DNA of 63,810 nucleotides, filler included, from Reticulomyxa filosa (lineage: Eukaryota; Protista; Foraminifera): assembly GCA_000512085.1 (NCBI GenBank). It is 20 parts of 20 records of this genome, joined end to end, with 100 filler letters (N's around TTAATTAATTAA, not from the genome) between each part and the next. Parts side by side here need not be neighbours in the genome. Positions count along the whole stretch, not along the records: positions 8,870 to 16,895 come from ASPP01007525.1; 19 more parts are not named here. The stretch is one strand, 5' to 3'. This document shows, in pieces, positions 1 through 63,810 of this stretch. Numbering within the stretch: position 1 is the stretch's first letter; every line of letters begins with the position of its first letter. A program made the translations under genes and the position numbers. The notes beneath the pieces were generated by a model. The model saw only the letters and a list, made by a program, of their open reading frames with translations. It was not told the DNA's origin and searched no databases.

Positions 1-469
1 TGGAACATTAAAGGGGCCCATTTGTATGTGGGGATAGATATTCTAATGGGGAAAAAAAGTAACACATTTTGTTAAAAGAAAGTTCGATCACTTTTCAAAA
101 ATTCTTTCTTTTTTTAATCAAAATGATTATTTTGTGCGAGATAAAAAAAGAATGTTCAAAATTTTACATTTTAATTTGTGTTTTCAGTTGTTTTATCAAT
201 TATCCTCTTCGATAACATATCGAATATTTTTTTTAAATATTGCTCTTATATGCGCGAACATGCAATTTTTTAATTTCGTGTTTGTGTAGTACGTATTGGT
301 GTTCATAAAGCGGAATGGACAAAGCTTTCAAATTTTGAAAGGAAGTTAAAGTAGTGATATGTTGATTTTGTTCAGTTTTTCTTTCATGAGGTTTTTTGTG
401 TTGCATTTCGACTAGCCATGCTGATGATTTTTTTTAAAAAGGGATGACCCCTTGAAAAAAGTATTTGCT

Positions 470-1550
470 ATACAATTTACATTGAAAATTCAAAGCAAAT
501 CCAGGATCAACTTAAAAAATTGATGAAATGGTGGCATCAAAGAGAACAAAATGACAAATCAGATATTATTGAAAAGTTCAAAATAATGTCAAGTGAACAA
601 TTTGAAGTGTGACTATTGAAAGAATACAAATGGAAAGACAAAATTACAAAAGAAGATATTGATTCTATTCGATTTACTATTGATGCTTATCTTTACTTGG
701 TTAGTTATTTTATTTTTATTTTTTATTTTTCTATCTTTGATTGAATTACAATAATAAAACATAAAATAGTTGACAGCATACGTGATGATGGATAAAAATA
801 AAAAGTTAATAAAAATGAAAGAATTGACATTTGAAGAAATTTTTCGTCAAACTCATAATTTTTTAGAATGGAAAGATTTGCAAAAAATGAAAAATGAAAA
901 TACAAAGTTTGAATTGTTTAATATGAAGAATAATATGATTGAATCAGATGAGACTGTAAGAAAAAATTTTGAAAATGCCGAACCTTCATTTCAATTACTT
1001 TGGACTCCAGAAATAATTGGAAAAACAAAAACAATAAAAAATGCATTGATGGATTTAAAGTCCAGGCATAAACTTCACAAAAATAAAAAAAATTATGATG
1101 CATTGATAATGATAATATCAGGACATGGAGATGATGGAGATAAGATCTCAATTAATGAAATTCGGGAATTCTTTGGTTGCAGACAAATAAATCTTTAAAA
1201 GATTATCCTAAAATATTTTCATTGATTATATCGTGGTAATACTAATCCTTAAGAGGCAGGCGGTCGAATAAAAGGAAAAAATGAAAATTAACAAAATAGT
1301 GCACACAATGGCAATTGCTTTTTAGTGATATGTCAACAACGAAAAGATATCAGATCAATGATTCAGCATTGTTCAGTGAAAGTATGAGAAGTACAATTGT
1401 TTCAAATTACAAAAGTGGTTGTTTTTTTACATCAAATGTTACAAGAAATCAAAAGTAATGCTACCAAAAAAATTGGTGGAACATATTACTGCGTGGAAAG
1501 TCAAGACACAACTGCTTATGACATTACATTTCAACAAAGAAAATCTATTT
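470..1550 (+). pseudogene. Degenerate caspase-like (peptidase C14 fold) gene
   Basis: LIMIISGHGDDG (catalytic His-Gly motif) at ~1100-1140 is followed by frameshifted DYPKIF-IDY-RGN at ~1201-1240, where PKxFxxxACRG is expected. A p10-like tail follows. There is an in-frame TGA at ~610, frameshifts, and a GT-AG intron at ~700-776. Confidence 0.6.
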
Positions 1551-1872
1551 TTTGTATAGGAGATATGTAAGCTACTTTGAGGTGTTTCTCAAACATTGGA
1601 CATATCCAATAGAATCAATTAAGTACTTTGTCCTTCTTTTCAAAAATATTTTTTCAGAGCTACTCCAATTTTAATGATAAAAAACTCCATTTTTTTGACC
1701 TCTCAAACCCCTTTCAAACATGTACATTTTTCAATGAAAGTAAATAATTGAATATTGTTCTATTTGTAATTCTTTGACCATTTGGTTTAGTGTTTCTTTT
1801 ACAATTATAAAAGTTCTAATTTCTTGTTCATCTTTTAAGATCGACTAGCATGATTTAAAAGAGTTTGAAAGC

Positions 1873-2912
1873 ATGAAGAATAAAAAGATACCAAATTCAA
1901 CACTTTTGGTAAACTTTGTTCAAAGATTTCGGCAATCTCTTCGTTTTATTTACATACATAATGATTTAATTTTTTTTTGATGAGTTAGCCAAAAATAAAG
2001 ATGAAAATAATTATTAAAAATTGAATTCGAATTTTAAATCTGAAATTAGGATGGATTGATCCTTTTGACGAAATTGTATTTGAATATGTTAAGTATTTAA
2101 TGAATCTTACTGTTATTATTACAAAATAACATTAACATTAAAAAAAAAAAAAAAAAAATAGATAAAAATTTTCAATTATTAAGATTGTTATGTGGACATA
2201 CCAACACGATGACTAGCGTAAAATTTTCATCTTGTGCAAATCGTATTGTTGTATGTTCAATTGATGCCATAATTCGATTATGGGATGTAAAATCAGAAAG
2301 AGAATTAATGTGTTTTAAAGGACATGCAGGTTCAGTGTTGGATGTGGACTTTTCTTCAGATGATAAATATCTTGTGTCATGCTCAAAAGATAATATAATA
2401 ATAATATGGAATGTGAATTCTGGGAAAGCGATTAAAAGAATACTCCATTATTCAAAGTTTGTACATTGTGTACAATTTTCACCAGATAATCAATTCATTT
2501 TATCATTGTTTAATGATAAAACAATTACTTTATATGATGTAAAATCTGAAAAAGTATTTAAAACATTTAAAGAATATTCTGATTATATCTCGTGTGCACA
2601 ATTTTCTTCAAATGGTCGATTTGTTGTGGCAAGTTTAGAAGATAAAACAATCCGAATATTAGATATAAATTCAGGAAAAGAATTAAAAAACATTGGAAGG
2701 ACATTCACATTTTGCTAAAGATGTTAAATATTTTTCAGGTGCAAGTATTGTATCTTGATCCAACGATGGAACTATTTGCCTTTGGGACGCAAAATCAGGA
2801 GATGAGCTGCAAAGAGTTTACGATTCCTAAATTTATATGTGTTGATATTTCACCAGATGGAAGCAAAATTGCGCTTGGCTGTTCAGATAACACAATTCAA
2901 ATTTGGGGATAA
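1873..2912 (+). pseudogene. WD40-repeat protein, disrupted
   Basis: Multiple GH...WD repeats (GHAGSVLDVDFSSDDKYLVSCSKDNIIIIWNV). Frameshifts at ~2690-2790 and an in-frame TGA at ~2022 in the N-terminal motif. Confidence 0.8.
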
Positions 2913-5307
2913 TACAATTCAATATAGATAAATTTTAAAAATATCTTTTTACTCCAAACTTTCTTGTTTCGTTTATATTTTGTGTTGATACAATTTACAC
3001 CTTTTCGTGTTGTTGTTTGATCGTTTTGTTGTTTCATTGAAAATTAAATCAATTCATTTGATTTATTTTAGATTTTCTTCTTTTTTTGAGAGTATTCATA
3101 AAGTACTTTTAAATAATAACAAATCACACTGAGACAAATGTATTTATCAATGAAAATAACAAAATTTTATAACTTTGTTAAAAATTACTTTTCTTTGCCA
3201 AGTACAAATTATGATCCAATTTCACGCACGCTATGGCGTCCAATCAACACTCCTTGTTTTCTTCTTCATCAGTCGATGCAGTATTGATATAAAAATGCTT
3301 TTAACACGACAAATAAAAAAAGTGTATAATATTTTTTATTTTTTAAAAAATAGCAAATTATTTTAAAAAAATAGTTATGTAGAATATTCAAAAAATAAGT
3401 AAAAAAGAATCTCCTTGTGCTGGCAAAGTCAATTGTTGAGTAATGGATAGCCTGTTTTCAAGTCCGAGACCGACTTACTGCATCATGTTTTTGCTGATGT
3501 CCCAATACACAAAGCATCATCTACGTTGAAGCTTCGATCATGAGAAGCGAAAAACAATAATTAAGAAATACATTCAAATATCCTGCTGGAACTATCACAA
3601 TTTATTTCTCACTAAGAATGCAAAGAAAATAACTGAAATATGATCCATACTTATACTCTTATTGCATTCACTTACATTTTTAACATTATTTCGGAATATT
3701 CTTTTTTTCTTTATGAAGTAAATCGCAGATTAAAAGAGATTTCAATGTATTTAGCCTAAAAATGCAAAGAGTTAAAATTCACAGATTTATTCTCGTTTAA
3801 ACATTCAAAAATAATCAACAATTCTACAAAACGAGTTTGAAACATCACAACTTTGCTATTGATAAACAGTCAATACAAAATTATTTAAATAAAACTTAAT
3901 ATTCAAAGTATCATCGAGTTGATAGCTAATTTTTTATCAAAATACAAATTTATCAACATTCTGTCCGCAATATTTGTTAGTAATGCAACTGCTAAACAAC
4001 GAAATATACTATAATTCTTTAACAAAAAGTTATTACAATATGTTGTGGCACGATCATCCTTGTTGTCTTGTTTCATAGACCTTTGAAAAATAATTCACTC
4101 AATTAATCCAATCTGATTTAATACAATACGCAAAAATTAATATCTTTTTATTGTGAGTAATTTCGATAATGAATCAAACATGTCAAAGATAAATATATAA
4201 TATATTTTTGTTTTCATTTTCTTATTCAGAGGTAACATTTTCGGTTATCTTTGATTTTGCTATTCTTTTCCATTCAACTTTAACCTTGTAGTTATTTTGT
4301 ATATTAATGCAATAGCTCATTTTGTAAATTTAGATTGAAAAAGAAATAAACACAAAATAAACATAACTTGTAATCATTTGGTAGTCTATCACATCAAAAC
4401 AAATTCCTCATCAAAAACAAAATTCTAATTTTTCAATTCTTGTAAAGAATGGTTGCAATCAAATAGTTTAAATCAAGACCCTAACCATTCCAAGAGATAT
4501 TGTTTATTCAAATAATTATTAAAATTTTTTATTCTGTGATATTGGCAACTTGTGTGCAAATTAGATAAACGAGACAATTTCTTGACTAGTTAAAATGGAA
4601 AATCCGATTGCCAAAGCTTGATTGTCATAAGAAACTAGAGCCACTCCAATTTGATATCTTTCTTTTCTTTTCTCGTCCTCAGCATTGCGCATGTTTGACG
4701 GCCTTAACGTAGGTTCTTGGTTATTGCTTTTGCTGTTAAGTTTTGTTTTGATATTGATTGGAGTTTAGAAAAAAACAAGACTCTTTTGAACAACAAAAAA
4801 TTGCTATTTTGATAAGTTGAAAACAAGACATTACTGTTTCAATTGCCTTTCAAAGTTTGGAAAAATTACTACTGCCCGTAATGCTTGCAATACAAACATG
4901 AAATCCTTACTTGTAGAAATTGGAGTGAGAAAAACTATTGTTGTATAAACATAATTTTGTATTTTGTCCATGTATCTTCAATAATGGGATATTTATGAAC
5001 TTTGGTTGAAGTATACCCATAAATAGTGTTTGCCATTTCTAATTACATTTGCTAACTGGTAAGATACTGATTCTTGTTAATAATAATGAACAAGTGTATC
5101 TTGTTTGAAAAAAATCACTTTTTAAAATAAACATAACTTTACATATTTTTCATTTTGATACACAGTGAAGCAAAAATTAGATTTTTTATGTTGCTTTAGC
5201 TTGTTCAAAAAAAAAAAACTTAGAAAAAAACTACCAAAAAAGCTTGGTGAAAAATTGCTCTACTACTCCAAAAAAAACAAAAGATTACGTACTTAAAAAA
5301 AAAAAAA

Positions 5308-6800
5308 ATGAGTAAAAAAGAAGTTAAAACTGAAGAGGCTCCACTTTCTTCTGATCAATCCTGCTTTGACAAACACTGGGTGCTGCAACTGAACGAAAAA
5401 GAGCAAGTCAATCATTTCATTTGTTTGATTTGCAAACAAGTTGCAAATCGTCCAGTTGACATTGATTGTCCTGAACATGAAGACACTGAAGAGCCATTAA
5501 TTGCTGGAGAGAACTGTCTAAAACAGTATCTCAAAAATAACAATAATACATGTCCAGTTCAACCTCATGATGGACCTCGGTATTCCAAAAATAAACCATT
5601 GAAAAAACAAATTGATGAATTAAATGTGATATGTCCACATCAATTTCAACAAGATTTAAAAATAACTAAAAATGAAGAAGGAGAAACAGAAGGGAAGACA
5701 TCACAAATACCAAATTGTAATTTCAAAGGCAAAATGAAAGAATTGAGTGGACATTTGGATAGTTGTCCGTTGAAACCAGTTGCATGTTGGTTTCAAACTT
5801 TCGGATGCAATTGCTTATGTGCTAAGGGGGAATTGGACAGTCATTTGATTTCAGAGATGAAGCAGCATTTTGATTTGGTTATCAAATACAAGGAATTTTT
5901 ACAACAAAAAATTTGGCATTATGAAGTTCGTTTTTTATTTTATGATATGAAAGATAAAATAAAAGATATCTATTTACATGTTGCAACGAATAGGAAGAAT
6001 TGAAGAAATTACAAAATAAATACACGCTGGAATCTGAAATAAAGAATATAAATATGTTGAATTTGGTAAATGAAAATAAAAATTTAAAAAACCAATTATT
6101 GCAATGTCGAAAAGATAGAGTTGACAGCGACGCGTATAAGGTTTGTTCATTTTATGTTTGAAATACAAAAAATAATAAAACAAGCATAATACATTGAAAT
6201 AGCAAACTCTGATCAGCAACGTGAAGAAATTGAATGAAAAAGTCGATTCAAAAAATAACGAAATTGAACAGTTGAAAACGGGGATAAAGTTGAAAGACAA
6301 TGAAATCGATATGATACGACAAGAAAAGCGTAAATATAGTAATGAAGTCGAATCACAAAGAAAATCTGTAGCCGAAAAAGAAAAACAAACGATAGAACAA
6401 TATACAAAATTACTGAAAGACAAAGATGAACAAATAAAGTTGAAAGACAATGAAATTGATATGATACGACAAGAAAAGCATAAATATAGTAATGAAGTCG
6501 AATCACAAAGAAAATCTGTAGCCGAAAAAGAAAAAAAAACGATAGAACAACATACAAAATTACTGAAAGACAAAGATGAACGAATTGACCTACTCCAAAA
6601 ATTCATGTCCTTCATTTTGCTATTATTATTTTGTGTTGCCTTTAAATAAAATAATTTTTTTTTTTATAATGTGTTAAAAGAATGGCAACTTAAGACATTT
6701 CCACTATCAATCCCATTTTGTGATTCATTGTGATCGTTATAACAAAAAAAAAAAACACCTGTACCGTCCATAGATGAACTCAGAAGAGTGACTCTAGGTT
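5308..6800 (+). CDS. RING/TRAF-type zinc-finger plus coiled-coil protein (multi-exon, 3' end uncertain)
   Basis: CLICKQV...CPEH...CL...CPVQPH RING-like segment and CNFKG...HLDSCP...[12 protein letters not shown] zinc fingers, followed by coiled-coil exons. Paralogous to the gene at 49828. Confidence 0.8.
6284..6583 (+). repeat. Two-copy 150-bp (50-aa) tandem duplication in a coiled-coil exon
   Basis: ataaagttgaaagacaatgaaat... starts at 6284 and at 6434; the copies are near-identical. Confidence 0.95.
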
Positions 6801-6892
6801 TGTTAAACTTTGTTACTCTACGAGGGAAAAAAAAAAGTTTTGAAAATTCATTCAAAAGAGTTTACACAATGCAAATTGTTTATGCTGTAAAA

Positions 6893-6992
6893 NNNNNNNN
6901 NNNNNNNNNNNNNNNNNNNNNNNNNNNNNNNNNNNNTTAATTAATTAANNNNNNNNNNNNNNNNNNNNNNNNNNNNNNNNNNNNNNNNNNNN
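6893..6992. other. Artificial contig spacer N44-TTAATTAATTAA-N44 (first of 19). Others start at 8770, 16896, 18676, 21335, 23608, 25521, 26771, 37531, 38727, 39888, 41401, 42628, 46010, 47955, 50903, 55422, 57185 and 62527
   Basis: Identical 100-nt N-padded linker with stop codons in all six frames. Confidence 0.99.
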
Positions 6993-8896
6993 AATGACAA
7001 TAACTACTTAGGGCCATGGCTTATTTGTCGCACAAGAGAAGCAATCGTCAAACAACTGGAGAAAGGCAGCCGTAATGAAGAAGTCTTCTTTGAAATGGAC
7101 GACTGTGTCTTGCTTAAAGACAAAAATCAATTGTCAAAGATCGTGTGAAGCATATTCAACGGACAGACAGTGGGGTAATTCAGTTCGTTGAGACCACGGA
7201 GTTTGCCAAAGGTTCAACGCCAATTGCGAGATTTGACCAAGGCCTTTTGAACTCAACTATCTCTTCATCACAACGTATACATCTTTTGTTTTGCTTGGGA
7301 ATGACTAAGATGTGAAAGGGATCAGCACAATACACAAATACAAAATAGTTTCAGTGTTATTTGCGTTAGACAGAAAAACGCTGTCGGATTTGGATAAGTG
7401 AATATATTCGCTATTTGAACACACGTCGCATTTATGAGTCTCATTTCAAAGTTCAAGCATTAGACCACATTGAGTCACATATGCCAATCCATGTGATATA
7501 CTATCATGTCGTCGACCACATTTGGCGTGGTCATGGAAAATCTATTAAACATTAAGAAAACAGATTCATCATCAGAAAGTATGAAGTACCTGTCTTACTC
7601 AATCTTTTTTGACAGTAAAACTAAGAGAACATTTCATGGACTTATGAATGACATGGCAGAAAGTATATCAAGAATTCCTGGCCTCTCAACACATGGCCTA
7701 TATGAAGTTGAGCAAAGAAACGGACGCAAAGCGAAAGATTGGACAAGTGCAAGAGATAAACTACAGCGAGCAAAAAGAAGCGCACAAAATGAACCAACGA
7801 GCATTGGAAACAACATTTGTGAAATCAAGAAAAGAGGCGAAAGATAAGATATGCTTTGGTTTTCAATGCAAATACCGCAATTGGCTCAAAGTGAAACTAT
7901 TGTAAAATATACATACAAATGCAAATGCAAATGCAGTCATAAAAAATGTATCAAATGATAATGATTTGACAATGAGTGATAGTGACAAATTATTTATCAA
8001 TTTTTTGAAAAGCACTTATGTAAACCACTATATTTCGAAGACAAAATAACGGAGCCTGTTAATATTCAGAGTGTTCTTCACAATTCTCAATCTTATCCAA
8101 AATATTTCCTTTCCAATCTAGTGTTTTATTGGCTGAAAAAGATCATTGTGCGTATACTACATACATACATACATAAACATAAATATATTTGTATGTATAT
8201 GTATACATGTATATGTGTGTAAACTCTTTTTTTAAAAAAATTCTTTGCTTGTATTTGAATGAATGGGTTGAATTGAATATAGATTATACAATTCTGGAAA
8301 GAAAGAAATGGTTTGGACACTCGAAACCCTAAAAATATTTGAGATTGACACGCCATTTTCCGAATACGAGAATAGAGCCATCGGAGGGAAGGCAGCCCTG
8401 GTGAATAGCAGCAAGCATCTACTCAAAGAGTTTGGCTCTAATGTCGAAAATCAGACTTCAAAAGTCTCCGAATATGACTTATCATTTGACTCCAGGAACA
8501 AAAAGAAGTTTAACACTATTTACTTGTCGTTGGAATCAATGGCTAACCAGGTGCACATGGCCCTCAAGTCTCAATGTTATGAAAAAGAAAAACTAATTTC
8601 AGCATTTTAAAAACATTTTGTTAATTGTAATTTTTTCTTTATAAAATTGAAAAATTTGAAGTCTAATTTTCTTTTAAATTGAAATTACTCCTATCATATT
8701 CTAGCAATAAAAAACTAAACATAATTTTTTTGATAAAAAGTTTGATTCACATAATAATATGGTAATATTNNNNNNNNNNNNNNNNNNNNNNNNNNNNNNN
8801 NNNNNNNNNNNNNTTAATTAATTAANNNNNNNNNNNNNNNNNNNNNNNNNNNNNNNNNNNNNNNNNNNNAAAAAAAAAATAATGGACAAAAGTGAT

Positions 8897-11800
8897 TTAT
8901 TTGAGTTGATTATTTATAACAACAATGCTTGGCAAAGAGGGATTAGCATTCGACACTAAAGATTGCTGGTTATTGTTTTCTGGAACGTATTCAACAACTT
9001 CCTCAACAACATAACGACGACGGATGACCATAGCATCTTTCCCAAGAACAATTTCTTTGTAAAATAGGAACAACACTTGGTAAATAGCTTTGCCTTTAGC
9101 AGCCTGTGGTTTCCAAAGAGCGAGGATGTCATGAACAAATTTGGCCAATTTATCAGCAACAAGTTCGAGCGGCGCTGGAAGAATTAAAGAATTGACATCA
9201 ATGGAAGAATCATAGCGGTCAGCTTTTTCTTTGATTTCCTTTTCGTCGGCCCATTCACAAATGATATCATTGATATCTTGAAGAGCACGTTCGGAGGCTT
9301 TTTTGAGATTGGCCCCTTTTTCGGTGGTGGGTTTCCAAGCACGAACCAGCTCGTAAAAATCGTGACTAAGTTTGGGATTTTCAATTTCAGTAAATTCTTT
9401 CAACGTAGTGAATCGTTTCAAAGTTGCCTGCATTTCCACATATACATCATAGTCTTTGAGAAACAGTTTGACATTATGAAAGCGATGATGTGTTTTGGAT
9501 TTGGCATTGAAAAAGTCTTTATCTTCGGAGACAATCATATTAAATTCAGGAGCGCTCTTGACGACATTGACAGCTGCTTCCAAGCTGAATGCATGCGGAC
9601 ATAAAATAGTGAATCGACCAATGTCAAACACGCAATTGAAATCCCCGTCATAATCGGCCTCGATTTTCTCTTGCAGTCTGCCATCACCTTTCAAATCGGG
9701 CTTGGCAATGATGACCTTGTACTTGGCGAGTTCCGAGAGCAGTCGTTGCAAATCAGGACTGCTCATCGCCTTGCGACTTCGTTCGATCAAATCCTCCAAA
9801 CTGGTCGCGTGTTGTCTAATCTTCCTGGCCTCCACAGCCAAAATGTCATTGGGTTTAAGCGCATACGTATACTTGTAGTTATTGCTAGGAGGGATGACAT
9901 CAGTACGTCGAAAGAAGGTTTTGACACTATACTCGGCATTGAAGAATTGGATCTTTTGAATGCCCTCGATGCATTTCTCTTCGCAAGTGGGACAAATGAA
10001 TAATGCCTCACTATTGATCAAAAAGGGTTCATCACCTTTACGCGTGTATCCAAGATTGATCCACGTGGGTAGTTTGTTTCTCGCAGCTAAGCATTTGTCC
10101 GTGGCATTTTTGCAAAAACCGAGCAGATTTGCACCAGAGTCAATTTTGCCAATTTCTTCGAGTTTTATGCCGTGTTTGAGCGTATCTTCATTGTTGTTTG
10201 TGTTAAGTCTTTGAGGAATTCCCTCTTCCTGGCCCTCGATCATGACCGACCCCTCCTGCGAAGCAAATGCACTCTGTTGTGAATGCACATCAACAACAAC
10301 ACGTCGATCACCACTAGCATTCGGTGCCTGTCTTCGTCGTTCGTGTTCGAGTTCCATTTCGTGTTCCTGTTCCCGTGTTCTTTCCTGTTCCCGTTCCTTT
10401 TCGCGTTCCTGTCGTTCTCTTTCCTGTTCCAGCTCGCGTTCCCGCTGCTGTTCGGCATACCGACGCTGTCGTTCCAGCTGTTCCTCGAGATGCTTCCTCT
10501 GATCCTCCTGGAGTTTGCGTTTGTGTTCCTGCTCCTGCATTTGAATCTCGTATTCGCGTTGACGCTGCATCTTCCGCTTCTCCTCCATGTACCGCATACA
10601 CACGGTGCGTATAGCGAGCATGACAGATCCAAGGAACACCACAGCGCCAAGGATGGAGCCGTAGATGATAGCGGACGACGTCGAGGAGGAGGATGAAGAG
10701 CTACCCGAAGAGTGTCTAGATGAATGCGAAGGAACTCCAAAGTAGTACCATTGTGCACGAATGTCACTTTCGCATTCGTAAAAAAGGACGAATGCAGCAT
10801 CGGAGAGCACAATGATATTGGGCGTGGTACATAAATAGTAATCGCCGACCTCAAACTCGGGTCCGATTCTACTGCCATCCGTGCCAAAGTATTGGCCAAG
10901 AGTCGACGCCGTGAGTCCCCAATACACGATAATAAACGAGCTGTTGGTGAACACGCCAATGCGAGGTTCGTTGAGACTGTAGCTGCTATTGCTGAGCTGC
11001 ACTTCATCGTACTTGACCATCGAACTGCTAAATCGCTGTCCGGAGATGGCGTATCTGGTATCTTCTTCGACGTAATCTTGATACGCGAACAGCAACTCGC
11101 CATTGGGCAGCAATGCCACGGTGGGGTTCTTTTGTGCTTGATACGTCCTGCTGTTCACTAAAAACAGTGATCCTGACACTGATCCGTTCGTTCCTCGCAC
11201 TTGCCCATATACATCTGGCTTGTTGCTACCATCATTAGCATTACATGCCAATGCCAATACCACCTCTTCTTGTGAACTCAATGCCATACTGGGGACGTTC
11301 GCATCACTCGTCGTCCAACAATTATTCACCACAAACTCGCTGCCCGATTTTGCGCCGTTGCTATCAAACACTCGCCCGTGCACCTTGTAGTATTCCATCG
11401 TCGAGTTGTACATCGACCACGCCACAATGAATCCTCCTGATGGCAGGCTCATCACCACTGGACTTGTTTGTGATGCCGTGTATACGCGGTCACTGGCGAT
11501 AAACTCGGACCCAACCTTGTTCGTTGCACTGCTGAAACGCTGACCATGGATTCGGTCACTCGACGAATTCGTATCACTCGTTTGCCATACCACTACGAAA
11601 CCGCCATTGCTCAATGCACTCACCCATGGGCTTTTTTGGTCGTCTGTTTTATACGTATTAATCACAAAGTTTGAATACACTTTTTCTCCTGTGCTCTTGT
11701 ACAGCTGTCCATAAATGTCGTACGTCCCGTCGCTTGTGTGCCGGTCCTCCCATACCACTATTATGTTCCCATTCGATAGCTGCGTCGCGCTTGGAGACGT

Positions 11801-11950
11801 CTGCGACGAATATGTCTCCTCGTTCACTGTTATCTCGCTTCCCTTTTTGTACAGTCCTACGTCGTCTGTTGACCATACCAAATCGTCTCCTCTACTGCAT
11901 GCACTCAGGTACGAGGCACACGCTATCACCACCAAGACTACTACCGTCAT
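8897..11950 (-). CDS. Single-pass membrane receptor-like protein: signal peptide, 7 beta-propeller-like repeats, TM helix, coiled coil, Cys4 module, RelA/SpoT-like nucleotidyltransferase domain
   Basis: Intronless ORF with first ATG at 11950 (MTVVVLVVIACASYLSAC). Repeats follow EFxVNxxTxxxQxxPxVxxLxNGGFVVVW. TM is AIIYGSILGAVVFLGSVMLAI at ~10610-10672. RSH-like motifs are LKxxxRxxEK, DIGRFTILC, KDFF...HHRFHNV and VEMQ at ~9400-9720. Confidence 0.85.
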   Translation of the reverse strand: MTVVVLVVIACASYLSACSRGDDLVWSTDDVGLYKKGSEITVNEETYSSQTSPSATQLSNGNIIVVWEDRHTSDGTYDIYGQLYKSTGEKVYSNFVINTYKTDDQKSPWVSALSNGGFVVVWQTSDTNSSSDRIHGQRFSSATNKVGSEFIASDRVYTASQTSPVVMSLPSGGFIVAWSMYNSTMEYYKVHGRVFDSNGAKSGSEFVVNNCWTTSDANVPSMALSSQEEVVLALACNANDGSNKPDVYGQVRGTNGSVSGSLFLVNSRTYQAQKNPTVALLPNGELLFAYQDYVEEDTRYAISGQRFSSSMVKYDEVQLSNSSYSLNEPRIGVFTNSSFIIVYWGLTASTLGQYFGTDGSRIGPEFEVGDYYLCTTPNIIVLSDAAFVLFYECESDIRAQWYYFGVPSHSSRHSSGSSSSSSSTSSAIIYGSILGAVVFLGSVMLAIRTVCMRYMEEKRKMQRQREYEIQMQEQEHKRKLQEDQRKHLEEQLERQRRYAEQQRERELEQERERQEREKEREQERTREQEHEMELEHERRRQAPNASGDRRVVVDVHSQQSAFASQEGSVMIEGQEEGIPQRLNTNNNEDTLKHGIKLEEIGKIDSGANLLGFCKNATDKCLAARNKLPTWINLGYTRKGDEPFLINSEALFICPTCEEKCIEGIQKIQFFNAEYSVKTFFRRTDVIPPSNNYKYTYALKPNDILAVEARKIRQHATSLEDLIERSRKAMSSPDLQRLLSELAKYKVIIAKPDLKGDGRLQEKIEADYDGDFNCVFDIGRFTILCPHAFSLEAAVNVVKSAPEFNMIVSEDKDFFNAKSKTHHRFHNVKLFLKDYDVYVEMQATLKRFTTLKEFTEIENPKLSHDFYELVRAWKPTTEKGANLKKASERALQDINDIICEWADEKEIKEKADRYDSSIDVNSLILPAPLELVADKLAKFVHDILALWKPQAAKGKAIYQVLFLFYKEIVLGKDAMVIRRRYVVEEVVEYVPENNNQQSLVSNANPSLPSIVVINNQLK

Positions 11951-13459
11951 TCGAATTGTCAAAGTGCCAGTTTGCAAAAAATATTACACCAAATAGGGAT
12001 GTTCGCTTTCTGTAGGATACAGAATGGTAACCGCTTCTGTTTTTACGGTTTGGAGAGCAAGGGTTTGGGTTTCCTTTTTCGACTAGTTCACTTCCCCCTC
12101 CCTCCCCTTCTTTCCTGTGGTCACTTGGGTCTGCTTTTTTTTATATGCTACGAGAAACAGTTTGCAAACAAGGATTTATAATTTCTTTACACGTGGAGAG
12201 AAAAAAACTATGAGAAAAAAAAAAAACGTTTTATACGTTAAGAAACTCCTACGTTTAAACGGAAAGCATATGAGAGACCTTGGTCGTTGTTCACCTCAAT
12301 TTTTTTTTAGTCCAAATAGAAACAAGCATATTTAACAAAAACTCTGACCATTTTTTACAACAATCCAGGGCAAATAAAGATTACATGCCATGGGGTCACT
12401 AACAGTCGTTTGATAAAAACACGCTCAAATAGGCCAAACAATATCAAGTGCTTATACGTACACTTAGGTAAAAGTGTAACAATGAAAACACTCTCCAAAA
12501 TGGTAGCACGATATGCAATGCCAATCAAAAAATGAAAAACAGTGTGCGCCCGTGTAGGAACGTAGTCCTATTACACGTGTGATCATTTATCAAGTAAAAG
12601 AGGTATCCAAAATACAATCAAACAGTAATGCACCTGTGTCATGTTTGAGATTACACTATCATAATGTTACATTAGAGGAGCGGAACGATAAACCTTCTCT
12701 TAATAGTTATTACTGTGATTATGCACAAAAACATTTGTGTACGAAACGTAAAAAATGACCGGTGAAAGTATTGCTTGCATTTTCTGTTCAAACTTGTAAA
12801 TTTTGCAGTATATTTTTAGATTCGTTTGATTGAGTTCCATAATTACTTTTTCCTAAATTGGTACAAAATTTACTTTTATTTTAAAGACATCAAATAGATT
12901 TATTTAAGGGTGTAAACCTTAGTGGCCTTTCTTTGGCTACAAACACAACAGTGAAAGAATACTCTTAAGCTTAACGCAATCGAAATTTTGCTGTTCTTTT
13001 GAATAAAAAAGAAAACATGAGCGTGTTTAAATAGTATAGCCAAGTGCTACGTTATATGATTGTTTTCTCATCCAGCAACATTTATTATCCCAATAAACAG
13101 AATGAAAACTGTTTAAAAAGTTGTAAATTTGATGTGAGAAATAAAGTTATCAATCCTTTCATTCAAAAAAATAGTTTAAAAACGAATTAAAAATATAATA
13201 ACACTCACAATAAAAAAATATTATCAATTATATACACAAAAATAAAAACTCAAAGCAATAAAATTTTTGGAAACGCAAGTTTTGATAAAACAAATCGGGA
13301 ATGGCAAATAGGCAAAAATGCCTAGTGAAGATGGATTATTGATTTATTGTGCATAAGCAAAGAAATCAAAAGCGTTTGTTTTAAATATGCAAAGTTTAAA
13401 CACTTGAGTTTTTAAATATACATAATTATGAAATAAAAACAAACTAAAAAAATAATCTG

Positions 13460-13560
13460 AACATAGTTTATAATGAACTTGTTGAATTCAAATCCACCCT
13501 CGTTGAATTAACGAATATCGAATCCAATTGTCCAATATCGCATTAATATTTTTTTCTAAC
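13460..13560 (-). pseudogene. Remnant exon carrying the NWIRxxxxxRGWIxEFNK motif
   Basis: Translates KNINAILDNWIRYSLIQRGWI-(frameshift)-EFNKFIINYV; the same motif occurs at ~2000 and ~48070. Confidence 0.55.
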
Positions 13561-14742
13561 TGTTTAATAATTTTTTTAAATATTATTAGTGCCTTCCCTA
13601 TTTTCTGACCACTGAAATCGGGATGGTTGCTCTGGTAACTTGCGTCAGTTGACTTTCTGCAGGCAATGATATCCCTGATATCGTGACGCAACGTCCTATT
13701 TTGACGCTAGTCAAGTGATTTATTCAACCCAAAGCAATTTGTTCAAACAAACCTCTTCAAGGATAAGTTCCACAGACTTACAAAAAATCGTTATAAAACG
13801 TGATTGTATTCTTATCATAAATATAAGTTTCTATACTCAAACTATTGGAATAGATAAACACTTTGCAGTGAAAATTAAACATAATAATACATACGATTAC
13901 AGTGAAAGATGTTACTTCTATGTTTTACACAAGCTAGTTTTTTTAATTCCAAAAATTTCTCTTTTTAAATTTTGAGCTAATTCTTTTATCTTTATTACTC
14001 AACAACAAAAAATAGAAACGATGTGCGCTACATAAATATAAAATCTCATAATTATAAAAGAAATTGTTATTTTATCATACAACCAAAAACGAATAATTAG
14101 TACACGTAAATAAATCAAAACCACCAGTGTATGTGTAAATACAGGCCAAATAAATCATGAATAAATGTAATAACAAAAAAAAGATGCTCTTTTAAAACCA
14201 TAATGTTTATTAGATGGTCGACTTCATATGCATGTCCAAGATACACACATTTACTTCTTCAATAAAGAAGGTGCAGAGAGCTATCTTTAAAAATCACATT
14301 GCTGTCCGAGGTTTATACGTCAGCACTTTGATTGCCAAAAAATATTTTTATATCAGACATCATTCTAAAAAGTGGCGATTTTCGACTTTTTAACTGTCTT
14401 ACTTCGAGACTAAAAAAATTGTTAAAAAGTTCCATAGAAATCAATTATAAATACGTAAATATTATTTTTTAAATTTGTTTGCGGCCCTTTATGTTTTGGT
14501 CGTCAACTTTCTGTAAACAACTGTACAAAAAATATAAAATAATTATACAGTTGTTGTGCAACAGGAAAAATTGCAATAATATTTTAGAAGCAAATATTTT
14601 CATAAAATTTTTTGTAAACTAATTATTGTTCAAAAAACGTAAAATTGTTGCTTAAAATTGCATTCAAAATAAAAGTATACAGTAAGCTTTAAAACAGTTG
14701 GCCATAAAAATAAAAAAAAAAGGGAAAAAAAGAAAAGAAAAG

Positions 14743-14789
14743 AAAACTACTGGTCAGGAGGCACTTCGTGCCGCCTGACCAGTAGTTTT
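14743..14789. repeat. Isolated inverted repeat / hairpin
   Basis: AAAACTACTGGTCAGG-A-GGCAC-TTC-GTGCC-G-CCTGACCAGTAGTTTT: a 16-bp perfect stem plus a 5-bp inner stem. Confidence 0.9.
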
Positions 14790-17379
14790 GCTTTCTTTTA
14801 TTCTTTTTTCATTTCTTTCCTTTTTTTTTTATTCGTTGAGTTCTACAAAAGTGTGTTTTTGGCATATCTTTTGAAATCTAAACTGTATCGAGTAAAACTT
14901 TATTCTACGTATGGACGGATTTGCAAAAATGATAGCGATGCGTCATATCTCTTAGTGTATTTCAAAGTATGTATTTTTCATACAAGAACAAAACAAAGAT
15001 ATTCTTTTAGTGTGAAAAGCGTAGATTATTTTAGAACAAATTCTGTTTCATTGATGTTTGCAAGCCAAGTCAGTACGTTTGAGCAATTTTTTTCATTGAT
15101 TGATGAAATTTGTTGATTTGTTGCAAAGTGAATTTGATGATGTGTTTATTTGTTTAAGGAGTGATTCCAACATTGATTGCATTTTTTAACTTTTGTTTTT
15201 GTTATGTGGCAATTTGCGTTGATTGTTTTGGTTTTTTTTTGAAATGTTTCAAATAAAAACATCATCTAATTATTTACAAATTTTTTTTTATTATGTAATT
15301 GTGCAAAGGTGTAAATTTTGCGTTTGATGTTATTGTTGAGCGTATTCGATTAGGTGTTAATTGCGTTTTTGTTATCAAATTGGCGACAGCAGTGTATTAT
15401 CCTTTTAACAAAACCATTCAACGGACGAATTTTTCAAATTTAGTCTAATTTAATGATCCAGCAGCAGAAGTCAGCCTTTCTTTCATTGTCGAGCACAGAC
15501 TTATTGAAGTGGAAAATGTTATACAAGCTTGTACTAACGTTTGCATGTAGAGTGGATCTTTTCAGTTCAACATTTGGTTGATATTTTGCCCTTCCAAATT
15601 GAATAAAGCGCATTTACTAATTGTCTAAGTAATTGAATGAAACATGCTATCTTAATTGCATACGAAGAAGTCTCATTATAATTACTAAGCTTGATAGAAC
15701 CAGGCTAATAGAAATTGATTTATTTTTCAGAAATAGGCGGGACGATAATTATAACGAAGTACATGAACGAAATACGTGCGGTAGGGCCAATCACTTATGA
15801 ATTAACATCAAGGCAAGCATAAAGATCTTCACATATGGTCTCAAAGTAATGTTATTTATTAAGAGACTGCATCCATCAAAATTGATTTCCAAAACACTTT
15901 CGACACATGCAAGAGAATTGTGTCATTTCAACTAAATCGAGAAAAAGTGCCACCCCTACTTGGGAGGCAAACTAACAATTGTGTTAGCAGACGTATAACA
16001 CTATGCACGTCACAATATTACATTTTATCATCACTTCTCTTTCATCAGTGTTAGCAGTACTAAAAATTTAAAAACTTTTATTAATTTAACACCTCACAAA
16101 CAATGATACTATTATTAAAAAATTAACTGCAACTATCAAAGTAAATTACTTGTTAAAGCAATTTTGATAGCACAAATTCAATAATTAACTGCCAGCACAT
16201 ATACCATAAAAACACAAAAGATCATTGACAAATTCCAAAAATTTACATTAAATCCGACCGCCCATACATACGACATAAATTCGTTAAATTATAAATAACA
16301 ACGTGGTTTTTCAATTTTTTTTCAAAAAGCTTAGTCGATCGTTATTGTTTATGCTTCAACCTTCATACCCCATCAGGTACATCAAATTGTACTTGCCTTC
16401 AGGAGAAAGATTAAATGATTTGGCATGTTTAATGTTGATAAGATACAGTATATTATTAATTTGCTCCTTTTTGTTTGTATTACTAAGTTTTATGTTTAGC
16501 AAGCGTAGTACATAATGCAATGTGTAAGTTTTTACTTTAGGGCTTACGTTATTTTTTTTAATTTTAAAAGCAAAAGGAATTTTAATTGAAAAATTTAACC
16601 TTGTGATGCATGAAGGACACTCCAATACTAAAAATTTTTTGTTTAATAAATAATTTAAGATGCTGAACGTAAAAGGTGGCTAACAGAAAATTCTTGTAGA
16701 TATTTACTACTTATTGCCTTTTCAAATTTGTATTTATTGAACAGATCAGGCAATTTTGTGTTATCAATATATTCACTAATTGCAATCCATTTTTATTGTT
16801 TTCGTTTTTCCAAACAAAGGCTGGTTCTTTTTAAATTCTCTTTTCATATCATTGTTTGATTCAATAATATTATCTTCCATATTGACAATTTTAATNNNNN
16901 NNNNNNNNNNNNNNNNNNNNNNNNNNNNNNNNNNNNNNNTTAATTAATTAANNNNNNNNNNNNNNNNNNNNNNNNNNNNNNNNNNNNNNNNNNNNTCGGT
17001 TATCACATATCATATTGCAACAAGCACAGTGGCAAACACAATATTTACAAACAACTTAGACAAGCAAAGCCCCCCATAAATACAAATCTGGGTGTATCTA
17101 TCAATCTCGATAATATTTCTATTATCAATGCATATATCAGTAACAATTCGATTGAAACGATGAACAAAGAGCCAGTGCAATTATCAGATAAAATATTGGA
17201 GCAACGGTTGGATATAACCGCATTACCATTTGACAAATATTGTTACGAAAATGACTTTGATTGCTCCACTATTTATAATCACACATCATCGTACATTTAA
17301 TATCAATTAAAATAATCATTGTCATTGTTATCACTAATATCGACTAACGATCACATTAATTCTCAATTGAAATATATAG

Positions 17380-18280
17380 CACAATTATCCGTTGCAACGA
17401 CTTTGGAGTATTTCATTTTGTCACCACTATGGCTCTGTATCTACTGATACCCAAATGAAGAAGAATAATCAAGGCGATAGATGTCGTCATCCTACTTGCT
17501 ATGCGATGCAAATCGTACTACATCGCTGCAAGTTGATGCTGTGCCCCATGGAATACATACAATTAAAAACGTGAGCGATTGAGCAACAAATCGAGCATTG
17601 AAGAACATACAAGATAGCTTTCTTCACTTACATCACGTGCATCCATTCGCGCTGTCAAAAGCACATCACAATTGTGAAACACAAAGAAAATTCTAATGGT
17701 ATGATCTTTGCGCCAGTGGATACAACAGACACTCTGGTCTTACAACAAGGTGACACTATTCTCGCCTCTTATAAAAAAGACAGCATCTCTTGTGCCAAGC
17801 TTTTGTATTGGATGGGTTGAAAGTTAATTACATCATACGCAAGTGTTTTATGTACACGTATACATATATATGTTTGTATACTTAATTTAGTAAATTTTGT
17901 TTTTTTTAATAAAAAAAGGGCATTGTTTGAAATCGAACAATAAACTCGCAGAATCAGAACAATTTCTGATGAAAGCAATAAAATTGAACCCAATGACTAG
18001 CAAAGCTTGGAACGCGCTGGGAAATATCTACACAATCAACGACAAGCCTTTGGCAAGTAAGTATTGCTATGATAGCGCGATCGTGCAACAAGCGTATGGC
18101 AATAGCGGCAATGTGATGATGAGTTATCTTTATCTTTCAAAAATATTGCGATCGCCGCACTTGCTTAAAAACAGCACTAAGCTATTGGCCAACGCAAATC
18201 TGTCTTTGGAATACGCCAAAAAAGTATTAATCATGTCGCAAAAGACAAAAAACAAAGTTTGTAACTCCATTGGCGAGTAG
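17380..18280 (+). pseudogene. TPR protein resembling the TTC5 N-terminus; upstream exon contains stops
   Basis: AESEQFLMKAIKLNPMTSKAWNALGNIY...LYLSKILR...SLEYAKK parallels the TTC5 TPRs. In-frame TGAs occur at ~17572 and ~17599. Confidence 0.5.
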
Positions 18281-18796
18281 GACAAAGTGGAGTTTTTGGA
18301 AAGTCTGATCAAAAGGAGATGGATCATTTTCCAATGCTGCCAACAGCGAATTTAGCGGAATTGTTTTTTGGTACGTATGTACAGTAATTATTTAAAAACA
18401 CTATGTATGTACGTATTTTTGGTTTGTCTGATAACGAATAGAAATCATTGTCAAAGACTAGTCAATGCAATTTGGAGAATGAATTACTTATTTTAAAAAA
18501 TGTAGTTATTAAGTGATTTGTTGCACTAGGAAGTGCATTAAAAATAACACTGCAAAAAAAGTTTGTTTGATTTATCGTAATCTCTTCCTTATCTGTGCCC
18601 ATCTGTTTTTTACTGTTGGTGTATTCCTTTTTGTATTTTTTTCAATTATAAAAGTAAAAAAAAAAATGAACATTCNNNNNNNNNNNNNNNNNNNNNNNNN
18701 NNNNNNNNNNNNNNNNNNNTTAATTAATTAANNNNNNNNNNNNNNNNNNNNNNNNNNNNNNNNNNNNNNNNNNNNTGATAGTAGTAATGATAATGT

Positions 18797-19838
18797 GTTG
18801 AATATATCAGAAGAAAAAGAAGAAGAAAAAAAAGAAAAGAATTATTATCCAGGAACAAAATGGATAAGAATGAAAGAAAGAGAGAATCCATGGAAAAAGG
18901 GAGAAGAAGAAGAAGAAGAAGAATATAAACCAGAAATATATGATCCAGTAGATCCATCAAAGGTTTTTTTTTTTTTTAAAAAAAAATATGAATAAAGAAT
19001 ATTTATTTGGATTAAAAAAAAAAAAATAGATAAAAGTAGCAAATGGACCAGATGAAGGAATAGAAAAAGTAGAAAATGGTAAAGTAAAATATAAATTTAA
19101 TGAGATAGATAATGGAATAAATCGAAAATCATATTTAGGAGAATATAAGATTGTGAATAATTTACCAAGAAATCCAATAGGAAAAACAGGAATAAAAGGA
19201 AGAGGACAATTATGGAGATGGTAAATATATTTAATTTAATTTTAATTTTAATTTAATTTTATTTTATTTTATTTTATTTTATTTTATTTTATAATAGGGG
19301 ACCTAATCATGCAGCAGATCCTATTGTTACTAGATGGAAAATAGATAAAACAACTAATTCAAAAATAATTGATCCTATTTCTAAAAAACCTATTCTTGAA
19401 TTTATTGCTATTCTTCGTAAAGATGGTGGTGGTTGGGCTATTCCTGGTGGAATGGTTGAATCTGGTGATACTGTATCTAATACATTAAAAAAAGAATTTG
19501 GTGAAGAAGCTTTAAATTCATTAGATTCTAATCTTACTACTGAACAAAAAAAATCTTTAGAATCTTCTTTAAATTATTTCTTTTCTCATTCTCAATTTTC
19601 TCATCTCATTTTTAAAGGTTATGTTGATGATCCTAGAAATACTGATAATAGTTGGATTGAAACTGTTGCTGTTAATTTTCATGATGATCAAGGTATTTAT
19701 GCTTCTCGCTTTCCTTTACATGCTGGTGATGATGCTGCTTCTGTCACTTGGATGACTGTCTCTGATCATTTACAATTATATGCTTCTCACAAACTTTTCT
19801 TACATCAAGTTGCTTTATTTCATCATGCTCATTGGTAA
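18797..19838 (+). CDS. NUDT9: ADP-ribose pyrophosphatase, NUDT9 family (5'-partial, 2 introns)
   Basis: [40 protein letters not shown]...KKEFGEEA and GYVDDPRNTDNSWIET motifs. Introns at ~18963-19029 and ~19222-19296. Confidence 0.92.
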
Positions 19839-20300
19839 CCCATCCTTTGCCAGTTACTTTTTTTAAACTTTCCTTGCAATTATAATTATAAGACGTATTT
19901 TTGGTTCATGTACTCTAAAAACCGATGTTAATACATTTTCATCCTTTTTTCAATTTTAACAATAGAGTGCATCAGATTTATGAAGTTGTGTCGTTTTGGG
20001 GGAAAAAGATTAACATTTTATAACTAATTGCCAAACATAAAAATGTCATATTGATATCATCTTGTTACGCAAGATAAAGTAGATAAATTATACAAGACTT
20101 AGCAATACATTGTCTAAATATTTTTAAAAATTAATTTGTTATTGTTCACCAAAGCTAGAATGATAAATATCTTATTTGTGTTCGATGTTTTGAATTATGT
20201 GAAGAGATTCTTTGTATTCACTTTATATAATGAATTAATACTTTTACAATATGCATATGTTTATCAATTACAATTTCCTTCGCAATTACTTGGTAGCTAT

Positions 20301-20603
20301 TGTAGTATTCATGATATGTCGAAATAAGCAATTCTCCCAAAATCCAAGTGAACTTTGGGTGCCAAATGTGGGTTTTCTGCTGAAAGAGGTGCGCAAACTG
20401 TAATACGAAAGGTTTTCGCTCTTTTGAGCAATTTAAAACAAAAGAATAATAAATTAAATAAAAGAGAAACAAATAACAAGATTCAACAAGTGAAAGAGGA
20501 AAGACAAGTCGTGAAAGTGAGTATTGTGTTGTTAGAATAAAGGAGTTCCAAAGTTCACTCGGATTTTACGGATTGCTTATTACAACATATCATGAGTAAT
20601 ACA
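20301..20603 (-). mobile_element. Putative 3' LTR (TG...CA, 303 bp) with long terminal inverted repeats
   Basis: On the minus strand it starts TGTATTAC immediately after the purine tract GGGGGAA (PPT-like) and ends ATACTACA. The ends are ~58-bp imperfect inverted repeats. Confidence 0.7.
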
Positions 20604-21334
20604 TTCCCCCAATCTTTGCTTCATCCGGGCAACATCTGAGATCGTGAATGTTCACATTTCATTTGCAACTCGAAGTTTCAATTTCGTGATAAGCATTTAA
20701 CGGTTTTAAAGGTGGTTCCAAACGAAGTGATGAATCATCTACTGATACGCTGGATAACAACGTATTGACCAACAAGCTTTGGTAATAGTTTTGATTTATT
20801 TCCGACTATTTGATCTCCGACAAATAATAACACATATTCACTGATTTTGAAATTATATATGTATATTTTATTGTTTTCGAATTTTGTGAGCTTTGTATTA
20901 TAGGTATTTTGTGCTACAATTGCGCCATCGAGAATTATTTGTAAATGCTTTTGCAAGGAATTATTGTATTCTACAACAGATTATGACAATTTCAAGTTCG
21001 TTTCCGAATGTTTGCAATTTAACATCTGGTATTAAATAAAATTTTTGTAATTCGTACGGACTGACCATAGTCATTTTATTGGAGTCATATTATAATATGT
21101 AACAATGCAAGGTAAAAGTAACTATCAATATGACATCAATACAACTTGCTGGATTATATTTATTGAAATATTCAAATAGAATTAGTAACCAAATTGATCA
21201 TAAGCAAATTATTTTGTTGTAAGGAAGACAAATATGTAAGATATAAAAGCTATTTTCAATCAAATATGAAAAATGGATTAAATGAATAATCATAAATACG
21301 AATACTTATTTATTTCATTCACAAATATCTTACA
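20604..21334 (-). mobile_element. Degenerate Gypsy/Ginger-type integrase C-terminal region
   Basis: LLPCIVTYYNMTP..KMTMVSPYEL (end of the integrase core) and SKLLPKLVGQYVVIQRIS (GPY/F motif), with stops and frameshifts. Confidence 0.7.
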
Positions 21335-21434
21335 NNNNNNNNNNNNNNNNNNNNNNNNNNNNNNNNNNNNNNNNNNNNTTAATTAATTAANNNNNNNNNN
21401 NNNNNNNNNNNNNNNNNNNNNNNNNNNNNNNNNN

Positions 21435-23562
21435 CAACAACAACAACAACAACAGGGTAAGAAACAATACGAACAATTGATAGCAGACTCAGCATTAGAT
21501 GTACATACGCGCAAAAAGAAAATAATCGGACTGGTGAACGAGCTGACAGGTCGTAAGGACATTCAGCTGTCACTGGTGACGCAGCCGAAACTGCGACTTG
21601 CATTTGAGAATCAAATGGTGACAAACTTTTTGGACCAATTGAGCATTGACGACTGCGACCAGCCGGCGCCGCCAGTGATCAAGATTGTGCGCGTGAGCTT
21701 CGACTCGGTGAGCATTGAGTTGGCATGTGACGACGAGGTGTTGGTAAACAAAGCGACCGAGTTTGCAGTGGAAGTGGCGCTGATCCACACGGACTCAAAG
21801 GCAAAGCCGAAGAAGCGAAAGCTGAAGGACAAGGACAAGGACAAGGACAAGAAGAGCAAAAAAAGCAAGAAGGAAAAGGACGGCGACAAGGACAGCAAGA
21901 AGTCGAAGAAGAAGAAAAAAAAGGGAAGCGACTCGGACGAGAGCGGCAGTGGCAGTGACAGCGACGAAAAGGAAAAGAGTGAGGAGGACAGTGAGAAGGA
22001 GAGTGGCGACGAGGATGAAGACAGCGAAGAGAAGAGCGCGGACGAAAGCGCAGAGGAAGAAGAGGAGGAAGAGAGCGAGGAAGAAGAGGAGGAAGAAGAA
22101 GAAGAAGAGGAAGAAGAAGAGAGTAGAGATGACAGTGACGATAATAAGGATGGCAAAAAAGACAAGTCGAAAAAAAAAAAATAAAAAGAAGGACGAATTG
22201 GACAAAGAAAGCCTTTCGAAAAAAGACTTGCTGGCTCCCTCTTCACCGACAATCGCGACGACGACGACAGCGCTGGTCACGACTACCATTAGTGGAGAGC
22301 TAACCAAACCCTCGCTCATCACGACTGATACCTTGGGATCTTCGGAAATTACTGGCGATAAGGAAAAGGACAAAGACAATGATAAAGACAAGGACAAAGA
22401 CAAGGACGAAGATGTCGAGTTTGATATGAAGGACGTGGATATGACCAAACTCGAATGGGAAGCGTGCGAACCTGTCAAAATCCCCAAAAAATATCTCGAA
22501 GTCAGTCGCTACAAAACCTCGCGTAAATACTCCAACGTGGTCAAACAGCTTCTGGACAAATCCGAATATGCCATTCGCGCACGTGCCAAAAACAGCAGTG
22601 GATGGGGGGACTGGTGTGTTCCGCTCACCTTAACCACTAAGAAGTTGACCATTGATTCCAAGATCCTCAAGCCCAAAGAAAAGAAAATGCTCATCCGATG
22701 GCTGCCCAAAAAAGATCGTGCAAAACGATGGAAGTTAATGTACCGTGCAAGCAAAGATGGATTCAACGGAGCTCAATTCCATGCCAAATGTGATAACAAA
22801 GGTTAGTTTTTTTTTTTGCATGTAATTGTTTACGGGAGTGTATGTGCGTGCATGCGTGATGTGTACGTAACGAGAATTTGATTGATCACAATCTTTTTAT
22901 TATTGTATAAAATCAATTGTGTAAAAATAAAAAAATAAAAAAATAAAAAATAAAATGTTAATAATCAATAATTACTTATCAAATTTTGATTTTTTTTTTT
23001 TTTTAGGTGCACCGACGGTTACAGTAATCGAATCGACAATGAACCACGTGTTTGGTGGATACACTACTATTCCTTGGACCTCGAACAACAACTACGCTTC
23101 CGATACCAACTCGTACATCTTTTTGGCAAGAGCCGGCAAGAGTGTTACTCCAAAGAGTGGCAAATGGAAGGTCACACAGACACAATACAGTGTTTATCAT
23201 GGCAGCAGCTATGGACCATCTTTCGGTATGTGATGCAAGTTGAAACATTACATGCGATATAATGTCTTCACAAAAGAGAGAGGAAAGAGTGTATATGTTT
23301 CATATTGCATTGTGGTGACAATCTTCAACTCATAGGGGGTGGTTATGATTTTTATTTGGCAAGTGGTTGCAACGTTAACACCACCAGTTATGCAAATGCC
23401 GGTCACAGTTATGCATGCCCCAAAAATAACACGTTGCTCGCCGGACAATACAACTTTATGGTCAAGGAGTTTGAGGTATGCTCAAACAATTTCTACAAAC
23501 TTGCTTTTTTTTTAAACATTATTTTTTTTTTTAAATTACAGGTTTATTTGCTGACAAAATGA
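21435..23562 (+). CDS. Fibronectin type III plus TLDc domain protein (5'-partial, introns, apparent homopolymer frameshift at ~22180)
   Basis: EYAIRARAKNSSGWGDW (FN3). WKLMYRASKDGFNGAQFHAKCDNKGAPTVTVI...VFGGYT..PW...YGPSFGGGYD...EFEVY (TLDc). Confidence 0.88.
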
Positions 23563-24279
23563 GTGGTATCGATTGCCAGAAGAAAAAATTAAACCTTTTG
23601 CTTCATCNNNNNNNNNNNNNNNNNNNNNNNNNNNNNNNNNNNNNNNNNNNNTTAATTAATTAANNNNNNNNNNNNNNNNNNNNNNNNNNNNNNNNNNNNN
23701 NNNNNNNTTGAAAATAAAAAAAAGTGTTCAAAAATTTAAAAGGAAAAAAAATAACAAAAGATGACAATGAGAAAAATAAAGAAAAAAAGAAAAGAAAGAT
23801 AGAAAAAAAAAATTAAAAAAGCAAAAAAAAAAACGAAGAAAAAAAAGAAAAAAAAGATAAGAGAAAAAGTAGAAGAAATTGGAAAAAGAAAAAAGGCAGA
23901 TTATGCCCTACGCAGCGTTGATTTATTTAAAAAATGGGTTTGCTATTCACGCATGCGAATGGAGGCGTTGGCGTTTCGACAATGTGCCTACTTCACATAG
24001 AGCGCACAAGTGGAAGCTCCTGAACATGAACGATCCGTAATGGCAATCGAAAGAATTGTAAAGACTTGGCATGCAGTGAAGACGAACAAGTAAAATCGGC
24101 GTTGTTGGAGTGTTGCAAATTTTATGGACATTGAACAACAATCTATGATTGGATAACTATTGCTCATGTCGAACTGATTACGGAAATGAACCTAATTTAT
24201 AAAGACAGAGATCGTGAGAAACGTGTCGTGTGTGCGCAAAATCGCGGTTGAGTTTTGATTGTGAGCTCGTGGGCGACGT

Positions 24280-24640
24280 TGGGTATTGTTGGTCAGTGAA
24301 GAACAGACAGAGTTAGTTGCATTTTCCGACTTATGTGCCTTGCGTTTGCCGAGAAAGTGCATATTATCTTTACCAAACTGCACCTGGACTCGACTATGGA
24401 ATACGAATGGCGTGTTGGGTACTCAAGGAAGCAAGAAAAAAGAAGAGCAACGAATACGTCTAATAAAAAAATAGAACACAAATGGTACAATCACTCGTTG
24501 CAATACTTAAGTCCATTCGGTCCGGCCAAAGTGTATCCTTCATCACAAGGCCGAAGAGAGCAGATGGACTTGTAATTGGAAACACCACGATATAAAATTG
24601 GGACATTGTGGCAAGATTCTATCAAATCAATATCAAATAA
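24280..24640 (+). mobile_element. Possible decayed retroelement/chromodomain remnant
   Basis: IEHKWYNHSLQYL...WDIVARFYQ resembles a chromodomain; the sequence is heavily disrupted. Confidence 0.25.
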
Positions 24641-25648
24641 TACCTAGACCTTGGTGCTGTCAAACATAGAAGCAAGTTCGCCAGTAAGAAAAAAAGAAAC
24701 GGTGATGGCACGCAAAGTAATAGGGATATCGATATTATGGTACAGCGACGACAGCAGTGGCCGGACCGACGAAGAAGTGGAAAGCGAGTAAGAAAAAATC
24801 AAGGATATCGTCAAAAAAATAATTAACATGGACAGCGAGCAAACCACTGCATCGTGGGAATCATCACGTGTAAGAGTGGTTCAATTTAGCCTGCGAAACT
24901 TACAAGACACCGCAAGAGATCAGAGGAGGAGGAAGATGAAGAGATAAGAGCGTTTCGAAATTATATCGCGTTAAATTTGTCTAAAAAAAATAATAATAAT
25001 AAAAAACAACCAGTAGGCAGGCTTTATTGAAATTGGTATATGGACTTATTTTTTTACGCCTGGAAACGTGCAAAATCTCCACTTGCGAAAGTGTTGAGCG
25101 AATATGGCAATTTCTAGAAGTGCTATTATGTATTTGAAAGAACTTGTTTGCCATCAACATAGGCAACACACAAGTCTCGGCGCTTTGACATGCCAAGAAT
25201 TATCCGCAAATAAATAATCCAACCTCGATCTACCAGCGCCAACAGCAAGGGAAACTCTGTCATTATTGAAATGATGTTAATTTTATAAACGTAAGATAAT
25301 AATTGTGTCGAAATTAGTTTTGTGTGCGCACATGCGCAAATTTGGCTTTAAGTCATGCGCGTGCTGATAAGAGGAATTGTAAGCTCACTGGCGACATCGA
25401 GCATTGCGCATTCTCAAACATGAAATTCGTTCACATAGTGTGTACCCTCTCCACTCCAATGGAAGTTACTGCACGGGTGTGAATATCAAGCGCAGTCCAA
25501 TGACAACCTTTCGTTTATCGNNNNNNNNNNNNNNNNNNNNNNNNNNNNNNNNNNNNNNNNNNNNTTAATTAATTAANNNNNNNNNNNNNNNNNNNNNNNN
25601 NNNNNNNNNNNNNNNNNNNNCTCAAATAAACGTTACTAAGGCACCGAA

Positions 25649-26770
25649 CTAGTTCAGCTGAACCTGCCCGGCGCCCTGAAAACTCTCGGTGCCCGAGGTA
25701 ATAATTTGATCGCCGGCCTGCAGGCCACGCAAAATTTCCACCGCATTGATGCTGCGCGCGCCGGTTTCAACCGGGGTTTTCAGCGCCATGCCGTCCTGCA
25801 CCCGATAGACATAACGCCCATTGCTGCTATCCAGAAACTGGCCCCGCGCCACTTGTAAAACACCTGTGCGCTGCTCTAACAGAATGCGTCCGCTGAGCCG
25901 TTGGTTTTGCCGCAGCTGCGCTGGCATCTTGTCACTAAAACGCACCCGCCCTTTCACCTGATTGTCCAGCACTTCAGGCGAAATCGTCACCAAGCGACCA
26001 GGGTATGCCTGACCATCCACACTGAGCTCAACCGCAAGACCTATCGACAAATCATTGGCATAACTTTCCGGCACTAACACTTCCACTTCAAAATTCGCCA
26101 GGTCCACCACCGACAACATCAACTGGTTTTTTGCCAGATAGGTTTTATTATCGACAGCTAAATTACCCAGGATGCCATCGACCGGTGATCGCACCTGCAG
26201 ACTGTCGACCTGACGCTGATAGTCGTCCATCAGCAAGCGTTGCCGCTCGAGCTGCTGCGCCAGGCTTTTTAATTCAAAATCAGGTTTTCTTTATTCAGCA
26301 GGGCATCTGCTTCGGCATGACGGAACTGGACCGGGCAGTATCCAGCTCATCATTGGCTTTTTGATAATCCAGTGCACTGACGGCTTTGATGGCAAAAGCT
26401 TGCTGATGACGGCGCTTTTCGCGCTCGGCAGTGGTCAGCGTCATGCGGGCAATATCAACAGCTTTGACATCGGCTAATAGCTGTTTTTTGACCAGAATTT
26501 GCTGACGTTCGTAGGCGGTTTGCAGGCTGTAAAAAGTGGCTTGTTCCTGACGCAAGCGGGAGCTGAGTTCGGGGCTATCGATCACAGCCAGCACCTGGCC
26601 TTTTTTAACAGAGGTACCGGCGTCGAGTAATAAAGTGACAGTACCATCCGCGGGAGCATACAGCTTGGGGCTGATTGCCGCCACCACCTGCCCTTGCGCG
26701 CTGATATCACGGACAAAATCAGCCACTTTGACGGTATCCAGCCGCACTCTGGCCAGCGGCACCGCCAGTT
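25649..26770 (-). CDS. Bacterial efflux/ABC transporter periplasmic adaptor (HlyD/MacA-like membrane fusion protein), 5'-truncated, frameshift at ~26320; probable contaminant contig
   Basis: LYAPADGTV...VKKGQVLA and VRSPVDGIL lipoyl half-motifs, plus VEILRGLQAGDQII. Much higher GC, no introns, proteobacterial-like codon usage. Confidence 0.9.
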
Positions 26771-26870
26771 NNNNNNNNNNNNNNNNNNNNNNNNNNNNNN
26801 NNNNNNNNNNNNNNTTAATTAATTAANNNNNNNNNNNNNNNNNNNNNNNNNNNNNNNNNNNNNNNNNNNN

Positions 26871-26910
<40 letters not shown>

Positions 26911-27003
26911 TTACTGGTTAATAATCCAAACCAAATTAAATAAAAAAAAAAAAATTGAAATTATATACATATACATATAATATATATGTATATGTATATA
27001 ATT

Positions 27004-27840
27004 TCAACCCCTTTGATAAAAAAAATTTGAACCTTGTTCCATTAGCTGCTTTCGCAGTTTTCGGACCCGTTCTCGTCGCTTTTTGTTTTGGGTAAAAACG
27101 AGTTGTGTGTTGTGGTCTTTGACGTCTTCGTATTGAAATGGAATCGCACACGAAAATAAACCGCGAGTCGGTTTGGAAGACAGCTTCGTAACCACGGCGG
27201 TGTATCTTTCATCTCTGTAAATAAACCTCTTCGATTGGCTATCCATCGCAATGTGAAAAGGTGCACTCAGATTGCTCCCCCAAAAAAAGGGGCTGCCATA
27301 GATAGTCCCCGCCAACGCGCTCTTGGAACTTGTGTAATCGCCAAAGCCAATACCTTTCATTTCTGTCAGGTCCGCCACGGCTGTGGGGTCGTGGGATATG
27401 TCCCCCACTGATGCTGTCGAACGGTACGTAGTTTGATACATGTCCATCGCCATACTATGTAGGTGATGTTCGGGGAGCTCCGCGTTCAATCCTTTTGGAG
27501 ATGCTTTCACATATGTTATCCTTGAATTGTTCGCCGAACTTATTCCAAAATACACTTTATTGTGCTTCGGATGTTGACACATATGCAACCAATAGCTGTG
27601 ATTTGGACGCAATGTGTCTGGGTCTTGGGCATCCTTGTTGTACACTGAATTCTCTGTGTTTTCTGGGAAATAGACGCTGTTCAACAAAAACGCTGAGGCC
27701 GGAACTGCTTGGGAAAAATTCAACAACCAGTCTCCACTGAAATCGAAGCGAGATACCAGTGAAGCAAATGGACATCCTGCATGGATTACTTGCAAATGAT
27801 AATGTATCAATAAAATATATATCAATATAATACCCGACAT
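27004..27840 (-). CDS. Hypothetical secreted protein (3' end possibly spliced or truncated)
   Basis: 278-aa ATG ORF with a hydrophobic signal peptide followed by GCPF; no family recognised. Confidence 0.6.
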   Translation of the reverse strand: MSGIILIYILLIHYHLQVIHAGCPFASLVSRFDFSGDWLLNFSQAVPASAFLLNSVYFPENTENSVYNKDAQDPDTLRPNHSYWLHMCQHPKHNKVYFGISSANNSRITYVKASPKGLNAELPEHHLHSMAMDMYQTTYRSTASVGDISHDPTAVADLTEMKGIGFGDYTSSKSALAGTIYGSPFFWGSNLSAPFHIAMDSQSKRFIYRDERYTAVVTKLSSKPTRGLFSCAIPFQYEDVKDHNTQLVFTQNKKRRERVRKLRKQLMEQGSNFFYQRG

Positions 27841-28404
27841 TTTTTGTTTCGAAACTTCTCCTTTCCTGGGCTTGCGACTTGTTAAGTGTCTTCTTTTTTA
27901 GAGAAAAATATTGACCATTCCGCTTTCAAAGAAAAATCACATATACACAAGGTAATCGCAAAGAATACTAAATTATTTAAGACCAAGAAATTTGAGAAGT
28001 GAATGACAATATTTCTTTGTTCAATAAACTTCAAATATTCAAAGAACAACAAAATAAATATCAAAATAATATGTCTGTCAAAAAATTTTTACAATTATGA
28101 AATTGTTGCAAAAAAAATTTCTTCTTTTTTGTTTGAGACAAAATAAATTTAATCTTTTTGAAAATTGTTTATTAAATACGACTCTTGGAAGCATAACAAA
28201 TACAATACGGTAAATATTGTGACGCCGTACGGTAGATTAGTCAGTATAGTGGTGTGTCTACAATTGTTACATTAAAAAAATAAATTTAACATACATCTTG
28301 TCATTAGACCAAACGTAAGATAATGGTCAATTGAGAAACTGAGATAAAGTGGGAGATAGACCATCTTCCCATATTGTTAATGTCCAAAATCTCAAAATGG
28401 GAGG

Positions 28405-28550
28405 AAAAAAGTGGAACTGGAGAAGCGCAATCCAGGTCGCAGTGCAGAAACAGAACTATTACGGTGGTCGCCGAATTCGGAGGGTTCGGCGCTCGACCAC
28501 CGAGGCCAGAACAAACGAAGAGCCCCCATGCTCAATAAAGACAGTCTTAA
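28405..28550 (-). ncRNA. Candidate structured RNA
   Basis: GC-rich intergenic island with a long hairpin at 28462-28502, a hairpin at 28417-28435 resembling U2 stem-loop IV, and a T6 tract at its minus-strand 3' end. Confidence 0.35.
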
Positions 28551-29346
28551 CTTTGAATTTATTTCGAAAAACTTATACTTAAATTGAAATTGAAAAAAAT
28601 GATAAGTTAAAATTACCAGATAATTTTATTTTTAACATTTGGCTGCATATCCCTGTAACTCAGAGACATAATGCCATCTATCACTGTTAAGAACTCATTT
28701 CGAAATTTTTTGGTGAAGCAAAATCCTTTAATAAAAGTCGTTAACGTACACATGTAGGAAGCTGACTAGTTTGTCTAGGCTGAAATGTTAAGTGTAATAC
28801 GAATAGTTGCTCTTTGAGCAATCTTTCAAAAACAAATTAGTTTAAATAAAAGAAGAATATAAACAACGACAATAACAACAACAAGAGAATAAGAGAGGTT
28901 GGAAGAAAAGGTAAGTTGTTGTAAAAAAGGGTTTCCTGAGTTACGCAGGAACTTCCCTTTATACTGTTAGGGCCTTGCCTACACACAGTTTCTGTGATTT
29001 ATATTACATTATATCTAGCCAATGTTAGCTTCCTTTTAAAAACAACTTCTTAAAGTTGTACTACTAACTTTCAATTCACAAATTGGTATCGAACAAGTTG
29101 TAGTGGCTGTAGTTCAATTAATAAATATAATATAAAAGGTGCTCTTCTCGAGCCAATTTAATGAATTGAATAAAATATAGAAAGCGAAATAAGAGTGAAA
29201 AACTAGTACACACAAAAAAGAACATTTTATATTTGCAAAAGAAAAAAAGGAAAGCGAACATGTACACATGCCTTCCTTAAAAGCAAAGACTTTTTTTGGG
29301 TGAAATCCTGTACAAAAAAAAATAACTTAATATCATCCGTCACATA

Positions 29347-30552
29347 ATGTCTAAACAACTGGAGGTGACCTCGGCCTCAACAAATTTGGTGGTCAAAGAG
29401 ATGACCCCGTTGAGTTTAAGTTTAGACATTTTGAGTTGTTTGGATGAGTTGATCGATACTGAAGCGTGGGTGGGAAGTTTGGAATTTGATGAAGGTTTGT
29501 GATAACTTGTGTGGGGGGGTCTCCGTCCCTCATGTACATTAAGGGAAGAGAGGGTAGAAAAAAAAACAAAACAAAACAAAAAAAAAAGCAGAAAGATGAA
29601 CAAACAAACAAGCAAACAAAAACTAGAAGAAGAAGAAACACCAGTTGAAGAAGATGAAGATGAGGACGAGCTAGAAAAAAGTACAAGTGGCGGGCCAGAA
29701 CCCAACGCAATGCCACGATGGGTGGCATCAATATCCAATGTAAAGGACAAGCCAACAAAGGAAAAAAAAGAGCAGGAATCGAAAAGTGGCAACAATGAGA
29801 AGCAAACATTATCACCATTGCCAAGTTTAATCGAGACCATTCAATCGATCGATCTGGTGGAAACCCGCAAGAAGCTCAATTCGATCAGCGAGGCCAATCC
29901 AAACGCACACTTACTGGTGAATTTGGACCTGGATGAACGCGATGATAAAAAAACTCAGTTGGAGTTTAACACCGCTCGTCAACAAGTGCTCAAGCTTCCC
30001 CAGCTGTCGGGATGGGTTACAAAAAAATCAGGTTTTTTAAAAAAAAAAAAAAAATACTAAACATATTGGAAATTTTTTTTTATTTTTTTATGTGTACATG
30101 TATATTTTTTTTTGGGGGGGGGACCTCGCAAAAATACATTTTGCTTTTGAATCAAAAAAAAAAATAAATAAATAACTTTTAAATCTTGCATTATATACAT
30201 ATCTAATTCAGGAGGGAAGATTGGCCGATGGCAAAAACGGTGGCTAGTGGTCAGACCTACACACTTGCTGTGGAGCAAAAAAGTGGAGGAAATTGACAAT
30301 CCCTTGGACGTAAAGGAACGACGAAAGTTCCAAAATTGTGTGCCCCTGTTGCAAGTAAACGAAGTGAAAAAAGTAAATAGCACCAAGGGAAGGAAATTTA
30401 GTGTCGTTACTGTTGCTCGAGTTTATGCGTTTAGGGCACCCTCCAAAGAGGAAAGAGACCAATGGGTGGCTGGTCTAAATGCCCATTTGCAAGCCTTACA
30501 ACACACTATGACATTTTTGGCTGGAAATGGACTTCATTTTAAAAATAAATAA
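29347..30552 (+). CDS. PH-domain protein (multi-exon)
   Basis: LSGWVTKKSG/GKIGRWQKRWLVV...FSVVTVARVYAFRAPSKEERDQWVAGL. Confidence 0.85.
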
Positions 30553-33244
30553 TTCCTTTTGTTTGTTTGTTTTTCTATTCCTTTTTTATTTTATCTCACC
30601 TCCTTTGCCTCTTCCTCCCTCCTTTTCCTTCCCTTTTTTTTTCTTATCTTCTTGTAGATCGTATTGCGAAAAAATGTGTTCTCAAAAAAAATTCATTAAA
30701 TTGGCTGTAATCCAATTGAATGCAAAAAAAAAAACAAAGGGCACATTGCAAGACTAAACTGTAAGAATAAAGTAACATCATACAAATAAATAAATTTTAT
30801 GTGTAACATAGTCTTTGCCCACCGCTTTACAATGATTGATAAATAAAAAACAGTAATAAAATAGTTTATCAAGCGAGCCTCTTTTCTTCTCGATTGCAAC
30901 TTTTTTTTTCTGTAGAAAGGTACAATGACTCATCAAGGTCACCTTTACAAAAAGTTTGAAGTAATGTACAACAGTAAATCGAAGAGCACTTGGCATATTG
31001 TTGAATATACCATGAAATGAAAATGCTATAATTTATAAATGCAATTTCTTGTCATAATATTGCTGTCGTTTTTCTGATTAAATGTAAATTGTTGAATAAT
31101 ATCAAATTAGAGCGTAAAAAAACGAACACATAATCCATATCTTATAAATCGGTAAAATTTTGGCTGTTTGTCTAATTGTTGGGATTTAAATGTTCTGTTA
31201 ACTGAAGTTTGTCCTATTTTTTATTAAGTCTTCCGTTTATATTTTCACTGCATTAAAGACTTTTGCCATACTTTTTATACTTTGATCAATGATAGACAAA
31301 ACTTAAACTTCCGGATAATATCGGCAAATAAAAATATTACAGAGTATTCTTAAATACTGAGATTTTTATGCTTAAATATTAGTGAATAAAGGTATTCAAT
31401 ATTAAAGACACAAAGACAATTTCGATCATGTTAGAATCATTTTTGTCTCAGCGAAATGACAAACAATTTAAACGTTTGTTTGAGTTACAATACTTTAACA
31501 TATACCATATCATAGTTTTAAGGTGATTAATTTTTGTGACGCCCAGACGAAAAATTGATTTTGTTGTTTTGTCTTTCGAAATTTGATAAGTTCACAATTT
31601 TGTGGCTTCGAGGTGGGTTATTCTCAATTAAATTCTTTGCTTCTTGTCCTTCTCCAGTGCTCAACAAGCCTGGGTCTACAGTAGTGGCCCTGCCCCACGT
31701 ACTTGCTATTCAAAGACAATAAAATTAAATATCAATTTTTTATTGCTAACAAACAAGTTTTAACGGCTAATTATTGACAATCGGATTTTTGTGTCATCTT
31801 CAGAATAGCCTTCAAAAGTTTCACCAGACTGAACACTCAAAAAATTGGGCGATTCACAGGATATTTTCATATTCTGTGAGCGATCCGTGTGGGGGTCATC
31901 GTCTTGTGAATAATCACAACAACTATCTGAAAGTCCCATTTTGAAGAACAAAAGTGAGAAAATCAAAACATAACGATTGATGCTAATGTTGTGCTCATAA
32001 GATATTCAATAATTAGGAAAAGTTATGATGCTAAGATTAAATGCTATAGTAAGCGTATCTTGCATCGATTCAACAAATAGAACAAAGGCACCATGTGAAT
32101 TATCTTAAATATTACAGTCTTTCTCATTGTTTATGTCAATCCTTAAAAATAAGACCACCACTGGTTTTTTTTATATTGCCTCTCTTTCATTTCCAATCAA
32201 AATTTGCATAATTTTTTATTTCCTGCTTCCACAATTTATTAAATGGTTGCATTTTCGGTGAAAGTTAATCTCTATAATCAATAGATAAAACATCCATCTA
32301 AAATTTGACTTTTCTTTTTCCAGAAGATTCAGTTTCAAAAAATTTGTTGAAGAACATTCCAACACTGACCTTGTTTCCCTCTCCAGTTTATTTGATCCTT
32401 TTTTCACAGTTTTGTTCTATTATTATTGTTATGCTTTTGACTGGCAAGCCCACACTTTCTAAAGTATGGAGGGCCGATTTCCGTCGACAGAGGTGTACTG
32501 CATGTTTTCGGCTAGATCAGATGCCATTGGCGGTCATGTTATGTAATTACTGTAAATACCAAAAATGTGAGGAAGGACACTTCAAAGTAATTCGGAGCAG
32601 ATACGAACGTGCAATATGGCACTACTATTTTTAGATCTCTTGAATTTTAAAACACCAAATTAAGAGAAATTAAGAAATTCAAATTTTGGTTGATTTACTC
32701 TTTCAAACAGAACAATATTTCTAGATATAAAAGCTGTTAAACAAGAAATTTGCAATCTGCAATAAAATCGCCAAAGATTTTTCGGATAAATCCCAAAAAC
32801 GTTTTTTAAAATCAGTCCAAAATATGCCAGTTCATTTTTCTTTTTGTTAACTTCCATGACAATTCAAAATTGAGTTACGATATTTCAGACACTGTAAAAA
32901 TGTAACAAGTTTTCAATGGAAAACCTACTTGTTTAAACTTTGTTTGTCAATATTTTTGCTATTCTCCGTGTATAATTACTCCAAGTTCACAACCAATTGA
33001 TTACTTAAAATCATGTATCAAAAAAAGAGACAAAAGAAGACTACATCATTAATGCCATTTTTGAGAGGAAAAAAAATTTATTTATTTATTATTTAATTCG
33101 TTTACGCCTGGAATGTGGCAAGAGGGGGGGGTGGAAAAAAGTTCTGTAATTATCAACTCAAAAACAAACAATGAAGAGGACAAAGAGGACGGGGGAAGAG
33201 AAAAAAATAAGCAAGCAAAAAAAAAAAAGAACTATGGAGCCCAC

Positions 33245-34408
33245 TCAAACAAGAGTGCAACATCCTTTGCTATCCGTTTTTGTTTTAGTTGGAGAGTTCT
33301 TCTTGGCCAAGTCGTCAGCAGTAATTCTATTTGGATCAGCACTTTCCGCTGGCAGAGCTTGATCTAATTTTTTTTTGTTTTTCATTACTTTTGTAATAAT
33401 AAAGTTCATGCCTTTTTTGATATTCAAGCCAGACTTCGCACTCGTTGTAAACCTGTTTTTTTTTTTGAATACAAAAAAAAAGTTTTTCAAGTTTTTGATT
33501 TTTTTTTTTTTGCAATATTCAAAACATACTCCTTTTTCCTTCCATATTTGTTTTTTTTTATTTATATACATATATATAAATTTGTAACATTTACCATCCA
33601 ACGAAATGGTTTTGTTCACAAAAAGCGTCCAATTCTTCGTCGGTAAGACAACGAAGACTTTCATTTTCTTCAATCAAATCCCATTTATTTGCAAACAAAA
33701 CCACGGGGATGTTGTCTCCATTTCTTAGGAATACTTTCTCGTCGACATCTACTTTCCATTTCTTTGCTCCATTTAATGTGTCCTTCTGGGTGATATCAAA
33801 CACTACTATTGCCGCCACTGCGTGTTTATAATATGTCGGTGCCAATCCAATGAACCTCTCTTGTCCTAAGGTAATTCCATCCCCATCATAACACGATCCA
33901 CATGATTTTTTTTTTTTAAGGGGGCAGAGGGAGGGGGGGGGGGGAGAGAAAATTAAGTTCCAAGGAAACCTAAATTTTTTTTTTTGTTTCCCTTATTTCT
34001 ATCTGAGATGTCCCCCTTTTGCTTAGGAGTTAGTTATTAGTTAAAACCCCCTTTTTTTTTTTTGTTTCTGTTAGTTTTTTTAAAACTTAAAAAAAAAAAA
34101 AAGGGGGACAATGAAATGATTTGACTATGTTTAATTATTATTGGAGTGGAACAAAAAAAAAAAGGAGAAAAGAGAGATAAGGGGAAGAGAAAAAAAACAT
34201 CTTAAACATACCAGCAATGTCCCACATTTGCACGTTCAGCAAAGTGTCTTCGACACGTACTCTCTTCAATGCAAAGTCAACTCCTAGTGTTGCGTGGTGA
34301 TTTTCAGGAAAGGTTTTATACACATATCGTTGGATGATCGATGTTTTGCCAGTACATACGTCTCCAATCACCAATATTTTGGCAACAGTTCCTTTTTCTT
34401 CGCGACTC
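33245..34408 (-). CDS. Rab32/38-like small GTPase (multi-exon, start exon not resolved)
   Basis: GDVCTGKTS P-loop, TLGVDFALK, WDIAGQERF (Rab32/38 signature), NKWDL, TSAK and a C-terminal GCCTLV prenylation motif. Confidence 0.88.
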
Positions 34409-34795
34409 TATGTTGTTTTGTATTGTGTTGCACCTACTAGATATTTTTCTTTGATTTTCTCTGCATTTTTTTTTTTGCCTCAAGCTTTGAAGGTATGAAC
34501 ATGTATCCAAGAGAGGACAAAATGCAACAACATTTTTCTTTTTTTTGACATACCATACTCCCAGCAAATTATTTGAACGAAAAAATGAATGAAAGGATGA
34601 AATCAGTTGGCGCAAACTTCGAATTCAAAAATTGATATTGGGAACCACCCGCGTAACTGTGCCGCACGAAGCTTTGCGCTACTCTTCAAGAGTTTAAACG
34701 TCTAAAATAAGGACAGAAAGGACACTTTCCCTCACGCTTATGAGCAGTAGTTATGTCTTGCCCGATTTACATTTTACGTTGGTTATACAGACTCC

Positions 34796-36932
34796 ATGTC
34801 GAACTTTCCTTCATATCATTTAGATCTTTTGAACGCTCCGGTTGAACATACGTTTTCGGAACAGCTCGCACACAAAAAAGACAATGAAGATCAACAACTG
34901 TTAAGCGATTTTGATAGGCCTCTTTTTTCTTTTTCTGCTTCGCTATCTTTTATTTTTGCTATGCAATCAAAAACAGAATAGGCTTGGATAGAATGCAATT
35001 CAACAAAAAACAAGAGAGGTGCTCATTAGAACAATTGGATGAATATGAAAAACAATGGCTACGAAAAGAAAAAGAATACAAAAAAGTCATAGAATCTCAA
35101 CAAGCGCTTGAAGACAAAAACAATCTGCTCATGTGTAAGCTTAAAGAAGAGATCAATAAAGCGCTAGAAGAGAAATTTGCACAAAAAATAAAGTGATCCA
35201 GAAAGAAAAGGAGATAGAAGAATTGAATCGTTACGATACAACCATATGAACATGTCCCTTTCACACAAACTTGTTCAAAAGGACATGTCCCAATCCGAAA
35301 AGAAAAATAAAATAGAATAAACTTTTTCTCATTTTTATTTGTTCTTTTCTGACAAAGATTCTATTGATTGTCACAATAGCTTTGCTGTAATATAGAGACT
35401 ATCAACAAATTAAATTTACAAATTTGCAAACTTAACACAGAAAAGCAACAACAAAAACAATCCATAGAACAAATATCAAGTTAAAATTTTTTTTTTCCTT
35501 TTTATGCGCAATACGAACAAAAATTAAATAATCAGAAAAACTGGCTGAAGTAAACTCGCAATTGGAACAATCAAAATGTTTTCAACAAAAATATTTGGAA
35601 GGAAACAAAAAAATATCAGATATTGACAGGTTTAAATGTTATATGATTTTTTTGTAAAGTGCAAAATTACATAATTTCATCCTCATAGCAAATTACTGGC
35701 AGCCGATAAAGAAGCTCGTATTTTGAAACATAATATCTCAATTCTTGAGAATAGCAAAACGCAATTAAAACATGAAATTAGTCAAATGTCTGTTCAAAAT
35801 GAATCATTAAAACAATTACTTCAGAACAAAGAGACCCAATTGGAAGAGTTCAAGGCAAAAAGACAATTTGAAAAAAAAGAATGTGAAAAATCATTCCAGC
35901 AAATGAAAACAAAGATACTTTTCGAAAAAGAGGAGCTAAAAAATGCACTTCACGAATTAGAGAAAATCAAAGATATGCAAATCTTTGAATTGCAATCCAA
36001 GCTCTTTCAATTAGACAAAAAAATAGAAGCGTTCAAAAGTTTATGTGTTTTTTTTATCTTTAAAAACCGAAAAATTTAAAACAGCGTTTTTTAAAAAATA
36101 ATAGATTTAGAAAGCGAACTCGATAAATCAACTGAAAAATGCAACGAACTTGAAAAAAAATTAGAGAAAGCAGAAATAAGCAATGTATTCAAGACAAGCA
36201 AGATAGAGAAACTAAATATAGAACTGGAAGCAAAAGAAAGAGATTTGCAACAGGGAGTTGCAAAAAATTCACAACTGATCCAAAAATGTAGCAAAATAGA
36301 CAATCGTAATGCTGAACTGTCTACGCAATTGGCTGAGTATATTGTAGCACAAGAAGAGCTAAAGTGCTTATTGGAACAAGTAAATACATTAAAGACAGAA
36401 AATGCTCAAATAAAGAGCAAATTATCGAAGCTATTTGACCAAAGCGAACGGATTACTCCTGCAACTTATCGGAAATGTGAGGTAATTTATTGTCTATAAA
36501 AGTAACTTTTTCGTGTCTTGTTCCTTTGAACTCTTTCAGCGTTTGATCAATAACAAAATAAAGTCTCAAGCGCCCATGTGTAAGCCGTCGGATATTGCAT
36601 GGATTCAAATACCTGTCGATGAACTGCAAACATGGAGATGCTATTTGAATATAGAACAAGTACCCGAAGACCACGAAGAAAAGGGCTTTTGTTCAAAAAA
36701 AAATCCAGCTTGTCGCTGTTGCGCGTCTTCTCATTTCCGCTCAAAAAAAAATAAATCTGTTCCGAATGACAAACACCATTGTTTTACAAAATCCAAAAAT
36801 AAGAAGCATTGGCGTAAGTCTTCTCACAAAAGCGGTGGCATATCAAATGTAATTTCTCATGATGATTGCTGTGATCGTTTGCAGCAATTAAAAAATCTTG
36901 TTTATGACCGAAAAGCAATTCAAGAAATGTAA
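34796..36932 (+). CDS. Long coiled-coil protein (multi-exon)
   Basis: Successive E/K/Q/L-rich heptad exons separated by short GT-AG introns. Confidence 0.6.
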
Positions 36933-37679
36933 TTTGCGAAACAAACAAAAAAATGTGTAACATGATTTCAATTTTTTCATTTTGTAGTCAAACCTAACAA
37001 ATTTTTTTTCATTCATAATACAAAGTTTTTATTTAGTCACATTTGTAAAGTCTTGATTTGATTATTGCCCAAAGATTTTCGATAGTTGATATCAATATGT
37101 AAAGCTTTTTAGAATTTCATCATATAATCTTTCTTTGTAACTATGCAATTAACAAATCCTTCAATTTTGAAGCATATCTAATTCCTTTATAACTTAGCAC
37201 ATTCCATGATAACAAACTCAAACATTTATCTTATAATTTCTCTATAGCTAGTATTATGTCCTTTTTTCCACACATAGTAAATTCTATAACTTACATAGAT
37301 TGCTTATTACAAATACATCAACAGATCGCATATGTTTTGTTGTGAATGTGTGAGTGATACTTTGCATCCTTTTTTTCTTGCACATTTGCAGAGCTATCTT
37401 GTACAATAGTCAATTTCAAAAAAAAAAAAAGAAGTGTGTATGTATACAAATGCAATTCAAAACAAAACTCGGTCGACAAATGTCAGCAATTTCTTGTAAT
37501 CAACTTTTTATTTAAAAAAAAAAATGATTGNNNNNNNNNNNNNNNNNNNNNNNNNNNNNNNNNNNNNNNNNNNNTTAATTAATTAANNNNNNNNNNNNNN
37601 NNNNNNNNNNNNNNNNNNNNNNNNNNNNNNATATATGTACAATATATATTTTTTTTTGTAACAAAATGAAAACTCTCAG

Positions 37680-38690
37680 ATGTTGAAAGTTGCAGATATT
37701 TCAATGCTGAAAAAAGCAATTGCCAAACAATTCAACGTTTCGTCAGATGAACTGTTTGTATGTGACGTATGGAAGAGTAAGATCCATCAGGAGCTGAAGG
37801 ACCGCAATATGATTGCGGAGATCAATCGTCGAAATGACGACATTATAATTTACCACGTGCCAAAGCCTGCCAACCTCAACTTGGACAAAAAAGAAGATAC
37901 AAACAGCAAAGACAAGGATAACAAGGACAAGGACAAGGACAAGGACAAGGATAGCAAGGACAAAGATAAAACCAAAGGCGACGAACACAATAACAGTCAA
38001 TCGAATAAAAAGGCAGGTAATAACAACGAGACCGAATACGATGATTATGACACGGATTATTACAGTCAAGCAGGCCGCGGTGGCAGTAGTGGTGGCGGTG
38101 GTGGTGGTGGAAGTGGCACGCATCGCGAGAGCGGACAAACATCCGACTACAAAGTCTTTTCCGTATCATTGCAAACGCGCGTGGAGGTGCGCACCACATT
38201 CCAAGTCCGTGAAGAAAACGAACTCATTGGCATGCCGTTTTACGTATCGTTCCCATTGAACCGCGATATCTCGCACAAAGAGGTGCGCACAAAGATCTTT
38301 GAGGTGGCCAAGGCGTACTTGAAAGACAAAAACAAATGGTATGGCGACGATGGCAAACTCAGAGACTATCCTTGCTCGTTTTATGCCATCTACGGCTACA
38401 ACACCGTGTTGCAATTGGAAGACAATGATTACTCCTTTGTGCCTTTCCAAGAACGCGGATTACGCTTTGCATTGCACTTCCCCGACCGAAGTGATACAAT
38501 GAAGAGGTGTGTCTACGCGAAAAACGAGCACGTGACGAATCTGCGCCGCTTCCGTTGAATCGAGACAATATGGAGGATGAAGATCGAAGCACTTCCAAAG
38601 TCCAGCTGTCTGCTTGCATTGATGCCTTTACGGAGGAGGAGATCTTGGATGAAAACGATGCTTGGTTCTGTAGCAAATGCTCTGCTTTTA
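37680..38690 (+). CDS. Ubiquitin C-terminal hydrolase fragment (USP4/11/15-like), frameshift near 38500
   Basis: VQLSACIDAFTEEEILDENDAWFCSKC, preceded by a UBL-like insert with LIGMPF. Confidence 0.8.
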
Positions 38691-39046
38691 AGTTATATAC
38701 AATAATTTATATACATATATATATATNNNNNNNNNNNNNNNNNNNNNNNNNNNNNNNNNNNNNNNNNNNNTTAATTAATTAANNNNNNNNNNNNNNNNNN
38801 NNNNNNNNNNNNNNNNNNNNNNNNNNTGAAAGAAAAAGATGCTAGAAATAGGTGGGAAAGATGTGGGAAAGAGGGGGGAAAGAAATGTAAAAGAAACGGT
38901 GAAGAGAGTGATAGAGTGAACATAGGAAAAAAGGGGGGAGAGGGAAGGGGGAGGTAGGGGGTAGGTAGAAAAGTTTTTCTTTAAAAAAAAATAATCACCT
39001 TTCTTGATATTTTTTTGATATATACCCACAAAGAGCACTCCCCAAG

Positions 39047-39809
39047 ATGGTAGAAGAAGGGAGCAGTTTCATTACGAGCAAGCAAGAATTTGCATTCTTG
39101 TTTGAGCCTGATGTTAGGCTGTATTTTTGTTCCAACTTCCTAACACAACAACTACAATAACTACAATAACAACTACAACGACAAAACAGCAAGGTGATAG
39201 CGCGTATGTTGATCAACTACAAAAAATGGTTGATCAATCAAAAACTCGACTGATTATCAACTTAAATACTCTCAATCAGCACGACTCAAATCTCAGAGCA
39301 AAGTTGATTATTAAAATTATATGACATAGAAATCCATTTGTAATTCAATACAAATCAAATGAAATGCAGTCTCTAACTTCAAAAAAAAAATAAATTTAAT
39401 AGCATATTGGAAAGACCATTAGAATATCTGCCGGCATGGGAAGAAGCACGAAAAGATTATTTAGATTTACACCATGCCCAAAAAGTTATTTATTTATTTA
39501 TATAAGATATTTTGTTTAAAAAAAAATTACTTACGGAAAAAAACAACAATATGAAATGGCTAATCAAGTGTACAAGATTGGTTTAGAGGGGGTTTTGGTG
39601 CGCAACGAGTGACACCCCAACAACTAATGGCACATAACTTAACGCAAATGGTGTGCTTAGAGGGAATAGTGACGAAAATTTCGTTAGTTCGTCCAAAAGT
39701 GGTCCAGACGGTCCATTACTGTGAAGCAACAAAGCAATACCATACTCAATCGTATCGTGATGCCACCGCAATGACAGGTCTTCCAACTGGTTCCGCATAT
39801 CCTATAAAG
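39047..39809 (+). CDS. MCM3: DNA replication licensing factor MCM3, N-terminal fragment
   Basis: RLIINLN and MVCLEGIVTKISLVRPKVVQTVHYC...YRDAT...PTGSAYP. Confidence 0.9.
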
Positions 39810-39987
39810 GTTAGTTAATTTATTTGAATGATATATTCTAAAGAGAAATTATTTTTAGAGATATTATTTTATTTTTACAATAAAAATNNNNNNNNNNNNN
39901 NNNNNNNNNNNNNNNNNNNNNNNNNNNNNNNTTAATTAATTAANNNNNNNNNNNNNNNNNNNNNNNNNNNNNNNNNNNNNNNNNNNN

Positions 39988-40850
39988 TTTGCAAGCGATA
40001 AATGGAGTGAGTGTGAAAACATCGGCCGTGTTTGTCGGCGTGTTGAGCTATTGCAAAAAGAAGGCACTCCAATATTTGGAAAATAATAAGATGACACACA
40101 CGAAGACAAAATCAAATGGGTGATAACAGTGCCGGCCATTTAGAGTGAGGAGGCCAAAGGGATAATGAAACAATGAGCACATCAAGCTGGGATATGGAGT
40201 CCATCAATTCCTAATCGACTACTTATTGCACTCGAGCCTAAGTGTGCAGCATTTGCATGAGTTTGAAATGAAAGATAGTCAAAATCGAATTGAATTCAAA
40301 ACAGTGGATTAATTTGGGAGCAGTGACAACTGATATGGTGTGTCATGAGATCATTGGATCGTTGAAGTGAGAGAAATGATTGCTCCGTTTGTCAATATAC
40401 GAACTCCCCTAAGGCCCTCCAAAGATATGAAAGCCATATTTGAAACTATATTTGGACAAAGAGATATGAAAGAGTTCCAAGTCACACATTCGCTAATGAT
40501 GTGGAAGAATTAGTTTCGAATTTTGAATACCTTGAAGAATCTGGAGTCAATAAAGTTTAGATTAGACATTGCTATTGTTATTATTATTTATTACATGTTA
40601 CATATTATTTGTTTTTTGTTTGCTTGTTTGATATAGATGGTCGAAGAAATATACTCGAAACGCAACAAAATAAAAAAAATGCAATCATCTTGATATCAGT
40701 AGCGAAGAAAGGGGTCCAGTGGTTATCACGATTTTTTTATGGAGGTTGGATATCACATATCCACCGGACTTTGTTCGCTTTTATTTCGGTCAGTCCATAA
40801 TTCGGGTCAATGAAACATGAAAGGAAGATAGTACGTTGAACATGAGGTGC
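39988..40850 (+). pseudogene. HSPA12-like Hsp70 pseudogene
   Basis: IKWVITVPAI*SEEAKGIMKQ*AHQAG...LLIALEPKCAA, with stops and frameshifts. Confidence 0.75.
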
Positions 40851-41501
40851 AAATTAAGTACGACTACGATGTTCAGTACGTAATAGCGATTAGATTTTTA
40901 ACTTTTCGTATTATATTTGTTAACATTTTTCACTTTTGAAATCCAATCGTTTTGTGGATTTGACCATGTGCAAGTTGCATTGAGATGAAAAATTGGTGTT
41001 TTTCAGCGTTCAAACATACTTCGAGCACTTTTAAAAAACTTAATTGTTTAATTTTAGCTCTTATCAGATATTTGCAGAGATTCGCTAGAAAATTGAAAAT
41101 CACTTTGCAGGCTAAGCAAGTCTTAAGCAATATTCGTTTTTTAAAGTAAATTTAATACATTTGCTTAAAAATAATTTTTATTTGTTTCTTTTTTAATTAA
41201 TATGGCATTTCTTTCATTTTTGAAATGTGTGGTAATATTTTTTTACATTATCAAAAATTATTTTAATAAATGAGTGGACAAGTGGGAACGCCGACAACAT
41301 CAGTACATACAATGGGAAGCAGGACAACTTGTTATTGTTGATTTGGCAGACCCCTAACAAACAAGGACTATCACATTACAACAAAAAACTCTTCAACAGT
41401 NNNNNNNNNNNNNNNNNNNNNNNNNNNNNNNNNNNNNNNNNNNNTTAATTAATTAANNNNNNNNNNNNNNNNNNNNNNNNNNNNNNNNNNNNNNNNNNNN
41501 T

Positions 41502-41620
41502 AATGCTAATGCTAATGCTAATGCTAATGTTAATGCCAAAGTCAATACCAATGCTAATGTTAATGTCAATGTCAATGTCAATGTCAATGCCAATATCAAT
41601 ACCAATGTCAATGCCAATGC
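41502..41620 (+). repeat. Hexamer microsatellite (AATGCN/AATGTN) encoding Asn-Ala/Asn-Val, in a hypothetical gene fragment running to ~42575
   Basis: Read directly from the sequence; downstream exons have coding-like composition and GT-AG introns. Confidence 0.7.
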
Positions 41621-42727
41621 CTCAACTCAGCCACAAGACAAGGACCAAAAAAACCAGGGACAGCAAACGCACAATGAAAAGGAAACTCTCGGCACACACA
41701 ACGATCGGTACTCTTCGGCAGCTTATCATTTGAAGCACTTGGCTTTGAGCATCGCCACCTCAGTTTTGCTTGTGTCGATGTGTTTTGTGTGTATATTGAA
41801 TACAATTGCTACACCGTTTCATTAAGATGCCAATATACAATCGCATTATGTATTTGTATGTGTGTGTGTGTGTGTACTTTTGTTTGTACTTTTGTTTGCA
41901 TGTTCGATCATTGGACCAATGTCAGACCCCTGGCAATTACTCGGCAAATCGATCGCCACAGAGTCCGCAGAGCAGTGACAGTGGGTCGATTGGCGAAGTG
42001 AAAGAGGAAGTCGAAAAAGGGGCCACATTCAACGACGCCGAGCTCATCTTTGAACACAATTACTACTGGCCAGAGTTTACGAAACGCACTCCCGTGAGTC
42101 CCAAACAAAATGTCACGTTGGATCTGCCCTCGGCCGTCGAGGAACACAAATTGGAAATGCCCAACGACAGAAACGCAGCGCTTTCCACGTTTGCCGTGGC
42201 TTCCGATGATTTGAAAGGCCAAGGTTATTTGTCCATCACAATCACATATTACCAATCAATTCAAATTTTTTTTTTTTTTGTTCATTGCAAATGCATATGT
42301 TTGTGTTTGTGTATATATGTATACATAAACACAAACATATACATATATATATATATATGTATATATATGCATATATGTGGTTTGGGGTTGCAAACAAAGA
42401 AAGAGAAGACAGTCCAAGCCAAACCATGAATGTAGACTTACAATTGTGGAAACTGGTCGACAGAGCCCCTCATCGCACCAGCGTCGTCGACGGGAAAAAG
42501 CCTCAATCGCCATTTGGAAGTAGATCAAGACCAAAGAAGAAGAAAAAAAAGGCCAAAGTCACGCCTGTCCCAGGTACATACATTTATATATATATATGTA
42601 TATTAATATATATATGTATATATATCGNNNNNNNNNNNNNNNNNNNNNNNNNNNNNNNNNNNNNNNNNNNNTTAATTAATTAANNNNNNNNNNNNNNNNN
42701 NNNNNNNNNNNNNNNNNNNNNNNNNNN

Positions 42728-42765
<38 letters not shown>

Positions 42766-42777
42766 TGGTTTGCACAG

Positions 42778-45700
42778 AAAACTCAAAAGTAATGTGGGCA
42801 GTGGAGAGCCTGCAGAAGGCAAAGTCGAATCTCCAGAGATAAAGCCCTCCCCTTCAAGAGCTAGTGGTGCAAATGTAAACAAACAAATAAACAAAAATCT
42901 TGTTTCTTGAACTTTGTTTGTGTTCATCAAAAGTGCAATAATAACACGTACGTACACATAATAGTTGTTGAACCCAATCCAACAGAATTCGGACAAACGA
43001 CAGAGCATTTTGAACAGTATAAGAGAAAGAGTTTCCAAGATAGGCCTATTCAATCCTGAGCCCAAGCCGGTGACATCACCTCCTCCAATGTCCAACTATG
43101 GCGAATTGGAATCGCTCGGATCTGCCAAATCTTTGCCGGCATTACGAGAGCGCACCACCAACCCTCTGAAGGGTCGAGCATCAGCTGGCTTAAGTCGGTC
43201 CAACACTGCCGGTGACCATCTGTTGCCAAACAAACTGTCCAGCAATTCCTTATTGTCAAATGCTGCCATTTCTCCCATTACTGTTGCGTCCAATATATAC
43301 ATATAAATATATATACATTCATATATGTATATATAATATATATATACATATATATATATTTTGACTGATGACTTGTTTTTGTTCCAAGCCAATCCAATGT
43401 ATGTTTGCTGTGTCACATATCACAAGTACCAAGCAGAGATTGTAGCAGCTCGCTTTGGACCCGTACAGCATCATGACACGCACGCCGAGTTTGAGATCAA
43501 AGTGACGGCGAGTCATTACCAATGGTTTGTGTATCGACAATACAAACACTTTCAAGAATTGGACCGTGCGTTGAAACAACAGGCCAAAGATTTCACTTTG
43601 GAAAAACCTTTGTCTTTCTCTGCTTTGCCCTCCATTCCCACTCGATCTAAATATGACATTGAAGCTGTTGTGGAATCAAAAGTTTTGCTGGCATCTTTTT
43701 TTTTTTTTTTTTTGCTTATGGGCAACACTTTCTTTATACGTAAATGTACGTACAAAATGTTCGGATGAAGGATGCACTAAATAAATACGTTCAATTTTTT
43801 ATGAATGATTCGGCACTGAGGAATTATGATCACGTCAAAGCGTTTTTGGGATGGTTCGATGATGATGACATACCAAAGTTGTTTTTCTTTCCTGATCTCA
43901 TTTCATTTGTTTTTTGTCTGCTATTTTTATTTTTTATTTTCTCTTGTTTTTTTTTTTTATAACAAATAGACAGGCCTATGGAAAAGACAAACGGGTGAGC
44001 GTTGAGTTAAGTTGTTTTTTTTTTTTTGAGACTTTGTTGGACTTGGAAGAAAATGAAGAAGGACAACAACAACAACAACAACTACAAAAAAAAAGGTATT
44101 GGACAGCCGGAGATAACAGCTTAGTGTTTGATGAAGCACATTTGATTGAACTTCGCTTTTCAGCAAAGGACGTGCCAATAAAGAATCGACACGGCTGTTG
44201 TTTGCGTATCTACGAACCCAACGAACCAAAGCAAGGAATCCGATTCTACGATTGTCTGCCACAACGACGTTTGCTAATGCAAACCGAGTACGTGATCGAT
44301 CACAGTGATCCACACTTTCAAAAAATACTACTGCTTGACTACGTTCCGATGAACTTTTCTATTCTCCAGGTCGACTTGTGTTTGGACGAGGATGACCAGC
44401 AACCGCCTATCGGAACTGCCGTTTTTGAATTGGCACACGTCATGTGTGAACGAACTGGCTGTGTTGTCCATTCAGTTTCTTCTATTTTTTTTATCTTTAT
44501 TTTTTTGCTTGAGGACACTAAAAAAAAAACAACAACAGCAAACAAACGAGACAATGCATCTGTAGTTTATTTATTTTGTCTCTCTTCATGCACTAGCTCG
44601 TTCCAACAAAAGCGCTGGGAAAACGTGCCTCTTCTCTTCCAGAGCCGCAAAAAAATAGCACGAATGATACGGCGAATGAATTTCCGCGGATTGACAAAAC
44701 CACCATTGCAATGACCGTTCGACGCTTTGTGTCTTTGGAGGACAAGACGTTAAGTCCCAACTTTGTGTTGGATCAAAACGACATACGAATACAGACAACG
44801 CAAACAAACCACTCGAAATACCCTACCGATAGTGCGCAGCAACAAACGAGACCTTTCAAGACCTTGCCGTCGAACATGCGATGTGAGAAATGGAGCGTCG
44901 AATTACAACACAATCTGAAAAGCATTTTAAACGCACATTCCAATTTGCGCATAAGTGTGGCCGCGAAAGCCGACAAGTTGACCATGGATTACTTCATTTA
45001 CAAAGACAACGACCAAATGTACGAAGTGTGTGACTTGCTATTGGAAGTGTGGCGACGTGTATTGGAAGAAATTGACACTATGATCATCAATGAGGCTAAA
45101 TCAAGCGTTTTGTCTAAGTTGTGTGATATCATATTCGGGATCATGACCCGCTACGAATGGGACCTGACACATATCAAACACTGGGTGTATCATGATAAAT
45201 ACCAACCTGTCACTTCACCGACTTGGAATAAAAAAATGCACAGATATCACAAGCAGTTAGAACTCACTATAGTTGAGAAGAAGTACATTTCAAAAAATAA
45301 TAATACCCTTTTTTTTTTTTTTTTTTCCCCCTCTCTTTCTTCTTCTTTTCCTCTCATATTTTGAAAAAATAATATACTGCCTCTAGCGCAAAGTGTTGGA
45401 ATGGACCGACGAAGAAAAGGAATTGGACGAGAGTCGACGTCAATTTGCAGTTGACGTGTTGGGCTTGGGTTGTATGAAGATGCATTCGTTACATAAGCAG
45501 CTGATGGTGCTGTTGTTGACTGAGTGGGAAAAACAAATAGGAAAGGCCAAATTGGAAAGGCACGATTACGTAATGCAATACTGCGAAGAAGATTCCAAGT
45601 CACCACCTATACCATGGCAGCACGACTACGAACTGAAATTCTCCCAACAGCAAGAACGCATTCATAGTTTGGAGTGGTTTTTCTCTCAAGAAAACCCTTC

Positions 45701-46009
45701 TTGCTTTATGGAGGCTTGGAGCTGCTTTGCAACCGACGCCATTGATGTTTGTTCTTTTTTTTTTTTTTTTTTATCATTTTTTTCTTTCTTCATTTGTTGT
45801 TGTTTGTTGCAATGATAGAAATTATCGTTCACACTTCGAGACAACAAGACTTTGTTCAACACAATGCACAAGACATTATTCTTTCCATGTATGGAAACAT
45901 AGCCAGACATTGTCATGGCATTGTTAATTGGATGTCCACGCCTGGATTCTCGAGGTTGTGCAAAATATTTATTCAAGGCCTTATTGTTGAGTTTGTTTTT
46001 TTTTTTTTT
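42778..46009 (+). CDS. PX-domain plus copine-like C2-domain protein fragment with a helical C-terminal region
   Basis: AEFEIKV...WFVYRQYKHFQELDRALK (PX); IELRFSAKDV...QTEYVIDHSDPHFQK...IGTAVFEL (C2). Confidence 0.75.
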
Positions 46010-46109
46010 NNNNNNNNNNNNNNNNNNNNNNNNNNNNNNNNNNNNNNNNNNNNTTAATTAATTAANNNNNNNNNNNNNNNNNNNNNNNNNNNNNNNNNNN
46101 NNNNNNNNN

Positions 46110-46140
<31 letters not shown>

Positions 46141-46717
46141 TGTGCCATTGAAAACATAACGTCTTTGAAAGCATAGCTTTGACATGTAATAGTCAATGGC
46201 CTTTGTGCCAAAAGCTGACGCAATTTTTCATTGGAAAACTGCGCGGGAAACACGGCTGCCCATTAATGGCGGATATATACCAGCGTTGAATGCTATCTTT
46301 TTCAGTCAGTCGAACGAACCAGTCGTCCGAAACTTTGACTTGATGCTTGTCGTCTGGCAACTCAAACACCTTTGAGCCGAGCTTGGCTGCGTAAAAGAAG
46401 CGGAAGAGTTGACAGAGCCACAAGTACTCGTATTGCTGTTCTTTGCTCAACGTGGAGACATCCCAATCTGCTTTGTCACTGCTGCTGCTGCTGCCGCCAA
46501 AGTAGCGATGGAAAAAAGCGTTGATGGAGCCACTGCTCTTGAACCAGTCACGCGGGTCCAGGCACTGTCTTTGATGCATGTTCCGCAGTATCTCATGCTT
46601 TCGAGCATGCAAGTAGTGCTTCATCTCCGTTACGTCGATACGTGCAAACCATGGTTTGGAATTGTCATCGTTGACATTAGTATTATTGACATTATCAATA
46701 TTGGTATTATCAATATT

Positions 46718-46816
<99 letters not shown>

Positions 46817-47954
46817 TTGAAGTGGTATCAAAAGCATCGGGTCGATTCTGTCAACCAACTCGCCAAAGGAAAAAGCAATGACATCAATAAATTCGCCGAT
46901 GTGCATTTCTTTGACAGTCTTTACCATGTTTTTGTTAAAGTAGTCGACAAGTTGGAACAGCACGTTGGTGGGCGGGAGGAGGTTGCTGAGACTTCTATCT
47001 TTGTGAACGGAGGATTGAGCATATGCTTTGGTGAGACACTGGTTCCAAAAGTCGGTTCGCAGCAGCGAATAGAATGGTATGTCTCTTTGGTTCCACCACC
47101 AAAGGTCAAAGTTGCGCGCAAGGTTTTGTTGTTCTGTTATTGTGTCATTGATATTTGTACTGTGATCCCCTGTCGCAATAGGAGTGACAATGGCAGTGCT
47201 AGCATTGATATTGGCATTGATATTGGCATTGGTGGTATTTGTCTTGTCACGTTCCTCGAGAAATTGCTGTTCGTGGAATAGCAACAACTTGTCCACGTCA
47301 TCGAAATGGACAATCCCCGCTGCTTCGAAGCTGCTAAAGAGTGATGCCAGATAGCCATGCTTGGCCAAGTATTTGGGGTACTTTTTATACGATTGATACA
47401 CATTCAGCTGCTTCACAAAGTTGTCCGCAAATACTGTCGCAACTCCGCATGCGTCATTGTCTTGATCGCTTTGCTGGGCGCGATGCAATGTTGCGCCAAC
47501 GTTATTTGCTTTTCACGGTTCACTGATCTTTTTTTCTCTTCTTCTTTCCCTTCTTCTTTTCCTTCTTCTTTTTTGTCATCTTTCGATGACGATGATAATG
47601 ACGATGGTAAAGATGATGTGATTATTGCATTAGGATATTTCATCTTAATTGTCACTGGTAACTCCACTCCTCTCAAAAATGCCAATTAACTTTTTAAACG
47701 TTTCCTTTTCTTTTCTTAATCGTTCCGCTCTTTTCTTTTCTTTTTCTTCTTTCGACACTTCTCCTCCTCCTCCCTCCTCCTTGCTGTTCTCCTGAACTCG
47801 AACTTTCCGCACTTTTCTCGTCCCCCTTTTCCACCCATTCGCTCCACGCTTTCCCGTTAATCTCGTACAACACAGAGTCCGGGGTTATGTCTTTCCACGC
47901 CGATCGGTCGATTCGCACAATCTTGTCCTTCGTGTCCCATCGCAAATCCAATCC
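46110..47954 (-). CDS. Hypothetical protein fragment with poly-Asn and two possible PDZ-like segments; apparent frameshifts
   Basis: Overlapping long ORFs; VLYEING...LPVTI and YISAING...RPLTI motifs. Confidence 0.5.
46720..46816. repeat. (AAT)n microsatellite encoding poly-Asn
   Basis: About 32 uninterrupted triplets. Confidence 0.97.
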
Positions 47955-48054
47955 NNNNNNNNNNNNNNNNNNNNNNNNNNNNNNNNNNNNNNNNNNNNTT
48001 AATTAATTAANNNNNNNNNNNNNNNNNNNNNNNNNNNNNNNNNNNNNNNNNNNN

Positions 48055-49228
48055 TAATAATTTTATTAAAATCATCAATCCATCCTAATCTTATCTTTGA
48101 AATTCGAATCCAATATTGAACAACAAATTTTATTTCGTATTTTGGCTATTAATTATTTTTCAATTAGTTTTATACAATGCAATTCATTTGTATGTTTAAT
48201 TACAAAAGAAAGCTTACCTGTATATGACATATCAATTCGCTCAATCTCATTTTCATGTTTGTCGATATAACGTCTCCATCATTATATCCTCCAATGATAT
48301 ATATATAATTGTTATCATTATTCAATGTCACAAAGCAATCACACAATGGAATAGGCAATACATTTTTAAATGTAATCCATTTTTTTTCTCGTATTGAATA
48401 CTTATGCACTGACGTTGAAATAACACTACAAATCCAATTACATCCACCAAAGAACAAAATGACATCATTGATATACACATATGCATATCCATTGAATGGT
48501 GCAATATCCTTACAAACAGGTAGTTGATGAAATTGAAAATTGTTGTTATTTTCATCATATTCAATTGATAATCCTGTTTTTCTACAAAACAACAGCATTT
48601 CATAATTTTGTTTATTTTTTTTCATCATTTCTTGTCCTTGTTCATTTTCTGACTTTGATACAAAGCAATGACCACGAATAAAATTAGCTGGTAAAGTGTC
48701 ATGTTTAATAAATTGAAATGCATTTAAATCAAATATGCTAATATTCCTTGGATAACAAATAATAAATAACAAATGATTATTGCTTCCACCAATCACTGCA
48801 CGTACTCCCAAATAATTATCATTATCTCGTCCAATAATAATTGGATGATTGTGATTGTTTGTGAAAGGAATCCATTGATTGTAATTGTTGATTTTATTTG
48901 ATTTCTTTGATATATCTAATGTATTACTCCAAACACTTACATATTTCATCACCAGTGTATGTTTACATTCTCCACCAAAAGACAACAAAGTGATTTGGTC
49001 ACTGTCTTTGTTATTATCTACCAGTTTCACTACACAGTGTCCATCTAATTTAACATGACTTGGATACTCACAGATAAACTTGTATTCATTTTTGAGTGTA
49101 TGATAAGAATAACAAGCTTTTTCGTCTCTACCTCCACAAATGAGGAATTCGTGTTTGTGTAGCACACCTTGAGATCGATAAAGTGGAGTGGGCAACTCCT
49201 TCAAAATTTGAAAGGTTTGGTTGCTCAT
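48055..49228 (-). CDS. Kelch-like beta-propeller protein (3'-truncated)
   Basis: LICGG, LSFGG, LFFGG and YIIGG kelch motifs. After an intron the last exon reads QYWIRISKIRLGWIDDFNKII. Confidence 0.85.
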
Positions 49229-49827
49229 GTTGTTAATGTTGAGGAATTATGAAAAAGGGAGGAAGTACATGAAACGACTTAGAAAAACAAAAACTACGAT
49301 TTTTTTTATTAAAAAATTGCAGTATTGATTTTATCACACAATGACATTATTATAATTGACAAATCACACAAAGTAACATTTCATATGTGCAAAAGTAAAA
49401 AAATAAAATTGCTGAAAATGAAAAAAATAATTTGTGCATATTCCCCAAAGTAAATATCATTCGTGAAATTAACCTTGGTTAAGCAAGTTTGATGAAAGCG
49501 CACATGGTCCAAATTAGCATTGCCAAGAGTTGTGTTATCATCTAAAGGAGCATCAAGCCACGCTTTGTTCAGCAAATGTCTTTTATGACTGTATATGCAT
49601 TGATTTGAACACCGTTCATTATTTTGGAAATAAATAAGCGAATTGATAATTATTCAAAATTACATAACAAAGTAATTGAATCTTTGATATTTGCGTTTTT
49701 TTTCAACAACAAAAAAAATCTATCCAAAATAAAAAAAAAGTCTATTTCGTCCAATTTCTTTTAAAAACTATAACATTTTTTGATTGAAAAAAAGGAATTC
49801 CTGCCACTTGTAAAAAAAAAAACAAGT

Positions 49828-50902
49828 ATGCAAACAGAAACGACGAAAGAAGATCTAAAAAGTGAAACGATTCCAATTTCTTTTGACCAACAGTGTTTCG
49901 ATAAAAACTGGATTTTACAAACCAATCAATCTGGAGGAATCAATCATGCTATTTGCTTGATTTGCAAACAAGTTGCTAACAATGCTTTGGAATCTCATTG
50001 CCCTCAACATGAAGATATGAAAGAAGCATTAGTTGTAGGGGAATATTGTTTACAACAATATCTCAAATCAAACTCCAATTCGTGTCCTGTTCAATCACAC
50101 AAAAATCCCATCTTTTTAAAAAGTAGAGTGGCACAGCAACATATTAGTGATTTGATTGTAGTGTGTCCATTACAGTATGGAAATGATCAAAGAGGTGAAA
50201 TAACTGAAAGAAGTAAAATCTGTAATTTCAAAGGAAAAATGAAAGAATTATTGGATCATTTGCACAAATCATGTCCTTTGAAATTACTTGATTGTTGGTT
50301 TAAACCATTTGGATGTAATCATGTTTGTTTTAAACAGGAATTAAATGAACATTTGATATCTAATATTGAATATCATTTTCAATTGGTTATTAAATTTATA
50401 CAAACAATTATAGAGAAATTATTCAAGTCTCAAAAAGATTTTCAATTATCCAATTTTCCAATGGTTTTTTTTTTTATTTACATATTTTTTCCTTTTGTTT
50501 TATTCTATATGTGTCTTGTTTTAATAGCAAATGATCATTTCTGAAATTGATAAGTTAAAGAAGAACACTCAAAGTAAAGATAATGAAGTTCAAATACCTC
50601 AAAAAGGTTTGAAACAAGAATTGATTAAAAATCACGAGGAAATAGAAGTTATGAAAAAATTAATTAAATTATTAGAAGAAAAGAATACTATTGCCACACA
50701 AGAGTTGATAAATCAGGAAAACAAAGAAGAAAAAGAAAATGATAATGTATATTTTTCTCCATTCAGACAATTTTCTACTATCTCTTTCGATTCATTCCAA
50801 TCTTCCAAATTAATCAATACTTTCACTGGACATACTGATATTGTAAGGAGTATTGATTACGCGTCATTGAATGGTGAACAATATCTTTGTTCTGGATCAG
50901 TT
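49828..50902 (+). CDS. RING/TRAF zinc-finger, coiled-coil and WD40 protein (3'-truncated)
   Basis: [12 protein letters not shown] and CNFKG..HL..SCP..CWFKPFGC, then FTGHTDIVRSID...LCSGS. Confidence 0.85.
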
Positions 50903-51968
50903 NNNNNNNNNNNNNNNNNNNNNNNNNNNNNNNNNNNNNNNNNNNNTTAATTAATTAANNNNNNNNNNNNNNNNNNNNNNNNNNNNNNNNNNNNNNNNNN
51001 NNTTTTTTTTTTTTTTTTTTTTTTTTTTTGTAAAAAAAAAAAAAATGTGCAATGCGAGCAAAGAGAGAGTATTAAAAAAAACCTCCAACAACAAAAATAA
51101 GAGATATAAAGGCCGTGTTCAAACACAACTTACTTTTTTTTGTTGTTTGGTTGTTGAATGTGCTGATTTTTTATTTTTAATTTTTTTTATTTTTTATTTT
51201 TTTTGCTTTTTTTTTTTTGGTTGTGCCTTTGCATCAGCGTCAGGCTACAGATTTGCTTGTAAGACCTCCAATAGGAAAGAAAATATGGGACCAAAATAAA
51301 CGGAGTGTGAATAGTCTACAATGCAATCGCATTCTGACCTTTGTCAAGAGAAGATTTGTATGTGTGTTTGTCTCTTGAAACTGTGTCCATCCATGTGGTT
51401 GTAAAAGATTATTTCCCCTATTATCCCCTCCCTTCTCCTCCCCTTCCTCTTTTCCTTTCTCCCTGTCCTTGTAGGCAAGATTTAGTTAGCTTCAAGTAAA
51501 ATAGAAAGTCTATATTTATTACATACACAATTGCTTGGACATAAAAACTATAATAAAAATGCTTGCATAAAGCAATAGAAAAAGACTTGTCTGCTTTGCC
51601 TCTTGTCTGATTCATTACACATGGTTAGGTTTTTGCGCGTGTGATGATCATTTGGACAACACTTGACAATGTCAAAAAATTTTGTGTTTTTTCTTTTTTT
51701 TTTTTTTGAAAGAACATACAATGTTTTTGTTAGTGAGAATCGCCAAAATGCTTTTAGGGAAGCATTAAAAACGCAATTTGCACAAAATAACACTTGTTGG
51801 TGGTGGTTGTGCACATCAGGAAATGTCAAAATTAGGGCTTTTGAAATGAAAAAAATTTATTTGTATGTATTTTGTCTTATTTGGTTTTTTTGTGGTATTT
51901 ATTTGTACCTTATTTTGTATTTTTGTGTATGTATGTAATGTGTATTGTGCATTTTCTGTGAAATGGAG

Positions 51969-52944
51969 ATTTGCGTTCATTGAGTTTCGTAGTGCTGAAG
52001 AAGCAACGCAGGCAATGGATTTGGATGGCATTCAGTTCTATGGAGAATCGCTGAAAATTGGACGTCCGGCAAACTACAACCCATCATTGGTGCCAGATGA
52101 ATTGAAACCCAAAAATGTAGCAAAATTGAATACGGCACGCTTGGGAATTGTTAGCAATCATGTGCCAAATGGCCCGAACAAGTTATATTGTGGTGGAATT
52201 CCATATTCTTTGACAGAAGATCAAATACGCGAATTGTTACAAACTTATGGACCATTGAAGGCTCTTTTTTTGGCCAAAGATCCGCTCACTGGCTTTTCGA
52301 AAGGATACTGCTTTTTTCAATATGAAGACCCTAGTGTTACAGATGAGGCCATTGCTGGGCTGAACGGAATCAAAATTGGGGATAGACAATTGGCTGTGAG
52401 AAGACATACCCCAGCCGCTGGATCATCCATACAAAATGCAACTACGTACAATCCACTAAATCAAATGTTTGGAGATAATCCTTTGGAAGGGTTGCTCAGT
52501 GGAGCAAACAATCCATTTGGAACTACTTGGGGGGCAAGTGACACAAATGTTCCTGTGCATTTGGAAGCGTTAATGAATAATCAAAAAGGAAATGTTTCTC
52601 AACAAGGAGAAATCGATCCCAATGCAACCAATATATTATGTTTGTTGGAAATGGTCAGTGAAGAAAGCTTAATTGATGACGCTGAATTTGGAGATTTGTA
52701 TGATGATGTAAAAGAAGAATGTAGCAAATATGGCGATGTTTTAAGCATGGAAATTCCTAGACCGACAAAAAAGAGTGATGGAACACTAGAAAGATCTTCA
52801 GGAGTTGGAAAGATATTTGTGGAATATCGTACTATATCAGAAGCAACACAAGCAAAAAACAAATTGGAGGGAAGAACATTTGATGACAGGACTGTCATGG
52901 CTACCTATTATCCTGTTGCACAATACAACGCAAAAAAATTTTGA
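51969..52944 (+). CDS. U2AF2: Splicing factor U2AF large subunit, last exon (end of RRM1, RRM2, UHM)
   Basis: FAFIEFRSAEEATQAMDLDGI, NKLYCGGIP...GPLKAL.LAKD..TGFSKGYCF and EECSKYG.V.S.EIPRP...GVGKIFVEY. Confidence 0.93.
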
Positions 52945-53428
52945 ACTTTTATGTTTTTTTGCATCGGTTTCTGCCACAAGACCTCTCACAATGTTTCGAT
53001 GCGTATTGTTTTCACCTGTAGGTGAAAGGCTATCAACATTTTTATCAAAATTTATACTTTCTTTGGCAGTGTTGCCACAGGCAACTTGTTGTCCAACAAA
53101 AGTTATCAAAAAGAAGAGAGGGGTATTCAAAGTTTGTGTTAGGAAAAACACATTCGGGATCATTTTCAGCATTTCATTATTAAAGAAAAAACAGTTCGGC
53201 CTTGAGCGAAATAGAGTGATTTCCCAACATAATGACAATTATTTTGTTTACTCTCAGAATTGGCTTTTGCTTACATAGTTTCTGCAGGATCCTATTACTG
53301 TGGTTTTGAGGAAATGCTATAGCTCAGCTTCGTATTATAATTAACTTTAAATATAAAAAATCTGCTATTCAAAAGTTTTTCCTTTTGATTAAAATAATCA
53401 ACGGATTACTCATGAAGCAATCTGGAGA

Positions 53429-54219
53429 TCAATCAGATTTGTGATGTTCAAAACAAGCCAACATAAAAATTGTGAAAGCACTTCCGACAGTAAATCCCGC
53501 AAAAAGTCCCAAAAGACAAGGTAATGGAAATTCTTGATAAGGTTTATACCAATCTAATGCTAAGATATAACTACCAAGAAGGCATCCAATAAATCCTCCT
53601 ATAATTGGAAATCGAATTATTTTGTCTATGTCATTCAAAAATGTCAATGATAAATACATGGAATTTTGAAAATAAAGTTTCCATTTTTGGTTGTCAATGG
53701 CATCGAGCAATTGAAACAAAAAAATATAAGGCAAGATCAAGACGTTTGTGAACACAACACTCAAGAGAATTATTCCTTTCCAATATCTTTTGAGATCTGC
53801 GCCCATGCAATACCATGTAAATGACAAAAATAGCATCCACCAGCATCCCAAACTTAAAGACCGTTTTACTATGACACAAATGATTTACAGTTAGACAAAT
53901 AAATAAACAAATGTTTATGTTAACTTGTGTCACTTGTCCGCTCTGCTGCTTTCAATAAGAGTCCCAAATGCAGAAAATAGGAGAAAGGAATAAAAATGAC
54001 AAAGACAGCAACAGTATCATCGATTGTTATGTATTCCAACATCGTCTCAAAACGTGAGGTATTGTCTATCTCACAAACACCCTTCTAAACAAGGAGAGAA
54101 GTCAAGCAAAGCTTTATAGCAAACACAATACCTTGCCATTTTCTTATACAACAAGGAAGAAATAGACACATTGCAAGACCCATTTCATGACATAAAAGCC
54201 AAAGCATAGACTTATTCAT
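53429..54219 (-). CDS. PIGF: GPI-anchor biosynthesis protein PIG-F/GPI11 (multi-exon)
   Basis: Hydrophobic protein ending in GGFIGCLLGSYILALDWYKPYQEFPLPCLLG, which matches the PIG-F LDWxxxxQxxP motif. Confidence 0.75.
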
Positions 54220-54546
54220 AATTTAGGATTTTTTAAAAGACCTTTTGCAAGTTCAATCTTTCGATTTGATTCCAAAGCAAGTAAGAAAATGACATCGAAG
54301 TTGCTTTTGCAAGTAAATTTTTTGGTTGAAGCAACAAAAAAAGTTTACAACCACTAACAAAGAAAATAGCGACCCATTTCTTTCAAATTTTCACAACCCA
54401 CCCACAAATTCATATAATTTTTTTAAGCTGTGTCCCAAACACCTTTGGAAAAAAAATCACAACCTTGTGCAGCAGACACAAAAATCAAACACATAGTAAA
54501 CAAAACAAGCAAACAAAAAAAAAGTTCAAAAGAATACAGAAGTTAT

Positions 54547-55374
54547 TTATGGCAAATCACCAGTAATCTTGTTGGTGGTATCATCTCTTCTCGCCGTGTT
54601 GGGGAAGGAATGGTTGACGTTTCCATTTTCGGCATGATTATGTTGATCAGGAGGAGCAGGAGAAGGTGTAGCACTGCTGCGTCTGCTTTGTTTCATATTT
54701 TGCAATTGTTGTTGCAAATCTGCGACTTGTTTTCCCAGCACGGAGTTTGCCATTTCCAAATTTACAATTGCCTAAGAAGCAAGCAAGCAACATAGACTCT
54801 ACTGCAAGATAATATATTACATACATATATACATATACATATGTATATGTATATATAAGCTAAACGTCTTGCTTTTTTGCAACATCAGTAGCCAAGGATT
54901 TGGACAATGTCTCCATTTGTTTTCTTTGCCTAATTGTGACTTGGGTTGTAAAGTGGGCTGAGACAGACCAGCTTGAGTTTGCAGCTGTCGATTTGCAGTG
55001 GAGGCATTTTTGAAGAAGCTGGCATTCAGATCCGCGGTGAACAGAGGAGGAGATACGCCTCGGTTGATGTTAAAGTTGGACGAGGAAATTGAAGGGTTGG
55101 AGCTGTTCCACGAGCTGGATTGTTGTTTCTTGATGTCTGCCGCAGCAGAAGTCGTCAACGTCGTGTTTGCGCCTTGCGTCGTTGTTGTTGTTGACACATT
55201 GTTCGCGTTGTTGTTGCCCTTGCGATTCTTCAGCTTGCCCATCGCCGTCTGTCGGCCCGCTTGCGCATTGCCGCCGGTTACGTCATCGATCAGCTTCTCA
55301 TCGTCCATTGTGGTAGTGCTGATGTCATCCACAGCACGCAATGCTTCCAACAGCGACTGTTCCTTTCGGGCCAA
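54547..55374 (-). CDS. Hypothetical low-complexity/coiled-coil protein, C-terminal exons
   Basis: Two coding-like exons separated by an intron with TA/TG repeats. Confidence 0.55.
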
Positions 55375-55521
55375 CTATTTCATTTTTCCAATTCATTTTC
55401 CGCAAATACAAAAAAAAAAAANNNNNNNNNNNNNNNNNNNNNNNNNNNNNNNNNNNNNNNNNNNNTTAATTAATTAANNNNNNNNNNNNNNNNNNNNNNN
55501 NNNNNNNNNNNNNNNNNNNNN

Positions 55522-57184
55522 TAGTTCCATTCAATACAACTCTTCCAAGTCGATCTGATAAGAAGATATCAATCCACCAATATAATCTTCCATCCAGTCC
55601 ATTTCTCCAAACACTATCACTGGATTGTCTCAGTCAATCTCAATAACAACTCGTCGGTATTGTGCCAAGACTTGCTTGTGTTTGATGCAATAATTGCTTT
55701 TCATTCAACCACCACATTAATCTCCTTGTGATGACTCTTTCCATTAATTTACCAACATTTGATAACAATGCAATTGGTCGATGATTCTTGCACTGACCAT
55801 ACAATATGCATATAACCCATTCAGAAACTCCATCCAAATAAGAATACCAATGAGATTATGTATGTTATCAGGGCCTTGAGCTTTGTATGGAGACAAATGT
55901 CTCAATGCCTCAATAACTTCTTCCTTTGTAATATCACTTTGAATATCAAAGGACCAAATACAACTTGCATCCAATGGCTTAGATATCGCCACTTTAGATC
56001 TGATATCTTCCACCATTTTATAGTGCTTCTCATCCATATCTTTAGGAGGCTGGGGTTGCTCTTTGCCAATAGATATGCTTTATCTAAATCTGATCTTGCC
56101 ACTGAATTCGTTTCCTTGGGAATAATACAAATCTTATTGGTGTTCAATGCTTTAAACTGTGCCTTGTGTTGCCTTCATGAAGCGAACTGATACTGTTTAC
56201 CATATGTTGATGCCTTTCTAATTGCGATCTCATTCGTAATTGCTTGGCAGCTTTCTTATATAACATCAAATTCCTTGGTGTTCTTTATTTATGAAATCGG
56301 TTCTTTGATTTCTGAACTATCTTTCATAATTGATTTAGACTGTCGCTCCACCATGGCTTATTGCCTTTACATATCGTCTTGATACCAATTGTCGCTTCAT
56401 CAGCTTCAACAATACATTTGATGACTGCTTTATCCAATGTTTCTGTGTTATCCAATGCAATATGATCAATAGCTTGGATCCAATTGTCAATATTTCTTCT
56501 CAATCTCAATCTAAATTGTTCCCATTTGTTACTTCTCAGATTCCAAGTCTCAATCTTTTGTCGTTCAATTCGTGGTGAGGACCACATGGTTTTGATTGAG
56601 AGATGATCTGAGTGCACACCAAATTCGACATCATCTGTCCTCTAATTGCTAACAAATGAGAGAATAGATGAGAATATATGATGAACATATGTGATATCAA
56701 TACTTGATGTCGCATTATCTTTCATGAATGTATAACCAAATGGCATTGTATTTAAAATATGTAGTCCATTGGATACAATAAAATCAAGAATACAATCACC
56801 ACATCGTCAGTATTATGGTCCATGCAGGATGATGAGCATTCCAATCCTCCAATGATAATGTATTCAGTAATTTTCTGAGCAAACAGTAATTCTTGCTCGA
56901 ATGCTTGCATGTTTCGATAGAAACTGCAGAATAGTAACGGTTTCTTTTGATCAGGACAAGAGATTTCTACCCAACATGATTCATAACCGAATATTATTGA
57001 ATAATTGTGGTATTAAGTGTAACTCTCTTCGACATAACACTCCAGATCTTCCTGTCTCACTCCAGTGATGGAAATTATAATCGATATCCTTCTTGCAATA
57101 AACAGATATGGGGCTGCTTATGATGCAAATTCTGTTCTAGTATTTGCGCATTGGAATAGAATCCGTTGATATTATTCTGGAATA
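55522..57184 (-). mobile_element. Degenerate non-LTR retrotransposon (LINE): APE endonuclease and start of RT
   Basis: G.WNAHHP.W, SIDIT and HSDH (endonuclease); KPWWS, KAQGPDNI, HRPIALLSNVGKLMERVI (RT). Many stops and frameshifts. Confidence 0.92.
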
Positions 57185-57284
57185 NNNNNNNNNNNNNNNN
57201 NNNNNNNNNNNNNNNNNNNNNNNNNNNNTTAATTAATTAANNNNNNNNNNNNNNNNNNNNNNNNNNNNNNNNNNNNNNNNNNNN

Positions 57285-57315
<31 letters not shown>

Positions 57316-57318
<3 letters not shown>

Positions 57319-60300
57319 GACGTCTGCCAATCAAAATCTTTGGACGAAAAATTTGGAAAAAGTATATCTCATTTGGCTGCAACATGAAAATGGATTCCTG
57401 GAAACAGTCAACCGAATTCTTGAATATGAATTGGATTGGGAAGTGTTTGAAAAAACGTCCGAAATGTCCTTTGAACACACGATAGCAAAGAGATTGAAAC
57501 ACAATTTGACCATTTCCCAAAAATTACAGCTCATAACGACGAAAGAAATTCCACTTACTTCCCGTTTTGTTTTACAACTCTTTCTCTGTCTTTATGCGTT
57601 TTTTTTTTTCCGAATATTGGTCCGATGTTTTGTGTGTTGTATGTTTCAACGTCGACAGTGAAAGGAAAGGTGATATCAACCATTTCTCAAAAGTGGCCAA
57701 GCCAATTTTGTGAATCCAAAGTGGAGCCATTGCATCCACAGGAAAAATCAGAGTCAATGATCGCATTGCGCACCTTAATCGATCGAAAAGAGTTGGATTT
57801 GGCGGGAGCATTGGCCGACTCTTTGTTCGATGGTTTTTATCCTTTTCATACCAATGCCATGTCGGAGGCTGTTCATTTTTTAACGACTCTCGAAGGAGTC
57901 AAAATTTTGGAGTTATTATTTTCTTTTCTCGTTTATGAAAAAACAAACAAACAAACAAATAAACAGTAATACAACTTGTTTGTATCTCGAACTCGCCACA
58001 CATACAAATAGCTTCCTCTGTGAAATCATACCGACAAACAAGACAAAGCGATTGTCCGTGAAGATCTGCGAAGACTATTGCACCTGGTTCTTGCAGCTCG
58101 CGTACAACATCGTGGAACAAACGATTTGCATTGAGATCATGGAGACACTGTGTAGCAAAGAAAAATTTGAAAACTTTGAGATCTTGTCGCGATTCTTTGA
58201 TCGAATGAGAGCTCATTGTCCGCATCCGGAACAATTCACAAAGCCAAAGGAATTGAAACCATTGCTAAAGCCTTTCGAAGAAATACAACAGAAACGCAAA
58301 CTGCTTCGTCATTTCTTCAGCCATTGCGAAATCACCGAAAACTATTTGGGGAACGATTTGCGAGCGCTGTACCAATTGAATTTGGAAATCAATCATTGGA
58401 ATGGCATGAATCTTCGAGCAGTTTTGAACAAAAGTTGGGGCTTTCTCGATTCTGCGAAAAACGCATTGGAAGCATTTCAAAAGGCGTCGTCTTCGGATAT
58501 TTGGTTGTCCATGTGGAGATCATTAGTGGTGGAGCAGCAACAATTCTGGAACATGGTTCTATATATACACATATATATATATATATATATATGTATATGT
58601 ACATATAAATGTGCCATAATTTATTTTATTTTTTTTTTTATACAGAAAAATTTGCAACATTTGAACACGTTTATGCTGTGCGAATGGATTCGTGAAAACG
58701 CAACAGAATTGTTACAAACTCTGACCACAAATGTACTTGAGGGATATATACAAAAAGTCCTTGAATACGATATTGATGGGACACATATGGATGGATTGAA
58801 AGTGAAAGATTACGAAAAATTATTGGGTTTGTTATTTCCAAACAAAGATTACAGTAATCAAGATAAAGATATTACGGTTCGGTTGTGCAATTTAATTACA
58901 AAAAGAGTTATCAAATTGTCTTTTTTTAAAAAAATAAAAATAAATCACTTTCAATGTGCGAATGAGCGTAACACACACAAAAAAAAAAAAAAAAAAAGGA
59001 AAGAAAAGTTTGAAGAAATGAAGAAATTGAGTGAAAATCAGAAAAAATTCTTTATTCCAACCATTGTCGACTTACAAAAAAAGTAAAACAACAATGGTTA
59101 CGCGCAAAAAAAGAATTGGAAACACAAACAATCAAAGGATTGATGCTAAACACAGAATTTGCATTATTGAAACACAAGAGTGCAGACGAGATTAGAACAC
59201 AGATTCGGCTCATGTATGAACCTTATACTAGAGATCCCAAAAAACCAAAATTGGCAGACAATGACTTTGAAGCACTTCTGACAAGCGTTCCTTCTTGTAT
59301 GGAAGCAACAGACAGAGAACTTTCTAATTTCAACCAAGTTTTGACAGAGTTGAAATTGGAAGTTCCAATTGTTAAAAGCAGCGATGTGTCATTATCTGGA
59401 AAGGCGTTTCTCGAAAGCGTAAAACGTGAATTGAAACGTTGCGCAGAAATAAGCGAGGAAAAACAAGTCGAAATTTGCAAAGTCATCAAATGGGAAAACG
59501 TTCTTCGCGAATGTAATTTGTCTGAAGAGTGGTTGGAATGGGTTCAGTATGTAGCAATCAAAGTATTGTTTCAGCCAATTAAATTTGATCTGTTCTGCGA
59601 TTTATCCAAAATGGTCAAGTGTGTATTCGAGTGTTTCGATAACACGGAAGGATTGAAGTTACTCCGTGTTGCCACCACGTTTTTCATGGCGCTGTACAAA
59701 CAAAAATGCAAAAAAGATACAAATGACCAAGCGTGGGAAGATTATCAATGGGTTGAAAGTACGGGGTTATTAAAAACATTTGATGGTGAACCCATTGCCG
59801 CAATTGTCGCATTTTGGGAAAAGAATAAGTTCTATCTATTTTCTCTCCTATCAATGTTTCTAACATGTACGTATACATACGTGCATTGTACATACGTACA
59901 GAAATAAACTACCAACCATTAAACCGTTGGGAATTGAGTGGCTACGATTAGTTATAAGCAATTGCAAAGTGTTTAAAGAATGCAATGATATGTTTTCGGA
60001 CGATCAAACGTTTGATCAACATTTGCAAACATTCGCCGAAAACGACGCCGTGCAAAGCCAGCGCAGTTCGAGTTTTATGCAAGTGCGCAACACCGTAGTC
60101 AGTATCCTCAGTCAAGAATACAAAAATATGACAAATATGCAAGAAAGGATCCTTCACATTGCCCAAGATGAAATGGAAGCGGAAAAACTAAAAGCGTTCA
60201 ATGTAGTGTGTCTCAGTTGGGATGTCATTGTCAAAGATGTGATTGACCCTCAGGGTTGGATGCATCAAAAAGATAGAGAATTACTGAATCGTCTTCGAAC

Positions 60301-61835
60301 GGTGTGTGTGTGTGTGTGTGTGTCCATAAACAACAAATGAACTTGTTTATGCATCTCTTCAATGAACAAATACACATCATATGCTTACAAATTGATCGCT
60401 TCCCTTATTTTATTGAACTTTTCTGATACGCAAATAGATACACTTTCGTGAAGAAAGTTCGACACAACGACATGACTACGTAACGATCCAGTGCACGACA
60501 AACTGTGAAGAGCAGAAGGAGGGCAACAATTTAGAAAAAGCGTCTTCGGTATTGTCGAGCAACGAGTTTGAACAATTGATAGATCGATTGCTGTTGTTTA
60601 TGACAGCAGACTCGGGGTCAATTGAATCGGAAGGATTGAATTTGCAAAAAGGCATTGCGCAAATGACCACACAGGATGTCCACAATTTCATTTGTTCGCG
60701 TGAAAAGCAATTGACAGCTGCCGGAATGAAGGATTTGAAAGAGGTATCGCAACAAATATACAATTGGCCGATTAATGGTCAGAAATTGGTGACCTTGGGT
60801 TCCAACACTGTTACCACAGGCATAAAATGGTCCTTGAGTAGCGATTCCATGGAAGATCAAGCTTTGAAGCAAGAAATCACCAAAATTATTCAATTTGAGT
60901 TGCTGAAAGAAAAAGTTCACTAGAAAAAAAAATGATTTCATACTTTTCTCTTTCCCTTCCCTATTTTCGATCTCCTGATCTCCACACAACAAAACTACAC
61001 AGATTCGAAATGATTCAATTCCGAAATTTGAATTAGCCAAAAGTATTGGTGAAAAGCGATTACAATACTATACACTAGGAGGACGAGAGCATTTAAAACA
61101 AAATCGGCTCATTGATTTTACCGAGTCCAAACAGGAATTTGAACAGATCAATCTTCAATGGACAGAATATTTGAAAGAATGGCAACAAAAAATTGCTCAA
61201 GTGTCTTTTTACTTTATTTGAACTATATTGTGTACTTATATACACATATGTGTATGCGTATGAACATAAAAAAAAAAGTATCGAAAAACCTATCTCTATT
61301 TAGCATATTTCACTGTCAATGATATGCGAGATTTGTGCAGCCAAATAAAGAAATACCAAGCACTGGCAGAAAAGTTAAAAAAACAGAATTTGCTGGGAGC
61401 AATTGCGTCGAAAATCTCATTCATCAATGCAGATGTCATCACCGATGTGGAAACGGAGGTGACTTCGTCCGCAGTTTCGAGTTTTTATTTGTTTTTTTTG
61501 GAATCTATATTTACTTTAATCCTTTTTGCTTTGAAGAGGGAACTTAACACACACATACGCATATACAAAAAAAAAAAAAAAAAAAAAAGAATTGGGATTG
61601 GAGCACCGACAACGAATTGGAACGACTCGGTGAACTATTGCAAAAATTATTCGGAAGCTCTCGTCTAAGAGAAAATGAAGCAAGGTCACAAGAGATGACG
61701 AAAGTAATGATAGCTGGAAGGCCGCGCATTTATTATTGCAAAGACACCCAAGTGTTGTCTGCTGTCGTCAAACTGTTCTTGACGCAAGGCCAATCACCAA
61801 TTGCAAGTCGAGTTTCGTGCTTCATTTTATTGATC

Positions 61836-61868
<33 letters not shown>

Positions 61869-62500
61869 TGTATATGCATATATGCATGTACATAGATAAT
61901 GTATGGTCAAAAAAATACGATTTTTAAATAGAAATTTAAAAAACTTTATTTTGTTTGGTGGGAAAAAAGGTACTATTCTGTGACCATTTGACAACAGCCG
62001 AGCAAATTGAATGTTTCTTTCTTCGAGCGAGACAGACAGGGGACCCACCACAATTGTATTGCATTGTGCAGCCGGAACTGCTGGAACGAGCGATATATCA
62101 GATATTTGAAACAATGTTACCTCGTTATTACAAACAGTGTGTGTTAGCAATTATTACCAACAGCAAGACAGGCATTGCAGCAACATTTGCGGCGTTTCGA
62201 GACTCGGAGACACCTTTGTTGCATCAAAAAGAAAGCACGGAATTTTACAACAAAATATTTTGTTCAAATTTGAAGGATTTTAAGGATCGAAAAAATCAAG
62301 CACCACTCGTCACCGTATTCTTATCTCAAAATGAGTGTGTAGGCAAAACCTATCATCTCAATCAACAAGTCGATATTATTAAACCAAGTGAGGATCATTT
62401 TGTCCACGTTCCGATCAATTCTTCGGTTATCGATCGAGATTTTATCGTAGAGAAACTTACGAGTGCTCCTGCAACGAGTGATTTGACTGTTTTGTTTTAA
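57316..62500 (+). CDS. Large multi-exon RNF213/mysterin-like AAA+ protein fragment
   Basis: PIASRVLFCDHLTTAEQIECFFLRA, LYCIVQPELL and the Walker-A-like VFLSQNECVGKT match the order of motifs recalled for the start of the RNF213 AAA core. Confidence 0.6.
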
Positions 62501-62626
62501 CTCTATCTTTTTTTTTTTTTTTTTTTNNNNNNNNNNNNNNNNNNNNNNNNNNNNNNNNNNNNNNNNNNNNTTAATTAATTAANNNNNNNNNNNNNNNNNN
62601 NNNNNNNNNNNNNNNNNNNNNNNNNN

Positions 62627-63810
62627 CCACCACCACCACCACAAAGATTTCCATTCTTTCCATTGGATTGAATTGAACCATGATTAATCAATTGTTGTTC
62701 AATTATTAACTCAATTATTCCACCACCACTTCCTCCATAATAATTATTCATAAGACTTCCACTTCCACCACTTCCAAAATGAATTTCTTTTAATAGCTTT
62801 TCTTCTCCGTATATTATTCCACCTTTTCCGTCAGCTGATGATACATTTCTTTCCATTCCTTTTGTTCCATATCCACCACCACCACACCACTCTCCAATTC
62901 CACCTTTTCCAGGACCTTGATTTTGTGGATATCCTAATCCTGAGCAATCAATAGTAGAAGAAGAATGTTTAATCCACAAATGACTTGTTTTGATTTTCAA
63001 ATGTCCAAATATTTCACAATTAATAGTTAAAGTAATATTTTCTCCAAGTAAAAATATTCCAAATTTATAATTGTTCCATTCTTTGTTTTTTAATTCTATT
63101 CGTTTGTTATTTTCATTCATCAATAAAAAATCCACTCCATTTTTCAAACTTGAATTTTTAATGGATGATAGCATATTTACACAATTTTTGTTAAATTTAG
63201 ACTTGTTGATATCTTTTTTTTTTTGCTTTGTTTATTCCTATGCTCATTGCCGTCATCACTATTTTCTTCTTTTTTTACTTCTTCCTCTTCTTCTACTCCT
63301 TCTTCTACTTCTTCTTTCTCTTCTTCCTCTTCTTTAATCTGTCTTTTAATTTGATTTTGAAGCTGTTGAATACTTATATTTTGATTTTCTAACTGCGTTT
63401 CAATGTTTTTTTGTATTCCTTAAATTTATCAAATTTAGTTTGACATTGTTCCAATTGTTTTTTAAATTCAATATTTTGTTGGATAAAATCTATTTTTAAT
63501 TGTTGGATGTTAGTTACTAATGTAGTCGTTGTTTGAATTTTTTCCAGTACTTTATCTTTGAAATTGTCAATTTGTTTGCCTTGTTCATCGCATTTTCTTT
63601 TTACAAGTTTTTCCAAGTTAGTAACATTTATATCAAATTTAATTTTCAATTGTTCAATTTGTTGATTTTGTTGTTGTTTTAAATCATTAATAGTTTGATT
63701 CATTTCTGTTTTCAATTGTTGGAAATCGTTTGTCAATCCAATTGTTTGTTCATCTTTTTTCAATGATTCAACTTTTAAGTCTTTCATTTCTTTCTATTGA
63801 TTTTTTTTTT
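62627..63810 (-). CDS. Coiled-coil plus glycine-rich domain protein fragment (expanded family)
   Basis: IDCSGLGYP..GPGKGG..GGGGYGTKG..IYGEE..HFGSGG..GGSGGGIIEL. Confidence 0.7.

What the first reader, a model, noticed from the sequence alone, without database searches (positions are those of the whole stretch)
8897..11950. Candidate eukaryotic receptor alarmone synthetase: extracellular beta-propeller coupled across the membrane to a RelA/SpoT-like domain
Seen: an intact 1017-aa ORF with a signal peptide, seven ~55-aa repeats, a Ser linker, one TM helix, a Q/E/R coiled coil and then an enzyme-like domain. Established: small alarmone synthetases such as RelQ carry the ordered motifs RxKxxxSxxxK, DIAGLRIMC, RDYI...GYRSYH and VEIQIRT. 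This protein has LKGDGRLQEK, DIGRFTILC, KDFF...THHRFHNV and VEMQATL in the same order with similar spacing. Inference: it is a type-I receptor built like a receptor kinase or cyclase, whose output is a (p)ppNpp-type nucleotide or a pyrophosphoryl transfer, possibly activated by coiled-coil dimerisation. Characterised eukaryotic RSH synthetases are plastid-targeted. I know of no characterised cell-surface one.
Basis: partly seen in the sequence, partly recalled or inferred. Interest (0 to 1): 0.92.

Follow-up and report, generated by a model that had tools for sequence, protein, structure and literature searches.

The report
Foraminiferan membrane receptor with RelA/SpoT-like output
A single-pass membrane protein of the foraminiferan Reticulomyxa filosa joins an outside beta-propeller to an inside Tas1/RelA-SpoT-like pyrophosphokinase module, and more than 50 cytosolic NACHT-WD40 (NLR-like) proteins of the same organism carry that module as their effector, so it looks like a surface sensor of an innate-immunity-type system rather than a housekeeping alarmone enzyme.

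Summary
Window 8897-11950 (minus strand) is an uninterrupted 1017-aa ORF. It is the only annotated gene on R. filosa contig ASPP01007525.1.

- **Layout:** signal peptide, seven-bladed beta-propeller, Ser-rich stalk, one TM helix, an E/R/Q-rich charged helix, then a ~370-aa cytosolic module.
- **Charged helix:** it has no heptad pattern, so it is more likely a single ER/K-type helix than a coiled coil.
- **Module core (aa 716-904):** it is a RelA/SpoT-homologue synthetase fold. The AF2 model has pLDDT 94. All 48 significant Foldseek PDB hits are RSH synthetases. The T6SS toxin Tas1 is best (VIA Z 12.2), and the family profile hits Tas1 at E 2.7e-8.
- **Catalytic residues:** the Lys/Arg, Asp (D776) and Glu (E839) positions are present and 93-99% conserved across the family.
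- **New context:** the module (Cys4 beta-subdomain + RSH core + helical part) is about 50% identical to the N-terminal effector module of at least 55 R. filosa NACHT(-WD40) proteins. Its nearest bacterial relatives are polymorphic-toxin and TA-like proteins. The ectodomain's relatives are bacterial surface proteins.

My reading is a surface receptor that shares its effector with an NLR-like repertoire, as TIR is shared by TLRs and NLRs. Its output is probably toxSAS-like. Activity, acceptor, transcript and the 3' end (contig edge 27 nt after the stop) are untested.

The parts
11894..11950 (-). Signal peptide, aa 1-19 (MTVVVLVVIACASYLSAC...). It ends in a lipobox-like L-S-A-C.
   Evidence: Hydropathy peak at aa 1-3 windows; sequence read. 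No dedicated predictor was run.
10733..11893 (-). Extracellular seven-bladed beta-propeller, aa 20-406 (seven ~55-aa repeats, five N-glycosylation sequons).
   Evidence: AF2 pLDDT 90.3, pTM 0.90. Foldseek best matches: CylK propeller TMq 0.70 and seven-bladed PLL/PHL lectins. Homologues are bacterial RTX/cadherin/flagellin-linked surface proteins at 28-43% identity.
10673..10732 (-). Ser-rich juxtamembrane stalk, aa 407-426.
   Evidence: Sequence.
10604..10672 (-). Single transmembrane helix, aa 427-449, followed by basic residues (inside).
   Evidence: It is the only internal hydropathy peak, windows starting at aa 425-434.
10328..10594 (-). E/R/Q-rich charged helix, aa 453-541. It is ER/K-type and probably a single alpha-helix spacer, not a canonical coiled coil. 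It contains an 18-nt tandem repeat at 10364-10430.
   Evidence: 29% E, 22% R, 17% Q; 17% hydrophobic; no heptad register. TRF result.
10157..10327 (-). Linker, aa 542-598, with no detectable homologues. Homology to the NLR-type module starts at about aa 589-599.
   Evidence: BLASTP to P0002 and P0004 starts at aa 589/599. No Pfam hit.
9806..10156 (-). Beta-rich subdomain with four invariant Cys (C613, C620, C653, C656), aa 599-715. It is probably a zinc-ribbon-like regulatory part of the module.
   Evidence: Cys conserved in 62/62, 62/62, 60/63 and 61/63 sequences. The AF2 model is all-beta with pLDDT >85. In the paralogue P0002, weak zinc-ribbon Pfam hints lie on the equivalent CPxC stretch.
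9239..9805 (-). RelA/SpoT-homologue (RSH) synthetase-fold core, aa 716-904. Motif residues: K754, R758, K762, D776, R779, R823, E839, Q841, H863, Y866.
   Evidence: VIA-align: Tas1 6ox6 Z 12.2, rmsd 3.5, 170 aligned; RelQ Z 11.6; CapRel Z 10.8. Foldseek: all 48 hits with E<=1e-3 are RSH synthetases. Profile A2 against PDB: Tas1 at E 2.7e-8. Register against E. coli RelA: D776=D275, E839=E335. Conservation is 93-99%.
9041..9238 (-). C-terminal helical part of the module, aa 905-970.
   Evidence: AF2 helices, pLDDT 80-98. Conserved with the paralogues up to aa 970.
8897..9040 (-). Low-GC tail, aa 971-1017, plus the stop codon. It aligns weakly with the pre-NACHT linker of the paralogues (EYVPENNN against ETYIPLQANN). 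The stop lies 27 nt from the contig edge.
   Evidence: Alignment A1; GC 0.37 and GC3 0.30; terminal sequence.

Best explanation
The gene encodes a type I single-pass membrane receptor of Reticulomyxa filosa. A bacterial-type, lectin-like seven-bladed beta-propeller faces outward. A Ser-rich stalk, one TM helix and a long charged helix connect it to a cytosolic module made of a Cys4 beta-subdomain, a Tas1-like RelA/SpoT-homologue pyrophosphokinase core and a helical part. The same module is the N-terminal effector of a large family (at least 55 gene models) of NACHT(-WD40) NLR-like proteins in this organism. I therefore read the protein as the surface-sensor counterpart of that cytosolic repertoire, in the way the TIR domain is shared between membrane TLRs and cytosolic NLRs. 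Inferred mechanism: ligand binding or clustering of the propeller relieves autoinhibition of the RSH core or brings cores together. The core then transfers pyrophosphate from ATP to the 3'-OH of an acceptor, which could be an adenine or guanine nucleotide or the tRNA CCA end. The outcome would be local ATP depletion, translation arrest or a nucleotide signal, that is a toxSAS-like defence or self/non-self output. Shown here: the architecture, the fold, the conserved catalytic residues and the paralogy with NLR effectors. Inferred: the activation mode, the acceptor and the biological role.
For: The ORF is intact and annotated as one exon. The module model has pLDDT 94. The fold is RSH synthetase, with Tas1 the top hit by both Foldseek and VIA-align. 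The ESM Atlas nearest shapes also include PF04607 clusters. The family profile hits Tas1 at E 2.7e-8, with the K-x3-R-x3-K and D-x2-R motifs aligned. Paralogues P0002 and P0004 pass Pfam's gathering score for PF04607 (30.2 and 27.9 bits against a cut-off of 27). The hhalign register puts D776 on RelA D275 and E839 on RelA E335. These positions are 93-99% conserved, and the window protein has the consensus at each. Aa 599-970 are 41-51% identical to the N-terminal ~30-410 of 56 R. filosa proteins, nearly all with NACHT and many with WD40. The nearest non-foraminiferan relatives are an eCIS-core/calpain giant protein, a MuF/SPP1-gp7 polymorphic-toxin-type protein, and small stand-alone bacterial proteins, one of them with an overlapping small upstream ORF. 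RelA_SpoT is a recognised, uncharacterised effector domain of fungal NLRs (PMC4986451; PMC10197012). The ectodomain is a propeller whose best structural matches include lectins.
Against: No RNA or independent read data were found, so neither the transcript nor the junction between the two halves is confirmed. The protein itself gives no Pfam PF04607 hit and no phmmer hit to PDB. The assignment therefore rests on the family profile and a predicted structure. The hhalign score against E. coli RelA is weak (E 0.17). The contig ends 27 nt after the stop, so the 3' context is unknown. An immune role is inferred only from shared domains, and no NLR function is known in Foraminifera. No immunity or hydrolase partner was identified. 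No other R. filosa protein with this ectodomain was found, so this is a single gene rather than a receptor family.
Confidence: 0.6

Rival explanations
1. The protein is a receptor alarmone synthetase used for ordinary physiological signalling. Ligand binding switches on synthesis of a (p)ppNpp second messenger, in the way receptor guanylyl cyclases make cGMP, with no toxic or immune meaning.
For: The architecture and catalytic residues are the same ones listed above. Exported and signalling SAS enzymes exist in bacteria (PMC12691689). Nothing in the sequence separates a 'signal' from a 'toxic dose'.
Against: The closest solved relative is a toxin, Tas1, and the closest bacterial relatives are polymorphic-toxin or TA-like proteins. 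The module's main genomic context is as the effector end of an expanded NACHT-WD40 family, a context linked elsewhere to defence or cell death (PMC4986451). No (p)ppNpp receptor or hydrolase partner is known in this organism.
Confidence: 0.2
2. This is an artefact or a relic. Either the assembly is chimeric (a bacterial-type propeller gene joined in frame to the 5' module of an NLR-like gene), or the gene is a decaying, truncated NLR-derived gene that is not expressed.
For: The 5' half is GC-rich (GC3 0.55-0.63), whereas the paralogue P0016 has GC3 0.32 and the tail 0.30. The ectodomain's relatives are bacterial and the signal peptide ends in a lipobox-like LSAC. The stop lies 27 nt from the contig edge, and the tail resembles the pre-NACHT linker. 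No RNA evidence exists.
Against: The reading frame stays open for 3,051 nt across the putative junction, while the flanking 5 kb has no ORF longer than 114 aa. Every conserved catalytic and Cys position carries the family consensus. The parts form a coherent type I layout: SP, ectodomain, TM, positive-inside residues, spacer, enzyme. GC3 stays raised well into the module (0.56-0.58 at aa 651-750), so there is no sharp compositional break at the linker. The flanks are AT-rich and eukaryote-like. The paralogue gene is intron-less through this region, so a hidden intron is unlikely.
Confidence: 0.1
3. The module works as a non-catalytic adaptor. It serves as a homotypic interaction domain that recruits or nucleates the NACHT-WD40 paralogues carrying the same module, as death-fold or TIR adaptors do, and enzymatic activity is secondary or lost.
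For: The same module occurs in the receptor and in at least 55 NLR-like proteins. P0002 carries it twice in tandem. The module has extra non-catalytic subdomains, a Cys4 beta part and a helical part.
Against: The ATP-binding Lys/Arg residues and the catalytic Asp, Glu and Gln are conserved in 93-99% of family members, including this one. A pure adaptor would not be expected to keep them.
Confidence: 0.08

Closest known systems
Tas1/Apk1, the (p)ppApp-synthesising type VI secretion toxin of Pseudomonas aeruginosa (PDB 6OX6), and toxSAS enzymes in general (FaRel, CapRel, PhRel)
   Same: It is the best structural match (Z 12.2, 170 residues, rmsd 3.5) and the only significant PDB sequence-profile match (E 2.7e-8). 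The K-x3-R-x3-K, D-x2-R and H-x2-Y motifs are shared. Like toxSAS domains, this module is used as an effector fused to sensor or delivery parts.
   Different: Identity is only about 18%. The host is a eukaryote. The module is tethered to the inner face of a membrane receptor rather than secreted or paired with an antitoxin. It has an extra Cys4 beta-subdomain and a helical extension. No immunity gene was seen. The product and acceptor are unknown.
Small alarmone synthetases RelQ/RelP (SAS1/SAS2) and the synthetase domain of long RSH enzymes (RelA, Rel, SpoT)
   Same: The fold is the same (Z 10.4-11.6 for SAS enzymes, 7.3-10.4 for long RSH enzymes). The order of motifs is the same. The catalytic Asp and Glu are in register with RelA D275 and E335.
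   Different: There is no direct Pfam PF04607 hit. EIQIRT is changed to EMQATL and GYRSxH to HHRFH. There is no hydrolase, TGS or ribosome-binding domain. The context is a receptor or NLR rather than the stringent response.
Fungal NLRs with an N-terminal RelA_SpoT effector domain (Dyrka et al. 2014, PMC4986451)
   Same: The paralogues of this protein have exactly that layout: an RSH-type domain, then NACHT, then WD40. This suggests that an equivalent effector was recruited into STAND/NLR proteins in a eukaryote.
   Different: The window protein itself has no NACHT or WD40 domain and is instead a transmembrane receptor. The lineage is Rhizaria, not Fungi. The foraminiferan module is far from PF04607, at borderline scores, and has additional subdomains. 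Homology between the fungal and foraminiferan modules was not tested here.
Type I receptors with a cytosolic enzyme or signalling domain (receptor kinases, receptor guanylyl cyclases, Toll-like receptors)
   Same: The layout is the same: signal peptide, ligand-binding repeat ectodomain, one TM helix, cytosolic output domain. As with TLR and NLR sharing TIR, the output domain is shared with cytosolic STAND sensors.
   Different: The output is an RSH pyrophosphokinase, which I found nowhere in the searched literature. The ectodomain is a bacterial-type propeller rather than LRR, EGF or Ig.

Membership tests
RelA/SpoT homologue (RSH) synthetase superfamily | Synthetase alpha/beta fold (nucleotidyltransferase-like core as in RelQ, RelP, Rel and Tas1) | tested here: met
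   AF2 model pLDDT 94. Foldseek: all 48 hits with E<=1e-3 are RSH synthetases. VIA-align: Z 12.2 for Tas1, 11.6 for RelQ, 10.8 for CapRel; unrelated nucleotidyltransferases score 8.5 or below.
RelA/SpoT homologue (RSH) synthetase superfamily | Sequence match to Pfam PF04607 (RelA_SpoT) at or above the gathering score | tested here: inconclusive
   The window protein has no PF04607 hit even at E<=10. Paralogues at about 50% identity pass: P0002 30.2 bits and P0004 27.9 bits against a cut-off of 27. The family profile hits Tas1 at E 2.7e-8.
RelA/SpoT homologue (RSH) synthetase superfamily | Catalytic Asp (RelA D275) and Glu (RelA E335) plus the basic ATP-binding motif | tested here: met
   D776 and E839 align with RelA D275 and E335 (the score is weak but the register is as expected). 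K754, R758 and K762 align with the Tas1 K/R/K motif. Family conservation is 93-99%.
RelA/SpoT homologue (RSH) synthetase superfamily | ATP-dependent pyrophosphoryl transfer to a 3'-OH acceptor | not testable with these tools
   This needs an enzyme assay or LC-MS.
toxSAS (toxic small alarmone synthetases) | Toxicity on expression, neutralised by a cognate antitoxin, immunity protein or hydrolase | not testable with these tools
   The contig carries no other gene. Only the context of bacterial relatives (MuF, eCIS, TA-like) is suggestive.
NLR / STAND (NACHT) proteins | Central NACHT or NB-ARC NTPase domain | tested here: not met
   There is no NACHT or other P-loop hit in the 1017-aa protein. 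The ORF stops in a linker-like tail. The paralogues do have NACHT. The protein shares their effector but is not an NLR.
Type I single-pass membrane receptor | Cleavable N-terminal signal peptide, one TM helix, N-out/C-in topology | tested here: inconclusive
   There are two hydrophobic segments only (aa 1-19 and 425-452), basic residues after the TM, and sequons on the N-terminal side. No SignalP or DeepTMHMM run and no experiment.
   The best register has 26% hydrophobic a/d positions. The composition is 29% E, 22% R and 17% Q. This looks like an ER/K single helix.

The most novel reading that the evidence does not exclude
Reticulomyxa filosa has a two-tier innate-immunity-type system in which a Tas1-like RSH pyrophosphokinase takes the role that TIR or death domains play in animals and plants. 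It would be the common effector of an expanded cytosolic NACHT-WD40 repertoire and of at least one cell-surface receptor whose ectodomain came from bacteria. This would be the first cell-surface receptor in any organism that signals, or kills locally, through (p)ppNpp synthesis or tRNA pyrophosphorylation.
Probability: 0.35. Interest if true: 0.88.

Novelty: new variant of a known kind. Interest (0 to 1): 0.72.

Why it matters
RSH enzymes are known as bacterial and plastid stringent-response enzymes and, more recently, as bacterial toxins and anti-phage effectors. In eukaryotes outside plastids they are only a poorly understood minor class of fungal NLR effector domains.

This case adds three things. 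A rhizarian protist has expanded a Tas1-like module as the effector of dozens of NLR-like proteins. It has also wired the same module to a transmembrane receptor. Finally, the module is small and soluble, with clear catalytic-residue controls (D776, E839).

That makes two open questions directly testable: what RelA_SpoT effector domains of eukaryotic NLRs actually do, and whether alarmone-type chemistry is used in eukaryotic immunity or self/non-self recognition. It is also an example of bacterial conflict-system parts reused in eukaryotic receptor architectures.

Tried and rejected
- **Direct sequence searches:** Pfam and NCBIfam scans of the whole protein gave only noise on the low-complexity charged region. 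phmmer of aa 590-1017 against PDB gave only chance RyR hits.
- **Subregions:** Pfam on the linker plus Cys subdomain and on the helical tail gave nothing. Pfam on the N-terminal extensions of paralogues, which look UBA/CUE-like by eye, gave only CUE at E 0.064. I do not count that as support.
- **RNA and read evidence:** The look-up of sequencing runs found no RNA run and only two 'synthetic metagenome' runs holding 17% of the words. Laying them gave four short low-depth contigs identical to the assembly. None spans the junction or the contig end, so they are probably derived from the same assembly and are uninformative.
- **Other RNA features:** tRNA, Rfam and tandem-repeat scans of the piece found nothing relevant.
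- **ESM Atlas by features for the Cys subdomain:** scores were 0.78 or below, within the chance range.
- **Literature:** no paper in the held library links Reticulomyxa with NACHT, NLR, RelA or alarmones.
- **Tree:** the careful ML search did not finish within the time limit, so only the quick tree is used, and its placement of the long window branch is tentative.
- **Hidden intron to an off-contig NACHT exon:** considered and judged unlikely, because the paralogue P0016 is one exon through module, NACHT and WD40. It cannot be excluded with only 27 nt of 3' flank.
Full report
**What is there.** The piece (window 8870-16895) is the whole 8,026-nt contig ASPP01007525.1 of the Reticulomyxa filosa assembly GCA_000512085.1. 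Its only long ORF runs 8897..11950 on the minus strand and is 1017 aa from the first ATG. GenBank annotates it as a single-exon gene. The remaining ~5 kb is 27-34% GC, has no ORF longer than 114 aa, and has no tRNA or Rfam match. The stop codon lies 27 nt from the contig edge.

**Architecture.**
- Hydropathy gives two hydrophobic segments only, aa 1-19 and 425-452.
- Between them lie seven ~55-aa repeats. With an alignment of 65 homologues they fold as a closed beta-propeller (pLDDT 90.3, pTM 0.90).
- The best solved matches for the propeller are the CylK propeller domain (TMq 0.70) and the seven-bladed PLL/PHL lectins.
- A Ser-rich stalk (aa 407-426) precedes the TM helix, and basic residues follow it.
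- The next ~90 residues are 29% Glu, 22% Arg and 17% Gln. Only 17% are hydrophobic, and no heptad register is populated above 26%.
- After a linker with no detectable homologues (aa 542-598) comes a ~370-aa conserved module (aa 599-970) and a low-GC tail (aa 971-1017).

**The module is an RSH synthetase.**
- Direct Pfam, NCBIfam and PDB sequence searches with the protein itself find nothing.
- An exhaustive phmmer search and a word-indexed search find about 60 relatives.
- A profile of 81 module sequences (A2) hits the type VI toxin Tas1 (6OX6) at E 2.7e-8. The alignment runs through K-x3-R-x3-K and D-x2-R, and again at H-x2-Y.
- Two paralogues pass Pfam's gathering score for PF04607.
- The AlphaFold2 model of aa 595-975 is very confident (pLDDT 94.3).
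- All 48 Foldseek PDB hits with E<=1e-3 are RSH synthetases: Tas1, RelP, RelQ, CapRel, an exported SAS, Rel, RelA and SpoT.
- VIA-align gives Z 12.2 for Tas1 (170 residues, rmsd 3.5), 11.6 for RelQ and 10.8 for CapRel. Unrelated nucleotidyltransferases score 8.5 or lower. The aligned region is model residues 122-310, which is aa 716-904.
- The ESM Atlas shape search also returns PF04607 clusters.
- hhalign of A2 against E. coli RelA scores weakly (E 0.17) but sits in the expected register. FDIGRFTIL lies on FDVRAVRIV (D776 = D275), HHRFHNV on GYQSIHTV, and VEMQATLK on VEIQIRTK (E839 = E335). That these two RelA residues are the catalytic Asp and Glu is from my own knowledge of the RSH literature.
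- Across the family, K754, R758, K762, D776, R779, R823, E839, Q841, H863 and Y866 are conserved in 93-99% of sequences. The window protein has the consensus at each.

**Extra parts of the module.** N-terminal to the RSH core is an all-beta subdomain (aa 599-715) with four essentially invariant cysteines: C613, C620, C653 and C656. In the paralogue P0002, weak zinc-ribbon Pfam hints fall on the equivalent CPxC stretch. C-terminal to the core is a helical part (aa 905-970).

**Context that changes the interpretation.**
- The module is 41-51% identical to the N-terminal ~30-410 residues of 56 R. filosa proteins in the 559-1780 aa class, plus many fragments. Nearly all carry NACHT and many carry WD40 propellers.
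- One paralogue, P0002, has the module twice.
- The paralogue P0016 is one exon through module, NACHT and WD40.
- The module is therefore the effector end of an expanded NLR-like (STAND) family.
- The same arrangement, RelA_SpoT-NACHT-WD40, is documented as a minor and uncharacterised class of fungal NLRs (PMC4986451; PMC10197012).
- Outside Reticulomyxa the nearest hits are: a 3127-aa bacterial protein with an eCIS core domain and a calpain protease; a 2115-aa MuF/SPP1-gp7 protein that also has a second RelA_SpoT region; and small stand-alone bacterial proteins. One of the small proteins is preceded by a 79-aa ORF overlapping it by 4 nt. These are polymorphic-toxin or toxin-antitoxin-like settings.
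- In a quick ML tree rooted by these bacterial sequences, the window module sits on a long branch outside the 56 NLR-linked modules (SH-aLRT 85-88). I treat this placement as tentative.
- The tail aa 971-1017 aligns weakly with the linker that precedes NACHT in the paralogues. This hints at a shared ancestry with an NLR-type gene.

**Ectodomain origin.**
- Its relatives, at 28-43% identity, are repeats in bacterial RTX-, cadherin-, flagellin- or LTD-linked surface proteins and metagenomic proteins. One of the closest lies on a 449-kb bacterial contig next to dnaB.
- No Reticulomyxa paralogue appeared in either length class.
- The 5' half of the ORF has GC3 of 0.55-0.63, against 0.32 in paralogue P0016.
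- The signal peptide ends in a lipobox-like LSAC.
- Together these features suggest that the ectodomain was acquired from bacteria and fused to the endogenous effector module.
- GC3 stays raised into the first half of the module (0.56-0.58 at aa 651-750). There is therefore no sharp break at the linker, which argues against a simple assembly chimera.

**Most likely mechanism.** I commit to a surface sensor that shares its effector with the cytosolic NLR-like repertoire. Ligand-driven clustering or a conformational change would activate the RSH core. The core would then transfer pyrophosphate from ATP to a nucleotide or to the tRNA 3' end, with a toxSAS-like local outcome (ATP depletion or translation arrest) or a nucleotide signal. 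In a large syncytial, reticulopodial cell, a membrane-tethered effector would keep such an output local. That last point is inference.

**What is missing.**
- No RNA-seq run and no independent reads could be found.
- The 3' context is cut by the contig edge.
- The topology rests on hydropathy alone.
- The acceptor specificity cannot be read from the sequence.
- The literature searches cover only the held library.

**Verdict.** The interpretation shifts from 'receptor alarmone synthetase' to 'membrane receptor carrying the Tas1-like RSH effector module of a foraminiferan NLR-like family'. This is a new variant of known kinds (RSH/toxSAS effectors and NLR effector domains) in a receptor architecture that I could not find described.

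Noticed in passing
P0002 (RFI_08856), aa 15-395 and 397-778: This NACHT paralogue carries the whole Cys4 + RSH + helical module twice in tandem before its NACHT domain (44% and 46% identity to the window module).
   Followed up: partly
Paralogues P0006, P0012, P0036, P0044 and P0048, N-terminal 100-270 aa (alignment A1): Several NLR-like paralogues have an N-terminal extension before the module. It contains a conserved '...LEENNGNVSxVIExL...' segment that looks UBA/CUE-like by eye. Pfam gives only CUE at E 0.064, which is not significant.
   Followed up: partly
window 11894-11950 (aa 1-19): The signal peptide ends in L-S-A-C, which resembles a bacterial lipoprotein lipobox. Together with the bacterial relatives of the ectodomain and the raised GC3 of the 5' half, this hints that the ectodomain was acquired by horizontal transfer.
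   Followed up: partly
window 8897-11950: There is a strong compositional gradient along the ORF. GC3 is about 0.55-0.63 in the ectodomain and TM region, 0.43-0.58 in the first half of the module, and 0.30-0.36 at the 3' end. A typical paralogue gene (P0016) has GC3 0.32.
   Followed up: partly
window 14706-14826: A 59-nt inverted repeat (80% complementary, 3-nt loop), purine-rich on one arm, lies in the AT-rich gene-free flank. A 20-nt tandem repeat overlaps it at 14792-14833.
   Followed up: no
L006 3339-4369 and L005 1987-7595: The bacterial stand-alone homologue P0231 (264 aa) is preceded by a 79-aa ORF overlapping it by 4 nt, a toxin-antitoxin-like layout. Homologue P0108 lies about 3 kb from a long HD + RelA_SpoT + TGS (Rel-type) gene on the same contig.
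   Followed up: no
window 11978-16895: About 4.9 kb upstream of the gene has no annotated gene, no ORF longer than 114 aa, 27-34% GC, and no tRNA or Rfam match. This is unusually empty for half a contig.
   Followed up: partly
L007 (ENA metagenome contig k141_134287), protein P0062: This is the only full-length module homologue not labelled Reticulomyxa (471 aa, about 36-41% identity). It branches deepest in the quick tree and may come from another foraminiferan or rhizarian in an environmental sample.
   Followed up: no
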